In this document: in pieces, positions 1-64,000 of the stretch
Position numbering within the stretch: position 1 is the stretch's first letter
Layout: every line of letters begins with the position of its first letter
NCBI GenBank assembly: GCA_012295275.1
Contig: CM022672.1
Span: 18,166,001-18,230,000, forward strand
DNA length: 64,000 bases
Source of the DNA: Chrysomallon squamiferum
Taxonomy: Eukaryota; Animalia; Mollusca
Direction: 5' to 3'
Made by a program: the position numbers and the translations under genes
The notes under the pieces: generated by a model
What the model was told of the DNA's origin: nothing
Seen by the model: the letters and a program-made list of their open reading frames with translations, nothing else
The model's database searches: none

Positions 1-882
1 GTATGTTTGTGTGTTTGTATGTGTGTGTGTAGACATATATAAATATAATTTTTTTTATACAAAGATTTTATATAAAATATAAATGGCTAGAATCGAGGAT
101 TTTGCGTCTGTTTAGTCGGAGTTTCTGTGAGCCTTAGGCGGCCCCCTGACGTCTATCCCAAATTTGTTTGCCCCGCTCCGCTCAGTGATTAAGTGTTTTA
201 GCCTCAATTGAAACAGTCAAGTTACGGCCATAACATACGAATATATATATATATATATATATATGATGGCCGCAAGTAGATTCTTTTTACCCACGTACTC
301 ACACGCGCACACACACATACACACGGACACACACGCACACACGCACACATACACACATACATAAACAAAAACGCACCGTCACACACACATACTCATGTAC
401 ATCCTGATGGTGCCGACACGCACACGATCTTATTTCAAAATCTTAACGTTCCTCTCTGACCTAAAGGACAGTATTACGTTGTTGCCCACTTTGTAATGAC
501 TGGACTGTATGCGTTTTGCAAGTTGTGTCAGAGGATGCCCAGCAGACACTTAATGATCAATTCCTGCAAGCTATCCTGGTAAGGCAGACAAACTCCTTAT
601 TCTCGCCAACACTAAGAACATGGAAAACCTACGCAATTCCTGTGTCATTTATGGTAGGTAACGACAACTTCTGTTGATTCCCCACGACTGTTTCTACAGA
701 TCTACACTCTTCATGCGGACATTCAAGTCTCCTTCCGAACAAGTCAAAAAAACTTCAAAAGCGTTAAGCCTTTGAACTGTTGAAGACCGAAACAGGAAGA
801 AACACACAACTTCAGCCCACACACGGACACGGAAGTGTCCAGATACAGGAATGCTTTTTTCACCCCAATATGCCCAAGGAAT
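1..882. repeat. Segmental duplicate, copy A (near-identical to 6224-6941; runs off the window start)
   Basis: Direct colinear match, e.g. 'aaatggctagaatcgaggattttgcgtctgtttagtcg' at ~81 and ~6303, and 'gaggatgcccagcaga' at ~531 and ~6600. Copy B lacks ~155 nt (A ~377-530). Similarity ends at 'atgcccaagga' (~880/6941). Confidence 0.95.
480..880 (+). mobile_element. Decayed Mutator-like (MULE) transposase fragment, copy A
   Basis: Frame-switching translation gives, in the expected order, KLLILANTKNMENLRNSCVIYG, SPRLFLQIYTLHA, LLPNKSKKT and VQIQECFFH. These match animal MULE transposase motifs (P.LF.QLYTIHA, LLP.K....Y, GCFFH CxxH). Stops and frameshifts are present. Confidence 0.75.
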
Positions 883-1761
883 GCTTTTTTTTAAATAAAT
901 ATAATAATAGGCTATTTAACAAAAATAATAATAAAAAAGAAGAAACATATTTTGGGGGTAATAATTAAACATGAAAATACAAATTAAATACTTTTCAAAT
1001 TACTGAAATTATTTTCTTTTACAGAAAACGGGCAAAGATTCATGGACAGTTTGGAAATTTGGTGAAAGGGGCAAAGAAAGGTGCAGTGAAAGGAACTAGA
1101 AATAAGAGAAAAAGAAAATAAATTTAAAAACAAACTGACAATTTCCGTGTGGACATTTTGTTAATCTGTTTATTTTATTACTAAATAAAATACTGTTTAC
1201 CCAGTTGGCATGATACTGTACATTCTTTCCTTTTGTTTGTTTATTTCATTCATCGATTCTTATTCGTTTACTAAATGTCACTCAACACTGTATTCATTTA
1301 TTTATTTATTTTTTCAATCGACATGTATTTTTTCTTCAGTTTTCACATAATAATAAGAAGAAAGATACACCTTGTCTATAAAGTAAACAAAAAAAAAATT
1401 TATATATATATATATATATGTATATAACAAATCAAATAAATAAAGAAAAATAACACAATCTAAAAAAAAATGTCACCCTCAACAACAAGAATAAGAAATA
1501 CCAAATCCCAAGCTATATAATCTTGTAAGAAAATTAATTAAATGTTTGTCGCACACTGGCGTCTGTTAGATTACAGCATTTGATATAAGTTGATCATCGA
1601 CTAGTTGCCACAAGTAAAGCCTTTAATAAGAAATATGTATCGTACAACATAGGTGCGTACCATTACATTTAAATTAAAGAAGAATCGTAAATTATATTGA
1701 ATATTTTAATTTTAATTTTTGTTTATAAATTAAAAACAGTATAATAGTAACATTTTATTTG

Positions 1762-1849
<88 letters not shown>

Positions 1850-1966
1850 GTCTGTCTGTACCACTCATTCGCGTTATTTTATTTCGTATTTGGAATTACG
1901 GAAAAATCATTACATAAAACATATATATATATATAAAATTACGATTTGAAAAATTATTTATTTGGA

Positions 1967-2220
1967 AGGAAATTCCAGATGCAAGAATACCAAAACAGTT
2001 TTTGTCATCTTTATTTTTATCCGCGGAATCTGAATTTGGGATGGATTGTTAGTGATTAAGCACTGACAATTCATCCCAAAAGCAAATTGCATGAGTCACA
2101 ATATCACTGAGGGGTGGATCCAGAATTTCAAAAAAAAAGAGGGAGTCGGATGAGGAGAGTGTCGAGAGAAACAAGGGCTGTTCATCATTCTAACCATTTT
2201 TTTCCTGACTGGTATAAATA
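1967..2220 (+). promoter_or_regulatory. Possible upstream regulatory region of the cytokine-like gene
   Basis: kB-like AGGAAATTCC at 1967-1976, AP-1 TGAGTCA at 2092-2098 and TATAAATA at 2213-2220. Motif matches only. Confidence 0.3.
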
Positions 2221-2706
2221 TAAAAAAATTAATTGCTGATAGTCTGACAGTGTTTCTTCTATTGTATTTTCATTATAAAAGAAAACAAATAATAAATTGC
2301 TAACGCATAATAACTTAACATTTCTTGAATTTTTCACTTACTCTTGAAAAAATCCCGTTGTCGCGGGACACTGCTTGTAATTGGAACCAAACCAAACGGC
2401 CTCACTAAAGATTGACCCTGCGTCCACGTCCCAGATCGAAGTTTTAAGCAATTTAATATAGAGTCATTTATTTATTTATTTATTTATTTCCCCTATATTT
2501 GGTACGACCTGACCAAGACCATCGAAACAAAAGAGAGGCATTTTTTTATATATTTTGTTTATCGATTTTGAAGGTTTGCAGAAGGCTAGAGTTCCCGTGT
2601 ATGTTTCATACCTGGCGTCCAGTCAGGTAGAAGTATTGATCTTTCTGTCTTCTGACGAAAGTGAAAGGACAAAATTTATCTAAAAAAAAACCTCTGTGAT
2701 TAGTAC

Positions 2707-2737
2707 GTGTATCAGCAGTTAACTTTATTTATAACCG
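2707..2737 (+). CDS. Secreted helical cytokine-like protein, coding exon 1 (GTG-YQQLTLFIT; phase 1)
   Basis: Strong donor CCG|GTAAGG at 2737/2738. Joins in frame to the next exon to complete a signal peptide (M/V)YQQLTLFITAVSLAVVVCVSNG. An in-frame TAG lies at 2701-2703 and there is no ATG. Confidence 0.6.
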
Positions 2738-3126
2738 GTAAGGTTTTTTTCTTGTATTTCTATATTTTATTGTTTTAAAATGGGAAACTGAAAGATGATG
2801 AAGTCCGTTTCTTTAGAATTGATCTGTTTATAAGCGAACGATCTGTGTGAAAAATTATTGTTACCATCTTGAAATAGGACCATGAACATTCTTTACTTGT
2901 TTTGTGTAACTGGTTTGTATTAAAGTAAAATTTGCTTATAGATTTAAACTATCATTATGTCTTATTTTTATTATTATTATCATTATTATTTGTTGTTATT
3001 ACTACTACAACTAGTTCTAATAATAAACTGCTACTGTAATTACTACTACCAATTCTCTCATTTTTAAAATTTATAATTGAAAACTTTATCACTTTTCAGT
3101 ATTACGTACGTACGTACATACATACA

Positions 3127-3192
<66 letters not shown>

Positions 3193-3250
3193 CATACATA
3201 CCTATCCAGACTTTATATAAACATTTGCGGTATATGGTTTTCATTTGTAG

Positions 3251-3405
3251 CTGTTTCATTGGCTGTTGTGGTGTGCGTATCCAATGGACAACACTCATCT
3301 GATAACTCAGTCTGGCAAGACGTGAAATTTTCAGAGTTGATCGACAATATAGTGGCGAGCGCAAAAGAAGGATGTCAACTTGGAAAAAAAGTTTCGAAAA
3401 AACTG
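3251..3405 (+). CDS. Secreted helical cytokine-like protein, exon 2 (rest of signal peptide and predicted helix A)
   Basis: Acceptor tttgtag|, donor CTG|GTAAAT. 155 nt, phase 1 to 0. Encodes VSLAVVVCVSNGQHSSDNSVWQDVKFSELIDNIVASAKEGCQLGKKVSKKL. Confidence 0.8.
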
Positions 3406-3811
3406 GTAAATTACACAACTAAATATTTCAAATATAATATTATTTCAGTTTGATATAAGCAATGTGTTACCTATCTCTCTATCGATCTGTCTATATACCT
3501 ATTTCTCTGTCTAGATATTAAATCTGTATTAATATTTGAGGATACTTAATTCAGTATTATATTACATTTACATGGTAACATTTATTAACCATATATGTAT
3601 ATGTATGTATGTATTTGTATGTATGTATGTATGTATGTATGTATGTATGTATTTGTATGTATGTATGTATGTATGTATGTTTTTGTATGTATGTATGTAT
3701 GTATTTGTATGTATTTGTATGTATGATTGTATGTATGTATGTATGTATGTATGTATGTATGTATGTATTGTAAATGTGCATAAACATGTATTATTGGTTT
3801 TCGTGTTTCAG

Positions 3812-3937
3812 ATGAATTCTAGTTTCTTACAGTCAAAACGCTTACAGAAGATTGTAAAGCGTAGAGTCAGCAGAGGAAGATTGACAGTTCTCAATCAGAC
3901 TCTTCAGTCTTCTAATTTACAACATTCTCTCAATGAG
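3812..3937 (+). CDS. Secreted helical cytokine-like protein, exon 3 (basic predicted AB loop)
   Basis: Acceptor gtgtttcag|, donor GAG|GTAGGT. 126 nt, phase 0 to 0. Encodes MNSSFLQSKRLQKIVKRRVSRGRLTVLNQTLQSSNLQHSLNE. Confidence 0.8.
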
Positions 3938-3987
3938 GTAGGTGCTTACACCTTTACTGTCAAATAACATTATCTGTAAATGTTTAA

Positions 3988-4039
<52 letters not shown>

Positions 4040-4176
4040 GCGGTATCTGAATATTAAAAGTGTTTCTTTATTGGTATGAACGAATTAATTAATTACATTA
4101 TATGCATTTTAAGAGATTCTATTTTTAGAAACATTAAAAGTGACTTGTCTCTATGATTAATAAAAAAAAAAATTAC

Positions 4177-4216
<40 letters not shown>

Positions 4217-4551
4217 TATAAATAAAAAAAGAAAGAAACAAAAGGAGAAAGAAATAAGAAAATAAAAGAAAGAAAGTGAAAGAAATATCTAAAATAATAA
4301 TTATAATAATAAAAAAAAGTAAAAATAAGAAAAAAGTAAAAAAGTAAAATAAATAATTAAACCTAACCAAAACCATGTTACGTTGCGAATGTTACGAAAT
4401 GAGAAATATTTGATGAAATTCGAATGCGTACGTCTGGTTTGTCAGAGGTTAATTTTTCTGCAATAGTAAGTTAACTTCACTTGCACTAAACTATATTCAA
4501 AGACACACACACACGCGCACAAATGCGTAAATAAAACACTCTCTCTTTCAG

Positions 4552-4911
4552 AATCTTCTTACGGATTACACTGCACTGCAGAAATACACCCAGCTGTTCA
4601 GAGCAGTGAAGAAGCATTCAAAGATGCCCAGACGTCTCAGCCGCACCATGAAGAACAAGCTGAGAAATTTGCAAATTCAGCTGGTTGAAGTTGTCCTGTA
4701 TCGAGGCGAGACACCAGTCACGATGACTGGTGTCCCAGAAGACCTCCAGACAGTTCTGGATCGCAGAGCAACAATGGACCCAGTTCAGTTGGCCATCAAC
4801 GATTACGCCATAGCGAGAGAAATAGGACAGTTTCTTAACAGAATGGGTATTCTGTACTCTATGTATAACGAATACGAGAGCAGACTGTCTTCAAGAAAAA
4901 ACGTTTGCTGA
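4552..4911 (+). CDS. Secreted helical cytokine-like protein, exon 4 (predicted helices B, C, D and stop)
   Basis: Acceptor ctctctttcag|. 360-nt open frame, GC-richer than its flanks: NLLTDYTALQKYTQLFRAVKK...NDYAIAREIGQFLNRMGILYSMYNEYESRLSSRKNVC*. Confidence 0.85.
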   Translation, partial: NLLTDYTALQKYTQLFRAVKKHSKMPRRLSRTMKNKLRNLQIQLVEVVLYRGETPVTMTGVPEDLQTVLDRRATMDPVQLAINDYAIAREIGQFLNRMGILYSMYNEYESRLSSRKNVC

Positions 4912-6048
4912 TTAAAAGCTCGAATTAAATTTTCATCAGGAATGGTAGGGATTGAAATTCGTTGCATATGTTTTTTTTTTTTTTTACGATTTGATAAATC
5001 TCTATTTAGAAGATACTGTTAACGTTAGGAAAACAGCTTTTACTGAGGAGAGTAAAAGTTTAATAATTTAGTCCTTCTAATAGGAATGAATATTTAAACT
5101 CTGTACAGAGGCGGTTTCTATAGCGCGCTGATACATAAATGTTGACAGAGGATGATGGGAGAGAGACAGTTCATACATTCCTCCAGTTAGGAGACTAAAC
5201 ATGTTTTTGTGAAACTATTTCACATGCTGCAGTTTGATTGTATCAGTCTCATTACAGAGTAGCAATGATCCAGTTGCGCATCTCACACATATAATTATTC
5301 GGTTCGTAATTTAGGTTATTAGAAATGTTTTTTAAAAAGAATTATTTTCGTTCAGTGCATTTATATCTTTGCTGCTGCATTGTATATAAACATCTTCTTC
5401 CATTATAATAATGTGCGACAGACACGCTCACTGTCCTCTCAGAAAGCGTGCCCGTCGTAGACGTGCTTCACAACAGCTTGCTCTGATTAGCACGTTAAAC
5501 TTTCCCCAGTTCCCAGTTCCCAGATAATAATAGTTGCGATGTTGATGATAACTGCAAAAATGAAAATTCTTCTTCGTCTTCTTCTAATTTTAATTATATT
5601 ATATATATTTTATATATACCCACAGGAGTTTCAGATACGTATCTTTTACTCTTAGAATAACATTTCTATACTTAGATACTTATACTGCATATGTTAAATC
5701 GTATTCCATGTTTCTGCGTATACTGAACAAAGAACAAAAAAATGGAGTTATTCACGAGCAATAGTCACTGCGTGACATCATAAAGAAATTAAATTTACGA
5801 TATGGGAAATATGTATGGCTGTATATAATATACTTTACTCCACGTTTTTGTTTAGTATATTCTGATTACGATGCAATATTTTCATAATCAATAACCTTTC
5901 ATGCTCAATGTATTTTGATAACCATGCAATATTTTATACATTCCTGTAAAACAGTCATTTTTTAAAATATAGTTACTTCAGTATACCTTATCATTGTATA
6001 TATGTATGCTTATAAAAATATTGTTTTTATGTCTACTTTTTTCCTGTA

Positions 6049-6054
6049 AATAAA
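6049..6054 (+). terminator. Candidate polyadenylation signal of the cytokine-like gene (3' UTR ~1.1 kb)
   Basis: AATAAA preceded by TGTA elements and followed by GT-rich sequence (cgtttgtcg). Confidence 0.45.
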
Positions 6055-6223
6055 GTCCTTCAAATGCGGATCGTTTGTCGATTCATGTATATTTAATATA
6101 CAAAACACCTGGGAAAACAGATGAAAGAAACACACAAAAAAAACACACAACAAAATTAAAGAACAACAAAGGATGGGTTTTATAAATACACTCTAAAGTA
6201 GACTGTAGTTCTTTGCTGAGTGT

Positions 6224-6941
6224 ATATGTTTGTGTGTTTGTATGTTTGTGTGTAGACATATATAAATATAAATTTTTTATACAAAGATTTTATATAAAAT
6301 ATAAATGGCTAGAATCGAGGATTTTGCGTCTGTTTAGTCGAAGCTTCTGTGAGCCTTAGGCGGCCCCCTGACGTCAATCCCAGATTTGTTTGCCCCGTTC
6401 CGCTCAGCGATTAAGGGTTTTAGCCTCAATTGAAAAAGAGTCAAGTTACGGCCATAACATACGAATATATATATATATATATATATGATGGCCGCAACTA
6501 GATTCTTTTTACCCACGTACTCACACGCGCACACACACATACACACGGACACACACGCACACACGCACACATACACACAGACATAAACAAAAACGCACAG
6601 AGGATGCCCAGCAGAAACTTAATGGTCAATTCCTGCAAGCTATCCTGGTAAGGCAGACAAACTCCTTATTCTCGCCAACACTAAGAACATGGAAAACCTA
6701 CGCAATTCCTGTGTCATTTATGATAGGTAACGACAACTTCTGTTGATTCCCCACGATTGTTTCTACAAGATCTACACTCTTCATGCGGACATTCAAGTCT
6801 CCTTCCGAACAAGTCAAAAAAACGTCAAATGCGTTAAGCCTTTGAACTGTTGAAGACCGAAACAGGAAGAAACACACAACTTCAGCCCACACACGGAAGT
6901 GTCCAGATACAGGAATGCATTTTTCCCCACTATGCCCAAGG
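6224..6941. repeat. Segmental duplicate, copy B (downstream flank of the cytokine-like gene)
   Basis: Colinear match to 1-882 with scattered substitutions and one ~155-nt deletion. Confidence 0.95.
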
Positions 6942-7230
6942 AAAATGCACGTTAATGGTCGACCTCTCGAGTAAAGGAAGACGAAGTGTTTCGCAGACTT
7001 GCAGTTAGAGACAAATCCTCCGACTCTTCCTGCTGGGCCAGGCTGACAACGCGTGTCTTGAAGTCAATGCTGAGAGTCCACCAGGCAGTCAGTTACTCAC
7101 ACATCTTATTACTTAACACACTCTTACTGTTCCTTACGAGGTCTTACATCATGGAGTTTCCAAATTATCCCCACGGCCTAACAGTCTGTCGCGTAAATTC
7201 CCCACTTGATCTCGTAATATTTTGACCTGT
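6600..7230 (+). mobile_element. Decayed MULE transposase fragment, copy B (extends further 3' than copy A)
   Basis: Same motifs as copy A, continuing into KEDEVFRRLAVR. GC-richer than its flanks, with multiple stops and frameshifts. The 3' limit is approximate. Confidence 0.7.
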
Positions 7231-8167
7231 ACTTTAACTGTGAGGCAGATGCCCCAATAAGTCACATAGACACAGACAGACACACACCTGTACTATAACT
7301 GTGTTGATCAAATGGGAATACACCTTCTTGATACCCATCTACACAGGCACATGCCCCATTAAGTCACATAGACACAGAGAGACACACACACAGACACACA
7401 TTCATACACATGTGTACTATGGACTGAAGTGACAATGAGAAGGGTAATGTGACGATACCATACTGTCAAACAGACAAAGCGACACAGGCACAGACTTACC
7501 GTAACACGTATAAGACTGCTAATGAGAAAGGTGATCAAAGATAGGATTCCATGGGTTACACTGGAATCTGGTATGAGCAGATAAGGTATTTTCCTTGTAT
7601 ATTTTCTATTGATATGTTATGTAATGTCATATATCATTATAATACGAGGACTGTTACATAATATAACATCATATATAATATATGTCATAACATAACATAG
7701 CAATAGAAAATATATAGAGAAAAGCGCTTGTCTAACATAACATAACATTACATAATATATATATATATATATTTTTTTTCTATTGCTATACTATGCTATG
7801 ATATATATATATATATATTACATGATGTTATGTTATGTTACACCGTTATAGACAAGAACGTTTCGTTGTATATACTTTATTCTTTACACACAGAAAAGCG
7901 TATTTGACGTAACATTCATAAGACTTTCTTTGGAACAGGTCGTAGTTTTAAGATTGGAACGGAGGACGGTTGATCTTACGACCAAGTCAAATCTCATTCT
8001 TTATTTGAGCAACAACATATACGACGTTTTTAACCTCTCTTTTTTTTTCTGTCTTCCTTATGCTGTATTTGTATGTGTAAATTTGTTCGCTTGTTTGTGT
8101 ATGTTTGTGTTTGTTGGTGTGTGTGTGTGTGTGTCTGTGTATACATATCTATATCTATATCTATCTG

Positions 8168-8204
<37 letters not shown>

Positions 8205-8867
8205 ATATACACACATAAATATATGTGTATATATGTATGTATGTATATATATATATATTTGTGTGTATGTGTGTATATATATATGTATGTACGTATGTAT
8301 GTGTGTATGTATGTATGTGTGTATCTGTGTATGTATGTGTATGTATGTATGTGTGTATGTATGTATGTATGTGTGTGTGTATGTATGTGTGTATGTGTGT
8401 GTGGTGTGTGTGAGTATTTTATCGAGAACAACTAGTAATGCAGTTATTTACCGGTAGTTGTATACATTTCAGTTTCTGTGTTTTACATTTCCCTATTCGT
8501 AATTCCTCTTGAATCTGAGTATTCTTTTCCAAAAATAACTAAATCGATGTATTGATCGCGTAGTGCTTCACTGTTAATAAATTCCCAGTTCGGTGAAATC
8601 GCTGACGAAGGAAATGGTACGGAAACTGAATACAAGACGATTTTTTTTTTTACAAAAGATGTTATTTTGTCACAGCTTAACTGGACAGCCAGAGTGAGTG
8701 GGAGGTATACAGACAAAAACAAAAACAAAAAAAAAAAAACAAAAAAAAACAGCTGTTTTCACTGGGATATCCACTGTTTCTATTTCAGGATAAAACTTAT
8801 CGGGAATTAATTATTACTTGTTCTGCAATTTCTCTATCCGGTGTGACAAAATGTTATTTATATATAT

Positions 8868-9115
8868 ATATTATATTATATTATATTATACTATATTATG
8901 TTATATTATATTATATAACATTATATTACATTCCATTATATTATATTATATTATATTAGATTACATTATATAACATTATATTACAATACATTATATTATA
9001 TTATGTTATATTATATTATATAACATTACATTACATTATATTATATTATATTATATTATGTTATGTTATATTATATTATATTATATTATATTATATTATA
9101 TTATATTATATTATG
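8868..9115. repeat. (TTATA)n pentanucleotide satellite; a degenerate relative lies at ~10020-10500
   Basis: Directly visible tandem ttata/ttaca/ttatg units. Confidence 0.9.
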
Positions 9116-10489
9116 AGTGAATACTAAGAAAATTACTACTGGTTTTATTCGTAATAATTAAATCAAAATTCTATTTTATCCATTTTCTGAATACTGAATA
9201 ATAGCTTCTTAGTAAATTAATAAATGAAGGGAAGATACATAATTTCACTATATCATTTTTGTTACTCGGAACAGAGGATTAAAATAAAAGCAATTAGTGT
9301 TCACTTTTTCATAAACCGAGACTGTGTAAATTTTTCACTTCTTCAAACGTTTTTCCATATGTATTGTGCGGATAAATGTAAAAAAAATTTTTTTATTATT
9401 TTAATTTATATATTTTAATCATTAGGAATTTTGATAATAATATTAGTCAATATCGAGCAGCGATTGTTTTAATGTACTTTCCTCAAATCGGATTTATACA
9501 AAATTTCAGTAACGTTAACAGTTTTTAAATTCATTTTATTTCACTGACTGTCGAAGACAATGATAATAAAGTAGCAAGTTTCTAACTTAAGAATATAGTG
9601 TCTGCATAAAACTATACAGTTTATATACATAATATTTTTTTTTTTAAATTAAAAAAAATAAATTCAGATTTATCAGTAATTTATATGATTTTAAACATGA
9701 TTTGTTTTGCAATTAATAAATCAGTAGCTTATTTCACATTTCTGCTTGTACAGCCCTACCGATTTTTTCAAACCCGCGTTAAGTATGTTCCTGACAAGCT
9801 GCCTATAAAAGATCCCTTACTGCTGATATATATATAAAAAAGAGTAACCCGTGCTGCTGATATCACATGTGTCCTCTGTCATTTCATCATGATTAAAAAT
9901 GTCACGCTTTTTAACCTAGTTATCTTCAAAAATAAAATGGCTGCCGAAGAGGGTGTTTTCCCAATAGGTCGAATTCCCACATATGACATAGTCCTTACAA
10001 GCCAGTACCTTTTACTTTTTCATATAATTATTATATTATATTTTATATTGTATTGTGTTGTATTATGTTATATTATATTATATTATAATATACTGTATTA
10101 TTTTATATTATATTATTTTTTTGTTATGTTATATTTCATTATATTATATTATATACTGTATTATTTTATATTATAATTATATTTTGTTATATTATATTTT
10201 ATTGTATTATATTATATATTATTTTATATTATATTGCATTGATTCACATTACTTTACACTATAATCATTATATTATACTGTATTGTTTTGTATTATATTA
10301 TATTGTAATATACTGTATTATATTATATTATATTACATTATATTACATTATATGATATTATTTACATTATATGATATGACATTATATTATATTATATTAT
10401 ATTATACACTTTACTGTAGTGCTTTGTATTACATTACATCAGTTTGCATTATATTACATATATATTATGTTATATTATGTAATATTACA

Positions 10490-10820
10490 TTATAATACGA
10501 CAATCGTTATAGTCAAGAGCTTTTTCCTATACATTTTATATTGTTATGTTATGTTATATTTCATGCGACAACCTTTACAGAAAAGATATTTTCCCTGTTT
10601 ATTTTCTGTTTTTCTGTTATGTTATACTACATTATAATACGAAAACCGTTACAGACAAGAGTTTTTCCTTATATATTTTCTGTTGTTATGTTATATATCA
10701 TTATATTCGACAACCGTTATATTTTCTGTTGCTCTGTTTCGTTATGATATATTATATAATGTCATGTTATGTTATAATGCGAACACCGTTACAGAGCGTT
10801 TCATTGTATATTCTTTACTA
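10490..10820. repeat. Degenerate ~60-75 bp tandem repeat (ataatacgacaaccgttacagacaagagtttttcc...tatattttctgttg); related copies at ~7585-7870, one inverted
   Basis: About 5 recognisable units. 'aaaagcgcttgtcta' at ~7721 is the reverse complement of the core. Confidence 0.65.
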
Positions 10821-11909
10821 CTTAAACACGATGTTTAGACTGAGAATGTGTTTGAAGGTTAACGTCCAACATTTGATGTCTACCTCCAACTGTGCAGGTA
10901 ATCGTACCTAAGCTACAGGTAAATAACAGTCATTTTCGACGGTGTCATGACGTTTTAGATCTGAAGTGAACCGTTTACGCGTGTGACACAGACAAACTCC
11001 TACATTGTTTCGTGGGTCAAACGTGCGACAAGAAAAAAAAAAATAATAATATAACCCTAACCCTATATATATATATATATAAATATAGCAGAAATAAAGC
11101 AATGATGTTTTTAAAACCCCACTAAAGAGCACTGATCAATTTTCTCTCTGTTTGTTTGTCTGTCTGTCTGTCTGTCTGTTTTTCTGTTTATATATGTATG
11201 CACGCATTTTCTGTCTTTCTGGCTGTCACTCTGCCTGTCTGTCTATCTATCTTTCTGTAATTATATCTATAAGTATAGATAGGATCATTTATATATATAT
11301 CCACACCCATAAATATACACACACATATACATATGTATAAATACACACTCATACTGATACTAACATTCATATTCACGCATATATCGTACATTTTTCTGCA
11401 ATCCTCAAAAAGTATCTTTTATATTCAAGCAAACACGAAGAACATTTGTTAACCAATTCTGAGATGTCGGTTGAAACGGGAAAAAGAAGGATTTATAAAT
11501 GTAGATAATTATCATTAGATTAAAATCAATAAGAGTAGTAAGAGAACTAGTGGCAGTAGTGGTAGAATTTTTAGTAGTGTTATCGTTTTATTGCAGTAAT
11601 AGTAGTAGTAGCAGTAGTAGTAGCAGTAGTGGTAGAGGTAAGTAGTAGTAGCAACAGCGGTAACGGCAACTGTATTAGCGGCAACAGTAGCACAGGTAGT
11701 AGCGACAGTAAAAGCAATAACAATAACTCTAATCGTTACAGTTAAAACAGGACAAATGGATTGATACTGTTTTGCTTTATTTTACCTAAAATACTTATAG
11801 ATCCGTGTATCTTTTGAGCAGGCACAGATCGACGAGTGAAATATTCTTTTCATTTTCCTCTTTAGTTTCTTTCTTTAACAGTTTAAATTAAAAAAAAGAA
11901 TACATGCAT

Positions 11910-11941
<32 letters not shown>

Positions 11942-12171
11942 ATATATATATATAAAACTTTAAAATAATGAAAAACCGTAAAAACATATTTTAAAAAAAA
12001 AAAAAAAAAAAAAGCTTTAGAAGAAATGTTTTGGTGCATGCAAGTGTTTAGAGGCGCCAGGCAGTTAGTTAGAAATGCAGCAAGTGTTAATTCAGCGTGA
12101 ACGAACGTGAAAGACGACGCAAATGTCTACATACTGTCACAACCGAAAACAAACAAAAAAACTGCCGGGAG

Positions 12172-12227
12172 TATAAAAAGTGAATATGAGGAAAGAAAAC
12201 TACAGTATATATCTAGAATAGTTGACG
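12172..12227 (+). promoter_or_regulatory. TATA box, Inr and short non-coding exon 1 of the chitin-binding protein gene
   Basis: TATAAAA at 12172-12178, Inr-like TACAGT ~30 nt downstream, and consensus donor ACG|GTGAGT at 12227/12228. The next exon begins cag|ATG, so a non-coding first exon is expected. Confidence 0.7.
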
Positions 12228-12241
12228 GTGAGTAGTACCTT

Positions 12242-12305
<64 letters not shown>

Positions 12306-12377
12306 TTATTTATTTACTTACTTATTTATTTGTCTATTTGTTTGTTTATTTGTTTGATTGTTTGTATGTCTGCCCAT

Positions 12378-12408
<31 letters not shown>

Positions 12409-12843
12409 TTGTTGTTATCACCATCATCATCATTATTATTAAAACTCATGCTGTAGTTTGAGAATAATTAATAATAAATAAAAACACGTAAATTTCAGGA
12501 CAAAATAAAGGTAAATAATAAAATAACAAGAAATTAATAATATAACGTATTTTTAAATGTCATAAATAAAAAAGTATTTAGTTTTACTTTTTTTTTTTTT
12601 TTTTTTTTTTTGTTGATCTATACAGTTTAATAAACAAATAAATATATAAGCATTAATAATAATAATAATAATAATCATAATAATCATAATAAAAATTAAA
12701 AAAGCGTGCTCATACATACATAGAAACATTAAAATAAGAGATTGTTTGAAACTTATAAAAGTATATATGTATGTATGAATATATTTATGTATGTATGTAT
12801 GTATGTATGTATATATGTGTATGTATATACTTACATACATAGA

Positions 12844-12874
<31 letters not shown>

Positions 12875-12896
12875 TCTATGTATATATATACGTTTG

Positions 12897-12935
<39 letters not shown>

Positions 12936-13057
12936 GTATATATATATATATATATGTATGTATATATATATGTATGTATGTGTGTGTGTGTATTTATGTA
13001 TGCATGTATGAATGTACACATAAACGTGGTGTATATGAAGATTTTAACTTGTTTCAG

Positions 13058-13127
13058 ATGAAGCTGTGTGTTTTGGTGTCTCTTGGGATAGTTGTGGTTC
13101 TGTCCTTACCACGTCAGAAAAGACAAG
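13058..13127 (+). CDS. Secreted chitin-binding (CBM14-like) protein, first coding exon: signal peptide and RQKR
   Basis: ttgtttcag|ATG; encodes MKLCVLVSLGIVVVLSLPRQKRQ; donor AAG|GTAAGA, phase 1. Confidence 0.85.
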
Positions 13128-13549
13128 GTAAGAACAACAATATTCACTTTTTACTCGACTCGGTTTTCTTATTCTATTTCTACATCAAGACGATCATCGT
13201 TTTCCGTATCAACCCTATTACATAAGAATCAAAAAAATAAAATAAAAATACACATAAAATATATCTGCAAGAAAGGAAACCCTATACGTTCCAAAACATA
13301 TCTGTCGCGAATGCGCAACAACGACAGCAACAAAACACACATTCACGAAAAGAAACAACAAAAACTACAGCAGCAGCTAGAATAACAGCAACACCAACAG
13401 AGACTCAACAACAACAACAACAACTGATAAAAAAAAAAAAAACTAACTACCAACACAATTTCGACATGGTATCAGTTTATCGTCTCTCACAAAGTTCTGG
13501 GTGAATTCACGAGAACTGGTTTTTGTTTATATTTGTCTCTTTACTGCAG

Positions 13550-13732
13550 CAAACATTCAGCTTTCGCCGGACAACTGCAACTGCTGGTTCGAAGTGTTCG
13601 AAGATGGCGGACAGAGCCAGACTCAGTGCTGTACGGGAACTCTAGTGTACGACCCCAACCAAAACCTGTGCGTCTGGCCCTCCGAGTACCAGGGCTGCTC
13701 CCCGACAGTCGCGGACGCACCCCAGGGCCGAA
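13550..13732 (+). CDS. Secreted chitin-binding protein, exon with atypical CBM14-like module 1
   Basis: Acceptor tttactgcag|, donor A|GTAGGT, phase 1 to 1. Encodes PDNCNCWFEVFEDGGQSQTQCCTGTLVYDPNQNLCVWPSEYQGC, matching the peritrophin-A C-terminal signature C..G.V[FY]DP....C.WP.....C. Confidence 0.85.
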
Positions 13733-14191
13733 GTAGGTACCAGAATGGCAGAAACTTAAAAATATAGACATGTATGTGTGCGTGAGTGTTAGCGTGCGTG
13801 CGAGCGTTCGTGTGTGTGTGTATTTATAGGCCAATGCACTTATCCAGACGCAAATATAAAAATAAGTATATATTCACACACATACACACAGATGTACATG
13901 AAGACACATGTAGTATTTGTACAGATACAAACATACAAATGTACGAAATTATACATACACATGTTTGTATCTAATTACAGTATAGGCGTATACAGTCTGA
14001 AATGGTTTGACCATTTATTTGCAGTTACGTAAATATATTTGCGCAGTTGATCTCACTGTAATGTTACTGTATTTAATTGTTAAAAACATCCAGATAGGAG
14101 TAGTAGTTCTCATAGTGGAAGTAGTAAAAAAAATAATAATAAATAAAAATACCATGACAGCGACGACGACGATAACAACCACAACAACATC

Positions 14192-14251
<60 letters not shown>

Positions 14252-14281
14252 GACAGGCAACACAACACAACACAACACAAC

Positions 14282-14313
<32 letters not shown>

Positions 14314-14397
14314 AATAATAATAAAGACAGGCAGCACAACACAACAACAACAACAACAACAACAATAACAATAATACTATTATATATTATATTACAG

Positions 14398-14660
14398 GCA
14401 GTGATCCTAACCCGTGTCTGCCTCTCCCGGACGCTAACCCGGATCAGTCGTACCACCGCGCACTGCCAGGATTCTGCAACAAATTCGTCATGTGCAACTT
14501 CGGCGTGCCCAACGAGGAGCCGGTGTTCTGCCCCGCCAGCGACAACGGCACTGAGACGATGTTTAACCCCGACCTACACGGGCCAGGGCTCGGCGGGTGC
14601 GACCCTTCGTTTAACGACTGTGGGGGTGTTGTTGTGGCGCACCCAGACAAACTGGGATGA
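14398..14660 (+). CDS. Secreted chitin-binding protein, last exon with CBM14-like module 2
   Basis: Acceptor attacag|. Encodes SDPNPCLPLPDANPDQSYHRALPGFCNKFVMCNFGVPNEEPVFCPASDNGTETMFNPDLHGPGLGGCDPSFNDCGGVVVAHPDKLG*, with six Cys in CBM14 spacing. AATAAA at 14725-14730. Confidence 0.85.
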
Positions 14661-14978
14661 ATGATTTCTGTTGCGAAATGTTAACTCAGTGCCCACTTCT
14701 TGTTCACGTCTTTGTCGCTTTTCAAATAAAGAGGTTAGGTTTTATTTCTTGTAGATCTATTGTATGTGTGTTTTATTTTTTTTTTTTTTTTTATTCTGTT
14801 TCGTAATAAACAGAGTTGTGTCAAATTAAATGACGTATCAGAGGTTTCGTTACATAATTTTAATTAATTATGGCGACCCGGTTATGATGTAGTTGAAAAT
14901 ATAAATATAAATCCAAAACTAGCACAATATGTTGATAATAACAACAACGATAATAACAATACTACTACTACTAGACTT

Positions 14979-15035
<57 letters not shown>

Positions 15036-15446
15036 ACAACAACAACAACAATCATCATAATAATAATAATAAAAGGAATAAATCAAATATTTAATTATAC
15101 CTAGAAAGAGATTTATTTTTGCGAACTGTTAATAATGTGAGATATCAGATGCTGAATTCAACTGTAATAATTGTTATCACTATCAAAGAGTACCTGAATA
15201 TAATTATAATAGTATTTATTTATTTATGTATTTTTATTTTATTTTTAATTCGTGCAAAATGTCACGTATGACTGGGTCTTTAGACATTACCTTATCTCGA
15301 TTATACAATTTTATTAAAAAGCCGCAATCGTGAGCACTGAATAAACCATAATCGTATTTGTGAATAAACTGTAATCTTTTAATAACTTTATATTACCACT
15401 ATCTACTACTACTACTACTACTACTGCTACTAATATCTGCTTATAT

Positions 15447-15484
<38 letters not shown>

Positions 15485-15777
15485 ATAATAATAATAATGA
15501 ACGCACCAGACGATTTAAAAATTTATTCAACACCATACAAAATATATTGTACACGTGTACACACGTAAATAAACGAACAACAAACACATCCACATCGAAC
15601 ACACGTGATGTCAGGTTTTAAAATGAGTCAGTTTACTGGAAGCCACTTGTAAAATATCTTCTTTATCACAAATTTAGTATAAAAATAAACATTACATGCC
15701 AGCAAAATTACTTAAAGTAACCTTTGTAATTCCTGTAGTTCAAAAAGATAAGTCAGTTACATCTCATATAGAAAAAA

Positions 15778-15824
<47 letters not shown>

Positions 15825-16386
15825 AAATAAAATAAATAAAAAAAAAAATAGTGAGAAGCATATTAAATACAAATTTAATCTGAAAATAATTATTTCATTA
15901 AAATAACACCGATGCTCAAAATGCTTATACTTTAAATCTGTATAAACATATATAAAGTTGCTAAGATACGAAAGTTAATCTATTTGTTACATGAAAATTT
16001 CTGTTACGTTTTTCACTTTGTATTGAAGATTTTCTTAATTGTGTACACTATTAACTGAATCCAGTGACAGATTTCATTTTGACAAAGACAAGCTTTCTTT
16101 TAGATCATTTGCGATATTGGTCAATTTTAAATTTGATATTAAATTGTTGTTTTTAAAAATAAATATCTATCGTTTTAGCGTAAATATTGCATGGAGTCTG
16201 AAGATTGAAAATAATCTATTTCCAGAAAAGGAATTTATTTCTAATATATTTTAATTCAATAACAGATAATATAATTTAAAAAAAAAAAAATACCCAAACA
16301 TTTTAGATAAAAGAAAATTTATTTATTGTTTTATTTAACTTCCTTTTGCATACGTATATTAAACACAAAGAGAAAACGTATATTAA

Positions 16387-16459
<73 letters not shown>

Positions 16460-17366
16460 GATAAAAATAAACAAAAAAAAAAAAAAAAAATCATACTGAA
16501 AATAAATAATGAAGATAATTAAAAATAATTAACAAAACAAAAACCCCTTCCCAAAGAAAAAAAAAAAATCTGTTTCTTTAGTTATTTTTATATTTCAAAC
16601 TAAACATTAAGTCATTACTTCTTTCTAAAATATATTTTAAAAATCCCTTTTGTTTTGGGCATTTTTTATTTTTATTTTTCTTTAAACATCATAATCTGTA
16701 GAAACTGGCAAATGTTGCTAGCACCATTTAAATGAAAACACTAAGGTGGTTTGTACGTGCCTGGGAATGGACGAACTGGGTGCAGGAAACAAAATGATGG
16801 AAGACGACAACATTTTTCTGATGAATTTCTGAAAAAAAAGAAAACCCCACCTACCTAACATAGCAAACGAGTTCTGCTTCGTTCTCCCTCACCTTACTTG
16901 ATCATAATTAAAGTAGGTGTTCATTGTAAACGGTTCTATAACGAGATTCCAAACCAGCTTTTGAAACGTGTCATTATTATTCTCGTCGCTATTTCTTATT
17001 ATTGTTATTAAGGCACTGAATTTGTACAGCAGATTTTCGTAAAGTTTTGTGTGACCGCGGTTTCTTAAGTTACGAACACGCTTTAAGATGATTCTTTTGG
17101 AAAGTGTAATTATTATCCTCGTCGACATTTTTAGAATTAAGGCACAGAGTTGTAAGAGCAATATTTCGTAAAGCGTTATGTGGCCACTATTACGAACATG
17201 CTACTTTATTAACATAGCCTTCGATTGAATTTAAAAACCGTAAACGTATCTGAAATTATATAATATATAAATCTGATCTGAGGAAAGGACATTAAAACAC
17301 TTGGTGCTCGATATTGACTAACAATAATATCAAAATTACCTCTCTCTCTCTTTGTCTATCTGTCTG

Positions 17367-17467
<101 letters not shown>

Positions 17468-19215
17468 TGATCTCATTCGTGTTATTTAATTGTAAACAAA
17501 AATCATTAAAAGTAACGATAAAAATAATATAATAAAAACTGTTAAAATATTTATCATGTCGGTCAGCAGCTTTGGAAAAACAAGTGAAATTGTGAACATT
17601 TCATATTTTTTAGCTTTATAAAAAAGTGAACATTATTTTATTTTATTTTATAACTTTTGTTCCGAGAAAAATATGACGAGATAACATAATTAGTTATTAC
17701 TATATCTTCCATTCAGTTATTAATTTATTAAGAAGTTAATATACTGTATTAAGAAAATAGCAAAAATAGAATTTTGATTTAATTATTATGACCGAAACCA
17801 ATAATAAATGTTTAAATAATAATAGTATTCATTGCATCCTTATTATGTTATGCAATAGTCGATGAAGTCAAACTATTATTACGTAATATTCGATACACTG
17901 TAGTGTGGTATTAACAGAAGATCATAGCTGACTCTGTCACAGCGATTTCAAAAATATCAGATGGTAGAGACAAATCCCATCAAAAATACTATAACTGACA
18001 TTCATCATAGAGCGTGTGTGTACATCATCTGTACATAACAACTCATTGTTCTGAGTCACGTGAACGTTTTTCACGTGATGTATAAAATTTATATAGTACT
18101 TTTGTACGTATACATTGTCTTAACAACAATCAGAGCATATCAAAATAATCAGAGATGTTATCAAGTGTCACATTTTTTTTTGTTTTCCTCTTGGAACTCT
18201 ACAAATACTATGGATTTCTCGATTTCTAACAATTTAGACCGAACGTCTTGGCTTTACTGTAACAACACATAGCAAACAAATTAGAGCACTGAATAATCAA
18301 AACAAAGTAACAGTTAGTTGTGTCATGATTTCTTTCCACACAGAAATACGTCAAGTCTTTGTGAGTATCAAATGTTCTTCTACACTACATTCGCGGTGTT
18401 CAGTAAGTTCAGAATATACACGTAGTTTTGTTGTTGTTTTAAAAAAACAAACAAAAAACAACAACACAGGACAGAACGATACAGCCGTTCACAGACCTCG
18501 CTTCTTGAAGATCTGGCAAGTCTCTGGACATTGTCTGTGTAGACGAAAACATACAGATGTAGACTGCTGTCCACAGTCTTCAGATGGACTCTCGGAGAGT
18601 TCTGTCATAATAACAAGAAGACTTTTCTGGTTCTGTTGATAACTGCAGTTTGCACACTACAACATCTGCGTTATTAACATCTGACAGGCAACTGCAGTCC
18701 AGCAATCGCTTCGATGTAAGCTTTTTTTTTATTTCGTTGTTGTACTACCAGATACCGTGGGAGTCTTCCAGTTGCTTTAGTACTAACAACATTCGATGTT
18801 TGGAATTTGCTGGCGTTTGCAAAAACCAAAACAATAAAAGACATTAAAATTGTTGTTAGGATTTTTTTTCATAATCGTAACATTGAGATTATGTAATTGT
18901 TTTTTTTTTTTTTTTTGGCTTTTAAAGGTAAACTTGTACTAGATGATGACGTTTTTGCATGTATTTTAATTTACAAAATAAATAGCACAAGTTCTAAACG
19001 ACATTAGTAATTCAGTTTCCATTAAGGCAGAAAACGTGTATTTCTCAACAAAGAAAATTAAAAAGAAAAAAAAAAAAAAAAAGAAAAAAAGAAACAATAT
19101 CATTTACAAAATGAGCAAATTGGGTCGAAATTCATGAGCAAGATAACAAGACAAAAAATAGTCCACATTTCAGGATGATGTCCATAATTTATATTTGTTT
19201 TTTGGAGGTCAAAGA

Positions 19216-19539
19216 TCACTGTGGCATTTGACCGTAAGATGAATGCATGACGTTGTATTCCTGCGCCTTCATCCGTAAGCAGGCTATACTAGAGCCTACA
19301 TTTGGCGGAGGAGAATATGAGTGATTGGCCAGAGCACAGCTGGATGACGTAGTCACGGGACTGTAACTGGGAGGAGTGGGCCACGACAAATAGTCAGAGT
19401 TCATGGGGGAAGGTCGTGGCGTCATAGGTTGCTCGATTGGCGTGCTCTCTACGCTTCTACCCCCAAACACGTTCTGCCTCTGTGCCATCAGGTTTCTCTC
19501 GTTCCGTCGAAATTTGGCTCTGCGGTTCTGAAACCATAC
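19216..19539 (-). CDS. Prrx: Prrx paired-related homeobox, exon 3 (homeodomain helix 3 end, OAR domain, stop)
   Basis: Encodes VWFQNRRAKFRRNER...IEQP...SSIACLRMKAQEY (OAR). Acceptor ttccag|GTA. The intron between homeodomain Q46 and V47 is typical of PRD-class genes. Confidence 0.97.
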   Translation of the reverse strand, partial: VWFQNRRAKFRRNERNLMAQRQNVFGGRSVESTPIEQPMTPRPSPMNSDYLSWPTPPSYSPVTTSSSCALANHSYSPPPNVGSSIACLRMKAQEYNVMHSSYGQMPQ

Positions 19540-19542
19540 CTG

Positions 19543-19608
<66 letters not shown>

Positions 19609-20412
19609 CAACAACAACAACAACAACAGCAACAACAATATCAACAACAGCAACAATCATAACAGTAATAATAATAATGATGATGATGATTATGGTGACA
19701 GTAGTAATAGAAAACAATATTTGTAATAATTTGTGATGATGATGATGATGATGATGATGATGACTACTACGACGGCGACAACTATAACGATGATGATTAT
19801 GATAAAAACAAGAACAACAATCTTTATAATGAAAGTGTGGATGTAAATAGGATAATAACGATCAGATGACAATGAAAGCAATAATAATAATTTATAAATT
19901 TAAGCTGTTCGCTTTTCGCTGTTCATTCATTAATCTGTCAGTAATATCAATTCACATACGTACTGACCTGAGCATCACTCTGCTTATCTCTCCTACACAC
20001 GACAGAAAAATGTCCAGAACTATTACCGTACACACAATTTATTTTATTTGCAAAAATTAGTAGTGAAAACTGAATAATACCGATTTATTACGCAGCTGTT
20101 GATAAGACAGAGTGCACTACTGCATCATTTATGATTTGGTTACATACAACACATGCTGCTGATTTAATCATAATAGTTTACACGAAGATACATCATTCAT
20201 TTGTGCGACTTTAAATAAAGAATATTGTAATGTATTATACCATATCGCTAAGTGTGTGATGTAAAAAAAAAAAACCTCTGTAATTAATGTTATTATTCAT
20301 AGTTATTATCGTTGTGGTTATTGTTGTTGCTGTTGTTGTTGCTATTATTGTGAATATTTTGGTTACTGTTGTTGCTGTTTTGTTGTCGTTATTGCTATTC
20401 TTATTCTTATTC

Positions 20413-20476
<64 letters not shown>

Positions 20477-20513
20477 AATAATAATAACAACAACAACAAC
20501 AACAACAACAACA

Positions 20514-20563
<50 letters not shown>

Positions 20564-20689
20564 CCACACACGTTTTATAAAAGTGAAGACCCAAGAGTGT
20601 TTTGTTTGGTCATAAATAACGTTCTCCAGCTGCATTTTGCTAGTTTACACTGATTCAACTCTAGGCAGCCTAAATTACATTTAAGCACG

Positions 20690-20800
20690 TTGGTATTAAA
20701 CGTGACGGGTCGCTGGATCGGTAACCCTTGGTACGCCCATATGGGCTATTGCTCGTTCCATCCGGTGGCCCGAGACTGATAATGACGTCATGGTATATGT
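20690..20800 (+). mobile_element. Degenerate SINE-like fragment; related relics at ~9790-9860 (+) and ~31590-31715 (-)
   Basis: 'gggtcgctggatcg...cccatatgggctattgctcgttccatccggtggcc' and 'tataaaagatcccttactgctga...aagagtaaccc' resemble, from memory, a gastropod tRNA-derived SINE. The 31.6-kb copy is a loose reverse complement of these. Not database-verified. Confidence 0.5.
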
Positions 20801-20865
20801 TTGTTTTTGTTTGATTTATGAATAAAAAATTAAATGAAATAATATAAAGTGTTTCTAATGACGTA

Positions 20866-20908
<43 letters not shown>

Positions 20909-21302
20909 TTTGTTTTATTTATGGATACAACATTAAATGAAATAACAATCCTTGTTTCTAATGACGTCACAATATTTGTTTGTTTCTCTTTTATTTATGG
21001 ATACCAAATTAAATGAAATACAATCCTTGTTTAATGACGTCAAATATATGTTTGTTTCTCTTTATTTATGGATACCAAATTAAATGAAATAACAATCCTT
21101 GTTTCTAATGACGTCATGACATGTTTGTTGTTCTGTTTATGGACACAAAATTAAATGGAATGACGTTAAAATTTTGTTGTTCTGTTTATGGACACAAAAT
21201 TAAATGAAAAAACAATCCTTGTTTCTAATGACGTCATAACTTGTTTGTTTTCGTTTTATTTATGGATACAAAATTAAATGAAATAACAATCCTTGTTTCT
21301 AA
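20781..21302. repeat. ~73-bp minisatellite (~7 units) in Prrx intron 2
   Basis: Repeated unit 'tttatggatacaaaattaaatgaaataacaatccttgtttctaatgacgtca'. Confidence 0.92.
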
Positions 21303-21534
21303 ATCCACTAACTTCCAGGCTGATCAGTAAGGCAAAATGTTTGTTACAGAAATGTATTTATTTATGCTGCATTCAATTACTGTTTTTATTTTAAGATTTC
21401 ATTAATCATTCATATGCCTAAAAGGTGTATGTACGTATGTTTGTATTTAACATCTGTATTTTTATACATATTAACATGTATCATTTATGTTTTTAACATT
21501 TATATATATATATTCACACACAAATGTTACCAAC

Positions 21535-21567
<33 letters not shown>

Positions 21568-21803
21568 TGTATGTATGTATGTATGTATGTATGTATGTAT
21601 GTATGTATGTATGTATATATGTATGTATGTATTTATGTATATATGTATGTATGTATGTATATATATGTATGCATAATATTTGCAGACGGACGTATAAGAA
21701 CCTAGTATTGAGTTTTCAAATTTATTTCATTTATTTTTATTCAGTTATATTTTTCGAAAATTCTGTTATCTTTGAAATTAGGTCTAATACTTTGACGTAT
21801 TTA

Positions 21804-22079
<276 letters not shown>

Positions 22080-22835
22080 TTATAAATATATAAATATTTG
22101 TAAAAATGAAAAATGTTTGATAATGATTGCCCATCTCAGAAGAAATATTTTCATTTTTTTCCTTATGCCAGTATCTTTGATAAACCTGTTTAGAACGGGA
22201 AATAAGCCAGTCCACAATGCACAAAAGTGTGAACATGCCTACGTACACTGACATATTACGCTTTACAGATTTGTTTAGGAACCACAGCTAAATTAAATAA
22301 ATCTAAATTAACACATTTGGCGTAGATAATAGTATTTTCTAAAAATAACCACTGTCACACCGTTACAACCAATCGAGACTCTCGGATGCATTCACTCCTT
22401 CCTGCTCCATCGTGCACCTCGAACCACGCGACCTGGAGCAGAGAAAGCAGCCGAGGAATAAAACTTTGATCGATGGAGCAATAATTTGCCACGGGGAGAC
22501 GAGCCGGAATGCAGATAAACATCTCTTTCCGTGGATCCTTAAAAATGACTCAACATCAGTCCCGTTTATACGTCTGCGGCAATATCACACTTTATATTTC
22601 CTGACGAACGCAACATTCGCTCGAGTCAGTTTGAGATGGAACCTTTACACCTGACTAGTTCTGAACAGGTACGTGTAGGCGCACAGACGCCGCATCACTG
22701 GATGTCGAATAAATCAAGTAAGGAAGAGATGGCAGAAACTGGTGCCCAAATCCCGCGTGTCTTTTCTAATCCATTGGTATTTGATGCAAGCTGCGTATGA
22801 ATGTTTAAATACCCGTGTTTGTACAGAGAGGGAGG

Positions 22836-22922
<87 letters not shown>

Positions 22923-23404
22923 GGGTATTAAAACAGTTCTTGAACTTGGTCCTGTTCAATGACTAATTAAAAATTTCAGTTTGAAAAACGATAAAAGTAT
23001 TTTTCGCTTAATTAATTAATATTTAAATGTTTATTACGATATGCTGATATAAACATTGGCTTTTTTATTTACATTTGTACCGTAATTCATTACGATAATA
23101 ATAGCATGAAAGTATATATATATATAAAAAAAAAAAACGTTATAAAATTACAAAGAAAAAAAAAAAAAAAAAAAAATGAAAAGTAGGGATGTAATAAAAC
23201 AATACTAAAACAAACGAACGAACAAAACAAACAAACATATAAATAAAATAAACATAAACATAAACAAAAACAAAAAATAATAAGAAGAACAGAAATAATA
23301 AATACATTTCTCTCTCTCTCTCTCTCCTCCCGAAAGGACAATGAATGCATGTTGTTGGGTTGAATGGGAAATTATAAAAAAAAAATTAACATTTCCGGAC
23401 TTCA

Positions 23405-23435
<31 letters not shown>

Positions 23436-23964
23436 GAGTTCTACGAAAAGGTCCAATCACTCTGAGTGCCAGAGAATGAAAATATGGCGGCACCACTTGT
23501 AACCCGGCTCTAAATCACGTAAAGAAACAAAAACTTTTGAGAATAAAAATGTCTCAAATAACCAAACGTGTCTCTCTGGACAGACTTATGAGCACAGGAA
23601 TATTTAGCTTGTCTTTAGAATGATTTACGAAGACGGTTCGGGCAGGCGACGAACGAGATACAATCTAAGTATCGCGAAATCGAGTTCTTCACGGCTGTAA
23701 GAAAGCGAGAAGTTTGAAACAGTGCGGAAGGTCATGGCAAAAGGTCACCGTGAACACTGCAACGTTGTTGGCCTGTATTATTATTATTATCAAGCCGGTG
23801 ACGTTGCTTGCTATCGGATTACTTTGAGAAATTAATTAATTTTTTGTTTGTTTTTGTTTTGTGTGTGTGTGAAAAGTGATTTTGTGTCAGAGCAGGCGAA
23901 ATGTGACAAAAAACCGATGTTGGACTGTTCATTTGCAGTCATCGACCTTAGAGAAAAATTGGAG

Positions 23965-24084
<120 letters not shown>

Positions 24085-24684
24085 TTGCTTAATATGCCAG
24101 AAGACGAAAAAGAAGAAGTGATAACAGTAATAGCAGCATTAGTTATTGATGTTGAAGTTGGTGAAATGGCAAAAGAGCAACCTCGATAGTAGAAGTAGAG
24201 GCGAAAGTTATCATGGTAAAAGTTCCTATGAAACTAATTTATGATCTTTTAATACCAGGTTCAGTCAGTTATCACACTAATTAAATTAGTAATTTACCTC
24301 ATTCAGTGATACACATTAGCTCATTTGTGTACAAAAAGGCTAAAGGTTACAATAGCGTGACGTCATAAAAGTGTTTACGTAACGTTTCCTATTTTGCATT
24401 TCCTGGACTAGCTGGTTGTCAACCTATCGCCATGGTTCTACTAGTTTACTGATTCTAACAATGCAAGTAAGTATTTATCTGCAATATTTATAAATTTTCA
24501 ACAACAAAAAAAAAAAAAAATATTCTGAACTTTTGGTTCAAATAATTCCTTGTTGTTAATACGAAAAAAATGACTGGCTGGATGTTTCATGTTATAAATT
24601 CAAAATTATTATTATTATTATTATTACATATTAGGTTGAGAGTTTTTTCCTTATATTATATTATATTATATATTATTCATATGC

Positions 24685-25135
24685 ATTTATTAGGAAACGT
24701 TTCTGTATTTATTTATTTATTTATTTGCATTTATATATTTTAATTTATATTTATCTATTTATTTGCATTTATTTATTAATTTTATTAATTAAGTTACATG
24801 TTTTTATTTAATTATTACATGTTAAAGGCCAGTTTGTTAAATGTACACGTTCAGTGATATATTTAAATCATGATTTATCTTGTTCCTACTCTATCAGTTG
24901 TTACGTTTCGGAACAAAAAGAATACGTTTACTGTCTGTTCATTGTTGAAATACTGTTTGTTCGTTTGTGAATTTTTCTGTTTTAATCTGTTTATCTTTTC
25001 CCGTTTTTATTATGGTATTTTTTTTCTGGTGTTTATTTCTCTCTCTGTCGGTTTGTCTATCTGTGTGTCTATCTCTCTCTCTCTCTCTATCATAATTCAT
25101 ATATCTACGTATCTGTTGTTTGTTGATCGTTTAAC
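24685..25135 (+). repeat. Left arm of a long inverted repeat (partner 27812-28247)
   Basis: 'gaatacgtttactgtctgttcattgttgaaatactgtttgttcgtttgtgaatttttctg' (~24920) is the exact reverse complement of ~27956-28015. Similarity extends over ~440 bp. Confidence 0.92.
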
Positions 25136-25466
25136 TGCTGTTTCGAGGCATCTTCCTTTATTTTATTTTCATTTGTTTTAAATTCCTTTCTATTTATTGT
25201 ATTTTACGTATTACGTTAAATAATTATTTTAGAACTTTCTTTCTGTTTCATGTATTTCATTTATATTGTTTGTTAATATTTTATAATAACTTACATGAAA
25301 ATAATTAGTTTTAAAACTGTCTTTAATTTTGCCCTTAATACACAGATTTCTAATAGTTAATATTTGGTCAAACACACAGTGAAACAAATAAAATTAATAA
25401 AATTTTAACATTTGAGATAGACAATAATTCAAGTCCTGCCCAAATCATTCTAAAAAAAATTGAGAA

Positions 25467-25510
<44 letters not shown>

Positions 25511-25631
25511 AAAAATTGATACAACAATGAATTGTATAAGCAGTTCAATAGAAATATCATTCTTTAACAAAACAAAACTCGCATTTTGCACTTCCTACTA
25601 AAACATACGCACACACAGGTGTATTATATAC

Positions 25632-25788
<157 letters not shown>

Positions 25789-26406
25789 GTGTACGGAACT
25801 GTAATCTGCAACCTTCGTCCTACACGACAATGAAGACGTTCACCAGAATCCAGCAAAAATGTCTTCAAAACTTCCCCACAAGGTAGGTAGGATTTGCTGC
25901 TGGGTGACATCCGAGGGAAGAAATTAAGGATACTCGGGGCGACTAGGAGCGCCATCTGTCGACCGACCAACCCCGCAGAGAAGACAAGCCGACACAAAAC
26001 AGAAATCTCTTATCTGACTACGCTAACAGTGTGCCCATCTCTTGGCATGGCTTATCGACTAATTGCCGGAGATGTTTAAAGCCTTTCTTCTGTGCGCATC
26101 TTTCAGTGGAAGACCCACAGTCTCCCGATGTTTGTAAAACAAGTCGATCTGTTCTTGATGAAGCCAGTTTGCAAGAGGCGAAATTCCTCAGCGATGTTTT
26201 TGTATTACATATTTCGCCAATTAGCGCGGTTATAATAAGACGCTTGTGTGGCAGATGCTGGCGCGATGACATTGTCGTACAATTTACCGCCATACTCGGT
26301 ACGTGTCGGTGTAATAAAGTTTAAAATTTTAAAAAAAATAATAATAATAATAATAATGTTACTATATATATTGAGGCAGGTTTATTACTTTATATTATTG
26401 TATGTA

Positions 26407-26460
<54 letters not shown>

Positions 26461-26642
26461 TGTGTTTATGAGAGCGAGAGAAACAGAGAAAGAGAGAGAC
26501 AAAGAGAGAGAGACATGACAGAAACATCCTTTGAAATATATACATTGGGAAAGTCATGACTCAGCATGTGGTAGAAAACGAACTGTAAATTAATTTCAAT
26601 GAAAAACAACTAAAATACCTAGTTATATATATTCTACATATT

Positions 26643-26707
<65 letters not shown>

Positions 26708-27436
26708 AGCCGTTCGTCAAACAGAAACCTATTTCAAACTTACAGACATACGTACATACATACATATACATACGACACACACACATATATATATACATAC
26801 ATATACACACGAGCATAAATACAAAAACACGAACGGACGTATATACATACATACACGCAAGCACCCATACAAGCGCACGCACATACATACTCAGATACAT
26901 ACACAAACGTACATAATTATATACAGACATAACAGTCCTTATCTACATTGATAGAGAAATTTACATGCTTTGTTTTTTTTAACGAAAATTACACCACCAA
27001 CCTCGTTTTATGTCATAGTCATTTAATCTCAAATCAATCCATTTTTGATAATCCTAATTCGAAAATTAGCATCAAATCTGTCTTGGCACGCTTAAAAAAT
27101 TACATACTGATGTTCCTCTTTTTTTTTTTTTTTTTTTTTTTTATCTTAATTTGAAAATTTGAATGCGCTTTGTATTCGCCACGTGCAAAAGCTGTGCACG
27201 CGACTTTTATCTTAATTCGAAAATTGGCGTACGGCGTGTAAACTGAACTTTTGCATGATATGTTAATTAGGGACTGATATTTCAATTACTGCTACGTTAA
27301 AATAAGCGATATTGATGACACGCATACTGACGTGTTATCAGTCTAGTGGATTTGAAACTGTTTATAATTTTGTCTTATCGGAAGTTTTCGGAAAATATGA
27401 AATGATGAGCTGCTGTAAAATACCGAAGAGAGCTGA

Positions 27437-27473
<37 letters not shown>

Positions 27474-27716
27474 CTCCGACACAATATGAAATGCGTAAAG
27501 ATAGTACTGAAGTGAAGCGAAACCAAAATAATTTGCATCTACATGAATAAAAGACAGCTTTGTAGATAAAAAAAATATATAAAAAAAAAAGAGAAAAAAA
27601 AAAAGAGAGGATAAAACGAAGAATGAAATTAGAGAAGAAAGCAAGAAATGAAGAAATGATATTTCATTATGATATTAATTTTTCATTTTTTATTTTTTCT
27701 CAGGTTTTTTTTTTAC

Positions 27717-27778
<62 letters not shown>

Positions 27779-27811
27779 GTAGTAGTAGTAATTGTAGTAC
27801 CATTAGTAGTA

Positions 27812-28247
27812 GTAACAATCAGCAAAAAACACACACGTAGACATATGAATTATGATAGAGACAGATAGACAGACATACAGAAGACAGAAAGAGAAAAGCA
27901 AACAATAAAAAAAAAAATGCCATAATAAAAGCGGAAAAAGATAAACAGATTAAATCAGAAAAATTCACAAACGAACAAACAGTATTTCAACAATGAACAG
28001 ACAGTAAACGTATTCTTTTTGTTTTGAAACGTAACAACTGATAGAGTAGTAACAAGATAAACCCTGATTTAAATATATATATATATCAAAATGACTGCTC
28101 GTGTACCTTTAACAAACTGGCATTTAACATGTAATAATTAAATACAAACATGTAACTTAATTAATAAAATTAATAAATAAAGGCAAAAAAAAAAAAAAAA
28201 AAAATGCAAAAATTAAATAAATAAATAAATAAACGTTTCATAATGTA
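27812..28247 (-). repeat. Right arm of the long inverted repeat
   Basis: Reverse complement of 24685-25135 with small indels. Confidence 0.92.
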
Positions 28248-28954
28248 TTAATATTAACAGAAGTAGTAATAGCAGAGATATAGAATTAGTAGTAGTAGCG
28301 GTAGTACTAGAAGAGCTAGTTTACTGATTTGATGTTTATGAAAGATTAGGTTTCAGTTGTAGATATACTCGTTTCTTGTGCTGTCAATGATAAAATGGTG
28401 GTGATGATGATGATGATGATGTTAGTAACAATAATAATAATAAAAAGTAATATCTGAAAAAGAAACGTTACTAATCTAATCTACAGCTTATTTATAAACT
28501 GTCCTCAGATCTGAGCAAATTAAATACTCAAGCACGCCTTGTCAGGCGCAGCTTCAACGCCTGCATAGCCTGCTAAACCTACTGAAGATTCAGCCGCTAG
28601 GAAAGGACCAACGAAAGAATTCTAAATTCATGCTCGGCTTCGTTTTCAAGTTATGCCCCAGTGGATGATGGTGGCTTGAGTTTCGCACTAAATCACTTCT
28701 TACTTTGAATTTATGGCATTATTAACGAGCAAACGCCACCAGGAACCCAACAATAGGGTAAATGAAAAGTGACGTCGAGAATTTGAAATGGCACATTTAT
28801 CGGACATTTTTTTTTTTTTTTTTTTTTTCCGGCTTGGTAGCGCTGTTTCGTTCTCTTGTACAGATGCGTGCCACGTATATTTTTACCTGCTAATTACTCA
28901 CTGAGGGACGGGAGTAAGATACACCGTGCTGATAGACGATGTTAAGTTTTTGTC

Positions 28955-29605
28955 TTTGAAAATAAAACTGATTCTCAGGGAGTTGAAAATAACATTGATT
29001 CCGACGGTGGAAAATAACATTGATTCTGACAGTGGAAAATAACATTGATTCCGACATTTGAAGAAAAAAACATCCAAAATAACAATTCAAAACCCAAAAC
29101 AACAAAACAACAACAACAAAAAAAAAAACATTGATTCTCATAATTTAAAATAACACTTGTTCTGTCATAGATGATTAAAAAAAAAAAAAAAAAAACCAAA
29201 AGAACCACATGATTCTGACAATAATTGAAAATAATTACATCTGACATCTCACAGTTTAAAATAACATAATTCTTAACTGACATGAAAAACACACTGATTC
29301 TTGCAGCTGAAAATAAAACTGATTCTGAATTGGTAGAAAATGACATAGATTTTGATAGTGAAAAAAAAAAAAAAAAAAAAACCCAACAATCAATTAAATT
29401 AAAAAGTTAAAAACCCAACAAACAATTAAAATAACATTAATTCTGACAGCTGAAAATAACACTGAATCAGACAACAATTGAAAATAATTTTGGCATTCTG
29501 ACAGTTGAAAATAAAACTGATTCCGAAAGAACTGAAAACAAAACTGATGCTGAGAGTTTAAAATAACACTGATTCTAACCATAAGAAAAATAACACTGAC
29601 TTGAG
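28955..29605. repeat. Degenerate ~25-bp minisatellite (gaaaataacattgattctgacagtt)
   Basis: About 20 diverged units interrupted by poly-A runs. Confidence 0.85.
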
Positions 29606-30565
29606 AGATGATCTACAAAAATTAAAGATCAACCAAGTCTGTTTTACAAATCCATTCACTGTCTAGGACTCAGTTATTTCATCATCAAACAAGATCTGTT
29701 CTGTCCCCCCCATTATATTCACACTTCCATTCATTTATTCACTAAGCATTCTAAACATCTATTAGTCTACAGAACCTAAAATAATCTGTTAATTTGTCTA
29801 ACCTACTAACACACTAACATTTATTTATCCATCCATCCATAATAATCGTCCCATTTGCATATCCAGCCCAACGAATCACACCTAACATTTGTCCTGTTGT
29901 TTCGTCCATCAATGCCAGCATTCATTCATTCATTCATTCATTTATTTATCGTCCCACTTGCACGCCAGTTCATCCATAGAACCTATAATACGTCCAGTGC
30001 AATAAACAACACATTACTAACATTCGTCCGTCCATTCGTCCGTCATTCCTATCCACGTTTTATCAGACGCTTTTACTGGAGCTGAAAAGAAATATAATCT
30101 CCCGCAGGCATAACTCCGAACATTTGATAGTTTGGTCGGAATGGAACGGGGACGTCACCAACAGCCACAACGGCAGTAAATAGCACTTAGATTACACGAG
30201 AACAAGAGACAGACAGAGAGAGAGAGAGAGAAAGAGAAAGAGAGCTGGTCCGATACCGGGGTAAAAAGAGTCAGGAGGAAATTAATGTATTGTGATATTA
30301 CCTATCACGTATACATGTGGCTCACACGTGCGGGGCAAACTTTCTTGTACGGCTTTTAAATGGCTTTTTGGCACGACCCGATACTCGCAGCTACGTCAGA
30401 TATTTTCCTCTTTACACGACTTTGTGGCGCTGGCATGTAACTGCTCCGACTACACGTCAGTACAGCAAGGTGCGCTAATTAATAATCCACTCGGCCGGCC
30501 CTGTTTTTTTTTAGTTGTTTATTATTTATAGGTTTGTTTTAATAGAAAAGGAATTAATAAATCTG

Positions 30566-30610
<45 letters not shown>

Positions 30611-31771
30611 TAAAGTAAACAAAGATATATAAATAAATGTAATAAATACGCTAAAAATAAGTAAGTGCACGGAATACAATAACATAAATAAAACAAATAA
30701 AATAAAATAAATAAATAAATAAATAAATAAATTTGGCAATATGTCTGCGTGTGTGTGTATATATATGTATGTTCGTATGTATGTATATATCTATTTATTT
30801 ATCTATCTATAATATTATGTAAAAGAAAATCTTCATAAGAAATAACAACAACAAAAACAGAAAAAACTAACTAAATCCCCAACATCAGCAATAAAACCAT
30901 TATCCTCTCACTATAAACAACAACAAGAACAACATCAACACAAATATTTGTAAAATAAAATGGTACCAACAATTACCGCCACAACACAAAGCCGTCCCAG
31001 CGAATGTGTTAACAACAACAAACGTTTTCATTTAAGTGGACCAATAGACCTTCGACTCATTATAAACGGTTTTCGACTATCTGGAAATTCGTACAAATGG
31101 ATGACTTCGGCACCAAACCTTTCATCGCCATGTGCTCCTAACAGTCATTAGCTTGCAATGATAGATGAAACGCTGTGTTCAAGTATCCACACTAGAAGAT
31201 GGTCGTTTCAAGCAGAGAGAGTTTGCCTTATCCAGTCTGTTATTTCTATGGAGTTCGAGATTAATGCTTCGAGAAAGCGAAAATATTTACAATCGAGAAA
31301 AGAAAGATATTGGCACAAGAGAGAACTGAATTTCGAAACGAATTAGTAAATACTAATATTATAGCAATTGTTTGATAAGTCATAGAGGTAGTGCTTTGTG
31401 AAAGAATGAATGAATAAATAAGTGAGGTGAGTGAATGAGTAAGTGAATAAATAAGTAAATGAGTAAGAGGATGAATGAAATAATAAGTGAATGATTGAAT
31501 TAACGAATAAAATTATTTTTTGAATAAATAATACTGAACTCGTTTTATGAAAACAAAAAAAATATGTATTACTTTTTGCACTGAATAATATCAAAGGGTA
31601 AAACCATTATACTGTATATTGTTATCCATTAGCAGCAAACGATATACCTTCTCACTGAAGGGGAAAACACAGTTTTGATGAACCAGATGTGAATCATTGA
31701 TTGGAACGTGATAGCAGCAGTACTAATTAATTATTGTAATAAGGAAGAAAAAAAATTATCTCGTTTCTTAA

Positions 31772-31838
<67 letters not shown>

Positions 31839-32779
31839 AAGAGAGAAGAAGAAAGCTAGCTACTTACTACTATTCTAAATAAAAATAAAAATAATATATG
31901 TAACAATTGTCATGCTTTCATACTGAACACACATATATACACACACATACACACAAACATGTATACATAATGCTAAGAAAAGTATCTAAATATATGCAAA
32001 AAATTTTTTACTTCAAACTGAGAACATTTTTTTTTCAGATGACAGCAGATTAAACGTCAGCTTTGAATATTAATAACCGTAGTGTCAAAACGAACCCGCA
32101 ATCTTGACTTGAACAGTTACTTTTTTTCATTATACGACCCCGTATCTGCCTTAATGGATTGTTTCGTCACACTGCATGTAGATAAGACAAAAGGAAACCC
32201 GATCTGGATATCACTGGCTCGGGTTCACCAAGGGGGAAAGAGTCAAAGGCTAACAACACACACAAAAAAACTAACCTAAGCGCTAAGGACGTGCCAACGG
32301 TCCGCCATCAACACATGGGTAGAAATCTTAAGAATTCTGATTAGAGTTACCCTCCTTTCTCGGAGCTCTCCCCGATAAGATAAATGAACATGTTCGCTGA
32401 CAGCGAGCGGGTCCTTTGGCGGATACTTTCCGATACTGCGCTTTTACACCGCTTTACTCCGTTTTACTGCGCGTTTACTGCACGTTTTACTGCGCTTTTA
32501 CTGCGCTTTGCGGAGAGGCAGCAGCAGATTCACGGTCCCGACGCGGGAGATCCGCCCGTTTTTTTTACAGTTCTGGAGTTGAGCCACAAAAAAAAACCGT
32601 CGCGAAGTTTCGCGTCAGCCAGCTACGTCGGCAAATGTCGGGTGTCAGAGGAAGGCGCTGACAGCAACTTTCAGCAGATGGCACAGCATAATTAGCCGAG
32701 GAAGAGTGTCAGAATTTCGCGATGGTTTTGCTGCTGCTACGAAACGATTAATGGATGGTTTGTATATGGGGGATATATA

Positions 32780-32810
<31 letters not shown>

Positions 32811-33544
32811 AAAGAAAGAAAATATTTTTAAGTGTTAGAGAAGAAGAAAAGAGTGAGAGTTAAATGTTGGTTTATTTATTATATGCCGGTTGAAAGGAGA
32901 GAGAGAGAGAGAGAGAGAGAAAACAAATTGTTATAGGTAGAAAACAGAAATATAAAGAGACAAAGACCTTAAATAAACTGCGAGGAAAGTGTAAGAAAGT
33001 AATAATAAAAATAAATAAATAAAAATAAAAATAAATGACACCTTTATGATGATGGTTTTCTTCTTGTTTTTTTTTTTTTTCTTTAAATTTATTGGGACTT
33101 AGAATTAAAAAGAAGATAATAAACTAATAAATGAAAAAAAAAAAAAATAAAAAAATAAACAAAATAATAATAAATAAAAAAAAAAATAAACAAATAAATA
33201 AACAAATAAAAAATTAAAAAACCCACATATTTTTCTGATTGTCGTTACTTGTATGTCTAATATAAGTGTGTACAGCCGTACCTACATACATACATACACA
33301 TGCATACATACACATACTTCTATAAAGAAAAATGAAAATAAATTTAAGAAAGAAAGAACGAAATGAAAACTGAGTAAACATTTAAAGAATAGAAGTGGAA
33401 ACTGCCTTAGTTTCAAAAACGTAGTCGCAATGATAGCCTGATAAGAGAATAAGTAAAACTATTAATATTATTTATACTTCTTAATGAAGTTGATGAAATG
33501 AATATAATTATGATGATGATGATAATAATTTTCATTCATTCAAC

Positions 33545-33575
<31 letters not shown>

Positions 33576-34532
33576 GTTATTTATTATCAGTTTCTTTTTT
33601 TGATGTTGTCGTTGTCATTATTGTTGTGTAGTATGATGATATGGTGATGGCGAAATTTTTGTACAACATTTATTATTATTATTGTTCCTGTTTTTAATAT
33701 TTATTTTAAATTATAAAATATTTTATTCAACAACTTTTCTACCTATCAAAAAAAGCAAAAACGTTTATTTTTCTCTAACCAAACCAAACTTTCCCTCCAA
33801 ACATATAACTCCCTTGCATATTTGTTTTCTCAAAAAAAAAAAAAAAAAAAAAAACCAAAAAGTCCAAAAACTCTTTACATATAATATTATTATTACCTGG
33901 AGAGGGTTAGTTTCTTAATCTTTTTTTTTTTTTTTTTTTTTTTAATTTTTTTAATTTTTTTTTTTAACCATAATTATTATTATTATTTTTTTTTTTTTTT
34001 TTTTTTTTCTTGGAACAGATATCTTTTCTAATTTTCAATTTCCATCAAAAGCAAGTGATCAGAAGACTTGGCAATGCATGTTGTTAGTCGCTTTTTAATT
34101 CGCATTTTTAATTACAGCTACGAGCTCCCCACCACTTTCCTATTTGCCATTCCAATAGGGCCAATCTAAAGTTACACTGAGCCAAGCGCAATAAATTTTC
34201 GAATGGCTTTCATGAGTGCGTCTTAGAACTCCGCGAACCCCGCAGAACAGGCGGAAATGCCGAAATTCTGTTACGCCCCGACAGCGAGATACGACCCAAC
34301 TCAGACGCAGTGGCGTCAATATGAAATCTTGGTTATGTTTACTGGAAATGTGTCTTGGGACATCACGTTAAGCCAGAGACGTTGGCAGTTTGCAAATTAT
34401 TATTGTGTGAGAAGAGGGGAAAAACTGGGGGGAAAACCATTTTTTTTTTTTTTTTTTTTCTCGCCGTCTCGGTTGTAATAGCTGCAGGCGAAAATGTTTA
34501 AAATGTTAATTGAGCCTAGGGTTGTTTTTAAT

Positions 34533-34565
<33 letters not shown>

Positions 34566-34932
34566 GTAATAATAATAATAATCATATATATATATAAAAA
34601 ATATAAAATAAAATAATTCAATACAAAAAAATTAAAATAGTAATAAATAGAATTATTAATAAAAAAAATGTTTATAATATAAAATAAAGTTAAATTTAAA
34701 ATAAAATAAATACTACGTGAAAAAGTTCTAAAATACGTACATAAATGTTTCATAATGTTACTTTGTGTAAATAGAATATTTAAAAGTACATAATCTCTAT
34801 AGACGATAACGAATTTCAAAAAGTAAATGACGTGATGAAGTTTCGAAAAGAGTATGAGATAAACTATTCGAGATAAAAAAAAGGTTTCATAAAGCATATA
34901 GGATTATAAAAGTTTTATAATCGATAGATATG

Positions 34933-35280
34933 TTTCCCAATGTAATCATTTTGTTCTCAGTGTAATTATTTTAAAGTTTCTCAATGTAATTATTTAAAAG
35001 TTTCTCAATGTAATCATTTAAAAGTTTCTCAATGTAATTATTTAAAAGTTTCTCAGTGTAATTATTTAAAAGTTTCTCAATGTAATATTTAAAAGTTTCT
35101 CAATGTAATTTTTTAAAAGTTTCTCAGTGTAATTATTTAAAAGTTTCTCAATGTAATCATTTAAAAGTTTCTCAATGTAATTTTTAAAAAGTTTCTCAGT
35201 GTAATCATTTCAAAGTTTCTCAATGTAATTATTTAAAAGTTTCTCAGTGAACACGATTTAAAACGTTTCTCAATGTAAAC
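34933..35280. repeat. 24-bp minisatellite (aatgtaattatttaaaagtttctc), ~14 copies
   Basis: Head-to-tail, highly similar units with no spacers. Confidence 0.95.
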
Positions 35281-38200
35281 ATGATCTCAAATGTTTCTTA
35301 ATTTACAGAATACAGAAAAAAAAAAGGAAAAAAATTTCATATTAACATTCTGTGCATCATATTTCCTTTTGTTATTAAAAGATAATAATAATTATATTGA
35401 AAAAAAAAAAAAAAAAAAAAAAGAACCAGAAACAATATCTTAAACAGAAATAAATTATCTTAAATACATTATCCTTACATTTTCACTCTTCAAATTAAAA
35501 AACCCACTAACTATTTTATGTTCTGCTGTACAGTTAATTATGCTTGTACCCTTCATGCCGCTGTATTACGCCACTGAGGCGCCTGCACAGGATACTTACA
35601 ACTCGTAATGGGGAGGCGAGGGGTTGGAAGAAGGGCAATAAATAACGCGAATCGTTCTGAAATAGAAAATACTTAAATCTGTACCATTTCAAGTACGACG
35701 ACTTTGTAAAATAAAAATTTGTTTCGTACGCACGTTAGTATAAATATTCAAGTACGTACGTACGTATTATACCTGTGTACGTTGTCAGTAAAGATTGTGT
35801 GTGTACGGACGAACGTACATACGTATGTGTGAATTCACACACACACACACACATATATATAAACACATACACATAAACACACATACAGACATACAAACAT
35901 GCATATATATATACACACACACACACACACATACATACACATACACATATATAAACATACACCTACACATAGACAAACATACACAAATACAGGCACATAC
36001 ACATATAAAACACACACACACACATATGTATTTACTTGAGAATTGCGCCATGCTCACGAATATAATATTACTACTGCTGTTGTTGTCATGATCATTTTCT
36101 ATTGTTTCAAAGTCTATTTTTGCCACTTTATTTTTAATTTTTTTAAACATTTTTGCTGTTGTTTTAGTTGTTGTTCTTTGTTCTGTTACTGTTACAAATA
36201 TCTCATTACACGAAACTTAAGTTACGAGACATTGGAATAGAAAGAGAATCTTTGACTTGGAGATTTAAAAAAAAAATAATAATAATAATAATATAAAATA
36301 AATAAATAAATAATGTAAAAAAAAATGGAAAGAAAATTAAAAAACAAAAGAATAAGATAAAAAAAAATATATATATAAAAAGTTTTAAAAATGGAACAAG
36401 ACGGGGAAAAAAAAAAAAAAAAAAAAAAAGAAAAAAAGAAAAAAAAAAAGGAAACACTTACAAGAAGCCTACAAATTCTTTCAGTCCAAAAAATGCAATA
36501 ATAATATTTTGCCATATGTGCCTGTTCAAGAACGTTTGTCGACAGTACATGACTGAGCATTCCACAACGATGTTCTGTGTTCACGTCGTAAAGTACTGTG
36601 CGGGATGCAGCAGGCTAGACGTTAGCTAAATAACCGAGAAGTGGCCTGTCGTAAAACATACGTGTACATCGAGGAGAAACTCCGACAACTAAGTGTGCAG
36701 CTACTTGAAGCACTAGAGAATAATATACGTACAAGTTTTATTGTTGAAATTAATGTACGTTTGTATTTGTGTTTGTGTGTGTGTATTTATGTATATATGT
36801 GTATGTGAGTTTTTAATGTGTATATGAGTATGTTATATATGTGTTTGTATGTTTCTGTGTATGTATGTATGCATGTATATATTATGTATGTATGTATGTA
36901 TGTATTTATGTATGTATGTATGTATGTATGTATGTATGTATGTATGTATGTATGTATGTATGTATGTATGTATGTATGTATGTATGTATGTATGTATGTA
37001 TGTATGTATGTATGTAGTATATTTGTAAATAATCGAAGAAATTCGAAAGACCAAACAGACAAGGATGAAACATAAATCAAAAGAGGGAAAATACTATAGC
37101 GTTGCAATTACCTTAACGATGACTGCTACCACTAACAACTTACTAATAATATCACTACTACTACTGCCAACATCAGTACTACCACGCCTACTGCTACTAC
37201 TCCTATTGCTACTACTATAATCATTGTTATTACCATTAATACTACCATAACCTACAATTATAACCAGCACCATCACTACCACTACTGTATCACTACTACC
37301 ACTAAAACCACTATTACTATAATCGTATTGGCAGATATTTGCACTAATATCTAATTTCATATTTAAAACAAACCAAAAAAAGCAAACAAGAAAGATACTG
37401 CAACAATAACAACAACAACAGTAATAATAATAATAAACAGATAAATAAATAAGTAATAAACGAATGCATAAAATAAACAAAAGGACCAGAAAAAATTAAT
37501 AATAATAAAAAAATAGTGATTTTCGACAAAACATATCAGATTCCAAAATGCTATACTTTCTTACGCATGACAAACACAACCATCATAAAAAAAAAAAAAA
37601 AAAAAAACTATCTCCATTAACAAAACAAAAAAACAAAAAAAACACCCCCAAAACATAACCTTTCTGTAATTATTATTTATTTTAAAAAACGTGCTTTATC
37701 TTTATCTTTTTCTCTTTTCCACACAACTCCGAGATAGACGTTATTCTGTGCCGTTTTAATTGCCGTCTCTCCTCAACCACTCAGCGAAACGTACACAAAC
37801 AATCTCAGATAGGGACATTTTACTATCAGCATCCACTTCTTCAAGGCCGATACCATTATTATTATTCACTCGACATGCGTGCTTACAAACACACTGGTGC
37901 GAGGAACCAGTGCACGCCGGAGCGGAACATGTCTAAATAACCGGTGCACGTGGCTTTGTTGGGAGACGTTTGTGCAGAGCGTTCTTGTAATAAAGGCTTT
38001 GATGTCAGGGTTTGCGGATAAACTACAACGGAACAAGATCGGGGGCTGATAAATCTTCAATTATCTAGAAATGAATGATTTTTTTTTTTTTTTTTTTTTT
38101 TTTTGGGGGGGGGGGTTTTGTTGTTGTTGTTTTTTTTTTTTTTTTTTTTTTTGGTGAGTAGTTAAGCGACCTAAACGGCAGTGGTGGAAAAAGAAATAAA

Positions 38201-38633
38201 TAAATAAAGAAAATATAAGAGAACAACGATTGAACAACAAAATAAATAATAATAATAATAATTAAAAAAATGAATAAAAACAAAATTATTAAATAAATAA
38301 ATAATAAATAATAAAAAAATAATAATAAATAATAAAAAAGCTGACTAAATAAAATAAATAGATAGATAAATAAATAAATAAATAAAATTAATAAAATTAA
38401 TAAATTAAAAATATAAACATAAATAAAGAAACTACTAACATTATTATATTTTTATATTATATTTATTATTATTATTATTATTAGTAGTAGTAGTAGTAGT
38501 AGTAGTAGTTCTAGTACTAGTACTAGTAATAGCAGTAGTACTAATAGTATTAGCTGTTGTTGTAGCAGGAGTAAAAACACTAGTAGTGATAGCGTTGGCG
38601 ATAATAGCAGTAGCAGCAGTTTTATCATTTTAC

Positions 38634-38667
<34 letters not shown>

Positions 38668-39139
38668 TTTCATTATGGTCATCAACATCATAATTATTTT
38701 TATTTATTATCTAAAAAAATATATATCGTTTTTAAACATATAAGCTGCTCATTCCTAAAGCAATTCATGAAAACACGATACTGATTCGAGCTGAATATTA
38801 AAACACCTAACTAATTTACTTCCCTAGCATTAAGTAGACTCACTTCTTATCTACTAGAGTTTTACCACAGATTAAACTCCACGGGATTAATTTACAAGGT
38901 GAGATATTTTACAAATACCGCGAAATGGATCCACCACAAATTTGCTGTTTATCTTGAAACACTGCAATAAATGAGAATCCTTCATCTTTTTTTTTCCTTC
39001 TTTTATTTCCCCCCTCAGTGCTCTTCGGTGACTTTTCTCCTTGTTAATCAAAATGCGTTTAAAGATATAACAAAAATTAATTAAATTCAGAATTATATAT
39101 TTATTTAACACACGATATCCAAGGTGATCCTTTATTCAT

Positions 39140-40125
39140 ACAAAGATAAGGATGTATGTTATTGTTTTCAAAACAAGAATGGATGTTTGATATTAAATAA
39201 TAGCATGTATTTTTCAAAATTAGTATGAATGTTTGATATTATAATAGCATTAATATTTAATAGCAAATAATTGGATGTATATTATTTTTCAAAACTAAAA
39301 GGGATGTTTCATATTAAATAATAGTATGGATGTTTAATATCAAATAATAGAATGCATATTATTTTTCAAAACTAGAAGGGATATTTGACATGAAATAATA
39401 GGTTGATTATTTATTTTAAAACAAACAAACAAAAAAAAAACAAAAAACAAATAGAAATATTCATTTTGAAAAAGTAGGATGAATGTTTAATTTAAAAGAA
39501 TCAGGATAAATAATTTATATTAAAAAAAAAGATGAATGCTTCATTTAAAATAGCAGGATTACTTTTTATTTAAAAAAAACAAATAACAACAGAACTAATA
39601 TTTTATTTAATACGAAAAACATCTGTGTCCAAGAAAAAGTATAAAGATTCAGTTTAAAATAAGTGTATGAACTTAAATGTCAGACTGAACATGTAATTTC
39701 AAAGAAGCGAATGAATGTTTGATTTGTAACGAATAAGTCAGATATATATTTTTTCAAAGTTTCACATAATAAGAACGCAAGAATTATGTTTTATTTTTTA
39801 CAATTAAACATTTTTGTTTAATGATTTGAGATACGAAGAACAGATTAGATCTTCGCAGCAAAAAGAAATAATTTTAAAATATTTAAAACTCGCCTGATAA
39901 ATTGGTTAAGCCTCAACAAAAAGTCACAAATAATGTATGTTAAATAACAGAAGTGAAGTAAGACATTTGAAATGAAAAAAGACAGAAGAAAAATATTTGA
40001 AACGAAAAAAAAAAAAAAAAAAAGACAGAAGAAACATATTTGAAATGAAAAAAAAAAAAAAAAAAAAAGACGGAAGAAAAATATTTGAAATAAAAAATAA
40101 CCCAGAAGAAATATATTTCAAATAA
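39140..40125. repeat. Old degenerate tandem repeats (gaatggatgtttgatattaaataatag type; then aaagacagaagaaaaatatttgaaa x4-5 at 39960-40125)
   Basis: Recurrent diverged motifs at roughly regular spacing. Confidence 0.6.
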
Positions 40126-41568
40126 CAAAAGACATTGTAAAAATCTGGAGTCTTATGTTTATCATCAGTTATTTTGCAGACTGGTAATTAAAATATTGAG
40201 AAAACAAAACAAAAAAAGAACAACATCTGAGAAGTTTGCCATCTGACAAGCATATAACGTTTGAAAAACAAAAGAATCTAAATCCCCAGCTTTTAGAAAT
40301 CATCGGAATAGTAATTGGACTTATCTGTCGTGTGACGACAGATTGTTTTTTTCCTTTTTTTTTTTTTTTTTTCTTCTTTTTTGTATACGGAAAAAAAAAA
40401 TCAACAAAACAAAGATAAAGAAAAAGACCAAATGTTAACAGTGGATTGCAAACGCAAAAAATAACAACAACACTGATGATGATGATATTATTATTATTAT
40501 CCTCATTAGTATTATCATCATCATCATCATCATAAAGAGACAATAACAATAAAAGTAGTTTTAGACGTTTCAATAGTATAACAGAACTAGCAGCAGTTGT
40601 AGTAACAGCCGTAATTTTAATACTAGTATAGAACAGTAATTGCTGTTCTCATAGTACCAAAATACTAACAAGATATACTGTAATGCTCAAAACAAACAGA
40701 AACACGGACAGACTGACAAAAAGAAGAAGAAGAAGTTATTAACGTTAATACATCAACGTTCAGAAGCGACAAACAGCGTAAGCACTGGACTGAGTGAAAA
40801 CTGCGACTATAAACTTTTCCTCTCCACACAAAAGTCTGCCGGGTTTAAAACTCGCTCTACGCGTCGGATATTGGAACACAGGGGGTGGCGGAAACTTAGA
40901 CAGCTAATATAAGCCAGATCATTTATGTGTCATTGATACGGCAGTTTAAACCAGCTAGCAGTTTGTGCGCATGTTCGCACATGTTGCACACATTTCGCAA
41001 AAACTAGCAATGCAGTTAGTTCAGTTTCATTGAAATAGTGTTTACTCTTTATATTAATTTTCAGAGTGTGAATTTCTTCGGTGTGTGTGTGTTTTTTGTG
41101 TTGTTACGTATGTGGATGTGTGGCCTGGTGTCAGAAGAAGTGTATTTTGTTGTTTTTGCGTATATACGTATGTGTGTGTGTATGTGTGTTTTAAAATACG
41201 TTTTGTTGTCATATGTACGTATGTCTTAATCGATTAGACTGCACACAGAGAGAAAAAAATCAGTACTGCAAATTTATATATATATATATATATATATCTG
41301 TCTGTAAGTGTGTTATGTTTATATGTTTACAATTCTAATTCAGTGACTGATGAATATAACCGCTATGGCTGATTTTAGAAGAAAAAAAAACACACACAAA
41401 AACCCACAACAACTTAAAACGTTTAAACTCAAAGCAACTGCCAAACAACAAAAAGAAAGAAAAAGAAAAAAAAAAAAAATACAATATCCCATAAATTTTC
41501 CCCTTCGTTTTTCTTCACATTGAAAGAATCATTCTGGAACTTTAAGTGAAAGTATCAATTTTTTTGTT

Positions 41569-41599
<31 letters not shown>

Positions 41600-42141
41600 T
41601 TTAGAAAGAATGTCTACGTCAACACTCTGCTGCAGCTCTCTGCTGCAACAATGCAACAATGACGACAGCGGGGATAAACAGCGGTTACACATGTCTCTGG
41701 TTATGCTCTGTGCAGTGTACACCTCCAACGTCAGCCTCTTCGTTTTCCTGCGAGCGAGCGAGAACCCGATACTCTTGACGAGAAAATAACGACGCACCGA
41801 CATTAAGATGTTATGTTTGAGACGATTTCCCAACAGCATCCGTGACCAGATGCACATTAGCGCGCACGCTGCGGCAAATAGCGCGTCCACGCAAAGATCG
41901 CTGCTTATCCCGAACACGAGCGTTTTCGTGGTAGGTGAAATTTCAGTTCTTGTGCAATAAAAATTGATATTTCAATACGAAATATTTTATTGTGTTTGTT
42001 GTTTTGAGAAAAGAAAAGAAAAAAAAAAGGAGATTGGGTTAGGAATAGCAGATGCACGTGGGGAAAGAGACAGCAAAATAAATACAAGTGCATTGTTGTG
42101 TTGTATGTTACGGTACGATACTTTTGAAATATAATATTAAT

Positions 42142-42201
<60 letters not shown>

Positions 42202-42404
42202 AATAAATAAATAAATAAATACATACATACATACGTATAAATAAAATAAAATAAAATAAAGTATAAATAAAATAAAATAAAAAAAAATTTTTTTTTTCAA
42301 AATAAATAATAAAAAAGTTATAAAACAGAAAAATTAATATTATGAGCTCCAAATTAATTTATTATATTTATTATTATTATTCTTGTCACTGTCACTGTCA
42401 TCGA

Positions 42405-42449
<45 letters not shown>

Positions 42450-42481
42450 ATGTTTAACGTGTTTATTTCTATGTGTGTGAG

Positions 42482-42513
<32 letters not shown>

Positions 42514-42578
42514 TGTAAATGGGTCAGGCAAAACATTATTACTTTTTATTAATGTTATTTTTGTTACTATTTGCATTG

Positions 42579-42613
<35 letters not shown>

Positions 42614-43988
42614 AACTGGGAGAAAGAAATACGTCAAGTGCACCTTGAATTTAATTTAACTTTTTATTTCACTAAAAAGAAGAAGAAAAAAAATTAATTT
42701 GTCTAAAAAGACATATCATAAAATCCAGACTTTAAATAATAAATAAATAAAAAATAAAAAAATTTGTAAAAATAAAAATAAAAATAATTTAAACTACTTA
42801 AGAAGACTCAAATAAATTACGAACGAAACCAATTACAAACTGACACCCAGACGGACAGTTCAAAAAATTTCACTTTGATTATCGACAAAAATAACCTCAC
42901 TGCTTTTCTTTTCATCAACATAATTTGTAATAAAAAGAACGACTGAAAAAGGACTCAAGGAATACGTTTTTACAACAAACAAAAAATATCATAAGAAAAA
43001 AACCCCAAAACCCCAACAGATTGATGAAACTTCAATGACACCTAAATTACGCGGTTTTGAAGCACACATGAAAGGACTTTCACCGGAAATACATCTGCTC
43101 GGAGGACAGCGAAGTCCCGCAGCGAATGGATATATAAAACTATTTTATCATCGGATTTATCTTCCTTGTCTGCCAGCACTCACACAAAATGTCATACGAA
43201 CGGTTTTTTTTTTTTCTTTCTTTCCTTCCGCCATTAATAAAAATAGCCCAGCAGTTTTGCAGGTAATGTTGTGTATGATTGTATCCAATAGGAAACCAGT
43301 TATAAATATCGTCAAATCAAAACCGTCATGTGTTGTGAAACTTCATTTCTTCTGACAGAAGAGTTATCTCAGGGAAGATAACGTGGTTGTTGTTGTGTTT
43401 TTTTTTCTATATATATATTCTTTTTTATGGCTGACATGATGTCAGTCTTTCACCATTGAGCAAATGTTTATTTTTTTATTTTATTTATTTGTTTTTTTTT
43501 TCAGCCGGACTTAAATAAAATGCAACAATAGTAAATGTGTGTACAAATCGAAATTATTCATCTTGTAAAAATAATCGTTTATAAAAATCGGGTTATGCTA
43601 TTTTAATCTTATTGTCTTGGAAACGATATCTTATTGTGAAACCAAATGCGCTCGATTTGAGTAACTTGTATTCCTAGAATTAATAAGATAGATAAAAGCA
43701 AACAAGACTAATAAATGAATGAATGAACAAATAAATAAATAAAATAATAATTAAAAAATATTAAAGAATACAATGCTGCAAAATAAAATATATTTAGCTT
43801 AGTAATTAAGATTTTTGTGCAACAGGTTCTCATTTTGTTCATTTATTTATTTATTTAGATTTTATTAGAAATACCCTGGAGAAAAATCAAAAGTAATTTA
43901 AGAACATCAGCAGCAGGAGTAGCCAACAACAACAACAACAACAACAATAACAATATATCATAGTAATGATGACGATAATATTTCCATC

Positions 43989-44024
<36 letters not shown>

Positions 44025-44216
44025 AAAATGAAAAATAGAGGAAAGCAAACAAAGAGGAAGAAAAAGTGAACCGGATGTTTGAAGTGATAAGGATTAAATA
44101 AACACGTGACAGAACAGTATGTTATTTATGACACGCGACTTTAAGAGTTTCGAAATGTGACGTTTAAATGAAATAAACTCCGGCAGCGGTAACAGGAAGT
44201 GCCCTAAAGACGACAG

Positions 44217-44250
<34 letters not shown>

Positions 44251-47200
44251 AGGTATCGTCAGCGTCGTTAATTCATGACATCACGTGACTTCACTTCCGT
44301 TTCCAATAATCACGAGCATCTTGACGAAATCAACGTCAGTTGCGACGCTGTTTAACTGTAATGACGACTAGACCCGGGGTTGTTGAGTACAGGGTTCGCG
44401 TCCCTGTACCTCGCTCGAGCAGAGAGAGATGCACGTGCAGTAAAGTGCTTCCGAACACGTGCGCATAATATTATACGTTTGGTTTCGTGTATCTCCGTTA
44501 GTCGATTAATTACGTACAAAGTGTAGAAGCTAATTGCTTGCTCCGCGAGCCTGTGTGTGTGTGTGTTTATATGTGAGAGAGTGTACAGTACATTACTGAT
44601 GTTATATCTAAGAGCTCACTTTTATTTATTTACGAGTCTGTTTGTTGAAATGTGATTCTGAATGATATTTATGTTATTTTGAATATAAATAATAATAACA
44701 ATAATAATAATAATAATCATAATATTGATGATGATGACGATGATAGAAGAAGAACAACAATAACATCATCAACAGCAACAACGTAAGGCTAATAATAATT
44801 TTTAAAAAGACAACCAATAACAAGATCAACAATAACAACAACGACAGGAGCAGCAATAGCAAATGTTCCATATCTATTATCAGACCATTTTTTTTGAAGA
44901 CACTGTTAATATTTAAGTAAGAAAAATGGACATACCTTTCAAATTTTACACAGAAAACACATTGCCCAAGTATTATCAATTATGAAAGAGAGACGGTAAA
45001 TGACGTCATAAAGCAATGACGTTTAAAATAATTCAGCGATAAATGAGCGTTGCCAAATACTACTATCACTACCACTACTAGTATTACTACTACTACTACT
45101 ACTACAGCCACCGCTAATACTGTACTACTATTACAAATACTATTGCTGTTGTTGCTGCCACTACAGTTATTAGTAGTAATCTTCTGTTACTACTATTACT
45201 ACTACTACTACTACTAATAATAATATCAGTAATAATAATAATACCATCATCATCATCTTCTTCATCATCATTATCGTCACCGCTGCCTCGATATACGAAC
45301 AAATGCATTCACAACTGCAGTTAAAAATTAATGATCGTAGCGTGCACGTCATTTAACCTTTGAACTATCATATCTTATCTCTACGGCCTTGGTTCATCAT
45401 CCAATCAGAGATGTTGTGACTGCTGATTTGAAATGACAACTTAGAAACAGAGCTTGTCACACTTAATTACACCTCATAGCTCTGTGGCGAGTTTTGAAAT
45501 CTTACTTTAAAACGAAGTTTTAATGTAAAAAGAATTACACACAGTCTTTATTATTATTAGTAGGAGTATTATTAATATTATTATTTATGCTCTATCGCTT
45601 GAGCAAATGCTACTATATAAGTGATATTATTATTTTATTCAAAAACCCTAAAATGGATGATTCTATGATAGATACAAGTCTCTCTTCATATATAATTACA
45701 TATATATATATATATATCGATGTGGGTGTATGCGCGTTTATACAATAATTTTATTGTATTATCCAGTTAAAGTAAATATAAATATTCTTATGAAGTAAAA
45801 ATGTTTAACAAGGATTCGAACAAACTAAATGATAAATAAATAAATGAAGGGAATAAGAAAAGAAAAAACACACAAAAACGAATGAGCGAATTCAGTTATA
45901 AATGAATACAAAAATAAAAGCTATAATGAAGAAGTATTAAATGAAAAATAAACAATTCATTGAAAGTGAGAAAGAAAGAGCAAGAACAAAGAAGTAAATG
46001 TTTGTCAGAATAATCTAAAACTGCGGTTTGTTGTTTAGCAAAAATTCAAATTTTAAATTTTCAGCTCGATTAAAATAACTAATATTTCTGGTGGAAATAC
46101 AGTTTTGTTTAATGAAAAATAAATTTTATCGAATTTTGATTAATGTATTTTTTTCGTTCTTTTATTTAACTTTATTTATTTGTTTACTTATTTACTTACA
46201 TGTATTTATTTATTTATAAGTTAACATTATTATTATTGTTGTTGTTGTTGTTGTTTTTGTTGTTGTTAATGATTATAGTGATTATGGTGTAGCAGGTTAT
46301 ATTGTTTTTAATTTGCCTGCAAATAATTATTTGTATATATATACTCATAGATAATTCTGAAAATATTTGCTGTTGATCAAAACCTGTGCCTGAATGAACG
46401 TTTGTGTATGTAAATATAAATATGTATGTATGTAAAAATGTCAATAGGCTAACGCAATATAGTGTATGAAAATAATACTACTAATAAGTAGCAATGAATT
46501 ATAAAGCGTAAAATGATATGTTACATGGAGTAATTAAATATATATATATATATATAATTTATAGAGAACTTTACATAATAAATAGATACGAACAAATAAA
46601 TAATATATCGTATTTAGAACATCTCTATATAATTTTCAGAAACGGTATTTTGATATCTTCTATAGAAAATTAAAAGCAACTACGCAGTAAAACTATATCT
46701 GATGCATTTTGAAATATTTATTACCTTTGGCTTTTTAAGAATAAAATACTTGATATGAAAAATCTTTTAAAATGGATAAATGTACATACATATGTTAAAC
46801 AAATATAAAAATAAACAATAACAACAACAATAATAATCTTAAATTCAGTTTTAACATACGCCTTAATAATCTGAATTGAAAATATTGATGCTAATATAAT
46901 TAGGTTAATAAAGTTCATTTATTTATTTATTTATTTACTTACTTACTTATTTACTGAATTAATTATTTCCTGCTAATTTTTCTGTTTAAAAACAATAAAT
47001 AAAATTAAATAAAAAAAAAAGGATAAATAATTTTTTTAAATGAGATACATCCAGTTACTGTTTACTTTCTACAGAACTTTTATTTATCGAAGTCCGAAGT
47101 TTTTACCAAAGTGTCATTATCTTACAGACTTTGAAAAATAATGAAAGTATAAAATAAAAACTCACTAAAAAGAATGAAAGCTAGGCCTAAACGTTAAAGG

Positions 47201-47482
47201 AGAAACTAGGAATAAGAAAAACAACAAAGTAAATAACAGTTAAAGTAATGAAATTAAAAGAAATGGAACAAATTAAAGAATTTACCAAAAAAGAAATAAT
47301 CAAAAGAAGAAGACGATATATATGTTTATATAAATAAATTAGTATTTTAGTGAGTAAGTAAGTAAATAAAGTAAAATAACAGCAAGGAGAAATGTAGATA
47401 AATAGAGCAAAATTAATGTCAGCTCATTTTTTGATCATAAATACAAAAAAAAATAGATAAAATTAAATTAAATTAAATTAAA

Positions 47483-47530
<48 letters not shown>

Positions 47531-47539
47531 AATAAATAA

Positions 47540-47625
<86 letters not shown>

Positions 47626-47748
47626 AATAAAATAAAATTAAATAAAATTAAATAAAATAAAATAACATATTATAAAATAAAATAAAATAAAAAAATAAAA
47701 AGTATAACAAAACACAATAAAATAAAAACACAAACCAAAACCCCAAAA

Positions 47749-47829
<81 letters not shown>

Positions 47830-48474
47830 CACACACCCTAGAAACAGACGCATCAAAGGACTGCCTTTAGACACTAACAAATCGCGACGTATCTTTCTCT
47901 GCACATTGGATTACAAGGAAAGTTCCGCTCGTTAAATTGGACGCGACAACGCTACGACTGTGCGTAAAGGCAGCGGAGCTGGGCGGAGGTTTCCGATAAC
48001 TAAAACGAAAGTAACACTAATTGAGAAGGCGAGACGAAGACGTTGGTGCACGGCGCACACGTCTTACAGCGGTCCCACGCGCGTCACTCAGACATTCTGA
48101 GACGTAGATAAATATAAGTAATGTATGTGATTCGTTTTGTCATCTGTGTGCGCGCTTTTATTTGTTGTTTTTTTACGTAATACGTGTGTGTGTGTGTTTT
48201 TTTTTTTGTAAGTATGTATTAATGGTTGTATAGAATAATATTATATGCGTGTGAACGTGTGGAAATGTGTGAGTTTGTGTGTGTGTGTGTGTGTTTGTGT
48301 GTGTTTGTGTGTGTTTAGCTATATGGGTAGATATTTGTTTTTGTATGAATATATGCTCAGAGATGTATGTATATATGTATGTATGTATGTATATATATAT
48401 ATATAGAGAGAGAGAGATAAAAGTGTATACATACTAATACATACATACAATATATAAGTATGCAAACTTGCGTG

Positions 48475-48505
<31 letters not shown>

Positions 48506-48531
48506 ACTATGTATCTATCTATCTATCTATC

Positions 48532-48565
<34 letters not shown>

Positions 48566-48590
48566 ATATATAAGTATGTAAACGTGTGTG

Positions 48591-48623
<33 letters not shown>

Positions 48624-49674
48624 GTATATATATATGTGTGTGTGCGTACTTGCATCAATGTGATATACGAATTCTGTATAGTATGCTAGCAGGCGCAGTA
48701 TTTAGTTATGTACCTGCAAATGTGTGCGAATGTCTGTTATGTGAGAGTATGCGCGTACAAAGTATCTATTTCTGTATCTGAGTAGATGTGCGTAAGAACA
48801 GAACACCAAAAATAACACATATGGAACACTCAAGTATTGTAAAGAATCGAGACACTTTGATATCTCAGTTCAAAGATATCGCGTTACAGGTTCACGTTTC
48901 AGCCTTATTTCAGAAACGTTCCCCAATAACTGACAGTCTGCCGTCATGTTAATAATTTTTCACTGTTAAATAACAGGTTTTTATTTACGCTAAAACACAT
49001 GTTAATTTACTTGAAACAGACACGTATAAACCATAACTGTAAATATCCTGAACCGGTCCGAGTTAATTTCGCAGAGTCGAGCAGATAAATTAGACACGAT
49101 GGTCAGTTTCAATTATCGTAATGGTGCTTATGAAAATATTAACTTGGCTTAAGACAATGCAACGCGAAAAGAAAGCAGAGATATGAGAGACACGGAGGTC
49201 AGTTTGAATGTCGCCTACGAAATCTCGCGACAGAGCGGGGTTTTTTTTTTTTTTTTTTTTTTATACGTTTAATTGTCAAGAAGAACCTGTAAATATCACC
49301 TAGGCGCGTTTACAAATTTAATTGTTGTTCGTATCTTTTTCTTCTTTTCTTTTTTTTTTTTTTTTTTAAATTAAAATAACATGCAAATCTGAATGTTGCA
49401 GTGAAACGTTATACAAAATATTACACAAATGTTCCAGTGTGCAGGATTCAGTAATTTCTTAAATTAAATTGATACGTGGAAAAATAAACAATAAAAATTG
49501 CATATTCTTATGGAAATAATTGTGTACGTCGGCTGTTAGATATTCCAGCTATTTTAAGTATCACATAAAAGGAATTTCATTATTGTAGCTAGGGACACAA
49601 TAACATATACAGATGTTGTAGAACTATACATAGGAATATCGCATTTAATTATTAAATTATATTTACGTTATCGT

Positions 49675-50260
49675 ACAAACTTATCAAAATAGCATGTACA
49701 AATACTGTATTAACTTATTATATAGCATGTACAAATACTGTATTAACTTATTAAACAGCATGTACAAATACTGTATTAACTTATTAAATAGCATGTACAA
49801 ATACTGTATTAACTTATTAAATAACATGTACACCTATTGTATTAAATTATTAAATAGCATACAACTACTGTAGCAACTTATTAAATAGAATGTACAAATA
49901 TTGTATTAACTTATTAAATAACATGTACGAATATTGTATCAACTTATTAAATGACATGCAGATATTTTAGCAACTTATTAAATAACATGTGCAAATATTG
50001 TATTAACTTATTAAATAGCATGTGTACCTATTGTATTAAATTATTAAATAGCATACAACTACTGTAGCAACTTATTAAATAGAATGTACGAATACTGTAT
50101 TAACTTATTAAATGACATGGACAAATACTGTATTAACTTATTAAATAGCATACAAATATTCTAACAACTTACTAAACAACACATTCGCTTCTATTATAAC
50201 TTACTAAATAGCATAGATCTATGATATTAACCAATTAAATAATATACAAATGCTGTAGCA
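49675..50260. repeat. 33-bp minisatellite (aacttattaaatagcatgtacaaatactgtatt), ~17 copies
   Basis: Tandem units, including 31-bp variants and a repeated multi-unit block. Confidence 0.95.
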
Positions 50261-50689
50261 AGATTTTTGAATAACGTAGGAATTTTACTTTTTCAGTAAT
50301 TTATTAAATTATAATTCTATACAAATCTCATTACTACTGCAATATATTAAACACTGCCTACACTTTTCAGTAATTTAATTTACTTCATTTATAACTGAGT
50401 CCAATTCTACTTTAAAATTATCAAGCATTTTTATAAACGACGAAGTAATAAAAATGTAAGATATATTACAATATTATAAATAATAATGGTAGTAAAATAT
50501 ACAAATATTTTTCGTGTACTTTAATATATTTGTTTGTACAGAGTCGCTTTAATATTTTATTTATTTGGCCAATTTTGATTAAAAATAATTGTTTAGTTCA
50601 TTTATTTATTTGCTTTTCTCTTAGTTTATTCATTCGTTCATTCACGTTATCCTTATTATTATTATTATTATTATTAATATTAATATTAA

Positions 50690-50745
<56 letters not shown>

Positions 50746-52950
50746 TCATCTTTATTAATTTTGCTTTACAATAATTAGATGAAAAATACCTCTAGATAAA
50801 TTTTTATATATTTTAGCAAAAAACATTGTAATTTTTAGAACATTCCACTGACATACTCATTTTTCTTTCTTTTTTTTTTTTTTTTTTTTTTTTTTGTGTG
50901 TGAATAATTTTACAAAACAAAACACGCAGATAAATATTTAATACATTATTTCATATTAAAATACAATATCACACACACAGCCAAAAATAAAAGTTCAGCG
51001 GACGAACTCTCAACATATGAACCATGAACGCACTTTGATTTACGTTTCAAACGAAGTGCCGGAATACATTTCACGTTTCTGTTACACAGGAAAGATAACC
51101 TTGCACAGAGCTCTATTTCAGAAAATTCAGCCATTCACTTTAAGAAATCGTTTCACCAACCCCCCCCCCTCCTCCCGAAAAACGTTGTCGGATCCCCACA
51201 AAACTAATGAACGAGTATAAATCCGGATAAGATAACAGCCGATAAATCTCGCCAGGTCTCGCGTGGATAATTAATTTGAAAACTACACTGGTGTTGTTAA
51301 GAGATGCGCTGTTAACTAAAAAGGATAAACGTTTTTATCGTGGCATAAATGCTACTGAGTACCGGTCCCACTGGGGCAATAGCTTCGTGCTGATGTCGAG
51401 AAGATGAGGAAACGAGTGTCGCTGAGGACGTACCCGTCTATCCCCCACAGACACATTTCGTACCTCGGATGCAGGTTAACAAATGCAGGAATTCGTTTGT
51501 TCCGCGCTAACGAAAGCTCCAGACTGTCATCATCTGTTGCTTAATTTCAAGTTATATAGTTACTCCACTCGACATAAACTTTGGCTCTGTTCTTACGCGG
51601 CATTGGAATTTTTGAATGCTCCACTGAATATATATAAATATATGTATATGTTAGATCGTTTAAATTATTTTAAAATGCTTGTAAATGAGAGAAATATTTT
51701 CTAAACATTCTCTCTTTTTTTTTAATGTATGAATATTGCCTCGATCTGCATTTTTATTTTTTATTATAATAATATTTATTTATTTATTTATTTATTTATT
51801 TATTTGTTGTGGGTGTTAAAGTTAGCACTCAAGTACCCAGTGGTTATGTTACTTAAAACTAAAGAAATAAAATAATTTTAGATAAAATTAACTTTCCTTT
51901 TTGAACGAAACATGATAAATCCATCCATCCATCCATCCATATATACAAACATAAATACATATATGTATACAAATGTACTCGCGACTAAGTGTTTTTTGTA
52001 CGTATATATTACATTTTTATTTATTGCTTTTGTAAATAATAAAACTGTACTCAGAATAATATTTCGTTTAAATCCGAAAATGCTGCAGTTAAAAATATAA
52101 TAATTTTAAATTTAAAAAATACGTATACAATAAACTTTTTTTTTTTAAACTGCAGTTTCCTTCACTGTATCTACAAACTACAATTAGCTAAAATAATTTC
52201 ATTTTAAAATCTAAAATTTATTATCATAAATAAAAACTGTCTTGAAACTGACAACGACTCTTAATGTTCTACGAAATAAAATTTTAACTAATAAAACAAA
52301 AATTTACACTAAAAAAAACCCCTCAATTCTTTCAGTGTCTTGCAAATCTGATTCGTGCAAACAACAACTCAATATCTACAAACTACAGTTCTTGCAATGA
52401 ACAAACGTCAGCAATGTAGAAGATTGTTATTATTATTATTCTTTTCTCTTTTATTTTTTTGTATTTTTTTTGCAAACAGCAATTCCTGCAATCACCAACG
52501 TCTGTTCCAGTCACATCTACGCAAGGAAACACTTGTCAACCAGCTTTCTGTCAGTCGCATTTCTTGTGCATAACACGCATAACGGATTTCAAAACAAGTG
52601 CGTGCGCTTTCAGCCGTACTCTGCACGTGCTTATTCTGACATATTTATGTTCTTCTGATTTTCTGAACTGCATGCAGAAACGGTACTAAAAATCCTTTTA
52701 AAATTTTTGAGTCTTCAAAAATGTTCGAAAACGTTCATCGTTATTTGTTGGCTGTATAGTTGTTGTTTTTTTCAATTATAGTTTCTTTGGTGTCTTGTTT
52801 TTGTTTATAATATAGTATGTGTCTATATGTGCATGTGTGCGTGGGTGTGTGTGCGTGTCAAAGTGGTATGTAAAGAGTACATCTATTTAAATATTGTTTG
52901 TTGTAGGTATTATATCTGTTTTAGAATGTTCTTGCTCATGTTCAAGCTTT

Positions 52951-52981
<31 letters not shown>

Positions 52982-53025
52982 CTTAAAATCAACAACTAAC
53001 ATTCATTTTAGTTGATCTATAAATG

Positions 53026-53105
<80 letters not shown>

Positions 53106-53265
53106 AAAGTACAAACATATATAATTATATAATTATCTGTATTTAACGTGTGTTTTTTGTTGTTTTGTGTGTTATTTATCGGGCATTATCAATGTATGTA
53201 TCTGGATGCATTTAGGTACAGGTATACGATTATAATATACATAATATATTCGATTTAATATCTAC

Positions 53266-53296
<31 letters not shown>

Positions 53297-53898
53297 CATA
53301 TACACAAACATACACACCTCCACATCCATCCATACACAAATACACACACACAAACACTTATTTTTTCCTATACATTATTATTATTATTATTATTTGAAAT
53401 GTATATAGGAATACACATCACTCTACTTAATCGTTGTTTTTTTTTTTGAACACACTGCACACGTAATAGGTTGAGACAGATAATATCTTAATAAAATACG
53501 CAACACAGTAAACGGCTAGACTTAACAGATGTGCCAATAATACACACCAGTTTAAAAACTCCAGACACGAAATACGACAAAACAAAAAAAAACAACGTTA
53601 CAGATGCCACGGCTGAAATGGATACGTAAATATACATGTGAAATGTAAGGAGAAACAGGCAGTTTTCAAAAAAAAAAAAAAAAATAATAATAATAATAAC
53701 GTAATAACATACATTGGTAGGGAGGCGGGGAAAATGGGTTTTTTGAGTGTGTGTTAAATACAAGTTAAATATGTAGTAGATAAATTGAGAAAAAATATTT
53801 AATAGTAGTAGTTTAGTGGTAGCGATAGTGTAAGTAATAATATTGATGATGATGATGATGATGGTGATGATGATAATTTTAATAATAATAATAATGAA

Positions 53899-53974
<76 letters not shown>

Positions 53975-54171
53975 TAAAAACATATTTTCAGTGATAAAAT
54001 GTTTGAATTTCTCATTTCATCCCCAAAAACCCAGCAAAAGAACAAAACAAAACAAAACTAAAAAAAAAAAAAAAACAATCAGGAAATTAATTTCACAACA
54101 AATTATAATAATTGCTTTGGTTTTTATTTTGATGTCATTTACTTTTTCAATTCCCTACTATTGAGTTATTT

Positions 54172-54203
<32 letters not shown>

Positions 54204-54512
54204 TTTTTTTAAAAAAATCTGCAAAGTGTTGATATAAAGAGTAATGAAATATATACCAAAACAAATACAATAAAAGGTAAACAGAATGTCGTAAACCGTA
54301 AAATGAAATAATTATGTATGCTAAGTGTTATAACATGTCTGGGAAATAACCAAAAAATTCAAATGGCAAAGCATATAAAAAAGATATATACAGTTTAAAA
54401 GGAAAACGTAGAAAAAAATGTGTATTTTAAACTGCAAAATATGCAGAACAAAAAATTATTCTAAGTTGCAAAGAAAATGGAATAACTTGTATTTTAAATG
54501 GCCAAAAAATAA

Positions 54513-54543
<31 letters not shown>

Positions 54544-54581
54544 AAATATAAATAAATAAAATATAAAAAAATATAAAATAA

Positions 54582-54616
<35 letters not shown>

Positions 54617-55387
54617 ATGTATTTAAAATGGGAAAGATGAAAAACAAAATAAATGAAGTTTTAAATAACAAGGCATATGGCAATATTGATATTTTAAAAT
54701 GGAATGGCAAAACATGTAGAAAAAGGAAGTTTATGATTGAATAAAAACATACTGTACTAAATAATAATGTGTCACAAAATAATTACGTTTGTTACAAAAT
54801 AAAAATATATATTTATAAAACGCAGTGTATGTTTAAAAGTATTTGTTGAATAGCTAAGCAAGCACACTGTTGCAACTAGCTATATAACAATTTGTGTTTA
54901 ATGACGGTTATTTATAATAATAATTCTACCTTTCAAAAACAGTTATAATTATAATAATCATAATTTTGGCTTTTAAAAACAATTACTTATAACAATAATT
55001 TTTCACCTTTTCAATGCGATAATAACTGTACCGTTCAAAATTCCATCATAAAATGATCGTTTTAAAAATCGTCACCGGGTTTCGTTTTGGCTTTTAAAAA
55101 CCCGTTACGTGAATCGAGATTTGAATTGAAAAACACGAGCGGACTCGATGCGCGCAAATCGTTTGTAGATTAGCGTCTATTCTCGCCATACGTCGCGGTT
55201 CTGTGTACACCAGATGTCAATATCGTCAAAGTAATGGAGTTTACCATGAAAATAAACATGTAATGTTATCCCAATAATCGTAGCCACATGTACGAGTTGA
55301 AAGCGACGTTCAACGCTTTTTTTTTTTTTTTTTTTACGTCTACCGGCCTAATAGCTAATATATAGCGTAATATATATATATATAGCG

Positions 55388-55438
<51 letters not shown>

Positions 55439-55704
55439 TTTTACACTTAACTTAAAAACAAGACTTTCAGGTTTTAGGCTAATAAATTAAGCTTTCACCC
55501 GAATCTATACAAATTTGATGTAATAATAATAATAATAATAACAGGATAATAATAATAATAAGAAGAAGACGAAGAAGAAGAATGGTGATAATAAATTTGT
55601 TATTTATTATATAATTATTTAATCTAATTATTTCCGATTTCGAAATGGAAATAACTTTCTAATGAATAGTTTTAAATAAATGTATCTTTGGTGATATAAT
55701 AATG

Positions 55705-55759
<55 letters not shown>

Positions 55760-55771
55760 TAATAATAATAA

Positions 55772-55813
<42 letters not shown>

Positions 55814-56987
55814 TAATAATAAAAGTAAAACTAAAATGCTAAAACAAATAAAACAAAATAAATAAATAAATAAATAAAATGAATACATTTAAATTTTGTC
55901 CAACTTTTGAATTATACATGACGAAGCGAATTTAAAACTTGGTTTTATAATTTAAAATTTAAATGCCTGACTTAACTACGTAATCTTTATATAGAATATT
56001 GTACACACATATATATATCGTCTAGTTCCTAAGTAAACTGTTAAACGAGATTCTGACATTTCTTTTCGCGAATGAAGTTGTTTACATTTCCTGACAGCAT
56101 TTCTAAATGGAATAGAACGAAATAAACTTCTAAGTTTAAAGTTTAAAATAAAATAGGAGATTATCTATATAGTATTAATCTTTTGTTTTATTAAAAATGC
56201 GAAGAAAACATGGATTAATATCAAATACGATCGTGACATTTATTTAATCAATTTTTCATTTTATTATACTTTTAGTTTATTTACTTTATACACAGAAAAA
56301 GCAAAAAGTAAAGAAAAACCTAACTATTACCCCCAAAAATTCAATAAATGAAAAATAAAAGAGTAAAAACAACAACTAAGTTCAAAATCACTGAAATAAA
56401 GGAACAGCGAGAGAGAGAGAGGGAATTAAAAAAAAAGAAAAAGAAAAAGAAATATACAATTAATAATGGAATGAAATCTAAACCTGTACAGCTAATATGA
56501 TAATTAAATTTACACGCAATTAGATGAATTAGTGTAAATATCTAACAGTAGAGAATCATTATCGAATGTGACAGCCTCTTGTCTACAACAAATTGAAAAT
56601 TAACAACACGTAAATAGATAAATAAATGAATGAATAAATAAATAAATGCGTACACAAAAAGACAGATATTTCATTAAATATATAAACGCACGAATATAAA
56701 TAAATGTTTATATAATTATATTACTAAGTAATAAACAGTCTGATAACTATATTAGAATAAAACAATTAAGAAAATATATAAGAAAATAAATAAATATATA
56801 AATAAATAAACAAATAAATAAACAAATAAATAAATAATAAACTACATATCAAAAATGTTTTTTAAAAAAAGGAAAAGAATAAAAAAAGACAAAAGTAAAA
56901 GGAAAAACAACAACAAACAAACAGAAAAACAAACAAACAAACGCAAAACATAACACGTGATAAACACACGTAACTAAGATTACTCAC

Positions 56988-57273
56988 TGTTACTGTTGTC
57001 GTGTCGGTCATGGGCGTGTTCCTCCGTCTCGCTGGCTCGCGGGTGGCTCGGGGTGGCTATGAGGGGCGGGGAGCACGTCTGGGGGGACTGCAGCACGTGC
57101 TGTCTGGGGTCTGTGTTGGCGAACATGGCGCAGTTCTCGCTCGGTATCTCTTCCAGGTCTAGCAGGTGACTGACGGAGAAATTAGCTTTGTTATTGAGCG
57201 CATTCTGATACTGATGCAGTTTGTCGAAATTGGTCCCAAACGGGTGCTCGGCTGTAATCCCATAACTACTCAT
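56988..57273 (-). CDS. Prrx: Prrx exon 1 (N-terminus with eh1/octapeptide-like motif)
   Basis: MSSYG...KANFSVSHLLDLEE matches the vertebrate PRRX1 N-terminus (MTSSYG...KKNFSVSHLLDLEE). Donor A|GTGAGT is phase 1, compatible with exon 2. Total CDS is 798 nt (265 aa). Confidence 0.95.
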
Positions 57274-58340
57274 GTTGACGTCCCAGCACCTCGAGTCAGT
57301 TCTCTCCACATACACGCCCTTCTCTCTGTTACGTACTCCTTCTTTCACTCTGTCTGTTTCTGTCACAGACTCCTTCCTTCAGTGTGTGTCTGTTTCTGAA
57401 ATACTCTCCTCCTTCTTTCAGTGCGTTTATGTCTGTTATAAATTCCCTCTTTGTTATAGATTCCCTCTCTCGGTCTGTCTGTCTCTGTTCTGTTACAGAC
57501 TCTTTCTTTCAGTCTCTCTGTCTCTGTTATAACTCTCCCTTTCTCCGTCTCTCAAACTTCGTTTCTCTGTCCAGACTACTCTCACTTGTTATTTTTTTCA
57601 GAATTCACTGTCTGTCTTTTTTAAAACTCCCTGACTGTCGCTCTGTGACTGTATCTTGTAAACTTGCTTCTCCCTTTCCGTGCGTGTATTTCTCTTTTAA
57701 ACCTCTTTCTAATCTGTCGCTGTATCTCTAATTCTGTAACTCCTTCTCTATCTGCAAATCTCTCAACCTCTCCCTGTCTCTCTCTCTGTCTCTCTCTCAA
57801 GTCAACTGTTCAAGTCCATTCCACGACAGCGTTCTTTCCGAAAGACTGGAACTCTTCTCAGTTTGTCTGTCTCTCCTTCTCTCTCGCTTTCTTTCTATCC
57901 ACGTAGAGACGTTTATACAATTCCCGATAAGTTGTTCACACTGTCCAAAATGTTATCGTTCTTTCAGAGAGAGAGAGAGAGAAAGAAAAAAAAAACAACT
58001 CAACAAAACTTATCGTAATGGTGATGGTGGTGGTATACGAACGAACGAAACAAGGGCAACCAAAAAAAATATATATAGAAGAACCTTCTGCTGCATTTGA
58101 CAAACTGTCGAATGGTGGTACTCGGTTCCTAGACTGTTTACTCTCCCGCCGACAGAAAGAGAGGGGGATGAAAACGAATACGTGAAAGAGGATAGGGTAC
58201 TAGCAAGAAGCGGGATTGTGTGTGTTTTCCGCTGGCAGTGCGCGCGGTCTTTGAGTGACACGTGTTCGCTCTCCGCGGTGCCATTCACAGAGCAGGGTGG
58301 GAGTGGCCGAGAGTCTGCAGCGGAAAGTGACGTTAGCTAG
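57274..58340 (-). promoter_or_regulatory. Prrx purine-rich 5' UTR and putative promoter
   Basis: AG-rich leader on the - strand (57300-57900), TATA-like GTATAAAC at 57911-57918 (-), and a GC/CpG-richer island at 58140-58340. The TSS was not determined. Confidence 0.5.
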
Positions 58341-58366
58341 TTCAAGAGTTCTTTTACTTTAAACAC

Positions 58367-58407
<41 letters not shown>

Positions 58408-58517
58408 TTCTTAATTTTGCAAAGCATTGTTAATAAAAGGTTATTTCCTAACTGTGTGTAATGAATATGTATATATGTATGTGTTTATGTATGTATGTAT
58501 GTATGTATGTATGTATG

Positions 58518-58548
<31 letters not shown>

Positions 58549-58585
58549 GTTTGTATGTATGTATGTATGTATGTATGTATGTATG

Positions 58586-58620
<35 letters not shown>

Positions 58621-58894
58621 TCTTAATTTTGCATTGCACTGTTAAATAACGTTATACCATAATATTTTAATTTACTAATTTATTGACAAAATAAATAATA
58701 AATAAATAAATAAATAAATAAATAACATATACACAGCAGTTAAATTATTTAGCAAAATATTAATACATTTTGTTCATGCCCAGTGATGTACAAAAACGTT
58801 GTTAGACCTGACATTTTTGCAAGCTTTTAATTCTTAACAAACTCCACCTTTACCTTACTTATTTTTAAATATACATTATATTGATAACAGCTTT

Positions 58895-58980
58895 TGAGAA
58901 AATTAACAGTAAAATTTAGTGTACAATTCTCTGAGAAAATTAACAGTAAAATTCAGTGTACAATTCTTTGAGAAAATTAG
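58895..58980. repeat. ~37-bp tandem repeat, about 2.3 copies
   Basis: Repeated 'gagaaaattaacagtaaaatt(t/c)agtgtacaattct'. Confidence 0.85.
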
Positions 58981-61029
58981 ACACGAGATAAAACAGTGCA
59001 ATGGGAGATATAGCAATATTAAAGAAAATTACAAATATAACTCGATGTAGCAGTATTAGTGAAAATAAATTATATACTCAAAATGGCAGTAGAAGAGAAA
59101 GATAAAATTATAAATGCTACAATAATTAGAGAAAATGAAAAACGCATCCAACAGAAAACATAACCAAATATTAGAAAATATTAAAAGCATAATAAAAATA
59201 ACAAAAAGAGCCGTATTAGAAAACAAATGTAATAATAATAATAATACACCACGTAGCGATCTTATAGAAAATTATAAATAATATTTGCAGTAGTAGTTTT
59301 AGAGAAATATGTGATAAAGGAGTTTCCTATAAAATGGTTATTAGTATAACATTAATTTTTATACATGAAGAAAAACAAAATATATATGTTAGTGTGGACA
59401 GCATGACATTAAAAGTATTTTTTCCTTTTATAATTTTCAGTTCATTTGTAACTCATTTAACTAAAATGTTTTGTTACCATAGAAACAGTAATTTAACTGA
59501 AAGCTGTATTAGTATGGAGATAGTTTTATACTTTCGAATTTGTATGGTAGTAACTTAATTAAAAATCGCAAAAGAGTCCACAAATTGGTGATTTTATCTA
59601 ACTATATATATTCATACTTACTTAAAAATTAAAAAAATGTACGTTAATATAGAAATCAATTAAGAGATTTCTTCAATAATTTTCGAATTAATTTGGTAGT
59701 GACACAGCTGAAAAGAATAATAGTTACATAGACTTTGTTTAAATTCATTTGAAATATTATTATAAATCTGAAACAGTTAGCTACTGTTTATATTTTAGAT
59801 TATCTCCATAGAAACTTAAACGAAAAATGGAAAATAAATTGGAAAATATATTGTATTTTAGAATACTGAATATGATAGTACACAAATAATATGTTCATTT
59901 TGAAATTTTAATTTGTAGTACCTTATTTGAAATTGTATATAACATCAATATAAATGATTTTTTGTTGTACTTTCTAATTCCTTTGCTGATAATATAACTG
60001 AAAAGGGAATGATAAGACAGAGCATTTTATTTTTAAATTCATTGCTACGCAACTTAAAACACACAAACAATAAAATGCTTTATGCATTAAATACTACAGA
60101 TTTTGTTTACAATTGATTTCAGAGTTGTTTTGTTGTTTTGTTGTTGTCTGTAGTTCTTTTTTTTTTTTTTTTTTTTGTTGATTTTCTTTTTCATTTCTTT
60201 TATAACATATAAAATGAAAAATAGATGATAGTATTGAAAAAAAGTCTGTTTACGTTAGAATTACGTTAGACATTAGAGAGAAAAAGATTAAAAAATAATA
60301 ATAATAAACGTTGGTTTATTTCTACATTTCAGATTACTTGCAAAGTAATTTAACGAAAATAATGGTATTTTGTCATCATTTTACTTTAATTTCATGGTCA
60401 TTTTAATTATTATTGAACTTAGGTTGACTTTAGAATGTATTTCTAACATATATGATAAATATCTATTTTATTTATTTATTTTGTATTTAAATTTATTGCA
60501 AAGTAAATTATCGAAAAACTGATGACATGTGTTAGAAAGAGTCTTTACTTATTATTTCTTTCATAATAACTTTAATATATAATAGTATTACAGCGGTCAG
60601 TTTCCCTTCTTACATAATTTAATTGAATGCTGATTAAACTGGAACTTGAGAGAAAAATTCGTGAAGAGAGGCTGACATTAGCATTCATTTCACAGCAACC
60701 TAAAAAAGAGAAATAATAACACAGTGATAGTTTATTTATTTTATATTTTAAATTCATTATTAAGAAGAAAAAGAAAAAAAGGTGAATGATGATTTAGAGA
60801 ATATGAGTTAACTTTAGAATTTATTTCATAGTAACTTACACAAAAACTGGATGTATAGAGATATAACGGGTTACTTTACTTATTTTAGAATTAATTTGGC
60901 AATGATGTAATTGAAAATAGTATAAGTTGATAAAAATAGTTGATTTCTGTGTACAATTCAAATTGGAAAAAGCATGAAACAGTTGAAATATTTTTATATG
61001 TCAATTCATGGTAACATAACTGATAGAAT

Positions 61030-61380
61030 TGAAACAGTGGATAATATTAGAATTTATTTCATAGTAACATAACTGAAAACACTGACATCATTTAAACAGT
61101 GGATAACATTAGAATTTATTTCATATTAACATAACTGAAAACACTCTGACATCATTTAAACAGTGGATAACATTAGAATTTATTTCATAGTAACATAACT
61201 GAAAACACTCTGACATCATTTAAACAGTGGATAACATTAGAATTTATTTCATAGTAACATAACTGAAAACACTCTGACATCATTTAAACAGTGGATAATA
61301 TTAGAATTTATTTCATAGTAACATAACTGAAAAAACTCTGACAATACTGAAACAGCGGATAACATTAGAATTTATTTCAG
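61030..61380. repeat. 64-bp minisatellite (~5.5 near-perfect copies) within an older degenerate array spanning ~59400-61700
   Basis: Unit aaacagtggataacattagaatttatttcatagtaacataactgaaaacactctgacatcattt. Diverged 'ttagaatt.atttcatagtaac' cores occur upstream, e.g. at ~60815. Confidence 0.92.
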
Positions 61381-62175
61381 TACCGAAAGAATTCGCTGCA
61401 TAGTTTTAACTTGAAAGATAAAAGTTAATAGATGGGTTGTGGTGTTTTTTTTTTTTTTTCTACAGCCCTGAATTCATTTGTTGTAAGTGCCATATGTTAG
61501 TAAACATAACTGAGAACAAACAGTATGATAGTTTTGAAATGATAAAAAAAATAAAAAATAAAAAATAAAAAAATAATTGTATAATGACTTAAGTAAAAAC
61601 TGTACGATAGACAAGAGATAGCAGGGGCTTTCTTTTCTTTTCTACACCTTTGAATTCGTTTTGCTGCAAATGCCATATGTTAGTAACATAACTGTCTCCG
61701 ATAAAGCAATGTCACTGAAACTCAAACACGAAAACAATGTAGTTTTTCTTTCGTTCTTTTTGCATGCGTATTAAATATCACGTTTGCTATTGCTTGTCAG
61801 ATAACGAATAAAACTGACACGTTTATGAAACATACAAAAGATAAAAGATACGAAAAAAAAGAATTTTTTTTTCTAGTGTAAGGCTGAGACTGAAAGTAAA
61901 AAAAAAAAAAAAAAAAAAAAAGTTTGTAAATGAAATAGATTACATGTTATTTTTAACGTGGGATAAACAGGCACGAAATGTTAAAGATTTAAAAAAACAG
62001 ATAAAAAAAAACATCCTTGTATCTGATATAGTAATGAAATATAAACATACACGCACTCAAATATATACAAACATAGGTTGCATATATACGAACATGCAAC
62101 TATGCACATAGTCATTATTATACAATTTTACATATAGACACATATATACATACATAAATTACATACATACATACA

Positions 62176-62214
<39 letters not shown>

Positions 62215-62834
62215 TGTTCCTGTTGTTGTCTTCACTCTCGACTGTATAGAAAAAGAAAAAAAAAAGACAATTCTGAAATTATTTTACTTTTAGTATTCTT
62301 AGCCAAATTAACCAAACTCTGCCAGTATATGACAGTTTTCATTCAGTTTTATATCAGAAAACAGAAAATAGAGCACTGTGGAATATTTATACTTTTTCCA
62401 TATCTATTAGAGAAAAATAATACCTCGTTACAAAAGATTAAGTAAGATGTCCAACATATATTTTTTCCTTTGAGACGAATATAACCTCCTTTTTTTTTTT
62501 GCATGTGTTCGGAAGATCTAATGATAGATATAATTATTATTTTTATTATTATTATTATTATTGTTATTGTCAGAAGGAGAGGGTGTACACAACTGTGTTT
62601 AGAAAGAAGATATATATATAAATATTTAATTATTCGAGTATTCAAGAATAAATATTTAAATATTTAGTGAACAGAAATGGAGAAAAATACATACAAATAT
62701 TCGTTGGCGTTTGTTTTTTATTATAAAGCTAAGCAAAGAATATATTTTAGAATATTCGTTTAATTTTCAAGAATTTAAATTATTTATCTATTTATCTATA
62801 TATCTATCTCTCTCTCTCTATCTATCTATCTATA

Positions 62835-62871
<37 letters not shown>

Positions 62872-62959
62872 CTCTATCGTTTGTTTTGCTGTATTTGTAT
62901 GTAAGCAAATTTGTTTGTTTTAGAATAAAATGTTTTGTGTGTGTGTGTATAAATATCTA

Positions 62960-63032
<73 letters not shown>

Positions 63033-63125
63033 GTCTGTCTGTTTGTCTGTCTACCTACCTACCTATCTATCCATCTATCTCTCTATATACCTATCTGTCT
63101 GTCTGTGTGTCTGTCTTTCTGTCTG

Positions 63126-63172
<47 letters not shown>

Positions 63173-64000
63173 GTCTGTCTGTCTGTTAGTTTATCTTTCT
63201 ATCACTATATCTCTGTCTGATTGTGTTTGCTTTCTGTCTATAGATCTTTACATTTTCACATTGATCTTTCCGTCTACTTTCTTTCTATAAGCAAGGCTAC
63301 CTGCAAGTTTAACAGTCTGTCCATCTACATAGCCACCCGCACATTCATTCATCCACACGCACGCACGCACACACGCACACACACACACAAACAGAAAGAC
63401 ACACAAAGACACACAAAGGCATATATCTACATACGTACAGCAATTTTTTTCAATCTATCCATTACCCTTTTTTCCTTTCTTTCTTTCTTTCTTTCTTGAT
63501 CTTTTCATATCATGGCAGGGTGTCGTGTGAATGGAAAAAACATATTGGGGTCTTTTGCTATGGCTCTTTACCAAGAATGTCACGGATTTTGGAAAGTCAC
63601 CACTCGTTAGAAAGACAGGAGATATATACACAACCATTGTTACACTGGAAGCGAAACGTATGGAGACGATTCCAAAAATACGAAGGGAATTATTTCGCAT
63701 TCATCGAATAGTAATAGGTAATGTTTCATTCTGAATGAAATGACTGGTAAATGATGCGTGCTGCACGATTTCGTACATCTGGGAATTATTATAATGTGAA
63801 ACATTAACAGTGTGTGTGTGTGTGTGTGTGTGTGAAAAACGTAACACACGTAAGAAAGCATTGATAAAAGTGGGACAGCTTTGTTATAAAGTGAAATAAA
63901 ATTTTAAATAAATTAAAGATGTAGTGATAATAATGATGATAATAATAATATTGATGATAATGATCTTTATGATGATAATAATAATAATAATAATGATGAT

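What the first reader, a model, noticed from the sequence alone, without database searches (positions are those of the whole stretch)
2707..4911. Candidate invertebrate long-chain four-helix cytokine (IL-6/G-CSF/CNTF/Unpaired-like)
Seen: four exons splice into a 223-aa protein with a signal peptide and four amphipathic segments. These are A (FSELIDNIVASAKEGCQLGKKVSKKL), a long basic loop, B (LNENLLTDYTALQKYTQLFRAV), a short link, C (LSRTMKNKLRNLQIQLVEVVLY), a long Pro/Gly loop, and D (VQLAINDYAIAREIGQFLNRMGILYSMY). There are two N-glycosylation sequons (NSS, NQT) and two mature Cys, one C-terminal. Known: long AB/CD loops with a short BC loop define the up-up-down-down class I cytokine fold. 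IL-6 and G-CSF genes have a tiny phase-1 first coding exon, then phase-0 introns at the end of helix A and just before helix B, exactly as here (KKL|, LNE|; compare G-CSF EKL| and IL-6 FNE|). The D segment follows the family pattern (IL-6 LILRSFKEFL, CNTF VLQELSQWTVRS). Inference: a ligand for a gp130/Domeless-type JAK-STAT receptor. To my knowledge such ligands are poorly identified in lophotrochozoans, and BLAST would probably miss them.
Basis: partly seen in the sequence, partly recalled or inferred. Interest (0 to 1): 0.9.

Follow-up and report, generated by a model that had tools for sequence, protein, structure and literature searches.

The report
Snail IL-6-like four-helix cytokine candidate
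This is an intact gene, shared with a deep-sea vent snail where databases call it uncharacterized, for a likely secreted protein predicted to fold like interleukin-6-type cytokines, which would make it a candidate for the JAK-STAT signal that recent surveys could not find in molluscs.

The parts
2704..2737 (+). A GTG start at 2707 is not excluded. True 5' end unknown.
   Evidence: role inferred
2879..2912 (+). Probable first coding exon: ATG at 2882 with purine at -3, 10 hydrophobic codons, phase-1 donor CTG|GTTTGT; possible acceptor just before 2879
   Evidence: not tested by RNA
3251..3405 (+). Exon: rest of the predicted signal peptide, N-terminal segment and helix A candidate (Cys52)
   Evidence: 47% identical to P0006, E 3e-15 pairwise
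3812..3937 (+). Exon: long basic A-B linker and start of helix B; both N-glycosylation sequons
4552..4911 (+). Exon: helix B, short link, helix C, long C-D crossover loop with a short helix, helix D, tail ending in Cys223, stop
1968..2098 (.). Possible upstream NF-kB-like (1968) and AP-1 (2092) sites; weak lead
   Evidence: both together in 1.3% of 5000 resamples of the 1 kb upstream, each alone in 10-14%; patterns chosen after seeing them

Best explanation
This gene encodes a 223-residue basic helical protein, conserved at 50% identity in the vent snail Gigantopelta aegis, that is likely secreted, is predicted to fold as a long-chain class I four-helix cytokine, and would signal by clustering a gp130/Domeless-type receptor to switch on JAK-STAT. 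Shown: exons 2-4, their junctions, conservation, the two kept cysteines. Predicted: helices B, C and D with a short B-C link and a long C-D crossover, superposing on the last three helices of IL-6, CNTF, IL-11 and CLCF1. Inferred: a signal peptide from ATG 2882; helix A (exon 2) completing the bundle after the 40-residue linker; a Cys52-Cys223 disulfide; receptor contact through the conserved faces of helix D (18 of 29 residues identical in three proteins) and helices A/C; retention near the source on heparan sulfate because of pI about 10. It lacks the site-3 aromatic of IL-6/IL-11/LIF, so a two-site, receptor-homodimer mode is the likelier assembly. The physiological role (immune, wound or growth signal) is untested.
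Confidence: 0.65

Rival explanations
1. It has the long-chain cytokine fold but acts otherwise: as a hormone-like or matrix-bound factor, as one half of an IL-12-type heterodimer joined through a free cysteine, or through a receptor that is not gp130/Domeless-like.
Against: All long-chain class I cytokines of known function use class I receptors and JAK-STAT (established knowledge; PMC1963337 passages), and the ancestral receptor is dome/gp130-like.
Confidence: 0.15
2. It is an unrelated, lineage-restricted secreted helical protein (for example a shell, mucus or antimicrobial protein) whose three helices only resemble cytokines by common arrangement.
For: Modest Z and pLDDT; no Pfam or PDB sequence match; relatives only in G. 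aegis and one unnamed record; pI about 10; neighbour looks like a small chitin-binding secreted protein.
Against: The short B-C / long C-D crossover topology narrows the top rows to two fold families; helix and loop lengths, size, exon phases and ESM neighbours all point to the cytokine one. Fast divergence is normal for cytokines.
Confidence: 0.13
3. It is a ferritin-like (Dps/DUF892-type) four-helix protein.
Against: These matches use the targets' first three helices (e.g. 2qqy 1-115 of 139, 4cmy 2-115 of 163), so a fourth helix is needed after D, where only a 14-residue tail follows; the window protein has no ExxH motif; it has a predicted signal peptide and sequons.
Confidence: 0.03
4. The gene has lost its start (GTG in place of ATG) or is made without a signal peptide, so this copy is a young pseudogene or an intracellular protein.
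For: The strongest donor (2737) closes an exon with no ATG; all database relatives are annotated with starts that lack a signal.
Against: No stop or frameshift in 212 aligned codons; hydrophobic half-signal kept in exon 2 of both species; an ATG exon with good context lies at 2882 (0.2% of resamples under the stricter, post hoc rule), and the second allele changes it only Ile to Val.
Confidence: 0.04

Closest known systems
IL-6 / IL-11 / CNTF / CLCF1 / G-CSF (gp130-type long-chain class I cytokines)
   Same: Size, predicted B-C-D topology with a short helix in the C-D loop, tiny phase-1 first coding exon and two phase-0 introns around the A-B linker, relaxed match to the helix-B end of the IL-6 pattern.
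   Different: 10-17% identity in structural alignments; no C-x9-C signature; no Trp or FxxK at the start of helix D; no intron within B-C-D; C-terminal cysteine; very basic.
Growth hormone / prolactin / leptin
   Same: Same fold family; tied within about 1 Z; ESM top hits carry Hormone_1; C-terminal cysteine.
   Different: No sequence match; cysteine pattern differs (recalled: GH has a small C-terminal disulfide loop and a long-range one).
Drosophila Unpaired 1-3 (Domeless ligands)
   Same: Would be the functional counterpart in a protostome; basic and secreted (Upd matrix binding is recalled).
   Different: No Pfam match; Upd proteins are much longer (recalled); no structural comparison was possible.
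Gigantopelta aegis LOC121384475, LOC121384471, LOC121382962 (uncharacterized)
   Same: Direct relatives, about 50% identical, gapless over 212 residues; at least three loci.
   Different: Their RefSeq models start inside or around the exon-2 or exon-3 equivalent and show no evident signal peptide; no function assigned.
Cephalopod IL-6-like arrays noted earlier by this scan (unchecked AI notes)
   Same: Same proposed fold and role in another mollusc class.
   Different: Five exons and 24-39 copies there; no shared-word link to this protein; homology not tested.

Membership tests
Long-chain class I helical cytokine | Four-helix bundle with up-up-down-down topology | tested here: inconclusive
   B, C, D and the C-D crossover predicted and matched; helix A and A-B crossover not placed (pLDDT under 50)
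Long-chain class I helical cytokine | About 160-200 residue mature chain, 20-30 residue helices, long A-B and C-D loops, short B-C loop | tested here: met
   About 200 aa mature; B about 17-28, C 24, D 28+ residues; B-C 8-10, C-D 26, A-B about 30-39; A-B partly predicted helical at low confidence
Long-chain class I helical cytokine | Secreted (signal peptide) | tested here: inconclusive
   Hydrophobic N-terminus (best 11-mer KD 2.67) if ATG 2882 is used; no SignalP, no RNA for the first junction; database relatives lack it as annotated
Long-chain class I helical cytokine | Short phase-1 first coding exon followed by phase-0 introns (1,0,0,0; recalled, partly in PMC3271213) | tested here: inconclusive
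   Phases 1,0,0 found; second and third confirmed by the orthologue protein; fourth intron absent; first inferred
Long-chain class I helical cytokine | Binds a class I cytokine receptor and activates JAK-STAT | not testable with these tools
IL-6/G-CSF/MGF family | C-x9-C-x6-G-L-x2-[FY]-x3-L pattern | tested here: not met
   0 of 4 proteins match; only a relaxed tail matches
gp130-family site 3 | Trp, or FxxK, at the N-terminus of helix D (PMC10022904 passages) | tested here: not met
   No FxxK in 4 of 4 proteins; no aromatic between window residues 155 and 188
Pfam IL6, IL11, CNTF, LIF_OSM, GCSF, Hormone_1, Unpaired | Score at or above the gathering cut-off | tested here: not met
   No cytokine family listed for 3 window exon pieces or 4 relatives
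Ferritin-like superfamily | Fourth helix after the crossover and diiron ExxH ligands | tested here: not met
   14-residue tail after helix D; ExxH absent from the window protein and P0001, one each in P0006 and P0002

The most novel reading that the evidence does not exclude
Molluscs never lacked IL-6-type ligands: this gastropod family, with the cephalopod genes noted earlier, descends from a bilaterian long-chain cytokine that kept fold and intron layout while sequence similarity vanished, and it is the native ligand of the molluscan gp130/Domeless-like receptor, possibly mediating host-symbiont signalling in vent snails.
Probability: 0.4. Interest if true: 0.88.

Novelty: new member of a known kind. 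Interest (0 to 1): 0.7.

Why it matters
Two surveys report receptor, JAK and STAT in molluscs but no IL-6-family ligand in any invertebrate they screened by sequence search (PMC13203501, which used BLAST at E<=1e-5 and >=30% identity and suggests alternative ligands; PMC8226699). A concrete gastropod candidate with named orthologues makes that question testable with one recombinant protein and one receptor, and would push the long-chain cytokine fold and gene layout back to the protostome-deuterostome ancestor. It also shows why such genes are missed: tiny first exons are mis-annotated and sequence searches find nothing.

Full report
Observation. Exons 3251-3405, 3812-3937 and 4552-4911 have GT-AG ends and join in frame, with intron phases 1, 0, 0, two sequons and two mature cysteines. 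The only public run that holds the stretch (X1, kind not on record, unspliced contigs) covers 2496-2954 with 8 other letters, none at 2707. A second candidate, ATG 2882 to 2912, is also 31 nt and phase 1, has a purine at -3, encodes 10 hydrophobic residues (mean KD 1.8 against 0.94) and gives 223 aa too. An AG just before 2879 has a pyrimidine share equal to the real acceptor at 3251 (0.6), so 2737 may close a non-coding exon. Control: 19% of 1000 resamples of 2738-3200 hold such an exon with any GT, 0.2% with a G|GTnnG donor; the stricter rule was set after seeing the site. The first junction is untested.

The gene is real. HMMER over 1.84 billion representatives with exon 4 gave 5 hits at E<=0.001; two are full-length matches, P0001 (unnamed, 55%, E 1e-36) and P0002 (49%, E 5.5e-27); the other three were dropped as short matches in long repeat proteins. 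P0002 is uncharacterized LOC121382962 of Gigantopelta aegis, a peltospirid gastropod. A profile search added P0006 (3 hits among 4223 candidates), which with P0007 comes from LOC121384475 and LOC121384471. The spliced model aligns to P0006 without a gap, 106 of 212 identical, through both phase-0 junctions and with both cysteines kept. So the window is most likely from a related gastropod (inferred), and G. aegis has at least three loci. As annotated, none of the four relatives begins with an evident signal peptide: either the tiny first exon is missed there too, or secretion is in doubt.

Other lines. ESM features for exon 4: top score 0.91, 206 of 256 shared, 10 of 10 family-bearing hits in one clan (Hormone_1, CNTF, IL11, IL6, LIF_OSM, GCSF), but recognition 2285 is under the 2300 mark. 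For P0006 the best score is 0.79, again 10 of 10, a lead only. The IL-6/G-CSF pattern C-x9-C-x6-G-L-x2-[FY]-x3-L (PMC3271213 section 12) fails in 4 of 4 proteins; a relaxed tail of it matches once in each, in helix B, against 5.6% of shuffles (relaxed post hoc; the four are kin). The site-3 Trp or FxxK at the start of helix D (PMC10022904 passages) is absent. IL-6 has five exons and IL-11's first intron lies 7 bp after the start (PMC3271213 passages); this gene shares the tiny phase-1 exon and two phase-0 introns but has none inside B-C-D. Helix D is the best-kept part (18 of 29 identical across window, P0006 and P0001; B-C link 1 of 8). Mature pI is 10.1 here and 9.95 in P0006.

Mechanism. 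Most likely a secreted long-chain class I cytokine that dimerises a gp130/Domeless-type receptor through helix D and helices A/C, activating JAK and STAT; its basic surface would keep it local. I put the fold at about 0.8 and the whole mechanism at 0.65. Exons, conservation and cysteines are shown; B-C-D topology is predicted; secretion, helix A packing, disulfide, receptor and role are inferred. Rivals: cytokine fold with another receptor or partner (0.15), unrelated helical orphan (0.13), start-less or intracellular copy (0.04), ferritin-like (0.03).

What is known. [quoted passage not shown] PMC8226699 (passages) could not locate IL6 superfamily members in invertebrates but places gp130 in molluscs. 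PMC12162339 (passages) traces IL-12 receptors, not p19/p28, to the mollusc era. PMC1963337 (passages) infers a dome/gp130-like receptor at the protostome-deuterostome split. Two 2026 preprints (passages) used structure search for interferons in amphioxus and lamprey; the first found no interferon-fold secreted protein in other invertebrates and does not address class I ligands in the passages seen; their supplements were not seen. PMC4690019 and PMC13524488 (passages) added nothing. Nine prior-art searches listed no report of this family; the library lacks most subscription journals, and I recall oyster IL-12p35-like and interferon-like proteins being described, which could reduce the novelty and which I could not check. 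Earlier notes of this scan describe five-exon IL-6-like arrays in octopods; they are unchecked, and no shared-word link to this protein was found.

Verdict. Real gene, mis-called first exon, probable long-chain helical cytokine, not an IL-6 orthologue by its defining motifs. New member of a known kind, in a class where the ligand is reported missing. Interest 0.7.

Noticed in passing
window 2-881 and 6225-6943: Two 95% identical direct copies of a 720-880 base stretch flank the gene and occur nowhere else in the window; may be a mobile element pair or the edge of a 6.2 kb tandem unit, so further copies could lie left of the window. G. aegis has at least three loci.
   Followed up: partly
window 13058-14660, + strand: Three-exon gene for a 173-aa, cysteine-rich, probably secreted protein with a weak chitin-binding peritrophin-A match (E 0.044, below cut-off).
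   Followed up: partly
window 19219-57378, - strand: Paired-type homeobox gene with OAR motif (exons near 57.3 kb, 21.8-22.0 kb, 19.2-19.5 kb); looks Prrx-like (name recalled), with a first intron of about 35 kb.
   Followed up: no
P0002, P0006, P0007 (G. aegis RefSeq models): All start without an evident signal peptide; P0007's N-terminal extension may be read-through of intron sequence. The 5' annotation is probably wrong for the whole family.
   Followed up: no
window 2888, 3821, 3844: Run X1 differs here: Ile3Val in the proposed first exon, Ser66Arg (removing sequon N64) and a synonymous change.
   Followed up: partly
window 34932-35302, 49635-50261, 61019-61379, 20896-21284: Minisatellite-like tandem arrays.
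   Followed up: no
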